From the human T2T-CHM13v2.0 reference genome, Homo sapiens, in NCBI RefSeq assembly GCF_009914755.1, contig NC_060930.1: 64,000 nt of DNA; one strand, written 5' to 3'. Shown here piece after piece: positions 1 to 64,000 of this stretch (the first letter of the stretch is position 1; each line of letters begins with the position of its first letter). The notes under the pieces are model-generated. The model was not told the origin of the DNA and searched no databases. It was given only the letters and a program-made list of their open reading frames with translations. The position numbers and the translations under genes were made by a program.

Positions 1-1115
1 CAAAAAGCTTCACAGCAAAGGAAACAATCAACAAAGTGAAGAGTCAGCCTAAAGAAAGGGAGATAATATTTGCAGACAATCCATCCAACACGGGATTAAT
101 AACCAGAATGTATAAGGAGCTCAAATAACTCAATAGCAAAAAAGCAAATAATCCAATTAAAAATAGGCAAATAGTCTGAATAGATATTCTCAAAACAAGA
201 TATCCAATGGCCAACAGGTATATGCAAAAATGTTCAACACTCACTAATAAACAGGGAAATGCAAATTAAAACCTCAGTGAGATATTATCTCACCCCAGTT
301 AAATCGATTATTATCAGAAAGACAGAAAATAACAGATGCTAGTGAAGATTCAGAAAAAGGGAAATGTTCGTACACTGTTTTGGGGAATGCAAATTAATAC
401 AGCCACTATGGAAAACAATATGGAGGAACCTCAAAAAAGTAAAGATAGAACTGTCATATGATACAGCAATCCCACTGCTATTTATATACCCAGAAGAAAG
501 AAAATCAGATATCAAAGTGCTCTCTGTATTCACATGTCTATTGTAGCAATATTCACAATAGCCAAATTGTGGAATCCATCTCAGTGTCTATCAACAAAAG
601 AATGGATGGAGAAATTTGGTATGTACACATCATGGAATAATATTCGGCCATAAGAATGTATGAAATCCTGTCATTTGTAGCATCATGGATGGAACTGGAA
701 GACGTGATGTTAAGTGAAATAAACCAGGAACAGAAAGACAGTATTGCATTATCTTACTCATAGGTGAGAGCTACAAAAATTGATCTAATGTAAATAGAAT
801 AGTGGTTACCAGAAAGCAGAAAATGTATTGGAAAAGAAGGGGAGAATAAAAAGAGGGTTAAAAAATACAGTTAGATAAAAAAAAAATAAGTTCTAGTGTT
901 CAATTGCACAATAGGGCAACTATAGTGAACAATAATTTATTGTATATTTCAAAACAGCTAAAATATAATATTTGGAATATTCCTAAAACCAATGTTTGAG
1001 GTGATGGGTATCCCAACTACGCTGATTTGTTAATTACACATTGTATGCTTGTATAAAAGTATCACATGTACCCCATAAATATGTACAGGTGTTACGTTTC
1101 TATTTCAAAAATAAA
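1..1115 (+). mobile_element. L1MA-type LINE-1, ORF2 3' end plus 3' UTR (runs off the window start)
   Basis: Degenerate ORF2 C-terminal translation ([22 protein letters not shown]) and an L1MA-like 3' UTR ending catgtaccccataaatatgtac...aaaaataaa. Confidence 0.9.
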
Positions 1116-1415
1116 CTTGATGAAAGGGAATAATATTAGCAAATAAAAGATTATTTTGCTAACATAAAACTAATCTAATAGGTTCTGATAAAGATAAGTT
1201 TACCAGCACTTTCAGGTTTTTCATATGAGCCTTGAGGTTATTTCCGTTATTTTTCATACTTACTCGTTGAATGAAGGTTCTGTCTCTCAAAATATGACTT
1301 TAAGGTAGACTAATAATACTAATTATATCACACATAGCTAAACTATAACTTCAAAATACTCATTGTTATTGTTTTAACCTATGGCTAATAATTGAAATTG
1401 TCTATATAAGATATT

Positions 1416-1788
1416 TGATATGGTTTGGCTCTGTGTCCCACCCAAATATCATCTTGAATTGTAATCCCCATAATCCCCACCTGTTGAGAGAGAGACCAGG
1501 TGGGAGGTGATTGGATTGTGGAGGCAGTTGTCCCCATGCTGTTCTCATGAAAGTGAGTGACTTCTCAGGAGATCTGATGGTTTGATAAGTGTTTGACAGT
1601 TCCTCTTTTAGACACTTTCTCTTTCCTACTCTTGTGAAGAAGGTGCCTGCTTCCCTTTCCGCCATAAATGTAAGTGTCCTGAGGCCTCCCCAGCCATGTG
1701 GAAATGTGAATCCATTAAGCCTCTTTTCTTTATGAATTACCCAGGCTCACAGAAGTTCTTTAGGGTGGTGTGAAAATGTACTAACACA
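1416..1788 (+). mobile_element. THE1 (THE1C/D-like) MaLR solo LTR
   Basis: Starts TGATATGGTTTGGCTCTGTGTCCC and ends ...ctaacaCA. The 5-bp TSD is atatt (1411-1415) / atctt (1789-1793). Confidence 0.9.
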
Positions 1789-2989
1789 ATCTTCATAATA
1801 TATTCTGTACTTAGATTCTCCTATTATTTCCCATCCTATATTTAAATGTAGAGGCTCTACCTAAGTCCTATGAGTTATCCCTCATTTTTCTTTATAGAAT
1901 TAGAAAATAACTTCTATGAAATGAACCATGCCTGTAGAATCATGAGATAATAAGTAAAAATTAGGTAAATCTTAGAATAATGAAGATAATTTTTAAAAGG
2001 TGTACAATTGTATCATGAGGATAATAGCAGGTAGAATGTGAGAAGGCTTTTCTTATTGGAGTACCAAGTGTTCTTTTGGTAATAACTCCAAATTTAAATT
2101 TGAATAACATATTTAATTTAAATAAATTCTATGCATTTTTTAGTCTATTTTAATGTAGTTTTCAACACAAATTATTAACTTACTCATATACTTTTGCTTA
2201 CTTTATGAACTGCCAATTATATATTTCGCTGTTTTCCTCAATTAAATTCTTCATACACTTCACAACTCAGTTGACTTTTACATTAATGAAAATCTTTTTC
2301 TCAGAAAACAGAATGCAAGCAAATTTAAAGTGGTATAATAATTTCATTTCTCCCATTTATTTTGTATCCTTTAATCCTATTTTCTGTTTTGGGATTCCTC
2401 TACACAAATTTTTTCAGCCTTTGCTAAAATAAAATAGAAAACTACATGAAGCACACGTTCAACTAACAGCTATTTGTTGATCGATTGATTATTAGATTGA
2501 CTGAGTCATTCATTCTTATTTAAAAGTACCATGTCGAATGCATTTTCTTACTGTCATGAGCCATTTAACTAATTAGGGTAATATTTATATTATCTAAATC
2601 TTAGCTATAAAAGAAATACTAGAATATTAATTAGTATACCTGTGTTTTAGTTTTGGTCAATTATCAATTTTTACAAATTATTAAATATTTCTGGAAGGAG
2701 GTTACTCATCTGTAAGATTATATGGGTATAGTAAATGATCTCAAGTTTTTGGGTTGTTTTATCATAAAATTATGTTAATTTTTACTTTGCAAGCATGTTT
2801 ATCTTAATTAACTATAATGCCTCACATTACACATATAAATTTCATGAATGTCACTACGATACATAGATTTTCCTAGATCTCAGAAATTAATGAAATATTT
2901 ATTATGAAAATCAGAGTAATATTTTATTCTTTATTGGGTACCTTTATTCTTTATTGGGTACCTATTAGCTTTCTATCACTGAAGGGATG

Positions 2990-3702
2990 TGTATATATAT
3001 GTGTATATATATCTTTATATATATATTTCAATATATAATATATATCTTTATATACAATATATATTATATATTATATATATTATATTATATTAATATATAT
3101 AATATATAATATATAATATATATAATATATAATATAATATATATTATATATAATATAATATATATATTAATATAATATATATAAATATAATATATATTAT
3201 ATATATTTATATATATAAAATATATGATATATAATGTATAATATATGATATATAATGTATAATATATCATATATAATGTATAATGTATGATATATAGTGT
3301 ATAATATATACTATATATTATGCATAATATATACTATATATTATGCATAATGTATAGTATATATTATGCATAATGTATGCTATATATTATGCATAATGTA
3401 TACTATATATTATGCATAATGTATACTATATATTATGTATAATGTATACTATATATTATGTATAATGTATAATATATTTATGTATAATATATATTATGTA
3501 TAATATATAATATCTTTATATATAATATGTAATATATATTTATGTCAATTTATATTATAAATATAATATAATTCATATATTATATATATTATTAATATGA
3601 TATAATTTATATATAATATATTATTTTATTATTAATATATTATTTTATTATTAATAGTATATAGAGATATATTATTATATATTATATATAAATATATATA
3701 TA
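2990..3702. repeat. AT-rich compound micro/minisatellite
   Basis: About 700 bp of almost pure A/T, including tandem ~19-bp units and ~23-bp units (tatactatatattatgcataatg). Confidence 0.95.
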
Positions 3703-5899
3703 AAACAATTTTTTATCATTTGAGAAAAATGAGGTGTAAGAAAATTGTGCTATTTGTCCTTTGATAAGGAAGCTAGTAAATCTTGAAGTCATATTTGCAT
3801 CCTTAACTGCCATGATATATTGTTTTCCAAAACTGAGGAAGAGAAAACAAGCACATTTATTGATATAGCACAAATGTTGACTGATAGTGTTCTTTATGAT
3901 CAAATATCTGGTCTTCAGTTTTCTTAAGAACTCAATATTTTCCTATAAATAGTATAACATTCTAAGATTTCTTTCCCTAAATTTTGAGCTATCATTAATA
4001 AAAGTGACTTGTTAACTATTGTTATGTCAAATGTAAATGGATGCATATTAATTTAAAAATTTAGATGCCTTGTTAAAAATATTACTTATAGCTGAGTTGC
4101 TCTATGAATCAATCTAATTGGACTTAACAGAAGTAGATAATTTTAATTGAAAAAAATGACTAGAATAGTTTTGAAACATCATTATTAATGTCAGGTATAC
4201 GTAGAAAGTGTATTTAACATTGATATCTCACTTCTAAGAGATAATGTTTTAAATATTAAAATGAAAATTGCTTTGTGTAGCTTTTTAAAACAATTATTTT
4301 AAAGAATCTTTCAACTTTATTATTTATTTTGTACAGTGTTGAGTCTGCTCTTCATCTGAATTATCCAAAAAATAATTATATGTATTTGTTATTCTAGTTT
4401 GAAATGAATAAATTTATAGCTTACTTGTCATTATCATTGATGAGAATTTCTATATTGATAACTTATTATTGTGATTTAAAATAAGAAAAATAAAATTTTA
4501 TCCAAAATATTTATCAATGAATCTTTTACTGACAAACATTACAAAGATGAGTAATTATATTATGTGTTTTAAAAATTCAACTTATCTCTCCACAAACTGA
4601 AATTTTTAAAAATATGGTCACACTTATAATTGTCTAATATAACTTCAATTGACTTGATTATTATTAAAAGTTAAATTTATTTTTTTAAGAAATGTGTAAA
4701 TAATTGCTAACTGTTTCTTCGCTTTCTAATGAATAATTTTACCAACTTCCATAAACTTCAGTTGTTCTATGTAATTATAAAATGTGATATCTGGGCCCCC
4801 AGAAAATAATCATATTTTTACTTTAAACATTAATATTTAAAATGTTTATATGCTCTAGTAGTCTTATTAAAAAAAGAAAGCCACTCCAACATTTTAAGTG
4901 TACAAACAACTGAAACAGAATGTTTACATTTCTTAAAGATTATAAGTCATAATATATTACAAATGTAAAATTGTGCCTTTGTCACATGTGACTCCTATAG
5001 CCATATATGACATATGTTTGGATCTAAAGTGCAAAAATATAATTTGGAATATCAATGAATATCAAATGTATGATAGCATTAGAATTTATTTGGAATTTGG
5101 AAGAGTTCATTCCCCATCTCAACAATATGTAATAAACATAATTGTTTATAAATAATGTTTTTTTCAGAATTTTTTTTACTCCAAATACTTTATATATAGA
5201 TATAATACGATTTAGTTAACTAATTATTGATTTACTTGTATTGTACAATCTTTCTTTTGCATTACATAAAATAATACCATGTTGAATATCATTTACTTAA
5301 GTCTATGTTTATCTTCTGTATCTTTCTTAGGATAACTCAAAAGACATGAATTTTAGGTCAAGTATATATATATATATTTGACAAAATATATACATATCTG
5401 ACAAAATATGTGTATATTTGACACACACATATACATATTTGACATATATATGTGTGTGTATATATATATATATATATATTTAAGGCTTTTAGGACACATT
5501 ATTGAGTTGTCTTGAGAAATGTGCCAATGTCTTTTTTTCAGAGCAACAAATTTTCTTTAATCTGCTCTTAGCCTACTGCCTAGTTCTCCAAATCTTTCCT
5601 ATATCTTGTTCACATTACTGGCCTTCTTTTAGTCCATTTGACATATTAGGCTCTTGTTTATTTTCCAGACTAGGTCTATCTACATTTGCCATTCTCACTA
5701 CATGCAGTGCCACTAACCACTCCCTCTCTAATCCCTGCTCTTTATACAGATATTTATTTAAATGTACATTCCAAGAAAAGCCTTTGCTGGTATCTCAAGT
5801 CCTGACGTTACATAGTATTGTCGAACTCTGTGTTTATCTGTAGCACTTCACTTGATTTCTAAATATGTATAAATAAAAAGGTTTCAATAGCATTAGATG

Positions 5900-6380
5900 T
5901 CTGTGTTTGATATAATCAGATACCTTATCAGACTCTGTTGATGATTGTATGATTTTTCTTCTCAGATATAAAACCCCTGGGTTTGTCTTATTAGTTGATT
6001 TAGCAAATAAAATAAGTAACTAGCCAAAATGTACCATTCTTCAAGTCTAAGCCTCAAGTATTCTTGTTCATTTTTGCTCTTTTGCAGACTCCTCGCTCTC
6101 CTGGGAAAATGAACCCATATTAGCTTGATAGAGGATAAGAAACCATTTGAAGAGTTGAGGCATGATATCTGTTGGTCAGCCAAGCCCTAGGAGAAGGACC
6201 TCTAAGCCAGCCTGCATTTAATTAACCTCAAATGCATGAAGTAGCTAAGCCCAATAAAAGGACCCAGTTGAACCCAGTTTAAATTCCCATGATAATACAA
6301 ATTATTACCAAAATAAATATATTTTGTTTTAAGCTACTGAGTTTGGAGATCTTATTATGTAGCAGTAAGTTCTTGATACA
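5900..6380 (+). mobile_element. Old MLT1-type MaLR LTR fragment
   Basis: 3' end tgttttaagctactgagtttggagatcttattatgtagcagtaagttcttgataca resembles the MLT1 terminus. Confidence 0.55.
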
Positions 6381-6899
6381 GAAAAGTTATATTTATTTCT
6401 TATTCTGTCTTTTAAAGTTTCGGTTTATAAAGATGGTACCTATGTTATTCAAAGTTTAGCTATTCATAACTGTTAAATATGCATTATGAATTGTGACTTT
6501 TAATATCATATTATCTTTTCTTTTCTTAAAGAACTTTTGAGGTACAACTCTGCCTTGTCTTAGATCAAGATCTCAATCTCTGCTGTTTTTCTCTTTTTAA
6601 AGCTGTCTAGGATACCTTTTCTAATTTGGTTATATTAGCCTTTTTCTCACTATTTTTCTGTAACCAGCATAAAAACTGGTTTTACTTCTTGAGTCAATTT
6701 GAAGATCCTTTTTTATTTAATAGATGAGGTAAACTCATTTGATGCTTTTATATATCTGGTATGGCTGATCAAATGTTTTATTTTGTTATATTTATTTTGT
6801 GTTTTCTTATCTGTATAATCTCTTTTCTTTGTATTTTAACATATGTTTCGGTTTTGATAGTGCCTATTATTTTACTTTTAGTGATTATTTTGAAAATTG

Positions 6900-8430
6900 A
6901 TAAAAATCATGGAAATCTTGTAAAAATATATTAAGATATATACATTATTTTTCATATTACTTGAATGAATTTTCAAATTATAAAGCCCTAAACTATGTCC
7001 ACAAAAGTTACTAAAATTAAAAAGAGGTGAGCTAGGTTCCTGGATACAAAATAAATATAAATATATCACCTGAATTTTATGTATAAGACAAACAGATAAA
7101 AATAAAATTTTGTGAAAGCTCAAGTGAATAAATAAATAAATTATATTCTCAGATTGGAGAACTTAGTATTGTAAAAACAACAATTTCTGAAAAGTCATTT
7201 AATTTAATGCAATTCCATTTAAAATCCCAACCGATGTTGGGGGAACTTGAAAGCTGTTTTAAAATTTTGTAGTCTCCCCGAAAAAACTGGGAGACTCTCA
7301 ATAAAGAACAAAGCAAGAAAAAAAAATCAGGTAGGAAGATCCACCTTGCCAAATATCTAGACTTATTTTGATCTTATAGTAATTAATTCAGCATGTTATT
7401 GATTCCAGAATAGATATAGACCACCAACACAAAAATATAAACTTCAATAACATAGTATATAATATAGATAAATCCTTCATACATGACAGAGATGGCGTTG
7501 ACAAGCGCTGGGGAAAGGATTATCTCTTCAATTGACAAAGGACAATTGCATATTTATGAGAAAGAGAATGCCTAATTGAACCCCTGACACACACCTTATT
7601 GAATAATCATATGTATTCAATGCTTAAATATGAAAAGTTAAAGTAAGGCTTTTAAAAGCAAGTCTTATATGAAATTTAACAGAATATCTTCACAACCTTG
7701 GGATTGTAAGGGATTTCTTAAACAAGAAAGCAACAACACTAGGGGGTAAAAGAAAAAAAGAAAAGGAAAAACTAGACCAATGCACTAATGTTCTCATTAT
7801 AATTGTTATAGTCAGCAATTTTTTTGTGACCAACAGATAATATTTAAATATGTTCATAACAGTTTGAACGTACAATTTTATGTATATTGAATCTAATTCT
7901 TAAATTGTATTTGTATTTGGAAAATCTTTGTTTTCTATTACACATTTATACATATATATACATTTTCTATTTTTTATATACATATATATATACACACACA
8001 TGCATTTACTCAAGTATCAGCAAACTAAAGACAGTAATTTTTTTAACGCTATACAATGAGAGAAGTGGTAAAATAGACATTAAAATTTTTAAAAAATCTA
8101 TTCAGTGAAAGACATTCTAAGATTAAAAACACAATGCAAGGTATGGGAGATATGCAGCATATTAATTGCCAAGAGAGTTTAGTGTTGAGAAATTCTTAAT
8201 CATTGTAAATAATCAAATCAACTAGAAAAACTGGCAAAAACAATCTTCAGAAAAACAAACATAAATAAACACTTTATGAGGATTCCTCAATGTCTGATAA
8301 CACGAGAATTGCTCAACTTTATGATCCTCAGGAAAATGAATGTTAAAATTATGATATCAGCAGATCATCAAATGTTTAAAAGTCTCACAATTTTAAATGT
8401 CAGCAAGGTTGCTGACCAGCAGGAGCACTG
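6900..8430 (+). mobile_element. Ancient L1M/L1ME ORF2 fragments
   Basis: Degenerate ORF2-like segments (gattggagaacttagtattgtaaaa, tttaatgcaattccatttaaaatcccaa, gctggggaaaggattatctcttcaat). Confidence 0.6.
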
Positions 8431-8489
8431 GACAAACAAGACTTCAATTCCCTTTAGAAATCTCATTGGTATTTATGGCTATAAATAGG

Positions 8490-8902
8490 AATGACATATG
8501 AAAATATTATGCTAAGTGTAAAAAGCCACACACAGAAATAAAAATATTGTACATGATCTCACATGTAGCATCTAAAATAAAAAGAAAAAGTTGAGTACAT
8601 AGACACAGAGAGCAGAACAGTTGTTGAGAATGGGGAGATGTTGCCAAAGGGCACCAAGTTGCAATAAAGTATGATGACTATGTCTGGAGATCTAATGTAA
8701 AGCATGATAATTAGAGTTAATAATACTGTGTCATATACTGGAAATTTGCTGAAAAAGCAGACTTATTTGCTTTTACCACACACTCATACACATACACAAA
8801 AGTGTGAGATGATGTATATGTTACTTGGCTTCACTGTAGTAATCAATTCGCTGGGTATATTTACATAAAAAAGTCATGATTTACATCATATATACATGAA
8901 AC
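8490..8902 (+). mobile_element. L1MA (L1MA8/9-like) 3' end
   Basis: attatgctaagtg...ggagatctaatgtaaagcatg...aataatactgtgtcatatactggaaatttgctg; the A-tail has decayed into the following GA-rich repeat. Confidence 0.8.
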
Positions 8903-9082
8903 AAGAAAGAAGGGGAGAAGAAAAGAAGGAAGGAAGGAAGAAAGGGAGGGAGGGAGGGAAGAAGAAATAAAGGAAGGGAAGGGAAGGGAGGGGAAGGGGA
9001 GGGGAGGGGAACGAAGGGAAGGGAAAGGGAAGGGAGGGGAAGAAGGGAGGGAGGAAGGGGGTGAAGGGAAAGGAAAGGAAAA
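8903..9082 (+). repeat. Polypurine (GGAA/GGGAA/GGGA)n microsatellite
   Basis: Seen directly; positioned as the tail of the upstream L1. Confidence 0.95.
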
Positions 9083-10180
9083 TGAGCAAGGTAGCTGCTC
9101 ATGGGTGGCATTCACTAAAGCTAAACATATTCCATGAGGAGCAATTCCAAACTGACGGAAATGCTTAGAGGCCACTCAAAATAATAGGAAGTGGAGCCCA
9201 ACTTGTCATGGTAGCACAGTAAAAATATGTAAAGGCCCAACACTAGCAGGTCGGATAAAGAAATGGCGGTGCGGCCGTGGTGGGAAAGAGTAACCATCAG
9301 TGAAAACCAACCAGCCACCACTGTGGGCACCCTCACTCATGCAGCGAGCAGGTGGACAGTGCCCCTGTCCCCTCTGAGTCCCCTGGGATCTGCAGGACTG
9401 TTCAAGGACAGATTCCCTTATAAATTCAGTAAGGTCTTGGAATCAGGGTCTTTCTGGTTCACAAATCATCTCTTTCTTTGGGCATTAGAGGAGTCCTGTG
9501 GAGTCAAAGCATAATGCAGAATCTGGCCAACAATGGGAGGTACAGGGGTCCTAAGGCCAGGCTAGGGTTGGGTCAGCCGTAGAGCCCTACTGGGCACCAG
9601 GCACAGGGCCCTCAGGTTTGGCTATGGCTTGGAACAGTGGGTCCTGCTGCTTTAAAGATTCCCAAGTGGCTGGGCCAAAGGAATGACAAAAGAATTGCAA
9701 AAATTTGCCGCTCTCTCCTAACACGGAACCCACAGGTGCGGGGCTCCCCCAGTATGTGCCAGGCACCCTCGCCTCCCTCACCTCACTCCACTATCACTGG
9801 AGCTGATGCTGTAGCTGCTGCCTAGAGTATCTGGCCTGGCTTTTCTCATGCCACACCGGTATTTGGTGCTCCTTCAGGTGGAGACTTTTGGCCCAACTGA
9901 GCCTGCCAGCCCAGTGCTTTCCCTTCTGGTAGGTTGGGTATTTGTTCTATTCAAAATAAAGCTCTTGAAGCTGTTTCTTTCTGTGGACCATGGGTTTCTG
10001 CTGCTGTTTTCTTGGGCACCCTGGGCATGATGGGAAGTCCATGAGATATCTTGCATCTTTGTCCCTGATTTGTTTCTTGTAGATGAGGCTGTCCTCACAA
10101 GACCCTGGCTTAAATGCTTCCCTCCAAGCTGTGCCCATCCAAGCCCACTCTGCTGGTGCTGATGCCAACCCTGTCTCACC
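9083..10180 (-). pseudogene. Processed pseudogene of a TPRX-family (tetrapeptide-repeat homeobox, PRD class) gene; CDS remnant 10056->9418, homeobox 10006->9815
   Basis: The minus strand reads MQD at ATG 10056. After a frameshift it continues PRKQQQKPMVHRKKQLQELYFE*NKYPTYQKGKHWAGRLSWAKSLHLKEHQIPVWHEKSQARYSRQQLQ, then LGIFKAAGPTV, GAQ*GSTADPTLAWP*DP and VNQKDPDSKTLLNL*. These are collinear with recalled human TPRX1 motifs (MQDPG, PRRQRQERTVY, YFQKDQYPNY, LREQQLQVWFKNRRAK, GILPAAEPT, LWPQSPD, VNENHSGPRLLLDL*). No intron is present at the PRD-class codon 46/47 position (9857/9856). Multiple stops and frameshifts; GC-rich island in an AT-rich context. Confidence 0.85.
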
Positions 10181-10744
10181 ATATGTTTTTTAAATAGAGA
10201 TATATTGCATAAACACACTTAATAGTCACACAATAATCACACAAACAATAGTCAAGTGGCAAATATTGAATATAGGTAAAGAATTTAAATAATATAACTA
10301 ACAACGTTTATAAAGACATATTTTATACATAATTTCATGATATTTGATTTAACATTCTACTTCTTGGACTATGGAACGCTTGCTGTGCGGTATCAGTTGG
10401 AAATATATAGCAAGAGTGAATGTGTTCATCAACAAGTCAATGTTTTAATTTCACATTTTATCAGTCAGCTTTTGAAATGTTCTAAAAGTTCCTTGCTAGC
10501 ACATTGAGAACATGACTTTTTGAATTACATCATGTATTTTGATATAAGGTGATTTGGCAGTACTTTGGGTTCTTTAGACAGAAAGCTTTCTAAAATTGTA
10601 ACATTATTAATTCTCTTAACTTGTCCCTCAATTTTACTTGGCTGACATAATGACAAGGAAAATGCCCGGAGGACACAGGAATAATAACATAAGGTATCTT
10701 TGAAAGAAATAAAATATATATTTCTGGTTTGCATCATTTTAGGA

Positions 10745-11364
10745 GAGCACACAAGATGTCTATCCCCTGTGTGTATGCCTATATAATCCTCTCACCTTTA
10801 GTATTAGCCGGACAAGTGATTATGATGGAATATCACTCCATGATTAGATTACATTATATGGCAAAGGTTAAGTGATTGTGGAGGTGTGATTAAGTTTCCT
10901 AATCAGTTGATTTTACATTAATCAAAAGGGAAATTATTCTTGGTGGGCTGTAATTAATAATCTGAGCTCCTTAAAATGTAGTCTAGAAGTCAGAAAGAAA
11001 AAGTCAGAAAAGTTCAAAGGAGGAGGGAAACTTCCTTTCTTGTCTTAAAGAATCAAAATGCCATGTTGTGGAGAGGATTACATGGCATAGAATAGCAGAT
11101 TTCCTTGAGGAGCTTAGAGCCTTATTCACACAGCTACAAGAAACTAAATTCTGATAACAACCAAGTGAACTTAGAAGAGAAACCTGAATTTCAAGTTAGA
11201 TCACAGACCTTCCAACACCTAGATATTAGTTCAGTGAAACTGATTACAACTGTCTAATCTATGCCTGGACCCTTAAAGCACTGAAACCGCAATATAATAA
11301 AATTATATTGGTTTAATAGTTACGGTTGTGATAATTTGATAAACAATAATATAAAATTAATACA
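10745..11364 (+). mobile_element. MLT1 (MLT1E-like) MaLR solo LTR
   Basis: tgattagattacattatatggcaaagg...ctaatcagttgattt...aaagggaaattattcttggtgggc; ends ttgtgataatttg...aattaataca. Confidence 0.75.
10841..10851 (-). promoter_or_regulatory. Perfect DUX4 consensus motif (TAATCTAATCA) in MLT1 LTR
   Basis: The plus strand reads tgattagatta. Motif match only; binding is not shown. Confidence 0.45.
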
Positions 11365-12652
11365 TTGACATTTAAAAGTTATCCAAGAGTGTTACAATAT
11401 AACACCCATACAACAGGTCTGTGAGATTAGGTACAGGGCAATAAAATGACTGCAGAGAGATTAGGGCACAAAAATTTCTTATAAAAATATTAATTAATCA
11501 CACTGATTAAAATGAGTTATTGGAAGAAAAAACATTTCAATAGTTTGTTCCATTTCTCAGTAGTATTTCTAAAGAATTTATCTGTCTATTTATCCATCTA
11601 TCTAATATATTATCAATCATCTGAAGCTGTTTTACTAACAGTATCTGGCACTGAGAAGAAATGTTAATGAAAGACATAAGTTCTGCTTTATTGAACTGTA
11701 GTATGAATTCAAAACTACAAAGCAATGAGTTAATAGAGGTTTTTCAAAGCCATCTATTCCCCTGCATACTGTAGGGTTAATAAAGAGAGGTGAATAATGA
11801 AAGAATTGTAGATACAAAATAAATACTGTTTAGAATATAAAAACATTAATTTTGTTTTTCTCTGAAGAAAAGTGTATTTTCTTTCCTAATTTATTGTGGA
11901 ATGCTTATTAATTTGGCAACTATTCTCTGACCTTTCTTTGCCAAAAAGAAGTAAACTGATTCTATTCTGAGAATCATACAATTCTACTGCACTTGTGTCA
12001 GCTGCAATGTAACCAATCTCAAATGAGGGAACGTGCACCAAAGAAGTATATCAGTAAGCCATGAAAATGCAAAAAAATTATTTATTATACAATTCAAAAT
12101 GCTAACAAATAAAAATATGAACTGTGATATAAAGGGCTAATAAACCAGTGATCGGAATATAAAAGCATTCATTGCATTTCCATACACTTTCACTGATTCA
12201 GATATTATTGTGTTCTGTACAATTGATATCAACTGTTATGGAACAACTGAAATTTCAGCAATCCTCATTAATAATAAAAATAGTCAAAGCCATTCTCTTC
12301 CCTACCCCAAAATTTGTGAGAAATTTTCATGCAATCTGCCATTTTGGGTTTAGAATAACTGCTTTATAGAGTAGAATATTAAAACTGATGAAAGATGTAT
12401 AAAAATAACATACACAAAGCTGAAAATAAGCTGAATTTGGAATCCATAAGTGAAGTTTCACCACTGTAAGTATATCTATACTTAACAATAATCTCCTTTT
12501 CTCTTTCCTTTACCGAGATTTGTGTTTATGTTTTGTTGATGTCTGATATTAAAATTAATTTAGTCTTTAAGTAAACAATCACATGTGGCTGTGATTTAAG
12601 CAGGTAGAGGAATTAACAAGTTCTGGGAATTAGGATGTGCATATACTGGAAG

Positions 12653-12824
12653 CCTAGGGAAATATGGTAAAATGGGGAATCATTTACCTCTTTCATATTG
12701 TGCTAAGGAATCCAGAAAGGAATATGATACTCTACCAAGGCACTCATATGATATATCCATATGTAAAAAAAAAATCCCACAGAAAAGTATGGGAAGAGTC
12801 CCTAAGTCCCTTATGAGCTATTTG
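12653..12824 (+). repeat. Left arm of a ~170-bp diverged inverted duplication
   Basis: cctagggaaata...gctaaggaatccagaaag...ccaaggcactcatat...ggaagagtccctaagtcccttatgagctatttg matches the reverse complement of 15145-15315. Confidence 0.9.
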
Positions 12825-12914
12825 AGCTAGATGGGGTTGATGAAAATGGAAAATCTGTTTTATACTCTGGAAGGGTGGAATATAAACTAAGAGAGAGAAA
12901 GAGTAAGAAGAAAA

Positions 12915-13350
12915 TTGTTAACAGACTTTAAAAGTGTATAAATGAATTGCAATGTATAACCCTTATGTGAAACCTTATTAAATATAAACAGTAAACAACA
13001 AACACATTTGTGTATCATGAGAAAATATGAACCATTCTTGGATATTTTATTATATTAAGAAATTACCGTTACTTTTTGTGATAAAATGATAATATTGTGG
13101 ATAAACTTAGGGAAAAAAGGAACCCTAACTTTCAGAAGCAAATGTTGAAATACTTAGAAGTGAAATTAGTAATGTCTGAAATTTGCTTTAAAATAAAGTG
13201 ATTAAGGGGGGTATGGGCAGGGTTTTTAGATGATACAAGATTTTCCATTAGTGAATAATTTTTGAAGGTGTGTGATGGGTACATAAAGAGATCGTTTTAT
13301 TATTTCCTCTACTTGTGTATTAATTTCCAGTTTTATCAAGAAAACTTTTA
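12915..13350 (+). mobile_element. L1MC (L1MC4/5-like) 3' UTR
   Basis: aattgcaatgtataaccctt...gataatattgtgg...tgaaatacttagaagtgaaa...tgtctgaaatttgctttaaaata...gtgatgggtacat. Confidence 0.7.
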
Positions 13351-13689
13351 AATTAATTGATTAAATGTGTCTGGGAAGCCACCCAGGACAGGAATGCTAA
13401 ACTGAATCTTCTCCCGAATGTTAGCAAATGTATATTAATATAGCTAAGTTATAGATCTGTTAGCTACTATTATACTGAAGTGAAAAATTGGAACTCTCCC
13501 ATAAATGTATCAGGAGAAAATTTCTTAGAAAAATGCTTTATATCAAAGTTTTTTAATGTCCTGAGAAATCACAAGGATTTTACTTGTATAATATTCATAT
13601 CTCCAAGGTGTTCATAGTGAAAGAGATTTGAATGTGCCTGTTGTACTACATATTTTTGAAGATGTGTGTGCTATATTGCCAAAATTATA

Positions 13690-14080
13690 TTAATGTATCT
13701 GATAAAATGCTGATATCTAGAATATGTAAACAACATTCATATATAACTAAAAGACCATCCAATTAAAATTTGGCAAAAAATCTGAATAGGTATTTCTCTA
13801 ACAAAGATATACTAATGGCACATAAGCAAATAAAAATATGTATATCATTAGTCATCAGATCAATTTAAATCAAAACCACAATGAGATACCTCTTCCCACC
13901 AACTAAAATAAAAAAGTCAATAATAACTAGTTTTTGCATTAATATATAGAAGTCAGGATCCTCATACACTGTTGAAGAGAATGTAAAATGCTGTAGCTAC
14001 TTTGGTAAACATTCTAACTGTTCCTCAAGTTATTAGACATAGTGTTATCTTATGGCCCAACAAATCCATGCTTGACATTT
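13690..14080 (+). mobile_element. L1M ORF2 3' fragment
   Basis: aaatcaaaaccacaatgagatacc...gaatgtaaaatgctgtagctactttgg. Confidence 0.75.
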
Positions 14081-14539
14081 GTTCTCACCCAGGGTTCTTC
14101 TCAGCTTTTTTTTTTTTTCTTAATTTCTCTTATTCTTTTCTATGCTTCTGTTTAGGCCTTATCTTCATTAAATCCAAAAATCTCCTTCCAAAGTATTTTT
14201 CATCCCAACCCCCATATTTCTCCAGTGTGTCCTTAGTTTTGAACATCTTCAGGCTCTGTTGCAAATGGAGTCAGTTCTGATTTTCCATAGATTTTCTTTA
14301 AGACACATTTATTCATTTGCTGTTTGCTTTTAGAAACAATTCCAGAGATGTTAATGCTTGATTTTTAAAATACTTTTGATTAGTTTCGCTAGTGAGAGTG
14401 TCAGAAAATCTCATGCTGTCATGCCATTTGGTCTATCTTCAGTTCTATGTTTTGTTTTTTTATAACATTAATTCAGAGAGATGAAAACAGGTTTTCCACT
14501 TTCATCAACCAACCAAATCTAGCTCAAATTGATTAGACT

Positions 14540-14942
14540 ATTTTATTTTATTTATTTTATTTATTTTATTTTATTTTATTATTTTATTTTGTTTTTATTT
14601 TATTTTATTTTATTTTATTTTATTTTATTTTATTTTATTTTATTTTATTTTTATTTTATTTTGAGATAGAGACTCACTCTGTCGCCCAGGCTGAAATGCA
14701 TTGGCGTGGTCTCGGCTCACTGCAACCTCCACCTCTCGGGTTCAAGCGATTCTTCTGCCTCAACCTCCTGTGTAGCTGAGATTACAGGTGTGCGCCACCA
14801 CTGCCAGGCTAATTTTTGTGTTTTTAGTGGAGACAGGGTTTCACCATGTTGGTCAGGCTGCTCTCCAACTCCTGAGCTTGTGATCTGCCCGTCTCAGCCT
14901 CCCAAAGTGCCAGGATTGCAGACGTGAGCCACCGCGCCTGGG
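14540..14942 (-). mobile_element. AluS element with ~120-bp (TTTTA)n tail
   Basis: Complete dimer in reverse orientation; TSD tgattagact at 14530-14539 and 14943-14952. Confidence 0.95.
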
Positions 14943-15144
14943 TGATTAGACTTTTTAAACTATGAAATATAGGCAGAATAGTTATACCAGTTTTGTGTGT
15001 GTGTTTGTGCATGCATGCATGCTGTCATATCAACAAAGAGAATAAAATGGTCTTTTGGTGAGCCTTATTGATAGCCTACTCCGTATGTTAAGGAAATTAA
15101 CATTTGAAAATGCAGGAGAGAAACTTTTCATCAAGAGAGATGAG

Positions 15145-15315
15145 CAAATAGCTCAGAAGGGACTTAGGGACTCTTCCTATACTTTTTCTGTAGGATGTTT
15201 TTGATATACAACTATATTATATGAGTGCCTTGGCAGGGTATCATATTTCTTTCTGGATTCCTTAGCATAATATCAAAGGGGTAAACGATTTCTCACTTTA
15301 TCTTATTTCCCTAGG
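15145..15315 (-). repeat. Right arm of the ~170-bp inverted duplication
   Basis: caaatagctcagaagggacttagggactcttcc...atgagtgccttgg...tttctggattccttagc...tatttccctagg. Confidence 0.9.
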
Positions 15316-16435
15316 GAACTGGGTTCCCAATTCTGGAAATGCTGAATGAAGAAGAAAAATGAAAAGTAAAGACAGTTGAAGGACGATGTCAAGTACTAAA
15401 CCACATATTAAGAGTATAAGCATATACTCTGTATACAATAGTCTTGAAATCTTCGTGTCACATAGTAGTATAACAACTCATTGGGCTTTTAGGTTGTTCC
15501 TTTGACTGTTTTAGAGTCATGGGGCAATACATTTGATTTGAGTAAGGCAAGAGAGTTGAATCAATAGGGTTAGCTAATGGAAAAGATGATGTTACTTCTC
15601 ACATTTAGAGAAGTTAAATTGGTTTCCTCTTTGTTGAGACACTAAATTCTTGTAGGCATAAAAAAAAAGAAAAAAAAAATCTTTACAATCAGATTCCAAA
15701 CTGTCTCTGTAGATTAGTTCCAGTTTATTTTTCTTCCTTTTCAACTATGGATGTTATAGGCCTGCCACAAAAATACTTAAATTTTTCAGTCTGTATGTTT
15801 CACTACAATCAATTACATTACAGCCTTAATTAGAAATATTGAATGTGCTAAGACCTATTCTTAAAACAGAAGTGACAATTCAGAGAAGAAACAAGAAAGG
15901 ATTTAGTGTGAAACATTTTATTTAAATCTAGTTAAGTCAGTTGTAAGAAATACAATTATTTTCCAGATGAGATATACATATATATAGAAACTGGAGAAGT
16001 GATTATACCCTCAAAGTCCAACGATTATACAGTTTTTAACACATTAGATAAATGTTAAATTGATAAACAGATTTACAGATGGAAGGATAGACATAATAGA
16101 GAAATGGAACATTGATAATACGAAATAAAGTATTTTCATAATTCAAACTCTTCCATGTAGAATGACACATTTTGCAGTCAAGAGTGAACTCCCCTCCTCT
16201 CTAATGTCTATGTATTTAAAAAACTCAATTTCCGTGTATTTATGTTCAATTTTGTTGAAAAATACAGTACGGTAAATCGTATATACCTGTGAATTATAAA
16301 ATCTGCTTGCCAAGTAACTCATTGTAATTTGTATTTCCAGAGTACTCTGTTCACTTCCTTTATATATACCCATGGCCCAATAATTATAATATAATATTGT
16401 AATGCAAATCGTAATCAAAATTGTATGAAATTTTA

Positions 16436-16915
16436 CAGTAGTCCCTTCTTATCCCTGGTTTTCCTTTCTGTGGTTTCAGTAACCCATGGTAAACTATAGT
16501 CTGAAAATATTAAATGGAAAATCCAAAAATAAACAATGCAAAAGTTTTAAATGCATGTTGTTTTGAATAGCATGATGAAATCTTGTGCCCTCCTGTTCTG
16601 TCCCACTCAGGATATGAAATATTCCTTTGTCCAGCTATCCATGCTGCGAAAGCTACCTGCCCATTAATCACTTAGGAGCCTTCTTGGTTATCCGATCGAC
16701 TGTTACTGTATTGCAGTGCTTGTGTTTAAGTAACCCTTATTTTACTTAATAACAGCCCCAAAGTGCAAAAATGCCTGATTTATGAATCAAAGTTTATTAA
16801 AGGTATGTATGTATAAGAGAAAAACACGGTATATAGAATTCGGCACTATCCGTAGTTTCAGGAATCCACACGGGAGACTTGGAACATATTTTCTCTGAGT
16901 AAGGGGTGGCTACTG
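16436..16915 (+). mobile_element. MER44-type (Tigger7-derived) non-autonomous DNA transposon
   Basis: Terminal inverted repeats cagtagtcccttcttatcc / gagtaaggggtggctactg, flanked by TA TSDs. Confidence 0.9.
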
Positions 16916-18436
16916 TATTTAATCTATGTGAATTTTGGACTTAGTCTCATGTTATCCTAAGGTCTTTTTGTAAAACAAGAAAACAAATCAAAACCAAACC
17001 TTTGTTTATAGGAGTTTTCTCCCCTGAAATTATATGCAAATTTTTGAAGGGAAAACAATCTCGTCTATAATTTACTAGTATGGGGTAGTTTTCCTTGCCT
17101 TTTTCTGAAACTTTTTCATGTTCTTTATGTTCTATCAGGTTTGCTTTACCTGTAGTAACCACTAATTTTGTGAACCATTTTGTTTTCCAGAGAAGAGACA
17201 CACAACACAAGTAAAGCATTGAAATGAGTTATTTATTGGTTCAGTGAACATATGTATACTGTTTGGAACTGAGGATGCAATCACAGAGTCAACAGAATAT
17301 CACTGGATAAAACATAATTTAACTTATCCTTCCATGATAAAGTATGAATGTAAATACTCTCATTCTCATCTCTTTACTTGGTAGATATATAAAATATATT
17401 AAAGGCAGCATAGAAGACAATAAAAACATGCTTTGCTGCTAACAAGCAATAAAACAGTTTGGAAAACCTGTTTAAGGTCTGCAAGTTCTAACACTCACAA
17501 AATATTTGTAACTAAATGAGTTATATATCATTGAACTATGTTAACGAAAACCATAAGTGTTCTGTAGAATAATTTAGACAATTATACCCTTTGGCCTATG
17601 CGACTAAGCCATATTTTTAAAACTAGAAAGTCCAATAGACAATTTAAGGAAAATGTTTATAAAACAAAAATATGTGCATTTTGAAATACATAGAATTTAT
17701 ATTTAAATGTGATGTTTTCACATAAAATGTTTTAAAGATCAAAAACAAAATATAAATTTAGAAATCTTTTACATCCAGTAACACTGACATTTAAACTTTT
17801 TGAATTACATACAAATATATTATAATCCATTTTGAAATATGTGAACAACTTGTGGTGTCATGGAAAAAATATAGAAAAATGATACATCAATTGATGTGTA
17901 AGTATTTTAATTTGCTTTTATAGGACACTGAACTTAACTAACCTTGAGCTAAAATTATTAATGAAATTACTACTTAACATATATATCACAAAATAGCCAA
18001 AGTTTAGATCTGTCAGTAATTAACTTAAATAATAGACACTAGTATATGAGCTGATATAAAAGTAAATATGGAAATAAATATACCTACATTTAATTTCTTA
18101 ATGAAAATTTACTGGGTAACAAACAATAGAAAAATTCAACTTTATAAGGATAGTTTTGATAAAAGAGTATTAAGTAAAATGCTCAACAAGAAGATAAATA
18201 AAATTTTCATTTGAGCATTTAAGAAGCATTCAGAAAGCTGAAATGATCATAACAGAAAATTTGTTCAACAATGCTGTACAAGTTTTATACACATATTCCT
18301 AATTTAAATGTTAGCTTTCTTTTGTTTATATATTGAAAACTACTCAGCTAATATTATTAAATATTTTACAGAAGCAAAACATCTATTTTTCTCCTGTTTT
18401 AATAAAATAAACTTATTTCAAATTTAATAGTAATTA

Positions 18437-18892
<456 letters not shown>

Positions 18893-19089
18893 CTATAATA
18901 TTACCACACTGAGATCCTGTCAGAGTTTACGTGTATGCTTATTATTTGATATACTTCACACTATTGTATACATATTTTCAAATAGACTTTATTTTTATGT
19001 TAACTATGTGAGACATTCACCAATAGATACCCTAAAGATTTATCATATTTAGCAATTTTATTTTCTGAAAAGTGAATTTGAACTGGTTT

Positions 19090-19545
19090 AACTTAAGAAT
19101 TTTGCTGATCTTTCCTGGGCTTACTAATGGAGCTCTAGTCATCTCATTCTTTGGGTAAAGGTGACTGGCTAAGGATCGCCTCATTCTTATGCCTGGAAAT
19201 TGGTGCCAGGCCTTGTTAGGTACTGCTTGTTGCAGGTATGATGAAGATGACAGGGCCATGTTTCCAATCGCTTAGGCTAGGCTTCCTCACATGATAGCAA
19301 ATAACAGTGTTCCAAAAAGCAGGAAGAGGGCAAAATTCAATGTTAGGCAGTTTTTGAACTTCTGCTTGTCTGATCTTTGCTTAATGCTCCATTAGTTAAG
19401 ACAGCTCACTTGGTCAATGCAAGATTTAAGAGGAAGAGAAATAGACCCTCACCTCTTGACTGAAGACACAGCTAAGTCAAATTGCAAAGAAGTGTGCATT
19501 AAAAGAGAGGGGAAAAATTATGGCTGCTCTGTAGTTTTACAGAAT
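19090..19545 (-). mobile_element. Old MLT1 (H/J-like) LTR
   Basis: ggctaggcttcctcacatga...ttctgcttg...gaagagaaatagaccctcacctcttga...aaattgcaaag. Confidence 0.65.
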
Positions 19546-19689
19546 TTGGTGTGTGTATTGAAAAAAATCTTATATCATTCTATCACTTGTATCTTTCCCT
19601 TTCTTAATTCTTCCTTTTGACTTCACTAATTTTAATTAAGCCCAGATTAGTTTTCTGGTTTTTTTTTTCTTTTAAGATTGGTGCTTTTA

Positions 19690-20737
19690 AGATTCAACAC
19701 ACAACAATCAACAGCATTTCTAGATAACAACAGTGAACTATCTGAAAAAAACAGCAAGGAAATCAATTCCATTTAAAAAATTTACAAAAAAACTAGAAAT
19801 ACATTTAAGAAAATAGGTACAATAACTCTGCAATGAAAACTATACAATACTGATTACAGAAAATTGAAGAGGACATTAATAAGTGGACAGGTAGCTTGTG
19901 TTCATACATGGGAAGAACTAATATTGCTAAAATTCAACACTATCCAAAGCAATATAAAGATTAGATGCAATTCCTGTAAAAAAAGCAAAGATATTTTTCA
20001 GAGAAATGGAAACAAGCCTAAAATTTGTATGGAGCCACAAAAAGCCCCAAGTAGTGGAATCAAACTTAAGCAAAAAGAACAAAGCTGGAGAAATCACATT
20101 ACCTGACTTAAAATATACTACAAAACAATATTGAACAAAACAACATGGTACTGGCATGGAAACAGACACATAGATAAATTGAACACAATAGAGAACGCAG
20201 AAATAAATCTATACATGTACAGCCAACTAACTTTTGACAAGGGTTGCAATAATTCACATTGTGGAGAAAGACAGTCCCGTCGTTAAATGGTGATAGGAAA
20301 ACTGAATATTCATATGCAGAAGAATGAAACAAGACACAATTCTTTCATCACTTACAAAAATCAACTTAAAGTGGAGTAAATACTTAAGTGTTCCACGTTG
20401 AAATTACTAGAAGAAAACGTACAAAATGCTTCATGACATTGATCTGGGCGTGGATTTTCTGAATAAGACCTGAAAACCACAGTCAACAAAAGCAAAAATA
20501 GACAAATGTCAAACTAAAATGCTTCTGCACAGCAAAAGAAATAACAAAGGGAAGAGACAACATTGCTACAGAATGGAAGAAAATATCCACAAACTATGCA
20601 TCTGACTAGAAGCTAATATCCAAAATATATCAGGAACTCAAACAACTGAATAGCAAAAATAATAAATCAATTAAAATTAGTAAAATATTGTAATAGACAT
20701 TTTCAAAAGAAGACATGCAAATAGCCAACAGGTATAG
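19690..20737 (+). mobile_element. L1MA-type ORF2 fragment
   Basis: aagaacaaagctggagaaatcacattacctgact...gcttctgcacagcaaaagaaa...atagccaacaggtata. Confidence 0.9.
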
Positions 20738-20769
20738 GCTTTGTTTTTATCTTTTGTTTCTTTTGCATG

Positions 20770-21880
20770 TTTTGCAAACTCTGATTTTATGTATTTAATC
20801 AGTTTCAGAGAGGTCTCAACAAGTATCTTTTCAAATGTTATTTATCCTCATAATCTTTTTGCTCTTTCTTATGCTTAAATTTGTATATAGTTTTTGTAGC
20901 ATGACCTACATTTCTTTTATATCCTTTTCCATATTTCTTATCTTTTCTTTATGTATATTAATATAGATATGTTCTGATGCATACTCCCAATCAATAATCT
21001 TTTCTTCTGCTTAAATCTACTATTAACACACCTATTGAATTATTTCAATTATTATTATATTGGTCTAGAATATAGTTCTAGAATTTAAATAAAAATACAA
21101 AAATTTAAATTATCTGGTGAAATTATTTCTCATCTTGAACACTTTAATCATAGTTATTTTAATATTAGTTTCTGAATAAATTATGAATTTGTATCTATTG
21201 TTCTTTTATCTCTCGATTGATAATCATCTGATCCTGCTTACTGGCATGCTTGGTGACATTTGAGAGAATGCTGGACATTAAGTATGAAAAGATGATGCTT
21301 GGTGATGTTACTTATTCCAGGGTTGATTTATTTACCTTCTCTTAGGCTCTTTGAAAATAGGCAGACTACCTTCATTCAGTCCACGCTAGGTTTCAGGTTT
21401 TGTAGAACTCATCTGTTTCTAGTTTTCTCTTCCTACCATAGCCCTCACTAATAACCTAAGTATTTACCAGCTTTCCTCCATCTGTCATGTCCTGAAGTTC
21501 AACCCCTGTCTTGCTTAGGTCTGCAAAATGCTTAACATTTGCTTAATGATATAGCATCACAGCACCTAATTTTAATTTATTTTTCAAACTTTTTAATGCC
21601 TATGCAGCTTAACATTCAGCAAGTGACTCAAGAAGAAAAACACATAGCAATTTTAGAAGAATGAACACTACCTTTTTCTATATCATATCTCCCTAATACT
21701 CAGATTCCTTGTGAGCCCCGAATTTCAACTTCCGTGACCTTGGAACAGTGTGACTACTGTACACCTAAAGCTGCTTCTTTCAATCTCTATCCCCCTACAG
21801 CAAACCAGCAAATTATTCATAGGACAAAAGTAGAGGCAAATGTGAGGCTTACCATATGCCAACCTCTCCTGAAAAGTATT
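20770..21880 (-). mobile_element. Ancient L1M ORF1/5' region fragments
   Basis: T-rich degenerate antisense ORF1-like sequence (tttcttctgcttaaatctactattaacacacctattgaatt...). Confidence 0.45.
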
Positions 21881-22090
21881 CCGATACACTACTAGTGGAA
21901 TTATAAATTACAACACATTCGAGAAATAAATTAGAAAATAAAAAATTGCTGGTAAAATATTTGAGTAAAATTTTTCTGATAAAAGACAAAGAAATAATAT
22001 ACCAGATGAAATCTATTTTTAGGATTATACTTTATGGGAAATTTTGCAAATATACACAAGACGATATGGGCTAGTAAAAGGGAAGACTTT

Positions 22091-22417
<327 letters not shown>

Positions 22418-22774
22418 AAAAGGGAAGACTTCCCAAACTAATAAATAAGGAAATGAATAAATAATAGTAGTTATGTTAATACCATAGACTAATACAGGAT
22501 GCACATTTCTAGAGGATCTCTGAGGGGAAGCATGATGATTTCTGAGGACATGCTCCAGGAAAACAAATATAACTGGTAAAAAATATTTTTTAAAATATAT
22601 ATTTGAAGGCATTTAAAAACACTAGAAACTTCCTAAGGGCAAACAGCAAATGGAACAAACATTTATTTAAGAAAACCTATAAATCATGATAAGAACAGTG
22701 AGAATCTGTGACATATGAAGAACAATGATTTTCTTTCCAGTCAGTTCATCAAGAAAGAAGTTATATTCCTAGGT

Positions 22775-23136
<362 letters not shown>

Positions 23137-23792
23137 TAGCTACCAGTCTAGGGCTATGGTATCTGCTAAGAAGGGCAGGCTGCCAGCATTTATCATCCTC
23201 CACAGATCTGTGCCACAGAAGCTCTGTTTTAATCAATAGCAGCTGTGAGGTCTGTGGCTTCCTTCCTCTGTCTTTCTTCCATTTATGAGGTAAAAACTCT
23301 ACTCCAGATGCAGCAGGATGAAAATACTAGGCTCTAATTGTTCTTACCCTAATTTACTCATAGGATGGAGGTTTCTCATCAGGAGAGGCAAGCTGAAAAA
23401 AATAGAGGCTATACTCCCTGCCCTGTACCCTGCTTATAAATCATAGTGCCATCTGATAGAAGTGGGCCATTACTCTATCCCCAGCTACAAGACAGTGGTA
23501 CAAATGTTTTACCCAGGGGGAAATGTAGATCTTAAGAAAGGAGAAATTTGTACCTCTCCCTGAGTGGATCGATTTTATTTGGAACAAAGCTCAGAGAGTA
23601 ATGTCTAAGGGCACTGTTGAAAACATTGGGGATTTTCATGGTATGCACTTAAGAGGAGACAGGTATCTCCAAGAAAGGAAAAAGATAAAGTGCAGAACTA
23701 GAAGTTTAAAATAGACAATCAGAGAAATAGGCAGCTAACAAGAGCCCCCCTGGGGTCAGAAAAAAGCGCAAAGATGTGCCTCAAAGTCTACC

Positions 23793-24096
23793 TGCCATTA
23801 ACTGTATGTTTGTGTAACCCCAAAATTTATATCCTGAAACACTAATTCACAATGTGATGGAAATTGTACATATGGCGATTGGGAGTTTATTAGGTTCTGA
23901 AAGGGCAACTCTCCACCATGTGAGCATACAACACGAAGGTATCCATCCATCAACTAGAAGGTGAGTTTTCCACAGATCTGAGATCAACTGACACCTTGCT
24001 TTTGGGCTTCACAACTTCCATAACTGTGCGACATAAATGTTTGTTGTTTAAGACACCCAATGTATGGTGATTTGTTATAGCAGCCCAAACTAAGAC
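23793..24096 (+). mobile_element. MLT1A/MST-type MaLR LTR, internally deleted
   Basis: ccaaaatttatatcctgaaac...aataaatg-like cataaatgtttgttgtttaagacaccca...tttgttatagcagcccaaactaagac. Confidence 0.8.
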
Positions 24097-26110
24097 CCTC
24101 CCATCAAAGAGATCTAGGTGTAGTTGGATCAAACTATGGAGCAATTTATGTTTCAAAAAACAATTGTCAAAAAACAATACGGCATATACACAGTAATATG
24201 TATGCTTACATAGGTAAACATCATATACACCTTTTATAGACATAACAACATTTTAAAAATTCAAAAATAAATTACAATATTTATTGAAATTGAAAGACAT
24301 TATTTAAAAAATAAAACTTTAAAAAACTTAATTTGAATAAACAAACAAACAAAACCAGTAGATCTATTATCTGGCAATTGTTGGAGACTAAGAGCAGAGT
24401 GTAATACCTACAGACAGATCAGCTGAAAACAGGGAGATCAGGGAAAGAGACAGTCAGAGAGAACCCCATGAAAACCACTGCTATCCCATGTAGATAGTGA
24501 CAATGTGTTAGACTAAAATGGCTAAATGGCTAAATCTGAGCTTGTTTGACCTAAAAAGGAAATATGTAAAAGGTTTGGGACAGCTTTTTTAAATTTTCAG
24601 TAATTTCATCAATTGTCTCTTTCATTGAATATAAGGGCAAAAGTACGTCAAAGAAGCATTTGTTTGGAAACACAAATTTTGGTTTAAAAATCTCACAATA
24701 AGCAAAGCTGTACATGATAGAATAAGCTATTATGAGGAGAATGTACAAGAAAAGACTGACTGGCAAGCTGCCACTGATACTGTAGAGACGATATTTATAA
24801 AATGAAAAATCTATTCTGTCTATATATTTTCAGTATAAACATCTAAGATTTTATTATTCAAGTACCTTTTTATAGTTAGATCTATTTTGACACACAAGAG
24901 GTTTGAATAATATAATACTAGAGTCTTATAAGAAGAATGCATTTATTTGCTCTTCCAAATCAATAGGTAATTATTGAATGGAAAACGCTGAGGAAAGTGA
25001 TAAAATAGTTGGACACGTGCATACATTCATATACTTTGGAATATATAGTCAAATGTTAAGTCAATGTCACCAATATAAGCAAAAGTCTAAGACTAGAAGC
25101 ATTTGGTTATCCTGTTTTATCTTGTGGTATTTTTTTCTAGATAATTTTATTTTTAATTATTTTTACAACTTAGCCTTCTCTGAATGATGTCTGGTTGTGA
25201 AAGTGTTATTTAATTAAACCTCCATTCTGCCTGTCAAGGCCCAATGAATATATACTTACAGTAAAATGTTATTTATAAGAGAACCTATGTTCCAGTCTTT
25301 GCATTGTTTTGTTGCACTGACTTTTAGAGAAAATAAATAAAACACAGTTATGACATAAAAACGAAAGTATAACTAAAGACTACTTATCTTCCTATATCCT
25401 TAGGTAGATACATTCTACTGATCCTAATTGTGTCATAAAAAATTCTTTGTGATGAGAGAAAAAGGTTTTTTTGAGAGCCTAGGCAATTTGAAATAAGTTG
25501 AAAATATATCTTGTCACGACAAGGCTTGTGCTTGATTGCAAATGCTTATTTGAATACACGTTCCAAAAGCCCCCCATCTCCTCTACCAGCATGGGAGTCA
25601 GCAAGAAGAATAAGGAAAATTATTTTAACCCAGTCCTCCCTAAGCCACTCACATAGAACAATACAATTAAACATTATTACTACTATCCATGCTATAGACA
25701 TTATTACCATTACTAAACCATATTACTCGATTATCCAAGGTTCATAAATAAAAATGTGAACCACTTATTGGATGTGTTGGACAAAGGAGGTAATAGAGAT
25801 GCCAATCACCCCACTCTTTAATCTCCAACCAATTGATCCAAGATAATGTAAGGCCATGGGCCTAATGGTCTCCTTCAGGAACAGTGCAGACAGTGAAAAG
25901 TGCTAGTGTGTAGGACTCTTTGAATACAGAGAAATTCAGAGAGACTTGTAGGGATTTGGTGGGTTTTGAGAGAAAGCAGGGTAATCTCTCAATAAGGTAC
26001 ATTAAAGGATTGCAAAACCTCAGGGGAAACACCTTACACTTGGCTAGGGTTATTTTACATTTTTAAATTGGGCAATAAGAAAAAAAATATTTTCTAGGAG
26101 ATATAGATAG

Positions 26111-26198
26111 TAACGTGTTACTCTCACTTTTTTCTGTATGGATAAATAATATAACATGTTATTCTCACTTTTTTGTGTATGGATCAAATAATATAACA
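26111..26198. repeat. ~41-bp tandem duplication
   Basis: taac(g/a)tgtta(c/t)tctcactttttt(c/g)tgtatggat(c)aaataata occurs twice. Confidence 0.9.
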
Positions 26199-26456
26199 TT
26201 ATTACATCACCATGTTAATTATATTATATCGGTTTTGCCTGTGAGACAAATGTATCTGTTTATATGTATTATAGTTTAATTTTTTGTATGAAAGTCTTAA
26301 TTTTGAGTTTGGCTTTCATGAAAATGAATGTGTTTTTAATATTTCTTATAAATTCTCATAAGGGGGATATTTCTTGATAGTTATTGTACCCAGTGTTAAT
26401 GATACTATTTTATTTGAGACCGTTTTATTGTAAGAAGAAGATTCACTCTTTTCTTT

Positions 26457-26790
26457 TTTTGTTGTTACATTAATTATTTTTGGCAACTAAAAGAGGCAGT
26501 CATCTCACAAAGTCTAGGAAAGGGGGTATGTCTTCTAGATTGTGACCCCTCAAATGGACCCCTCAAGTGATTTTGGGTGTCCTTCCTGCTGCCCCACTTT
26601 GTGAGGGCATCTGGTTCCAGACCCAGTCCCTCCTAATCTGATTTCCATTTACCTGTTGAGCTTGGAACATCTGTTTTGGAATTGCCAGAATATCCTGAAT
26701 TATTCACAAAAGTGTTCTTGAGGGGGAAGCATTAATAGAGCTCCCTGGAGAGCCATGACTTCTTTCTTCCAAAGGTCTCTCTTTAAAAAA
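26457..26790 (-). other. 3'-transduced flank carried by the older full-length L1PA
   Basis: Lies between the left copy of a 22-bp TSD (26435-26456, followed by a T run) and the L1 3' end; the right TSD copy is at 37288-37309. Confidence 0.75.
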
Positions 26791-27472
26791 AAAAATAATT
26801 TAATTAATTTTAAGTACCGGGATACATGCTCAGGATGTGCAGATTTTGTTACATAGGTAAATGTGTGTCATGGTTGTTTGCTGCACCTATCACCCCATCA
26901 CCTTGGTTTTAAGCCCAACATGCATTAGCTATTATCCTGATGCTCTCCCTCCCACTGCCCCTCTCACAGGCCCAGTGTGTGTTGTTCCTCTCCCTGCGTC
27001 CATGTGTTCTCATGGTTCAGCTCCCATGAATAGGTGAGAACATGTGGTGTTTGGTTTTCTATTCCTGTGTTAGTTTGCTGAGGATAATGGCTTCCAGCTC
27101 CATCCATGTCCCTGCAAAGGACATGATCTCATTCCTTTTTATGGCTGCATAGTATTTCATGGTGTGTATGTACAATATTGTCTTTATTCAGTCTATCATT
27201 AATGGGTATTTAGGTTGATTCCATGTCTTTGCTATTGTGAATAGTGCTGCAATGAATATACACCTGCATTTATCTTTATAATAGAATAATTTTTATTCCT
27301 TTGAGTATATACCCAGTAATTGGATTGCTGGGCCAATTGGTTTTTCTGATTTAGGTCTCTGAGAAATCTCCACACTATTTTCCACAATGGTCAAACTAAT
27401 TTATATTCCAATCAACAGTGTAAAAGCATCCCTATTTCTCCACAGCCCTGCCAGCATCTATTGTTTCTTGAC
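26791..27472 (-). mobile_element. Older L1PA (roughly L1PA10-13) 3' UTR and ORF2 end; 3' part of the element continuing at 31599
   Basis: gatacatgctcaggatgtgcag...cataggtaaatgtgtgtcatgg. It breaks at gtttcttgac and resumes with the same motif at 31599. Confidence 0.93.
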
Positions 27473-27483
27473 TTTTTTTTTTT

Positions 27484-29293
27484 AAGCTATCATCTTGACA
27501 GTTGCCCTTTAATTCATTTTTAGGCGTGACCTTGCACAATATGCAAGAAAACAGAACAAAGATGTAAATGGTGGTGTTCCCATGTATAAGATCTCTTTGG
27601 ATACTTGTTTGCCCCTGTAAAGCCGCAGCCCGCAGCTAAAATACGTAAGATTCAGTTAAAGTAGTGTTCTCTTTACTTTCTCTTATTTTATAATTTTTTA
27701 TGACAAAGCACCAAGAATAAAAATTTTGCAGGAAAACACACATTCCTTAAATAGAGAATATTTTTACAGAGTCTGATTTTTCTAGAATATAATTTACAAC
27801 ACTATGGTAAAATTCATTCCGTTCTCTGATATTGAAAAGGATAATTTCAATCAAAACAATTAATGTTCAAGATGACAAATGAAATAGTCTGTCATTCTCC
27901 AGCGCATTTTTTTCCCTACTTATTCCGTTCTTGGGAGACTTAGCATCAATCACTATATGATGATCTTCTCTTCTTGCCATCTGAACATTTTGCAGGAGTC
28001 AAATGCATGTTTTGCAACTTTGGTTTTAGACTTTGGGGTCCAGTTAGCCAGTCTAAATACTGTGTTTTGGTTTTCTGTTATGTTGGAATGCCACAATGGC
28101 CCATTACTTCTGGTATTCACATCTTCGTGTAGTACACTCTTCTTGAATATGAGGTGGGCCTGAAACTTGCTTTAATCGATAGAATGCAGTGGAAACATTG
28201 CTGCCGTATTTCAGACCTAAAACTTAAGAAGCCCTGGCAGCTTCTGCTTTTGCATTCCTGGGAGCCCCAGCTTCTATGTAAGAAGTGTGGCATCTCTGCT
28301 AGAGACACTGTGTGTTAAGGCCACGTGAAGAGAACCTATAGAGAAACAGAAACCCTTAGACTACTGGAAGACAGCCAATGAGCCCGACTAAAAGAGAAAA
28401 TTTAAGTCCCAGACACGTGACCCAAGCTGAGCCATTTTGAGCTACATACATGTCTGAAGCATGTGAGTGAAAAAGCCATTTGGACATTGTAACATCAGCA
28501 TATCACTCCCCTATGACATCATGAGAAATGATGAAGGAGTAGTTCTTTTAAGCCCTTACATTTTAGGGTGATTTGTTACACAGCCACATTTAATCAGAAT
28601 ATTTCTATTCCCTTTACTGTCTTTGCATGTTAAAGAATAATATAGGATTTATTTTTCACAACTAATAATACATGGGGCCCTCTCCAATCCTGATATTCTG
28701 TTTTTCTCTAGCAGTTCTGGCCTCTACTCAGTCTTTCAAATTGAGACTTACTAAAAGACAGGTTAGTATAAATTCCAAGAAAATAACTCTTCCTCTGTTA
28801 GTGGCTTCAAGTCTTTTTTTCTTTAAAGAAGAGTTTTATATGATTATCTGGAAGCATTGGCTATTCTTTCTTGAAGCAAAGATACTTTTTCATATTTCTC
28901 TTATTTTTGACTTCCTGGTGAAGGAGAACAATATACAGATTATAAAAGTTCCTAAGTGAGGCTGAGAGAAAGAGAAAAGAACTTGAACTTGGCAAAACAT
29001 GCCCCAATCAAGAAAACAGAATTTCCTTGGCATCCTTTGATCTTCCTAGGTTTTAGGTAAGGACTCAGATGATACTTCATTTATTCATCTCATTTATTCA
29101 TTCACTGAGGTTTCAACAAACTTGCAGAGAACTCTACGATGTGTCGAAATACTATTTAAATATCTGTTTCTTTTTTTAAAACCTTTTAGTAACTACTTAA
29201 ATATAAAGTAATCAAGTTCAAGAACCATCTATTTCTCCAAGATCCCTTAAAGTGAACTGGATTTCTTTTAATCCATGAAAGTCATGACGTTAC
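27484..29293 (-). other. 1.8-kb 3'-transduced flank carried by the younger L1PA
   Basis: Bounded by a T run (27473-27483) with a minus-strand ATTAAA at 27508-27513, and by the L1's own (TAA)n tail. The whole unit lies inside the TSD gtttcttgacttttt. Confidence 0.88.
28076..28602 (+). mobile_element. MLT1 (G/H-like) LTR inside the transduced segment
   Basis: aagaagccctggcagcttctgctttt...tttaagcccttacattttagggtgatttgttacacagc. Confidence 0.75.
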
Positions 29294-37283
<7,990 letters not shown>

Positions 37284-38254
37284 CAATAAGAAGATTCACT
37301 CTTTTCTTTATAATATTAAGTGGAAAATTGGGAAGATTTTGGAGAAACTTGACTAGCAGAAACTTTGCCAGTAGTCCAGGATCCATTTGTTGAAATAATA
37401 TAAGGTGCATGAGATCTCATTAAGACTTACTTGATAATTATCATTACAAATTTCATTGTTAACTTAATGCTGATGAGGGAGAATAAATAATTAAATTTAC
37501 AATTTAAGATCAGTATTATTGAGGAAAACATAGCTCAATTTCTAGAGTGTTCACATCACTGGTGGGACCATTTCTTTGACCAAATTGGAAGTAAGGGTTT
37601 AGTTTTCTTGGATTCACAACTGTTAATTCGCCAATGGGAATAAAAATTAGAAAGATTAAAAACTATTTTTGTGTTTATGTTAACAATGATAAATTCAGTT
37701 TTGCTACAGCTTTGTTTCCTAGACTTGAGTTTCAGAAATGAACTATATTTTCTTCCTATCTGAGGGGTTTAAGAAATATCCTCCAGTGTAGAGTTTTTTA
37801 TGTTGTCGATGGATTATATTGGATAACTATTGGAGACCAAATTTTTAGAGAGCATTCAGTAAAAACAAAACAGAATAAAATAAATAAACCGCTAAAGGAG
37901 ATTGCATTAGTTCATTGTAACTTTTAAATAAACAGCATGTATTTAAATGTAAAATCTTAAATAAATACTTAAACTAAAATAAAGATTTCCATAAAAATGA
38001 AATTCAGTTTCTGTGTGAGTTACAACGGCTATATCTATTATGTCAGTCTTTTTTTTTTTCATGGAGGACTTTCTATGTGTTAGTCACTTTACCATATGCC
38101 TATATACTGGAAGTAGAATGATGAATATAAATATGGTCAATGTTCTTAAGAAATGCAATCTTATTGGAAGACATAAATAATGCATCAATTAAAATATAGT
38201 GAGTTAAGTTAAAATAGGTTATTAGGGGCTCTGTTTATGAAGAGATAGGGAGAA

Positions 38255-38730
38255 TTCTTTTAGCTGTGGGTTTCACCCCACTTTACAATGTGTTTTGAAC
38301 AAAGCCTGCTGCCTTTCCACACTGGGAGAGCTACAAGTTCGGTGAAACAGAGATGAACACCTTTCATCAGTTTTTCAAGTATCTCCTGATGGGTTAGAAA
38401 AGACCCAGACAATTCTTTGTGAATTAGGTATGCTCTGCTCCCTTTGGGATCAAGGATCATGGTCTCACACTTGGAATGCAGGCTATTGTCTTCAGGAGTC
38501 CCTCACAGTTGAGAGAGTTTGGAGAAAGAGAAAGTTAAGATGTCACAATGCTTTTTTACTATTTTTAAGTTGACTTTTTCTTGGTTCAAATTGTGCTTGG
38601 TTTCTGTAAATCTTTGACTCTTTCCAGAGTTAGGGCAAAGTTGGTTTTGACAGTTCCTGCTTCTTGTTCCATGTTTCTGTGGACTTATGGGTGATTGGAG
38701 CTACCTGTTCCACTCCTTTGCTGATGTTTC
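38255..38730 (-). mobile_element. Ancient L1MC/MD-type 5' end
   Basis: ttccagagttagggcaaagttggttttgacagtt...gagctacctgttccactcctttgctgatgt resembles recalled L1MCa/L1MDa 5' termini. Confidence 0.5.
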
Positions 38731-40419
38731 TGTCTCCAAATCTTTTCATTTACACTCTTGCTACTTGTATATGTGCATGTTTGTGTAGGGGTGTATGTGT
38801 AAACACACACATATACAAATATATATGCAAGTATACACACAGATATACATTTACATTTACTACCATCAGTTCATATTTAATTTTAGTAAAAATTTAATTT
38901 TTCTACTTTGTTAAATGTACTTACCAATATAACTTCTAACTTTGTTTTCTGCATCATAGCATATCACCTTGCTAAGCTAAATTGCAGACACACTATTTTA
39001 GAAATTAATAATGAAAAATATTGATAACTACTTTGTTCAAGAAATAACTGCCGTGGAATTTGCTCCTTTTATTTTGTGACACTTCAGTTATGAAGATCTC
39101 GAGATATCTAAAATATTTCAATTAAAATGAATAAGAAAATTTATTTTACCAATAAACTGTGGTATGATGCCAGATTATGCTTATAACTATATTTATTTTA
39201 AGAAACTTCTTTAGATTGTGCTAGAATGTGTGGAAAAGGAGTAACAGGATTATTATGAGCCATTACCTGAAGGTTCAGAAATACAAAAACTCAACCCATT
39301 TGTAGGTTTAAATTTCTGGGAGGAAAATTTTGGATCTGAAATATATTGAGAGAGTTTCATAATTATGCCGATGGGAAGTGTGAATATGTAAGAATTCTCA
39401 TAAAAGGAAGAAAGAACTAAAAAGCATGAGTCCATTTCATGTGTAGATAGTGAACTTTAACACCCAAGTGTATCCTAATATGAGATAATAAAATTAATCT
39501 AATTTTTACTGCATATTTATTTTCATGAAACGTTCATAACACGTGGAATTAAAAATTCTCAAATAAAATGCTAACTTTTATTTAAGATTCTTTATATTTT
39601 TCTGTCATCAATAGCAATGTTCATTGCCAGTTGTGGGCTTTTTAGTGTGATACACAATGCCATTGTGCAAAGAAGAAATTCATTTTATGACTTTTTAAAG
39701 AATTGATGATTTAAAATGCAATACATTACAGTTAAGAATTCCAAAGTGTAGTTCTTTTTAAAGATTCCCTTTTTAGTTTACAAGTCTGATTTTGCTCTGT
39801 AAAAATATATAGAAAATTTAATAGTCAGCTTTCTGTGGCCTTTATAATTTAACAAAATTTATTCAATAATTGATTTATGCTTATAAATATATTTGACCTC
39901 CTTTTCTTAAGAACTCAGATATTTACCTAACAATATCTTAAGTTCTCCTCCATATTCCAGTAATGCATGTGATCATACACAAGTTAAAATTTTGAATCAA
40001 TTACTCAATAATGTATTTTTAATTTGATTATAAGGTAATTACTCTAATATGCCAACATTTTTAAATTTTAGTATAAACTAAACATGCACAGATTATTTTT
40101 ATCTCAAAATATAAAAATTTTGGTTTGATTTACTTTAATGTTTGTACAATTAATTCAAAATATTTCTAACTTAAAAAATACCTGCCAGTAAAGCAGTTAC
40201 CTTCTCATTGAGGGAGTATATGTTGTGTCAGGTGATAAAGAGTTGTAGATATCTAAATTTTTTAAGGTTTCAACAGTCAGAGACAGCCCACTTTTAGGAC
40301 CACTTTGTCATAGACTAACAAACATAAAACTAACCATGTTTGTCTTTTTTTTTCTTTGTAAATTTTTATTACTAGTGGCAACGCTGTTGGGTCAGCTATG
40401 ACTTTCATGGTCGGTTTTT

Positions 40420-40665
40420 CTTTACTAAATAAATGTTATCATGTATAGCTAAGGTGCACAACACACTGTCATGGAATACAGATAGTAAAAAGGTTGTAAT
40501 AACAAAACAGATCAGCATATTCATCATCTCACATAGTTACCCATTTTTGTTTTTGTGGCAAGAGCAGCTAAAATCTACTCATTTAACATGAATTTCATAT
40601 AGAGTACAATTTTATTGCCTATAGTCCTCGTATTACACATTAGGTTTCTGTACTCGTTCGTCCTT
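40420..40665 (-). mobile_element. L1MA 3' end fragment
   Basis: catattcatcatctcacatagttaccc...gtggcaagagcagctaaaatctactc. Confidence 0.8.
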
Positions 40666-41571
40666 CAGAGATGTTGATCTTTATTTTAAAAATGTATTTT
40701 ACACTTATCTAATAAAGTATCTAACTTGCTATTAGATTTTGTTTTGGTGTGTGAAGATGTTTTAAGGTTTCCAATGTATATTTAATAATATGATAAGGCC
40801 ATTCCATGTAATCCTTTACAGACTTATGTATATTTTGTAACCTCTTCTAATTTGAACTTATTTGGCATTTTCTTATTATCTGTTAGACTACAACATTTTA
40901 TCCAGATAACATTTGACTGAATTCAGCAAATCACATGGCTATATATAAATTTGCAGTCACAGCTTCCCAAGTCACCCAGTAATATCTATCTATGGTTAAT
41001 ACAATGAGTTTATAGAAAGCCCTCTGTTTCTGAAACATTAGCCTGAGTGTTTAGTACAATATCTGGCTTAGGACCAATCACACCTGTCAAAACTCTGCAG
41101 TTGAAGTAACTAAAATATTTTATTACCAAGTCTTTTTTGAATTGTTATATTGTTTCTTTTATACTTTTATTTTTGCTTTTTCTTGGAAGAATATTCCATA
41201 CTATTTTTAAAGACATAATTCCCTACAAAGATGAAATCATAATTCTCATACAAATATAAAATGAACAAATGCCAAAAATTTTATTTAACTAATAACATTG
41301 CCAAAATTAATTATAGGAGAACTTCACAGATCAGACACTTACAGTTTAGGAATATTAAAGTGAACTTGCAATTGGACACAAATCGGACTTTTCCATGGTT
41401 GTGCTGTTCTTTCACTAGACAGAACCATTTACATGTCCATATGCAATAATTATTCTCCATTTTGCATTCTTGTGAACAATGAATTGTTCTACCAATTTAC
41501 AGAGCTTTGAAACAATTTAAAGACAATTAAAGGCAAGAATCAACTAACCAAAAAGGGTTTTCCTGGACATT

Positions 41572-41608
41572 TAGATAGATAGATAGATGGTAGATAGATA
41601 CATAGATA
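41572..41608. repeat. (GATA)n microsatellite, imperfect
   Basis: Seen directly. Confidence 0.85.
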
Positions 41609-41879
41609 ATAAATGGTTATTTAAAAAGTAAAAAATTATTAATAGTTTATGTACATTTTATAATATTAAAGTAAAAAGAATTTTTAAAATAAGACCAACA
41701 AAGGACTTTTATTGCCAGAGATGTTATATTACTACTAGGCAGCAGTAGCTAAAGCAGTGTAGTAGTGCCACCAAAAACAACAAAAAATCAATGAAACCAA
41801 ATAGAAGGCCTAGAAACAGAACTGAGCATTAAGTGTATATTCAGCATATAAAATAGGTAGCATTCCTCATTTTTTAAAA

Positions 41880-42415
41880 CAAGATACACAAATGTCCAAA
41901 AAGCATTAAAAAAATGCTGAACATCACTAATCATAAGAGAAATGTAAATTAAAAGCACAATGAGATATCATCTTACACTAGTTAGAATGACTATGAAGAG
42001 GAAAAAAAAATAAAACAGGTATTGGTGAAAATGTAGAGAAAGGGGAATGCTGCTATACTGTTGTTGAGAATATAAACTAGTACAACCTTTATGGAAAACA
42101 GTGTGGAAAGTTTTCACATAGCTAAACGTAGGGCTACCATTTGATCCAGCAATCGCATTATTGGTATCTGCCCAAAGGAAAATAAATCATTTTACTAAAA
42201 AGATACTTGCACTTGTATGTTTATCACAGCCCTATTCACAGTAACAAAGTCATGGAATCAACGTCTCATGTAACCAATAAATATATATACACCTACTATG
42301 TACCCACAGACATTAACAACTTTTAAATAAATAAATAAGATACCTTAAAAGACAAAAAAAAATCACCAGATCAACCTAAGTATCTACCAATGGATCAATG
42401 GATGATTGGATAAAG

Positions 42416-42451
<36 letters not shown>

Positions 42452-42810
42452 TTATATGTGCTGTGGAATGCTACTCACCCTAAAAAAAAGAAAATAAATC
42501 GTGTGTTTTGCAGCAATAAGGATGGACAAGACTCTATAATCGTAAGTGAAATGAATCAGATGTGGGAGCTAATTAAGCATACACTTGGACAAAGAGTGGA
42601 GTAATAGACATTGGCGACTCGGTAGGGTGAGAGAATGGGAAGGGTGCGTGTGTTGAGAAATTACTTAAAGGGTACAATGAATACTATTCTGCTGATGGCT
42701 ATACTAAAAGCTCAGCCACCACCCCTATGCAATATATCCATGTAACAAAACTGCACTCGTACCCTCTAAATCTATAATAAAACATAAGTAAATTAAAATT
42801 AAAAAAATAA
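41880..42810 (+). mobile_element. L1PB 3' end, containing a (CA)n tract and a nested short L1 insertion
   Basis: gtggagtaatagacattggcgactc...gaaattacttaaagggtacaatg...atactaaaagc...catgtaacaaaactgcactcgtaccc. Confidence 0.88.
42263..42360 (+). mobile_element. ~100-bp L1MA1-3-like 3' terminus inserted in the L1PB
   Basis: tctcatgtaaccaataaatatatatacacctactatgtacccac plus A-tail; degenerate TSD ending atcaac on both sides. Confidence 0.75.
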
Positions 42811-43025
42811 GTGTCATTTCATGTCAGTAGCAGTAGAATAAATTGGTAGATGATAGTAAAATAATTTATTACCTATCTGAAAAACATTATAGTCATATCT
42901 CACAACAATATTAAAATGAAATCCAGAATAAATTCTTATAAATAAGCTAAAGCTAAAATATAGAGTACTATTGATATCATGTGAGATGTGGCAATTCTTT
43001 TAAGCCTAAAAAAGTGGCAAAATGC

Positions 43026-43285
43026 CTTTGGGAGGCCAAAGTGGGCGGATCATGAGGTCAGAAGATTGAGACCATCCTGGCTAACATGGTGAAACCCCAT
43101 CTCTACTACAAATACGAAAAAATTTAGCCAGGCGTGGTGGCAGGTGCCTGTAGTCCCAGCTACTCGTGAGGCTGAGGCAGGAGAATGGCATAACCCTGGA
43201 GGCACAGCTTGCAGTGAGCCGAGATTGTGCCACTGCACTCCAGCCTGAGCGACAGAGCAAGGCTTTGTCTAAAATAAAAAAAAAA
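43026..43285 (+). mobile_element. 5'-truncated AluY-like element
   Basis: Y-type features (accatcctggctaac, agaatggc, gcttgcagtgagccgag); TSD aaaagtgg(c/a)aaaatgc. Confidence 0.92.
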
Positions 43286-44004
43286 GTGGAAAAATGCATG
43301 TAATTGCCTTAAATATCTAGCTACCTTTTGCCTAAATAATATATACATGTTAAAAACAAATTTCATTTGAATTGCATTCCAAATATCCCTCTCAAGTAAA
43401 TGATGCACATCTTTTAATAAAATTAACAACAAAACATATTATTTAATGTTAAAAGTAGACATTGCTGGGTATAAGAAAGTTTAAGAAGATACAGAAAAAC
43501 AATACAAATTAAAGTAAAAATAATTTGCAAACATGAAAAAGAGATACATAATGTTGTAAATGATCTATAATTCTTCCTTTTGTAAACTTGGAAACATAAG
43601 GAAGAGAGTGCTAGACAAAGCCTCAGTTTGGAGAATTTCTCAGATAATATACTTATCTAGTTATTTCTTATGGAAAAGGTAAAATATGAGTAATATGGAA
43701 TATATTTAAGATTACATATTGAGTATTGTAAGATATAGTGAATAAGAAATAAAACTGTGTAGAAACCATGGAAACTTGGCCATACAAATATATCTTTAAA
43801 AAAATATTTCTGCCATTTCTAAACTTTGTCTCTCTTAACAAGATAAATCAGTTAAACCCATAATCTTTGAAGTGCTACTTAAAGGGTGTTTTCAAAGCAA
43901 ATAAGCCAATTAGATGTAAATCCCCACTAACTAGTACAAAACTTTGAGGAAGATGATGTGAAGATTTTTAAATTACCTTGGGATAGAGAAATAAATATTT
44001 TCAT

Positions 44005-44170
44005 CTTTTTATGATATAATTGACAAAAAAGTATATATTTAATATATAAAATGTGATGCTTTCATGTACATATACATTATGAAATGACTGTACCAAACTA
44101 ATTAATATATGTATTTACAATACCCCACATAGTTACCTTTTTGTGATGAGAATGCCAAAGATTTCCTTTA
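44005..44170 (-). mobile_element. L1MA 3' end fragment
   Basis: taattgacaaaaaagtatatattt...ccacatagttacctttttgtgatgagaa. Confidence 0.7.
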
Positions 44171-46214
44171 TGTTACTAGGCACTGGTTTTATTACGGTTT
44201 TTAAAAATTATTTAATAAACATTAAAAGAAATCTAAACTAAATAGAAAACTTTGAGGAGATAGATAGACTTGTGGAGAGTTGCATCCTGTTCTGGCAGTG
44301 GATGAGAACATGATATTATATCTTAGCTTTATTCAGTGGGGAGATCTGTGGGACACACACCTTACTCGGTAAGATGAGGTTTTGTGAAAAATTAAATCCT
44401 TTGTACCAATAAGAAATGAACCAAAAATGCCACTGAATGGTGAATCAACAGCAGATAATGTCTGAACCAAGAAAGAAGATTCAACAATAATAGTTATAAA
44501 CAATTATGGTCCAAATATCTCATCAAAATATATGATATGTCATAGATTAAGTAGGAGAAAACAAAGCTTTGTGTCTCCAAGGTAATGATTCTTAATGAAT
44601 TTGATATTAGACTCAAAATAAATTTTAACTAAACTTATCTGAGGTATCAGCTTTTAATTTATCATTTTCCTATTCAATGAGAAATTCTACTGTCATTTAT
44701 TGCTCTAATTATATAATAAAAATGGATAGCTCTCTGATTTCAACCTGCATGTCTTACTGTATGCAAAACATTCAGTTCCTCAGTAGAAGAGAACTCGAGA
44801 TAAAGCAAAGACCTAACCAGCAGGAGCTATACAATTTATTTAGAAAGATAAATTAGAAAGATGCAATAGCACTGCAGAGTACAAATTGTATGTTTCTATG
44901 AAATACATACAAGTGGGATAGAGATTTAAATTTCTAAAAATGTAAAACCTTTGACAAATTTGAATATTTTATCGTGCTAATCTGTCAGTAATGATCACAA
45001 ATTATTGCAACTAACTCTTGGCAAAAATATTACAAGACTTGTTATATTGGCATTTAAAATTTCAGGAGAAGCCTGTATCAATTTACTACAATTATTTTGT
45101 ACTGACAGTTCTAATGGTTAGCAGTTAATCTGAAACTTATGACATATTTGATTAAACTAAAATTGCCTATGAATAGCCATTTCAAATTGTGATAACTCAT
45201 TAAATCCTGTGTCTATGCAGAAAAAGAATATATGTCTAATAGAGGGTATATAATGGATAAAAAGAACTTTCTTTTAAAAGAAGTAAGTGCATTTTAATTA
45301 GAATGAATATAAGTGTAATAGGTCAAATATATTCTATCATTTTTGTTGCATAGAAACTGTTGAGTCCTAAAAAAGGAAGATTCAGTTAATTAAGTAAATT
45401 AAGGCAAAGCCTTAACAGATACAGAAAATGTTAGCAAGGACGAAGAAAAATATAATTGGACTGACCTGTTTTATCAGTAAAATGAGACTTTTGTAATAGA
45501 ATGTCTACAAGTAACCGATACTTTATTTTTTCTAAAGATTCAGCACTCAGATCAAGGGATTAAAAAAATCCCTGTATTTAATTTAATGAAGTGTGCCAGA
45601 GTTACAAGTAATTACTTTTCTTCCCATTATTCTTCATACAATGTAGGGTCTTCTGTCTATTGAAAAATGAGGACAATGTTAAATATAAAACTACAAATTC
45701 CCACTTGGTTTTAAAAATTATGGATAAACGTCATCTAATGTCCATCATTGTGTTCATTAATTTCTCAATAATTCAACAAATTAAAAGTCCAGTTTGATAA
45801 CTATTCAAGTACTATATATCTTTTCTCTTAACCCATGTCCATTTTTAATTTTTTCTTAATTGTGTTTTGTCACAAAACATTAATATACATGTTCATTGTA
45901 AAATATTAACAAATGTAGATTAGTGAAAATAAAAATTGTAGTTTTAACATAAAATAAAGGTGTATAGTTCAAATATCCAAACATAAACACAATCTATATG
46001 TATGTATATATATATATTATGTATTTTGTCTATAATCTTCACTCTAATCTGTGTCTGCATATGACTGTAAATATAAAGTTAAATATGTTTTTAGATAAAA
46101 TATCAATGAGTAGATGCATATTATAAAAATTCCTTCATAAACTATTATGTTTTGTAAAATCATTTAAGGTCCATTTTCATTCAATGATCATTGTCAATGA
46201 GATTTCAGGAATCA

Positions 46215-46390
46215 TCTAGAAATGTGTTCATATCTTGGCTCAACCCCTTATCAGCTCTATTTCATGGGACAAGTCTATTTACTTGTGAAATGGGAATAAA
46301 AATAGTAATTACTCTTAGGGATGTCGTAAGAGTCAAATGAGATAATATATACAAGTATTTAAAACCACATCTATCATGTTCAGTAATATT
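46215..46390 (+). mobile_element. MIR
   Basis: Core gtgaaatgggaataaaaatagta...gtaagagtcaaatgagataatatatac. Confidence 0.7.
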
Positions 46391-46864
46391 TACCTTCCTC
46401 TGCCTCCTTGAACTCCTTTATTTCTTCTTCAAAAAGTGTAAACATTCCCAATTTAATCATAGATCTTTCATCAACTTAATTCTAACTTGATATTAGTTAT
46501 TGCCTATGTGCCGCATATTAAAATATTTGGAAGACTTTTAGTGTAGATTGTGGAAATAAATTAATAGCACAGTAAGCTCTCATTTCTTAAGATTGGGGAA
46601 ATCTAAATTTTCTAGAACATTATTCTAGCCTGATGTTATGTATTCAGGGTATTTTTTTCTCACTTTTATGATTGCTGATATATAGAGACTTTTAGCTTTT
46701 GAATTTAATTTGCTGATTTGTAGTTCATAGAAAACTTTCCATTTCAATGATATTTTCAATAGTTAGCATAGTATTATCATTGTCCTTTCTCATAAATTTA
46801 ATTTTTATATATAAAACAAGAATATTTTTATTAGTCATATTGTTGCTTATTTGTAGAATAACAC

Positions 46865-47278
46865 TGTAATTGGGTCGGACTCCATTTGTTGATGTTTGCC
46901 TGCTCATGGTTTTTAAGCCTTACCTCTAGCCCTTCCTTTACTGACCCAAATCTGAGCAGGTAATAAGAAAGATCTGGTGTTCCTTCCTTTGGTCGCCAGG
47001 GGACTCAAACCATGCCAGGCTCTTCCTGCTCATGAGAACCCTTACTCTGGCCTCACATCATCATCGCCATTAAAATTTCAAGCCATATATCACTTCTTGC
47101 TATTTCTCGAGCCATTATTAGATCATCTTGGGAGCCGTGCAGTGCTTTTCCCAGAATGCCTTATTATGAAAATAATATAACTTTTCAGGCCTCTTGGTGT
47201 GTGCGTTTTCATCAATCTTGATATACAAACCAAATATGAGTGTGTGTGGGTCCACCCTATTTCTTCTGGATGGTTACA
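46865..47278 (+). mobile_element. ERVL-class solo LTR (LTR47-like)
   Basis: TGTAA...TTACA termini; taataagaaagatctggtgttccttcctttgg...tcaaaccatgc resembles recalled LTR47. Confidence 0.7.
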
Positions 47279-47352
47279 ACCAATACTAATAGGATGGTGT
47301 CCTTATGAATGACTTCTTAATTGCTCACAAATATCTTAGAAAAGAACTAATA

Positions 47353-47635
47353 GGCCGGGCGCCGTGACTCCTGCCTATAATCTCAACACTTTGAGAGGCC
47401 GAGGTGGGCAGATCACCAGATGTCAGGTGTTCCAGACCAGCCTAGCCAACATGGTGAAATCCTGTCTCTACTAAAAGTATAAAAATTAGCCGGGCGTGGT
47501 GGCACGCACCTGTAATCTCAGCTACTCAGGAGGCTGAGGCAGGAGAATTGCTTGAAACTGGGAGGTGGAGGTTGCAGTGAGCCAAGATCACACCACTGTA
47601 CTCCAGCCTGGGCGACAAGAACAAGACTTGGTCAA

Positions 47636-47683
<48 letters not shown>
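47353..47683 (+). mobile_element. AluS with (AAT)n tail
   Basis: Complete dimer; about 15 TAA units in the tail. Confidence 0.95.
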
Positions 47684-48377
47684 TTTACTGAAAATTCTAG
47701 TCATTAAGTCCACTTTACAAAATCTAGGCATCAATACTGATTCAACTTGGCATTTTGTGGGTTAAACAGGAGATTCATATATGTGCTATTACACAACTAA
47801 TTCCCTATTACTTTTTTTCTTGTTCTAATTTTTTACTATGGCATCTGCTGAGTCTGCATAATTTTATTTATTATCTTTTTGGGGCACAAAAATTACCGGC
47901 TTTTCATATGTTGATTAATTTACAAAGGTCACTTCTTTCTAGGTCCTCATTTCTAGGTCATATAAAGGCAAAAGAGCACCTGAACAAAAAGATGGGTTAA
48001 CTAAAATTTAAGTCTTTCCATAGATAGGATTGTGTGTCTAAAAGAAACAACATAATTGCATTCTATTTATGCTATTTATGTACATAATATCACTTTCAAG
48101 ACTATTATTTTTCTTTCCTACAGGTGGCCAATAGAAAAAAAATGGACTTTACTTGGGACACCAAACTTTCTTCTCAAATACAGTTGAGTTCTCTCTTAAA
48201 ATACTTCTTCATCATTCAGTCTGAATTTATTTTTACACTGGGAATAAGGAACATATGCTGCACAGGGCACTGTATCTCACCTAACTTTATGGAAAGCTGG
48301 GGTTTGATATGGTATGGCACAAACACAAAAACAGTATTTACAGGGCCTGGGAGAGCAAGTACTGTGAACCTGGATGC

Positions 48378-48566
48378 TGTATTAGTCTATTCTTACATTG
48401 ATATAAAGAAATACCTGAGACTGGGTAATTTACAAAGAAAAGAAGTTTTATTGGCTCACAGTTCCACCAGAAGTATGGCAGCATCAGCTCAGCTTCTGGA
48501 GAGTCCTCAGGAATCCTAGTTATGGCGGAAAGTGAATGGGAAGCCAGAACCTCACATGGCCGGAGC
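48378..48566 (-). mobile_element. MSTA/B MaLR LTR, 3' half only
   Basis: tgtattagtctattcttacattgatataaagaaatacctgagactgggtaattta. Confidence 0.88.
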
Positions 48567-48724
48567 ACCTGCCATGATGACCGGCTAATTTTTGTGGTTT
48601 TTTTAGTAGAGATGGATTTTTGCCATGTTGGCCAAACTGGTCTCAAACTCCTGACCTCAGGTGATTTGCCTGCACTGGCCTCCCAAAGTACTGGGATTAT
48701 AGGGGTGAGCCACTGTGCCCGGCC
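48567..48724 (-). mobile_element. AluS left monomer plus linker (3' part lost)
   Basis: ggctaatttttg...tagtagagatgg...ctcctgacctcaggtgat...gtgagccactgtgcccggcc. Confidence 0.92.
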
Positions 48725-49509
48725 AGTGATGCATTTTTGAACTTCTTTTTATGACCATAATGCCTTATCGACTGCTTCTTTCTCTTTCTCTTACATGTAC
48801 CAGACCTGGTGACATATTTGAGTTGCCCAGATCCACCATGTGGAAATCACTACCCAGTAATTTAACATACATAGGGGAATACAAAATCAAAAATCCAGAT
48901 AGCAATAACCAAGTCCCATGGCATTATTGGAAACTCTTCATTCAGCTGTGCTTAAATCTGTCTACCACTGAAAATATCAACTAGAAATGCTGAAAAATTG
49001 CCTCAGCATGTGAGTACATTGTTTTTTCAACAGGATCAAACTTTCAAATTCACTTATTTTAAAGAGTGTTTCTTTCACGTATACTAGAAATATTTCTTAT
49101 CTCTAAATCAGAAATGCATAAAGAACATGTGTTGACTTAATTAATTGTATTTTGTGCCTTAAACAAGAATAATCTATGAGATTACAAAGTGATGATAAAA
49201 ACATTTGAAAGCCTGTTAATTTGAACACAATGATGTACTAATCTTCATTTGTTTCCCATGCTACTTCACTAATAAATAAAGAATATGACCCCAATTACAT
49301 TGTTGTCATTCGTTCATATGCATTACTTCTCAAATATGTTTAATAAACCATTCATAGTTTTGTCTCTATGGATTTAAGAGTCAAATAGATTCCCAGAGGG
49401 AAGAATTTGTCTACATTTTAATATGGTGTTGCTATTATTTTCTATCTTTTAATCATTCCTATGAGCTTAATTCATCACCTTATTGTTAATGAAATAGGAG
49501 TCACTGCTT

Positions 49510-52450
49510 CATTCATCAGTTAGAAAAAGAAAACAAATAACATAAAACAAACCACCTCAAATATTATAAAACATAAGTACAGGAAATTAAGTGCTTAAAA
49601 ACATTTGGTCCCAACAAAGAAAAATCCAGAACAGGTGGTTTCACTAGTAAACTCTGTGAAAAGTTTAAAGAATTAACAACAATCCTCATCAAACTGTTCC
49701 AAAAAAGTAGAAGAGGAGTAAACACTTTCTAACTCATTCTATGAATGCACTATTACCCTCAATGCAAAGCCAGATAAAGACATCACAACAAAATGACATC
49801 ATGTACAATATGCCTTATGAAAATTGATACAGAAGTTATCAGTGAAAATACTAGAAAACCAAATTCTATAGCACATTAATGGAACTATACATCTTGAAAA
49901 AGTGTTATTTATGCCACTAATGCAATCACAATTCAATGTAAGAAAATAAGCAATGTACCCATGGAAATAAAACAAAAGAAACACGGTCACCTTGGTTGAA
50001 CCATAAGCAACATTTGACAAACCCAAACATTCATGATAAAAACACTCAGAGATTTGGAAACGAAGAACTTTATCAGCATGATAAAGTCATTTACAAATAA
50101 CCTACAATTAACATCCTACTTAGCGGTGTAAGATTCAAAACATTTCTACTAAAATCAGGAATAAGACAAGGATGCCTACTTTTACTAGTGCTATTTTTAA
50201 CATTGTACTGGTAGTTCTAGCCAGAATAAGTAGGCAAGAAAAATGTTAAAAAAGACATCCAGATTGAAAAGCGGGAAAAATGATTTATATTTAAAAAGGA
50301 AATGACACTGTGTGTGGATTTCCCCAAATAATCCACAAGAAAACTAAACTTCTAGACTTAATAAAAAAGGTCTACACTCAAAAACACGTGTGCTTCTATA
50401 TACTAGAAATTAACATATAGAAAGGAAATTAATAAGATAATTCACTTTGCTGAAGCATCCAAAGGAATAAAACATTTAGAAATAAATTTAACCAAGGAGG
50501 TAAAAGACTTGTAAACTGAAAACTATGAAACAATGCTGAACATAATTAAATAAGATCTGACTAAATTGAAATACATCTCCTTTTCATATTTAGGAAAACT
50601 TAATAGTAAGATATCAAAATTACCCAAAGTACATTTAAAACAACTTTATCATATTCCAATAGCTTTTTTCATAGAAATGAAAAAAGCAATCCTAAAATTT
50701 ATGTTGAATTGTAAGGGGCATCTATTAGCCAAAACAATCTTGAAAAAATAAAATTAAAAAGGGGATGGTCTTATATTCTCTGACTCCAAAACTTACTACA
50801 ATGTTATAGTAATCAAAAGAATGTGGTATTGGCATAAGGATAGACATCATGTGGTTTCACAAGCATGAACCAAATATAGATCAAAAATATTTAAGGAAGA
50901 AACTGATAGTTACATATGTACTGAATATGTACAGACAGACAATTTTTCTTATAATCTTCCCTAGACAATACAGAATAACAACTCTTTAAATAGGATTTCC
51001 ATTGTATTATATGTTATTATTAATACAGAAATAATTTTAAGTATATCATTGGATGTGCATAGGTTATAGGCAAATACTACCAGATTTTATGTAAAGGACT
51101 TGAGCATCAGTGGATTTTGGTATCTGCAGGGTGTCCTAGAACCAATTCTCCACGAATATGGAGGTATTACTGTACAGGCCATTGGAATACAATTGAGAGG
51201 CCAGAAATTAACACATACATCTATGGTCAATAGATTTTTTTGACAGGGGCTCCCAGTCCAATCAATGGGGAAAGAAAGGTCTTTTTAAAAAATGGTGTTT
51301 GGACAATTGAATTTCCACATGTACAGGAATGAAGTTGATTCTCTACCTAACACCGTATACAAATAATACATCAGAACTGATCACTGCTAAGTAAATAAAT
51401 CCATTAAAAAAATTGCAATATACCTTGATGATTTGGATTTAACAATGGATTCTTAAATATAACACCAAAAGCATGAGGGGCAAAAATTAGTAATAGATAA
51501 ATTGGACTTCATCAAAATTAAACTTTTACACCTCAAAGGATGTTATCAAAAATGTAAAAAGATAAACTATACTGTGAAAAAAAATTGGAAATCATATGTC
51601 TAAAAGGGCTTACTATTCAGAATATAAAGAACAACTACAATCAACAATAAAAAGACAAACATTAAAAACTGGCAAAGGACTTGAAGAGACATTTATGCAA
51701 AAACAATCAACAAGTGACCAGTCATGCACACGTAAAGCTGCTTAACAAACATATTTTCTTATCAAGGAAATCCACATGTAAACCACAATGAATTATCATG
51801 TAATAGTTTCTAGGGTGACTATAATTAGTTTAAGGAAAAACAGAAAATAACAAACATATCAAGGATGTGGAGACATTGCAACCTGCATACAGAGATAATG
51901 GGAATGTAAAATGTTGCAGTTGCTGTGGGAAACAGTCTTCTAGTTTTTTGAAAAGCAAAATATAGAATTAACATAATTTGGCATTCAATTTCTTAGTATA
52001 TATCCAAAATAACTGAAAACAGAAACTCAAACAGATACTTGTACATCAATAGTCACTGTATAATTATCACTGTAGTTAAAATGTGAAAACAACTCAAAGC
52101 CCATCAACAGATTAATGGATAAACAAAGTATGCTACATAAATAATAAGATATCATTTATCCATAAAAACAAAGTTCTGATACATGCTAAAAGAGGGATTA
52201 AACATGGGAACATTATGATAAATTAAATAAGCCAGACACAAAAGGACCAAATTTGTGATTCCACTTTTATGAAATATCTAGGATAGGCTAATTCCTAAAT
52301 ACAGAAATAGATTAGAGTTTAGCACAGGCAGGAGAAAGGAGAGAATGAGGAGTTATTACTTAATGCTTACAAAGTTTGTTTGTAGTGATTATTAAAATTT
52401 TGGAAATAGTGGCTACATATAAGCATTTTAAATGGTACATATAAACATGT
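49510..52450 (+). mobile_element. L1MB-type ORF2 and 3' UTR, interrupted by MER2
   Basis: aaatcaggaataagacaaggatgcc (RT region) through agccagacacaaaaggac (3' UTR). Confidence 0.88.
50848..51172 (+). mobile_element. MER2 (Tigger-derived MITE), left terminus lost
   Basis: gtactgaatatgtacagac...ggatgtgcataggttata...ggacttgagcatc...ggattttggtatc...actgTA. Confidence 0.88.
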
Positions 52451-53871
52451 AATGCATGTATACATATAGTAAATACATACACAAATATAACAAAAATGAA
52501 ATTAATAATAAAAAGTAATTGACAGTTTGTAAGAAAATATTCATGGAAAATCACTTTCAGGACATTAGAAAATTGTAGAAAGGTTGAAAAAATGCTGGAG
52601 ATGATCTCTGGTACTTGCAGCACTGATGTGGCTAACTCACCTGAGAAATGTTTCAATTCAATGCAATCCTCACATCTATATTGTACCTAAATATTGTCTT
52701 AGTACTACCACTGGGGAAATAAAAAAAGTTGTTTTCTTACTGTCATTTACATTCTAAATATCACATTAGAATCCTATGGTTGAGATATTCTAGAAATAAG
52801 TCCTCAGGTCTTGCTACTATTCTGTAGATGACAGTAAAGAAGGAAGTAGGAATGATTTCCAAGTGATAAAATGTCAATCTGAGAAAGTCCGTCATCTTGC
52901 CAATTCAAGAACCAAATACGCCTTTCTATCTAAATTTAATCTACAAATAAAAATAATAGCAACCACATCATGCTCCTTCCTAACATGATATAATTATACC
53001 TTGTTTAAGGATGTTGCTTATTACCTTTGCAAAAGGGAGAACCCAGGACTCATCTATCATTTGCTGCTGCTTCTAGATAAACACAACCTCTCTTCTGATA
53101 TCTGTAACTTAAAGATATAATTATAAAGGTAATTATACCATCAGATCATTTATAAAATAATAGAAAGGGCAAGAAAATATATTCTTGATTAATATTTATT
53201 AAAATAGCTATATAAAAATCAAGGAATAATTTAACTATTACAGTTCTCATTCCCTAGCCAGTCATGAAGCAGTATTTGGTATTTATGACCTTCTTTCAAT
53301 ACGCATCCCAGGCTTGCTTTAATCTCAGTTAACATCTCAGCAAACACCTCAGTTAGTCTTAGAGATTTGTCTAATGGGGTAATCCCAACTGAAGATTTAG
53401 TTTTTATTCATCATGCCTAGATTGGGCCTTACTTATTTTTTATTGACTTTTACTACTGAACATGAAAATATTAAGAACAACTTTCCCTGAATCCATGGTT
53501 TCTTAATATATTCCTCCTGTCCCTCGTATTTAGCATCAACTATTTATAATAAGATTAGCCTGTATGGCTAGTCTGTTGTAGTTATGGAAGGAGAGCCCAA
53601 CATAGCCAAATGGAAGTGGCTCATTTCAAGTTCAATAAAAGCATGAATCTGTGCTCTGAAAAGATTTTCTTCTTTTTTGAAGAAAGAAAGTTCTTCTCTT
53701 TAGAAGAAAGAAAGTTTCTAAGAGTTACAGATCTTAGTAACCGGAAACAATATGCATACACACATATTTATATGGTTTCTTAGAAATAATGGAGAGATGA
53801 ACCCTTTCTTCCATTCCTGATTTTCTTGATCCATGTGTTCTGGTTAATGGAGTAATGGCATCACATATTCC

Positions 53872-54900
53872 AAAGTTGACAAATGGGATCTAATTAAATT
53901 GAAGAACTTCTGCTCAGCAAAATAAACTATCATCAGAGTGAACAGGCAATCCACAGAATGGGAGAAAATTTTGCAACCCATCTGTCAAAGGTCTAATATC
54001 CAGAATCTACAAGGAAATTAAACAAATTTACAAGAAAAACACGAACAACCCCATCAAAAAGTGGGCGAAAGATATGAACAGACACTTTCAAAAGAAGACA
54101 TTTATGTGGCCAACAAACATATGAAAAAAAGTCTCATTATTACTGGTCATTAGGGAAATACAAATCAAAACCACAATGAGATACCATCTCACGGCAGTTA
54201 AAATGGCAATCATTAAAAAGTCTGGAAACAACAGATGCTGGCAAGGATGCAGAAAAATGCTTTTACACTTTTGGTGGGAGTGTAAATTAGTTCAACAGTT
54301 GTGGAAGACAGTGTGGCAATTCCTAAAGGATTTAGAACCAGAAATACCATTTGACCCAGCAACCCATTACTGGGTAGACACCCAAAGAATTATAAATCAT
54401 TCTACTACAAAGACACATGCACAAGTATGTTTTATGCTGCACTATTCACAATAGCAAATGCTTGGAACCAACCCAAATACCCATCAAAGATAGACTGCAT
54501 AATGAAAATGTGGCACATATACACCATGGGATCCTATATAGCCTTAAAAAAGAATGAGTTCATGTCCTTTGTAGGAACATAGATGAAGCTGGATACCATC
54601 ATCTTCAGCAAACTAACACAGGAATAGAAAACCAAAACATCACATGTTCTCACTCATAAGGGGGAGCTGAGCAATAAAAACACATGGACACAGGAAGGGG
54701 AACATTTCACACCAGGAACTGTTGGGGGAGGGGAAGGGGAGGGAGAGCATTAGGACAACTAGCTAATGCATGTGGGGCTTAAAACCTAGATTACGGGTTG
54801 ATAGATGCAGCAAACCACCATGCCACATGCATGCCTATGTAACAAACCTGTACATTCAGCATAAATATCACAGAACTTAAAGTAAAATAATTTTGTAAAA
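53872..54900 (+). mobile_element. 5'-truncated L1PA (roughly L1PA7-10)
   Basis: ORF2 end ([22 protein letters not shown]) and 3' UTR with ggggcttaaaacctaga; atattcca on both flanks. Confidence 0.93.
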
Positions 54901-54924
54901 AGAGTATATTCCACTTTTTGTTGA

Positions 54925-55700
54925 ATAGAACACCAACTTCTCCCAGCAAGTGCCATCAATGAGTCTTCATTAGACCATTTCACCCATCTAGCTGTCCAAC
55001 GACCTCTGGATGATATACTATACATGGATGGACTGGTAAATCCAATGGTGTGAGATTTTTCTCACTTTCTCATTTATTTTGTTATAAAATAACTTACATA
55101 CAGAAATAATGCTCTTTTGGTTATAAGGATAGTGAATATGGCATTTAGGAAGTCCATAGGTTGTTGTACAGGCAGAAGGATTACCGGCAAGAGAAGTATA
55201 ACTACATATGAACGGAGTGTACGTTTCAGTGAAGACACAGCATTAACTCTGCATCTCTAATCTAATCAACATGCTGTTGGGTGGCTGGCCTGTCCCACTG
55301 GGAATGTTTTCAGCTTTGGTCTCTTCTGCTGACAGATAGAAGCCATCAATAGTAGTAAGATCAGTTTTGGTGAGGTGAAATCTATAATTTAAGCCAATGC
55401 ATAAACCGTATTTTCCTTTAGCCCATTGAACAATCACTGGGTAAGAAAAGAATATGGCAGACATGAACAGAAAAGATTATCTTGACTTATTGAAAACCTC
55501 TTCTGCTACTGTGCTGAGCATTCTCATTAAAAATAAATAGCCACATACCCACTCCCTTATTCAAGAATGTTTATTCACATGATTTTTCTCCATTCCATCT
55601 TACTAGCAGTCTTTCCATCTGTTTTTCCAAGTTCTCCATCATGAGTTCAAACCACAGCAACTACTTATGAATACATTCTTCTAACTGTATGCCCCTCTAA
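54925..55700 (-). mobile_element. ERVL/MLT-type internal (pol/integrase) remnant
   Basis: Minus-strand VQWA...HLTKTDLTT...IPSGTGQP resembles the recalled ERVL integrase N-terminus (AQWAHE...LPLTKADLAT...IPRGDQPA). Confidence 0.65.
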
Positions 55701-57200
55701 GGAAATTTTACAAGCAAATGCACTGTTAAAAAAAATTTGTTTCTTATCGTATTTCTCATCCTTACTCTTCTTCAAGACGACCCAAGACACGAGGTGCGAT
55801 GCTGAAGCCATTCATTTCACCTGGCATCAACATATTAGAAAGAAACAACCAAAAATCAAGTCACATTGATTTTCTTTTTCTTGACAATTTTTTATAGGAA
55901 AATGTATGTTTGTATGTATGTATGCACGCACGTATGCTTATGTGTATGCATTTGCATACATGCACACGTGTTTCTTTCCTCTAAGGTTTTAGATTTGAGG
56001 CTTTTTGTATACAGAAAAAACAGATTAGGTATGTTTCCAAAGTCCAACCACAGGGCCAAAAACTCTGTATGTGATTGCAAAAATGTGGGCAAATGTATAT
56101 GAATCCACCTTCCAGAAAATTAGGGGAAAAGGCAACATATGGCTGAGATTGGGAACACACACATTACTTCTTTATCTCATTAGGTAAAAAGCAAAGAATA
56201 AAAGGAAGGAATGGAGAAATGCAATCATTTTCTTCTATTTAATTCTATGTTTGTCAAACTAAACATGTAAAATTAAAGAAGTTAATTTTAGGAGTTTTAA
56301 TATTACCTCACAGTTGAGAGTATATTGTGCAATATTAAATTCCTGTTGGAAATAATATTGTTGGAAATAAACTATCTTTCCAAGTGAAGATGGTTGAGTT
56401 AATTAATTTTGAAACTTCACTACATATAAATATTTTCTAAGCAAAATAGTGAATTCTTGTTTTTTAGCTTAAAAAAAATTATACCTTTGGGAGAACAGGT
56501 AAGAGTTGGAGAAGAGAAGAGATGTTTCCAAATTTGAATTAATTTTGTCCTAACTTTAAACCTCTTTAATAAGACAAAGCCTGACTGTTCTTTGCCTTCT
56601 ATAGCATGATTATGTAAAACAGCCTTGATTCCTTGAATCATCATGGCTATGAACCAAACTAAATATTCCTGCCTAGATTCAAAGCATTGCTGGCCCTCAA
56701 ATTAGAAGAATGAACTGCATAGTTTTTTTTTCTAGCTTTAGTGGGGATATCCTTAGAATAATAGGATTAGATTAAACAATCTTTTCAAATATCTTGAAAA
56801 GCTTAAATAAGGTTAGTGAGTTTACTGTGGTTACAGAAAATTTAGTTTATTTTTATGGTTCCCTTAGAAAATTAAAGTTGATTCCTATCAGAAAAACTGA
56901 AAGACAGTAAAAGGAAATGGTTAAGGCTACGGATATTGGCTGCCCAGGTTAGTCTTCTTGAATCTTTCGCCTACTTACAGTGTGATATTAAACCATTTTG
57001 CCTCATTTGAAAAATGTAGATGTCAAGAAACATACTCCAAAGGTTTTCCTGAGTATCAAGTAATCCAACATATAATATATTAAGAAATTAAATATTCCTG
57101 GTACATATCAAAATGCAATAAATGTTAGATCACAATGTTATGAAAATTTTTGTCATATTAAACACAATTACCTATATAGACATAAAAATATGTCCTGACT

Positions 57201-57566
57201 TTATACAGCCATAAAAAGGAACAATATCATGTCCTTTGCAGGGACATGGATGGAGCTGGAGGTCATTATCCTCAGCAAACTAACGCAGGAACAGAAAACC
57301 AAATACCGCATGTGGGAGCTGAATGATGAGAACACATGGACACATTGGGGAAAACAATACATACTGGGGCCTGTCAGGGTTGGGGTGTGGAAGGAGGGAG
57401 AGAGCATCAGGAAGAATAGCTAATGGATGCTGTGCTTAATACCTGGGTGATGGGATGATCTGTGCAGCAAACCACCATGGCACAGGTTTACCTATGTAAC
57501 AAACCTGCACATCCTGCACATGTACCCCTGAACGTAAAATAAAAACAACACTGAAACAAAAAAAAG
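57201..57566 (+). mobile_element. Short L1PA (roughly L1PA13-15) 3' end
   Basis: MSFAGTWMELEVIILSKL, 3' UTR and A-tail; gtcctga is duplicated on both flanks. Confidence 0.93.
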
Positions 57567-58204
57567 TCCTGATAAAGAATCAATATCAATGTATCAAGCA
57601 TGCCATTCTTTGTCCACTGTCATGTCAGTCAAAATAGATGCTATTCCATTCAAACTAAGGTCAAAAGGAAAGCACATCTTTTTTAGAGCTAAATTTATAT
57701 GCAAAATATGGGCCTTTAGTGATTTTTGTGTGGCAGATCAAAACAAGTATGGCTTAAACTAGATAAATGACATTTTACGGAATCATAAAATGTGCCTTTA
57801 AACACTTAATGGCTGTAACACATTTTAATTAGCTATCTGGCAAATCGACAGATGTACATGGCCAAACTTGCATAACTGATCTACTAACAATGGTGTTGGT
57901 CCTTTTAAAGAGCTTGTAGCATTGCCTGCATTAACTATCTTAATACCTCATTAATTTCTGGCCTGTCCATTTGCAATAGAGATTTTAAAACCATGCCATT
58001 TTGAAAATGTCAATAAAGTACATGTTTTTCTTAGTGAACACAGATGTAGAGTATATACAAGTAATTTCTCAGAACTGATGCTAGAGCTTGTCAAAAGATG
58101 TGACATAATTTGGAATTTTCCTATGCACATGAGTCATAATCTTTACCAGAGTCTGAATGTTTCAATGTTTTCCTTTTTTCAAGGAAGATTTTTTTTTTAT
58201 TCAT

Positions 58205-58430
58205 GGGGCTGTATAACATATTGGTTTAAAGGTCATACTTTGGAGAAAGACTGCTGGCAATTAAATCCTGCTTCTAACACTTCCTGGCTGTGTGACCTTG
58301 GACAACTTGTTGAACTTCATCAGGGCTCTGCTTCTTCATACATGTACCTGAGAACTTAAAGTATAATAAAAAAAAATAAATTTTGGGAAAAAAATAATAA
58401 TTTCCTCACTGAATTGTTGTAAGTAAGGGA
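58205..58430 (+). mobile_element. MIR, interrupted by a ~40-bp L1PA tail
   Basis: aaatcctgcttctaacacttcctggctgtgtgaccttggacaacttgttgaac. Confidence 0.75.
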
Positions 58431-58984
58431 GAAAAACCTATAGGCTTGTGTGAGTTCTTCAGTTAGAAGATTATTTGATTTTAAATTTGTTCATTTGATG
58501 AAATATAAAATCAAGTATTTCAATCTTCTCTCTTGCAAATAAAACAAAAATAAATATCTTCTGTTAAGAAGTATATTTTACTGTTTCATTGGTGCATCTT
58601 GGAGACATCAATTGTTGCATCACTGCCATATACACATATATATGTATATACAGCAACTCCACATAAAAGGATTTATATATAAATCTTTCTAATATTTGTT
58701 ATGGTAGCAAGGTAGAAGATAACTCTGCAAGATATTCAACTGACCTAAGGCACATCCTACAGTGTATCATCTCATGCTTGTTTTCTGTCTTTTGTCTCTA
58801 TCCGGACTTTACTCAAGGTAGGAAAATTCTGTAGGATTCTATCAATGGCTAGCAATAGACATCTTCAAGAGCAGGGGAGGTTACCAGTGAACAAACATTT
58901 AACCAATGATAGACAGAAGCTATACTCTTACTTTTATCTTTTCTTCACCCTCAGTGCAAATGATGTAACAAAAATGGAAATTAA

Positions 58985-61025
<2,041 letters not shown>

Positions 61026-61030
<5 letters not shown>

Positions 61031-61091
61031 TATATATACTTTAAGTATATACTTTATGTATATATATACACATATACTATATATATACTTG

Positions 61092-61136
<45 letters not shown>

Positions 61137-61137
61137 T
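61026..61137. repeat. (TA)n/(CA)n compound microsatellite at the L1 tail
   Basis: Seen directly; pure (TA)n at about 61097-61128. Confidence 0.95.
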
Positions 61138-61297
61138 AAAAGAATCCAACAGGATCATACTCCGCATACTATTTTATAATCTTTTTCACATAATGCATTG
61201 TGATCATATTTCCATGTTAATAAATAGATTTCTATGACAAAAAAAAAAAACAAAGAAAAGTTAGGAAAGAAAGAAACCTCAATAAAACCTTGTGCTT

Positions 61298-61395
61298 GGA
61301 GAATTGCTTGAACCTGAGAGGCGGAGGTTGCAGTGAGCAGAGAACACACCACTGCACTCCAGCCTGGAAACAAACAAACAAACAACAACCAAAAA
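61298..61395 (+). mobile_element. Truncated AluS right-arm fragment with (CAAA)n tail
   Basis: ggagaattgcttgaacctgagaggcggaggttgcagtgagc. Confidence 0.88.
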
Positions 61396-61409
61396 CACTT
61401 GGCACCTGA

Positions 61410-61686
61410 GCCAGGCACAGTGGCTCACACCTGTAATCCCAGCACTTTGGGAGGTGGAGGTGGGAGGGATTGTTTGAAGCCAGGTGTTCAAGACCAGCCT
61501 GGGCAACAAGCCAAGACTCTATTTCTACATATTTTTTTAAATTATCCTTGAGAAGTGGTGTGCCCTTATAGTCCCAGTCACTTGTGAGGTTGAAGCAGGA
61601 GGATTGCTTCAGCCTCAGAGTTTAAGGCTGCAGTGAGCTATGATCATGTCACCGCATTTCAGTCTGAGCGGCAGAGCAAAACCCTA
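61410..61686 (+). mobile_element. AluJ lacking an A-tail
   Basis: Dimer with J features (ggaggattgctt, ggctgcagtgagctatgatc). Confidence 0.9.
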
Positions 61687-62639
61687 ATAACACTGTGCCT
61701 GGCAATTATAACTTTAGAAATACCTTTACTTTTAAAGAATGTTTTGAATTTCATTTCCTGAGAAAGAAGACACTCTGCATAGAAAGAATTTCCTAGATAC
61801 AATTAATGCACAGAGCCAAGATCAGCTTCTACAGAGATATTTCCCTCAATTGAAATTATTTTCACAGGATATGGCATAAGAATAATGACAAAACTGACTG
61901 CCTTTCTCTCAAGAGTAAAATTGAGCACTCCATTGATCCTTTGGTCCTCAGATACCACTAAATCTCAACATTCATCTTGGACAATACTTAATATTATATG
62001 ATATAAAAATAAATTAGGTCGGAACAACGTCTAAAACACTAAGTATTGACTTGCTGTCTAAGAGTAACAGGTGAACAGAGACTGCTGGGCCACTACTGTG
62101 CTCTCTAGTAATCTATAATACTTATTTTAAAAGGAGGCATGTCATACACATGACATTGATCTAATTTACCTGCAGAGGTCCTAAAGGATACATATTCATG
62201 CAGTAGATGGGGAATGCTGAAGAAATATCAGCTCCACTCTGGAAGAGAAAATTCCTGAGGTTAGACTGAGCAGAATTTTTTTTTTAAATTGAGTTTAATT
62301 CCTTTGGAATTTTAACTCAAAAGATCAAAAAATCTGATTTTGTCTTTTAATTTTTTCAACCTCCAGGGCTTGACTTGCAAAGGAATTTAATTGGAGATTT
62401 TAATATCTCTCTAGCAATTAGAAAATGGAACGTTGTGTGAAAATGTGAGGCCGCAGTATGCTTTTGACAGTTTATTTTTGATATCTATAATATTTGATTA
62501 TTGAAGTATATTTCTGATTATATTTAATTTTATTGTTAATAGCACATGTGATTGGCTATGTTGTGCAATGCAGATAGACATCTTTTAGAGAACAACAAAA
62601 ATAGGAAGAGAACTTTTAAATCTGAATTCAATATATTCT

Positions 62640-63430
62640 TGTAGTAGATATGCCTATTTCATTGTTTGATCTACGAGGACAAAACTTTGTAGGCTCAAAA
62701 ACAGTCTTATAAAACAGTCACAAGGGACAGCCTGTAAGTGCAAACACAATGAAGATGGGAGACTGATAGACTGCAATACCCAGAATGATGGTCATATATC
62801 TGGCTGAACAGTAATTCAAGGTTTAAACCAATAAGTTGCGAGGTCAAATACCTGAGAATGTCAGAAAACAAAAATCCTTAAGGCAATTCCTTGCAGGGAA
62901 TTGTCCTCAAGATATTAGCAGAGCTTGTTAAACCATCCCTGAAAGCATCCTGTCTCTTTGTTTGTTGCTTGACCTTGAAATCCACGGGGTAGGCAGTCAG
63001 AAAGCAAGAAGGGTAAAGTGAGAGTAAACTGAGGTCAGCATGAATGCCACATGCTTGGTCTGGAACCCCACAAAAAAAAGACTGAAACCTGTGTCAGTTT
63101 TTTATGTTGTTGACCCTGGTAACTAGTCTATTCTGCAGTAGCTGTTTAGACACAGAAATAAGCACTCACACCTAGACCAGTACCCAGAGAGGTCTAACAA
63201 GGATCTAGGGGAAGATAAAAGCATGTGGAGGCTCTGCTACTTCTTTCAGACACAGGTAAGTCATCAGGTTAGCAACTGTGTGTATAAATTACAAAATGGC
63301 TGCTGATTCCCCTAGCCCTCCAAATCTCCAAAGAATCTCTCGTGTTTTTCACCCTTATTGAAAACATAATGGAAAGGGAATTCTGGGAAATGTAATTCAG
63401 CCCTCTAGTTACCTTATTAAAAAGTCACCA
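62640..63430. mobile_element. Probable ancient LTR remnant (family uncertain)
   Basis: Higher GC than the flanks, and contains aagggaattctgggaaatgtaattcagcc, a motif I recall near the ends of old eutherian LTRs. Confidence 0.35.
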
Positions 63431-64000
63431 TGCCACTCCTTCCCCATTCAAAGTGGAGGGATTCTCTTTGGATTCTGACAAAATCCTTCTTTTTTTTTTT
63501 TTTTCTGTAGATAGTGTTGGAGCAAGTGACCTAATGATGGTGGTAGCAGGTAGCATTTGTTTATGTTTCTTTATTTAGGGAAATAAATCTCTTTAAATTT
63601 TGAACATGGGAAAAATCTTGACCTATTAAAGGCAGTGACCTAGAAAAGAATATCTGCTTTGTCGAGTCAATCTATCTTTCAGTGGGCTGCCTCAAGTTTT
63701 GCACTGGAGAGTAGATGATCAGCAAGCCCTTTTAGTTTTCACAACCAAGCCAGATTCTCCAATATACTTTACATCAGTAACAATGTTTCCATTTTGTTTT
63801 TGTATTTTTAAGTAAAATATTTTATTTCTTAATTTAGAAACTGATAAAGATCCTATTTATTGAGCCTATGATTTTATAATAAAGTTATAAATAAAATGTT
63901 TTAAAATTATGACATGCACCACGATATAATTTTCTTTACAAATAATATTTTTTAAAGGTGCTATTTATCTTTTTTGACCAATTTTAGTGTGAGAAAATTG

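What the first reader, a model, noticed from the sequence alone, without database searches (positions are those of the whole stretch)
9083..10180. Hidden TPRX-family homeobox retrocopy spread over several broken frames
Seen: a 1.1-kb GC-rich island whose minus strand has an MQD start (10056), a 64-codon degenerate homeobox (10006-9815) and an LLNL* end (9418). The ORF track splits it into unrecognisable fragments. The N-terminal arm CAG CAG CAG AAA CCC ATG GTC CAC is what mutation, largely at CpG sites, would make of QRQERTVY. Established: TPRX genes are CRX-derived eutherian PRD-class homeobox genes expressed around embryonic genome activation, and they carry an intron between homeobox codons 46 and 47. 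That junction is contiguous here (CCG|GTG TGG, 9857/9856), and an L1-endonuclease-type TTTTTT/AA follows the 5' end (10186-10193). Inference: an old processed pseudogene recording germline or cleavage-stage expression of the parent. I cannot tell whether it is already annotated.
Basis: partly seen in the sequence, partly recalled or inferred. Interest (0 to 1): 0.8.

Follow-up and report, generated by a model that had tools for sequence, protein, structure and literature searches.

The report
Ancient TPRX homeobox processed pseudogene
This stretch of human chromosome 6 is a very old, dead, intron-less copy of a TPRX early-embryo homeobox gene that the published human homeobox lists I checked do not include.

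Summary
The minus strand of 10180..9097 matches TPRX1/TPRX2 (chr19) and TPRXL (chr3) in order, from 116 nt upstream of the ATG into the 3'UTR. The match covers the MQD start, a 64-codon decayed homeobox, the C-terminal block and the parental stop codon. nhmmer profiles built from the TPRX loci hit only this place in the window (E 1.6e-27 and 5.9e-27). Both parental introns (841 and 523 bp in TPRX1) are absent.

The copy is longer than reported. A later poly(A)-type repeat fragment with a (GGAA)n tail (8465-9096, + strand) splits it. The distal 3'UTR resumes at 8464 and runs to about 8109 (E 2.4e-20).

It is the most diverged TPRX copy in the genome: K2P 0.52 to TPRX1, against 0.29 for TPRXL. 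The interrupting repeat has itself drifted about 0.17, so the copy is roughly 100 My old.

The reading frame is dead: frameshifts, an in-frame TAG, and loss of F49, N51 and R53. No poly(A) tail or matching target-site duplication survives.

The catalogues I read list human TPRX retrocopies only on chromosomes 3 and 10. I could not check GENCODE. This is a new member of a known kind, of modest interest.

The parts
10181..10194 (-). Candidate insertion site. On the minus strand, TTT (10194-10192) is followed by an 11-nt A-rich stretch (10191-10181) that abuts the first homologous base. This is the layout expected for an L1-endonuclease TT/AAAA site and a 5' target-site duplication.
   Evidence: Sequence. 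Homology to TPRX1 begins at 10180. No second copy lies near the 3' end: the 15-mer search gave 7 window matches against 7.1 expected, none of them there. TTTTAA occurs 1.7 times per kb, so the chance of one within 20 bp is about 0.03. Suggestive only.
10057..10180 (-). 5'UTR remnant, homologous to TPRX1 genomic positions -116 to -1 relative to the ATG.
   Evidence: Local alignment score 36, against a shuffle mean of 10.5 and maximum of 16.5. blastn gives 68.5% identity over 111 nt. The nhmmer profile A hit starts at 10172.
10007..10056 (-). Start codon (ATG 10056-10054, MQD) and N-terminal coding remnant. It is 50 nt long against 57 nt in the parental mRNA, so the ATG is out of frame with the homeobox. 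The exon 1/exon 2 junction lies at about 10039/10038 with no intron.
   Evidence: TPRX1 has an 841-bp intron at this point (TPRX1g 2186-3026).
9815..10006 (-). Decayed homeobox of 64 codons. It has an in-frame TAG at 9949-9947, a 6-nt deletion in helix 1 and an 18-nt insertion before helix 3. W48 is kept; F49, N51 and R53 are lost. The homeodomain 46/47 intron site (9857/9856) is contiguous.
   Evidence: Nucleotide identity is 111/174 to each of TPRX1, TPRX2 and TPRXL, and 90/174 to CRX. TPRX1 has a 523-bp intron at 46/47 (TPRX1g 3197-3719).
9559..9814 (-). Linker between the homeobox and the C-terminal block. TGA at 9796-9794 closes the homeobox frame. The tetrapeptide-repeat array of the modern genes is missing: this linker is about 257 nt, against 480 (TPRX2), 915 (TPRX1) and 1031 (TPRXL).
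   Evidence: MAFFT alignment. Lengths are my arithmetic from the indices printed. blastn matches 9675-9555 to TPRX2 at 65.9%.
9418..9558 (-). C-terminal coding block. It ends with ...FVNQKDPDSKTLLNL and TAA (9420-9418) at the position of the parental stop codon, has an internal stop, and lacks the middle of the block.
   Evidence: Compare TPRX2 ...DGFVDKNHSVPRSLLDL*.
9097..9417 (-). Proximal 3'UTR of the retrocopy.
   Evidence: nhmmer profile B positions 2-453 match 9558-9097, E 5.9e-27. blastn to TPRXL gives 63.3% over 226 nt at 9318-9105.
8465..9096 (+). Later insertion that splits the retrocopy. It is a fragment of an old dispersed poly(A)-type repeat (body about 8472-8901, most likely a 5'-truncated LINE-1 3' end). 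Its tail has become a (GGAA)n-like microsatellite (8902-9088). It is flanked by an imperfect 8-bp direct repeat (8464-8471 and 9097-9104, 6 of 8 bases).
   Evidence: The profile resumes exactly where it broke, at positions 453 and 450. The genome has 1386 candidate places; 40 were scored, and the 39 non-self ones show 67-78% identity. Four of 11 copies run on to a shared AATAAAGCT-type end with an A run. TRF rows cover 8898-9080. No Pfam or PDB support for ORF2 was found in the fragment itself.
8109..8464 (-). Distal 3'UTR of the retrocopy. It includes a decayed polyadenylation signal (ATTAAT at 8166-8161, where the parent has ATTAAA). The end is uncertain, between about 8146 and 8084. No poly(A) tract follows.
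   Evidence: nhmmer 8464-8262, E 2.4e-20. blastn gives 67.7% to the chr10 copy and 64.7% to TPRX1. 8181-8109 aligns to TPRX1g 5409-5478 with score 25, against shuffles of 13 +/- 1.7 and a maximum of 21. Sequence.

Best explanation
This is a processed pseudogene (retrocopy) of a TPRX-family homeobox gene. TPRX genes are the CRX-derived, eutherian-specific genes that flank CRX on chromosome 19.

Inferred history: a spliced TPRX mRNA present in the germ line or the early embryo was reverse-transcribed, most likely by LINE-1 machinery. It was inserted on the minus strand of what is now T2T chr6:68,394,109-68,396,191, in an AT-rich gene desert.

The insertion happened roughly 100 million years ago, near the origin of placental mammals. 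That is before the TPRXL (chr3) and TPRX1P1-type (chr10) retrocopies arose. The copy was never functional, or soon stopped being so, and decayed neutrally. Later a poly(A) retroposon fragment landed in its 3'UTR, and that fragment's tail grew into a (GGAA)n microsatellite.

Shown here: homology along the whole transcript, absence of both introns, a disabled frame, the interruption, and the relative divergence. Inferred: the L1-mediated mechanism, the absolute age, and germ-line or cleavage-stage expression of the parent at that time.
For: Family assignment
- In a whole-genome six-frame search, the best non-self hit of the homeodomain read-through is the chr3 intronless locus (E 7.8e-4, residues 1-87). 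A chr19 exon also matches (query 12-68), ending one residue past the homeodomain 46/47 boundary.
- The loci are identified from the literature. The two chr19 loci flank a locus whose translation equals the cone-rod homeobox protein sequence. Their orientations match the published definition of TPRX1 (upstream of CRX, inverted) and TPRX2 (downstream, same strand) (PMC8208926, passages). The published TPRX1/2 forward primer (PMC4944136, table passage) is present in both loci.
- blastn segments match in the same order along TPRXL, TPRX1 and TPRX2. They run from the 5'UTR to the 3'UTR at 60-68% identity, with E from 3e-11 to 6e-7 in a 45-kb database.
- nhmmer E values are 1.6e-27, 5.9e-27 and 2.4e-20. 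The next-best hit in the window is E 4.4e-5, in an L1.
- Homeobox nucleotide identity is 63.8% to TPRX1/2/L and 51.7% to CRX.

Retroposition
- The 841-bp and 523-bp TPRX1 introns are absent.
- The copy is on a different chromosome from the parent genes.
- A TT/AAAA-type site abuts the 5' end of the homology.

Age
- K2P to TPRX1 is 0.52 over 860 columns, against 0.29 for TPRXL-TPRX1. Over 429 3' columns it is 0.44, against 0.155 (TPRXL) and 0.16 (chr10).
- ML trees place chr6 outside TPRXL, chr10, TPRX1 and TPRX2 when rooted on its long branch.
- CpG observed/expected is 0.167, the same as the flanks.
- The repeat that interrupts the copy has its own branch of about 0.17.

Not derived from TPRXL
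- The chr6 5' homology to TPRX1 reaches -116 from the ATG. That of TPRXL reaches only -29.

Dead gene
- The ATG is out of frame with the homeobox. There is a TAG inside the homeobox and a TGA just after it. WFKNRRAK has become WHEKSQAR.
Against: - No poly(A) tract and no matching 3' target-site duplication were found. The hallmarks of L1-mediated insertion are therefore incomplete.
- The Pfam homeodomain match is below the curated cut-off: 18.5 against 22.9 bits.
- A whole-genome search with the TPRX2 C-terminal peptide did not recover the chr6 locus. It gave 4 matches from 5 candidates, on chr19 twice, chr3 and chr10.
- The homeobox-only tree does not put chr6 outside the other TPRX copies. 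It groups chr6 with TPRX1/2 at 86/89 support. The AU test does not reject the alternative (p 0.142).
- The tetrapeptide array that names the family is absent.
- The 5' and 3' ends extend beyond those captured by the younger retrocopies. This needs a different transcript start and cleavage site in the ancestor.
- The absolute age rests on recalled neutral rates and on a GC-rich insert decaying in AT-rich DNA, which inflates distances.
- No non-human sequence could be examined.
Confidence: 0.93

Rival explanations
1. It is a retrocopy of a different CRX-derived gene: CRX itself, LEUTX, DPRX, ARGFX, PARGFX or a lost 'ghost' paralogue. The TPRX likeness would then reflect only shared homeobox ancestry.
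For: All these genes are CRX-derived, and all spawn retrocopies. A DPRX retrocopy is listed on human chromosome 6 (PMC8208926 Table S3b). The best named solved structure is CRX. The homeobox tree is weak.
Against: The listed chr6 DPRX copy, DPRXP2, is at 6p21.31, not on 6q (PMC2211742). The similarity to TPRX1/2/L lies mostly outside the homeobox: 5'UTR, MQD start, C-terminal block with the stop codon, and about 700 nt of 3'UTR. Homeobox identity to TPRX exceeds that to CRX, 63.8% against 51.7%. I did not align the island directly to the LEUTX, DPRX or ARGFX loci. In the whole-genome protein search no hit other than the two TPRX loci was on chr19, and all were weak (E 0.08 or higher), but I did not identify those loci.
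Confidence: 0.03
2. It is a secondary copy of the intronless TPRXL locus, made either from DNA or by retroposition of TPRXL transcripts. It would then not be a direct retrocopy of the chr19 gene.
For: TPRXL is the best protein hit. It is the closest sequence over the 3' columns, K2P 0.40 against 0.44 for TPRX1. In the unrooted five-sequence tree chr6 joins on the TPRXL side.
Against: The chr6 copy carries 5' sequence homologous to TPRX1 genomic positions -116 to -30, which TPRXL lacks. It also carries 3' sequence past the cleavage site where the chr10 copy's alignable similarity to the window stops; the TPRXL flank gives no score above shuffles. As sister copies the two would have very unequal branch lengths, about 0.45 against 0.07. 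It also lacks TPRXL's own Gln- and Ser-rich repeats.
Confidence: 0.03
3. The homeobox likeness is chance in a GC-rich island of some other origin, such as a degraded repeat or an old CpG island.
For: The Pfam score is below the gathering cut-off. The C-terminal peptide search missed the locus.
Against: Profile hits reach E 1e-27 and follow the order of the whole transcript. They break and resume exactly around an insertion. A genome-wide DNA search finds no other copy of the island.
Confidence: 0.01

Closest known systems
TPRXL (3p25.1), the intronless retrotransposed TPRX copy
   Same: It is intronless and carries the MQD start, the homeobox, the C-terminal block and the 3'UTR in one piece. 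It is the best genome-wide protein hit of the chr6 copy.
   Different: TPRXL has an open 172-aa frame through an intact homeobox and its own Gln- and Ser-rich repeats. It is much younger, K2P 0.29 to TPRX1 against 0.52 for chr6. Its homology begins at -29, not -116. It is catalogued (PMC2211742).
TPRX1P1 / TPRX1P2 (10q22.3), processed pseudogenes of TPRX1
   Same: They are processed TPRX copies on another chromosome. The chr10 locus found here (C10:80.37 Mb) aligns to the same 3' part of the transcript.
   Different: The published copies lack the homeobox (PMC2211742). The chr10 locus covers only the 3' 0.85 kb at 84% identity to TPRX1. The chr6 copy is near full length, keeps a homeobox and is far more diverged.
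TPRX1 and TPRX2 (19q13.32), the presumed parent lineage
   Same: The exon content and order are the same. The start codon context, the intron positions (after the short first coding exon, and at homeodomain 46/47) and the stop codon position match. The L1-like distal 3'UTR matches too.
   Different: The parents have introns, intact frames and long PIPG-type tetrapeptide arrays. The human pair is homogenised, with homeoboxes 180/180 identical. It therefore cannot be told which of the two, or their common ancestor, was the source.
DPRXP2 (6p21.31), the only ETCHbox (CRX-derived homeobox) retrocopy listed on human chromosome 6
   Same: It is a processed pseudogene of a CRX-derived embryonic homeobox gene on chromosome 6 (PMC2211742; PMC8208926 Table S3b).
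   Different: It comes from a different family (DPRX) and lies on a different arm (6p21.31). The window is at 68.4 Mb of T2T chromosome 6, which I place on 6q12 by recall of band limits.

Membership tests
Homeobox / homeodomain (Pfam PF00046) | Profile match at or above the curated score | tested here: not met
   E 0.0018 and 18.5 bits against a cut-off of 22.9. Residues 26-76 match profile positions 8-54 of 57. This fits a decayed homeobox, not a working domain.
Homeobox / homeodomain (Pfam PF00046) | Conserved helix-3 residues W48, F49, N51 and R53 | tested here: not met
   WFKNRRAK in TPRX1/2/L and CRX reads WHEKSQAR here. Only W48 is kept.
TPRX family (CRX-derived ETCHbox genes) | Homeobox closer to TPRX than to CRX or other PRD-class genes | tested here: met
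   Identity is 111/174 to each of TPRX1, TPRX2 and TPRXL, and 90/174 to CRX. TPRXL is the best non-self genome hit and the only one at E<0.01; TPRX2 also matches but weakly (E 4.9, tenth of 11). Other ETCHbox genes were not aligned directly.
TPRX family (CRX-derived ETCHbox genes) | Family-specific sequence outside the homeobox: short first coding exon starting MQD, C-terminal block and stop position, and 3'UTR | tested here: met
TPRX family (CRX-derived ETCHbox genes) | Tetrapeptide (PIPG-type) repeat array between the homeobox and the C-terminus | tested here: not met
   The array is absent, with about 257 nt in its place. TRF finds no such array. It may never have expanded in the ancestor, or it may have been lost by deletion.
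Processed pseudogene (retrocopy) | Parental introns absent, with exon junctions contiguous | tested here: met
   Both TPRX1 introns (841 bp and 523 bp) are missing.
Processed pseudogene (retrocopy) | 3' poly(A) tract | tested here: not met
   No A run follows the decayed ATTAAT signal. The nearest are A5 at 8090-8086 and A7 near 8040.
Processed pseudogene (retrocopy) | Flanking target-site duplication at an L1-endonuclease-type site | tested here: inconclusive
   A TTT/AAAAAA motif abuts the 5' end. No 3' partner was found at up to 3 mismatches. The motif alone has a chance of about 0.03 per 20 bp.
Processed pseudogene (retrocopy) | Disabled reading frame, on a different chromosome from the parent | tested here: met
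   Frameshift between the ATG and the homeobox, TAG in the homeobox, TGA after it, and stops in the C-terminal block. The copy is on chr6 and the parent on chr19.
LINE-1 3' end (the interrupting element, 8465-9096) | High-copy dispersed repeat that ends in a polyadenylation signal and an A-rich tail | tested here: met
   1386 candidate places, 39 scored non-self copies at 67-78% identity. Four of 11 copies share an AATAAAGCT-type end plus an A run, and 3 more are followed by A-rich sequence. The window copy is followed by a purine-rich microsatellite.
LINE-1 3' end (the interrupting element, 8465-9096) | Homology to LINE-1 ORF2 at its 5' edge | tested here: inconclusive
   No Pfam family was found. 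No PDB ORF2p match was found. The likeness to the ORF2 C-terminus is by eye and recall only.

The most novel reading that the evidence does not exclude
The chr6 copy may be a stem-eutherian or basal-placental 'fossil' of TPRX. If so, it is the oldest ETCHbox (CRX-derived homeobox) retrocopy in the human genome, made before or about when TPRX1 and TPRX2 separated. It would preserve the early gene's state:
- no tetrapeptide array;
- a transcript that starts at least 116 nt upstream of the ATG and ends past the modern cleavage site;
- a 3'UTR already built on an antisense L1 fragment.

It would then be direct evidence that TPRX was transcribed in the germ line or the totipotent embryo at the dawn of placental mammals. 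It would also serve as an outgroup for reconstructing how CRX turned into TPRX.
Probability: 0.35. Interest if true: 0.5.

Novelty: new member of a known kind. Interest (0 to 1): 0.35.

Why it matters
TPRX genes are fast-evolving regulators of human embryonic genome activation. They arose from CRX in the placental stem lineage. Because they evolve so fast, and because TPRX1 and TPRX2 overwrite each other by gene conversion, their early history is hard to read from living genes.

A near full-length retrocopy frozen about 100 My ago is an independent sample of the ancestral transcript: its start, its end, the length of its linker, and the L1-derived 3'UTR. It is also a dated record of germ-line or early-embryo expression.

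It would add one homeobox-bearing locus to the human homeobox catalogue. That catalogue lists TPRX retrocopies only on chromosomes 3 and 10.

The locus itself has no sign of present function, so the value is evolutionary and for annotation only.

Tried and rejected
- A DNA search of the genome with the island found only itself. It is too insensitive for 60-68% identity.
- The search for homologous proteins with the TPRXL homeodomain region returned nothing: 13 candidates, none at E<=0.001.
- The search of earlier findings was not open.
- The search for a target-site duplication failed. A 15-mer at up to 3 mismatches gave 7 matches against 7.1 expected, none near the 3' end.
- I first read the L1-like distal 3'UTR as sense LINE-1. 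The plus-strand translation of the window L1 (29289-31622) gave 0 PDB matches. The minus strand gave LINE-1 ORF2p at E 0. The TPRX 3'UTR piece is therefore antisense L1. Its own antisense translation matches ORF2p only at E 0.11.
- Pfam on read-through translations found nothing. I tried two genomic copies of the interrupting repeat, the fragment itself, and the window L1 on the wrong strand.
- The idea that the 18-nt homeobox insertion is a tandem duplication got no support from TRF.
- The homeobox-only tree was uninformative.
- Rival readings considered and rejected: another ETCHbox (CRX-derived homeobox) parent, a TPRXL-derived copy, and chance. See the rival explanations.
Full report
**What is there**

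Window 9100-10199 is a GC island: 0.455-0.57 GC in 200-nt windows, against 0.20-0.37 around it. On the minus strand, one frame from 10189 to 9794 reads ...PRKQQQKPMVHRKKQLQELYFE*NKYPTYQKGKHWAGRLSWAKSLHLKEHQIPVWHEKSQARYSRQQLQHQLQ*.

- ATG CAA GAT at 10056.
- A 64-codon homeobox at 10006-9815.
- CCG|GTG at 9857/9856.
- LLNL followed by TAA at 9420-9418.
- TTTTTT/AAA on the + strand at 10186-10194.

**Is it a homeobox, and which one?**

- Pfam Homeodomain matches at E 0.0018 and 18.5 bits. That is below the curated 22.9, as expected for a wreck.
- The best named solved structure is cone-rod homeobox protein (9b8u_A, E 0.0048). That alignment shows a six-residue insertion before helix 3.
- The window's genome is held and is the human T2T assembly.
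- A six-frame search with the 87-residue read-through (X at the TAG) scored 20 candidates and returned 11 at E<=10. After the self hit, the best is C3:14065972-14066223, at E 7.8e-4 and 37% identity over all 87 residues, inside an open 172-aa frame.
- A chr19 exon (C19:50691052-50691210) also matches (query residues 12-68, E 4.9), ending one residue past the homeodomain 46/47 boundary.

**Naming the relatives**

- Searching with the chr3 homeodomain finds two chr19 exons at 58% identity on opposite strands (50.634 Mb minus, 50.691 Mb plus). A 45% hit lies between them at 50.667 Mb.
- The middle locus translates to the cone-rod homeobox protein sequence.
- Published work defines TPRX1 as upstream of CRX and inverted, and TPRX2 as downstream on the same strand (PMC8208926, passages). 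It places TPRXL at 3p25.1 and TPRX1P1/P2 at 10q22.3 (PMC2211742, table passages).
- The published TPRX1/2 forward primer (PMC4944136, table passage) is present in both chr19 loci.
- The chr19 loci encode QRQERTVYTESQQKVLEFYFQKDQYPNYDQRLNLAEMLSLREQQLQ|VWFKNRRAK..., long PIPG-type repeats and a C-terminus ending ...SLLDL*.
- A search with the C-terminal peptide finds chr19 twice, chr3 and chr10, but not chr6.

**Homology along the whole transcript**

blastn of the island against these loci gives segments in the same order.

| Locus | Window segments | Identity |
|---|---|---|
| TPRXL | 10084-9797, 9512-9369, 9318-9105 | 60-67% |
| TPRX1 | 10156-10049, 9670-9534, 9483-9369 | 64-68% |
| TPRX2 | three segments, as for TPRX1 | 66-69% |

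E values range from 3e-11 to 6e-7. The alignment with spliced TPRX1/2 and TPRXL shows four things:
- the start codon context is conserved;
- the N-terminal arm CAG CAG CAG AAA CCC ATG GTC CAC lies opposite CAG CGG CAG GAG CGC ACG GTC TAC;
- the C-terminal block ends at the same stop position;
- the 3'UTR is alignable.

Profiles built from TPRX1, TPRX2 and TPRXL, plus chr10 for the 3' part and without chr6, were run over the 64-kb window with nhmmer. They hit 10172-9795 (E 1.6e-27) and 9558-9097 (E 5.9e-27).

**Retroposition**

In TPRX1 the short first coding exon ends after MQDPGHLQ(G). It is followed by an 841-bp intron. The homeobox is split after codon 46 by a 523-bp intron. In the window both junctions are contiguous. 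The ATG-to-homeobox distance is 50 nt, against 57 nt in the spliced parent.

Homology to TPRX1 genomic DNA begins sharply at 10180, which is -116 from the ATG. Immediately upstream lie 11 A-rich bases preceded by TTT. This is the layout expected for a 5' target-site duplication at a TT/AAAA L1-endonuclease site. However, no 3' partner was found, and the motif alone has a chance of about 0.03 per 20 bp here.

**The copy is longer than reported**

The 3' profile breaks at position 453 (window 9097). It resumes at position 450 at window 8464 and runs to 8262 (E 2.4e-20). Weaker alignment continues to 8109 against TPRX1, or 8084 against TPRX2.

The 632 bp in between read on the + strand and make up a later insertion:
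- 8465-8901 belongs to a dispersed repeat. It has 1386 candidate places; 40 were scored, and the 39 non-self ones show 67-78% identity.
- Four of 11 inspected copies run on to a shared AATAAAGCT-type end and an A run.
- In the window it is followed by the (GGAA)n-like microsatellite at 8902-9088.
- It is flanked by an imperfect 8-bp direct repeat.

I read it as a 5'-truncated LINE-1 3' end whose tail became the microsatellite. The ORF2 likeness at its edge is by eye only; Pfam and PDB gave nothing. This also explains why the purine-rich repeat lies on the 'wrong' strand to be the retrocopy's own tail.

After the decayed signal ATTAAT (8166-8161, where the parent has ATTAAA), no poly(A) tract survives.

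**Age**

| Comparison | Columns | K2P |
|---|---|---|
| chr6 - TPRX1 | 860 | 0.52 |
| TPRXL - TPRX1 | 860 | 0.29 |
| TPRX1 - TPRX2 | 860 | 0.10 |
| chr6 - TPRX1 | 429 (3' part) | 0.44 |
| TPRXL - TPRX1 | 429 (3' part) | 0.155 |
| chr10 - TPRX1 | 429 (3' part) | 0.16 |

The other age evidence is:
- ML trees of these columns put chr6 on a long branch (0.31-0.38, plus 0.14-0.15) outside the others.
- CpG observed/expected is 0.167, the same as the flanks.
- The interrupting repeat copy has its own branch of about 0.17 under a star-tree approximation.

With neutral rates that I recall, about 2e-9 per site per year, and which no call tested, the insertion is on the order of 100 My old. That is near the base of placental mammals. 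The literature read here places the origin of TPRX in the eutherian stem (PMC4904359, section 5 read whole).

Two caveats apply. A GC-rich insert in AT-rich DNA decays faster at first. The parent also evolves fast.

The homeobox-only tree with CRX as outgroup is uninformative. It groups chr6 with TPRX1/2 at 86/89, with AU p 0.142 for the alternative. Human TPRX1 and TPRX2 homeoboxes are identical, 180/180. The source paralogue therefore cannot be named.

**State**

The gene is dead:
- The ATG is out of frame with the homeobox.
- There is a TAG at homeodomain codon 20, a 2-codon deletion and a 6-codon insertion.
- WFKNRRAK has decayed to WHEKSQAR.
- A TGA follows the homeobox, and there are stops in the C-terminal block.
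- The tetrapeptide array is missing, with about 257 nt in its place against 480-1031 nt in the relatives.

**Is it known?**

The hub's RefSeq table for the window has no gene here. The literature I read gives the following:
- The 2007 catalogue of 300 human homeobox loci lists TPRX1, TPRX2P, TPRX1P1, TPRX1P2 (the last two without a homeobox) and TPRXL. Its only 6q entries found by my term search are POU3F2 (6q16.2) and NANOGP11 (6q25.2). DPRXP2 is at 6p21.31 (PMC2211742, passages).
- The 2011 survey repeats the same TPRX list (PMC3141429, passages).
- A 2015 manual annotation lists the same five loci (PMC4584094, supplement file 2 passages). One of its supplement files could not be searched.
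- The 2021 survey gives human TPRX1/TPRX2 retrocopies on chromosomes 3 and 10 only (PMC8208926, Table S3b). Its PDF supplement could not be read.
- Searches for further TPRX pseudogene symbols found nothing new.

GENCODE, pseudogene.org and repeat libraries could not be consulted, so prior annotation cannot be excluded.

**Verdict**

This is an ancient, near full-length processed pseudogene of a TPRX-family homeobox gene. It extends beyond the reported span and is split by a later retroposon. It is a new member of a known kind, with modest evolutionary interest as a possible basal-placental fossil of TPRX.

Noticed in passing
window 8464-8109; L047 (TPRX1), L048 (TPRX2), L049 (TPRXL) and L050 (chr10) 3'UTR ends: The last 200 nt or so of the TPRX 3'UTR, including the polyadenylation signal, looks like an antisense LINE-1 ORF2 fragment. 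The evidence is weak nhmmer hits to L1s in the window (29928-30061, E 4.4e-5) and an antisense translation of the TPRX1 3'UTR that hits ORF2p residues 1043-1135 at only E 0.11. The chr6 fossil carries the same piece, so it was in the parent gene before retroposition.
   Followed up: partly
window 10180-10057, against L047 and L049: The chr6 copy's 5' homology to TPRX1 genomic DNA reaches -116 from the ATG. It includes a TTTAAG-like box. TPRXL's clear homology starts at -29. The older transcript therefore seems to have started further upstream. At the 3' end, homology runs 35-60 nt past the cleavage site used by the chr10 copy.
   Followed up: partly
window 9900-9917 (within the homeobox): There is an 18-nt in-frame insertion before helix 3 (WAGRLS next to WAKSLH). 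By eye it looks like an old tandem duplication, but TRF reports nothing there.
   Followed up: partly
window 29288-31621, minus strand: This is a young-looking LINE-1 3' half. Its read-through translation matches human LINE-1 ORF2p residues 588-1275 at E 0, with long open pieces of up to 211 aa.
   Followed up: partly
G000 C15:78917130-78917312 (-), C3:61127934-61128134 (-), CX:147840795-147840986 (+) and CX:148059897-148060088 (-): These are weak matches to the chr6 homeodomain (E 0.08-4.7) with stops inside them. They may be other decayed homeobox pseudogenes or chance.
   Followed up: no
window 7939-7990 and 8777-8798: Short TA-rich and CACATA microsatellites lie just downstream of the retrocopy's 3' end and inside the interrupting repeat.
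   Followed up: no
L047 and L048 (chr19): The human TPRX1 and TPRX2 homeoboxes are identical, 180/180 nt. Their transcripts differ by K2P 0.10 overall. This fits the published gene conversion between them (PMC8208926 passages).
   Followed up: partly
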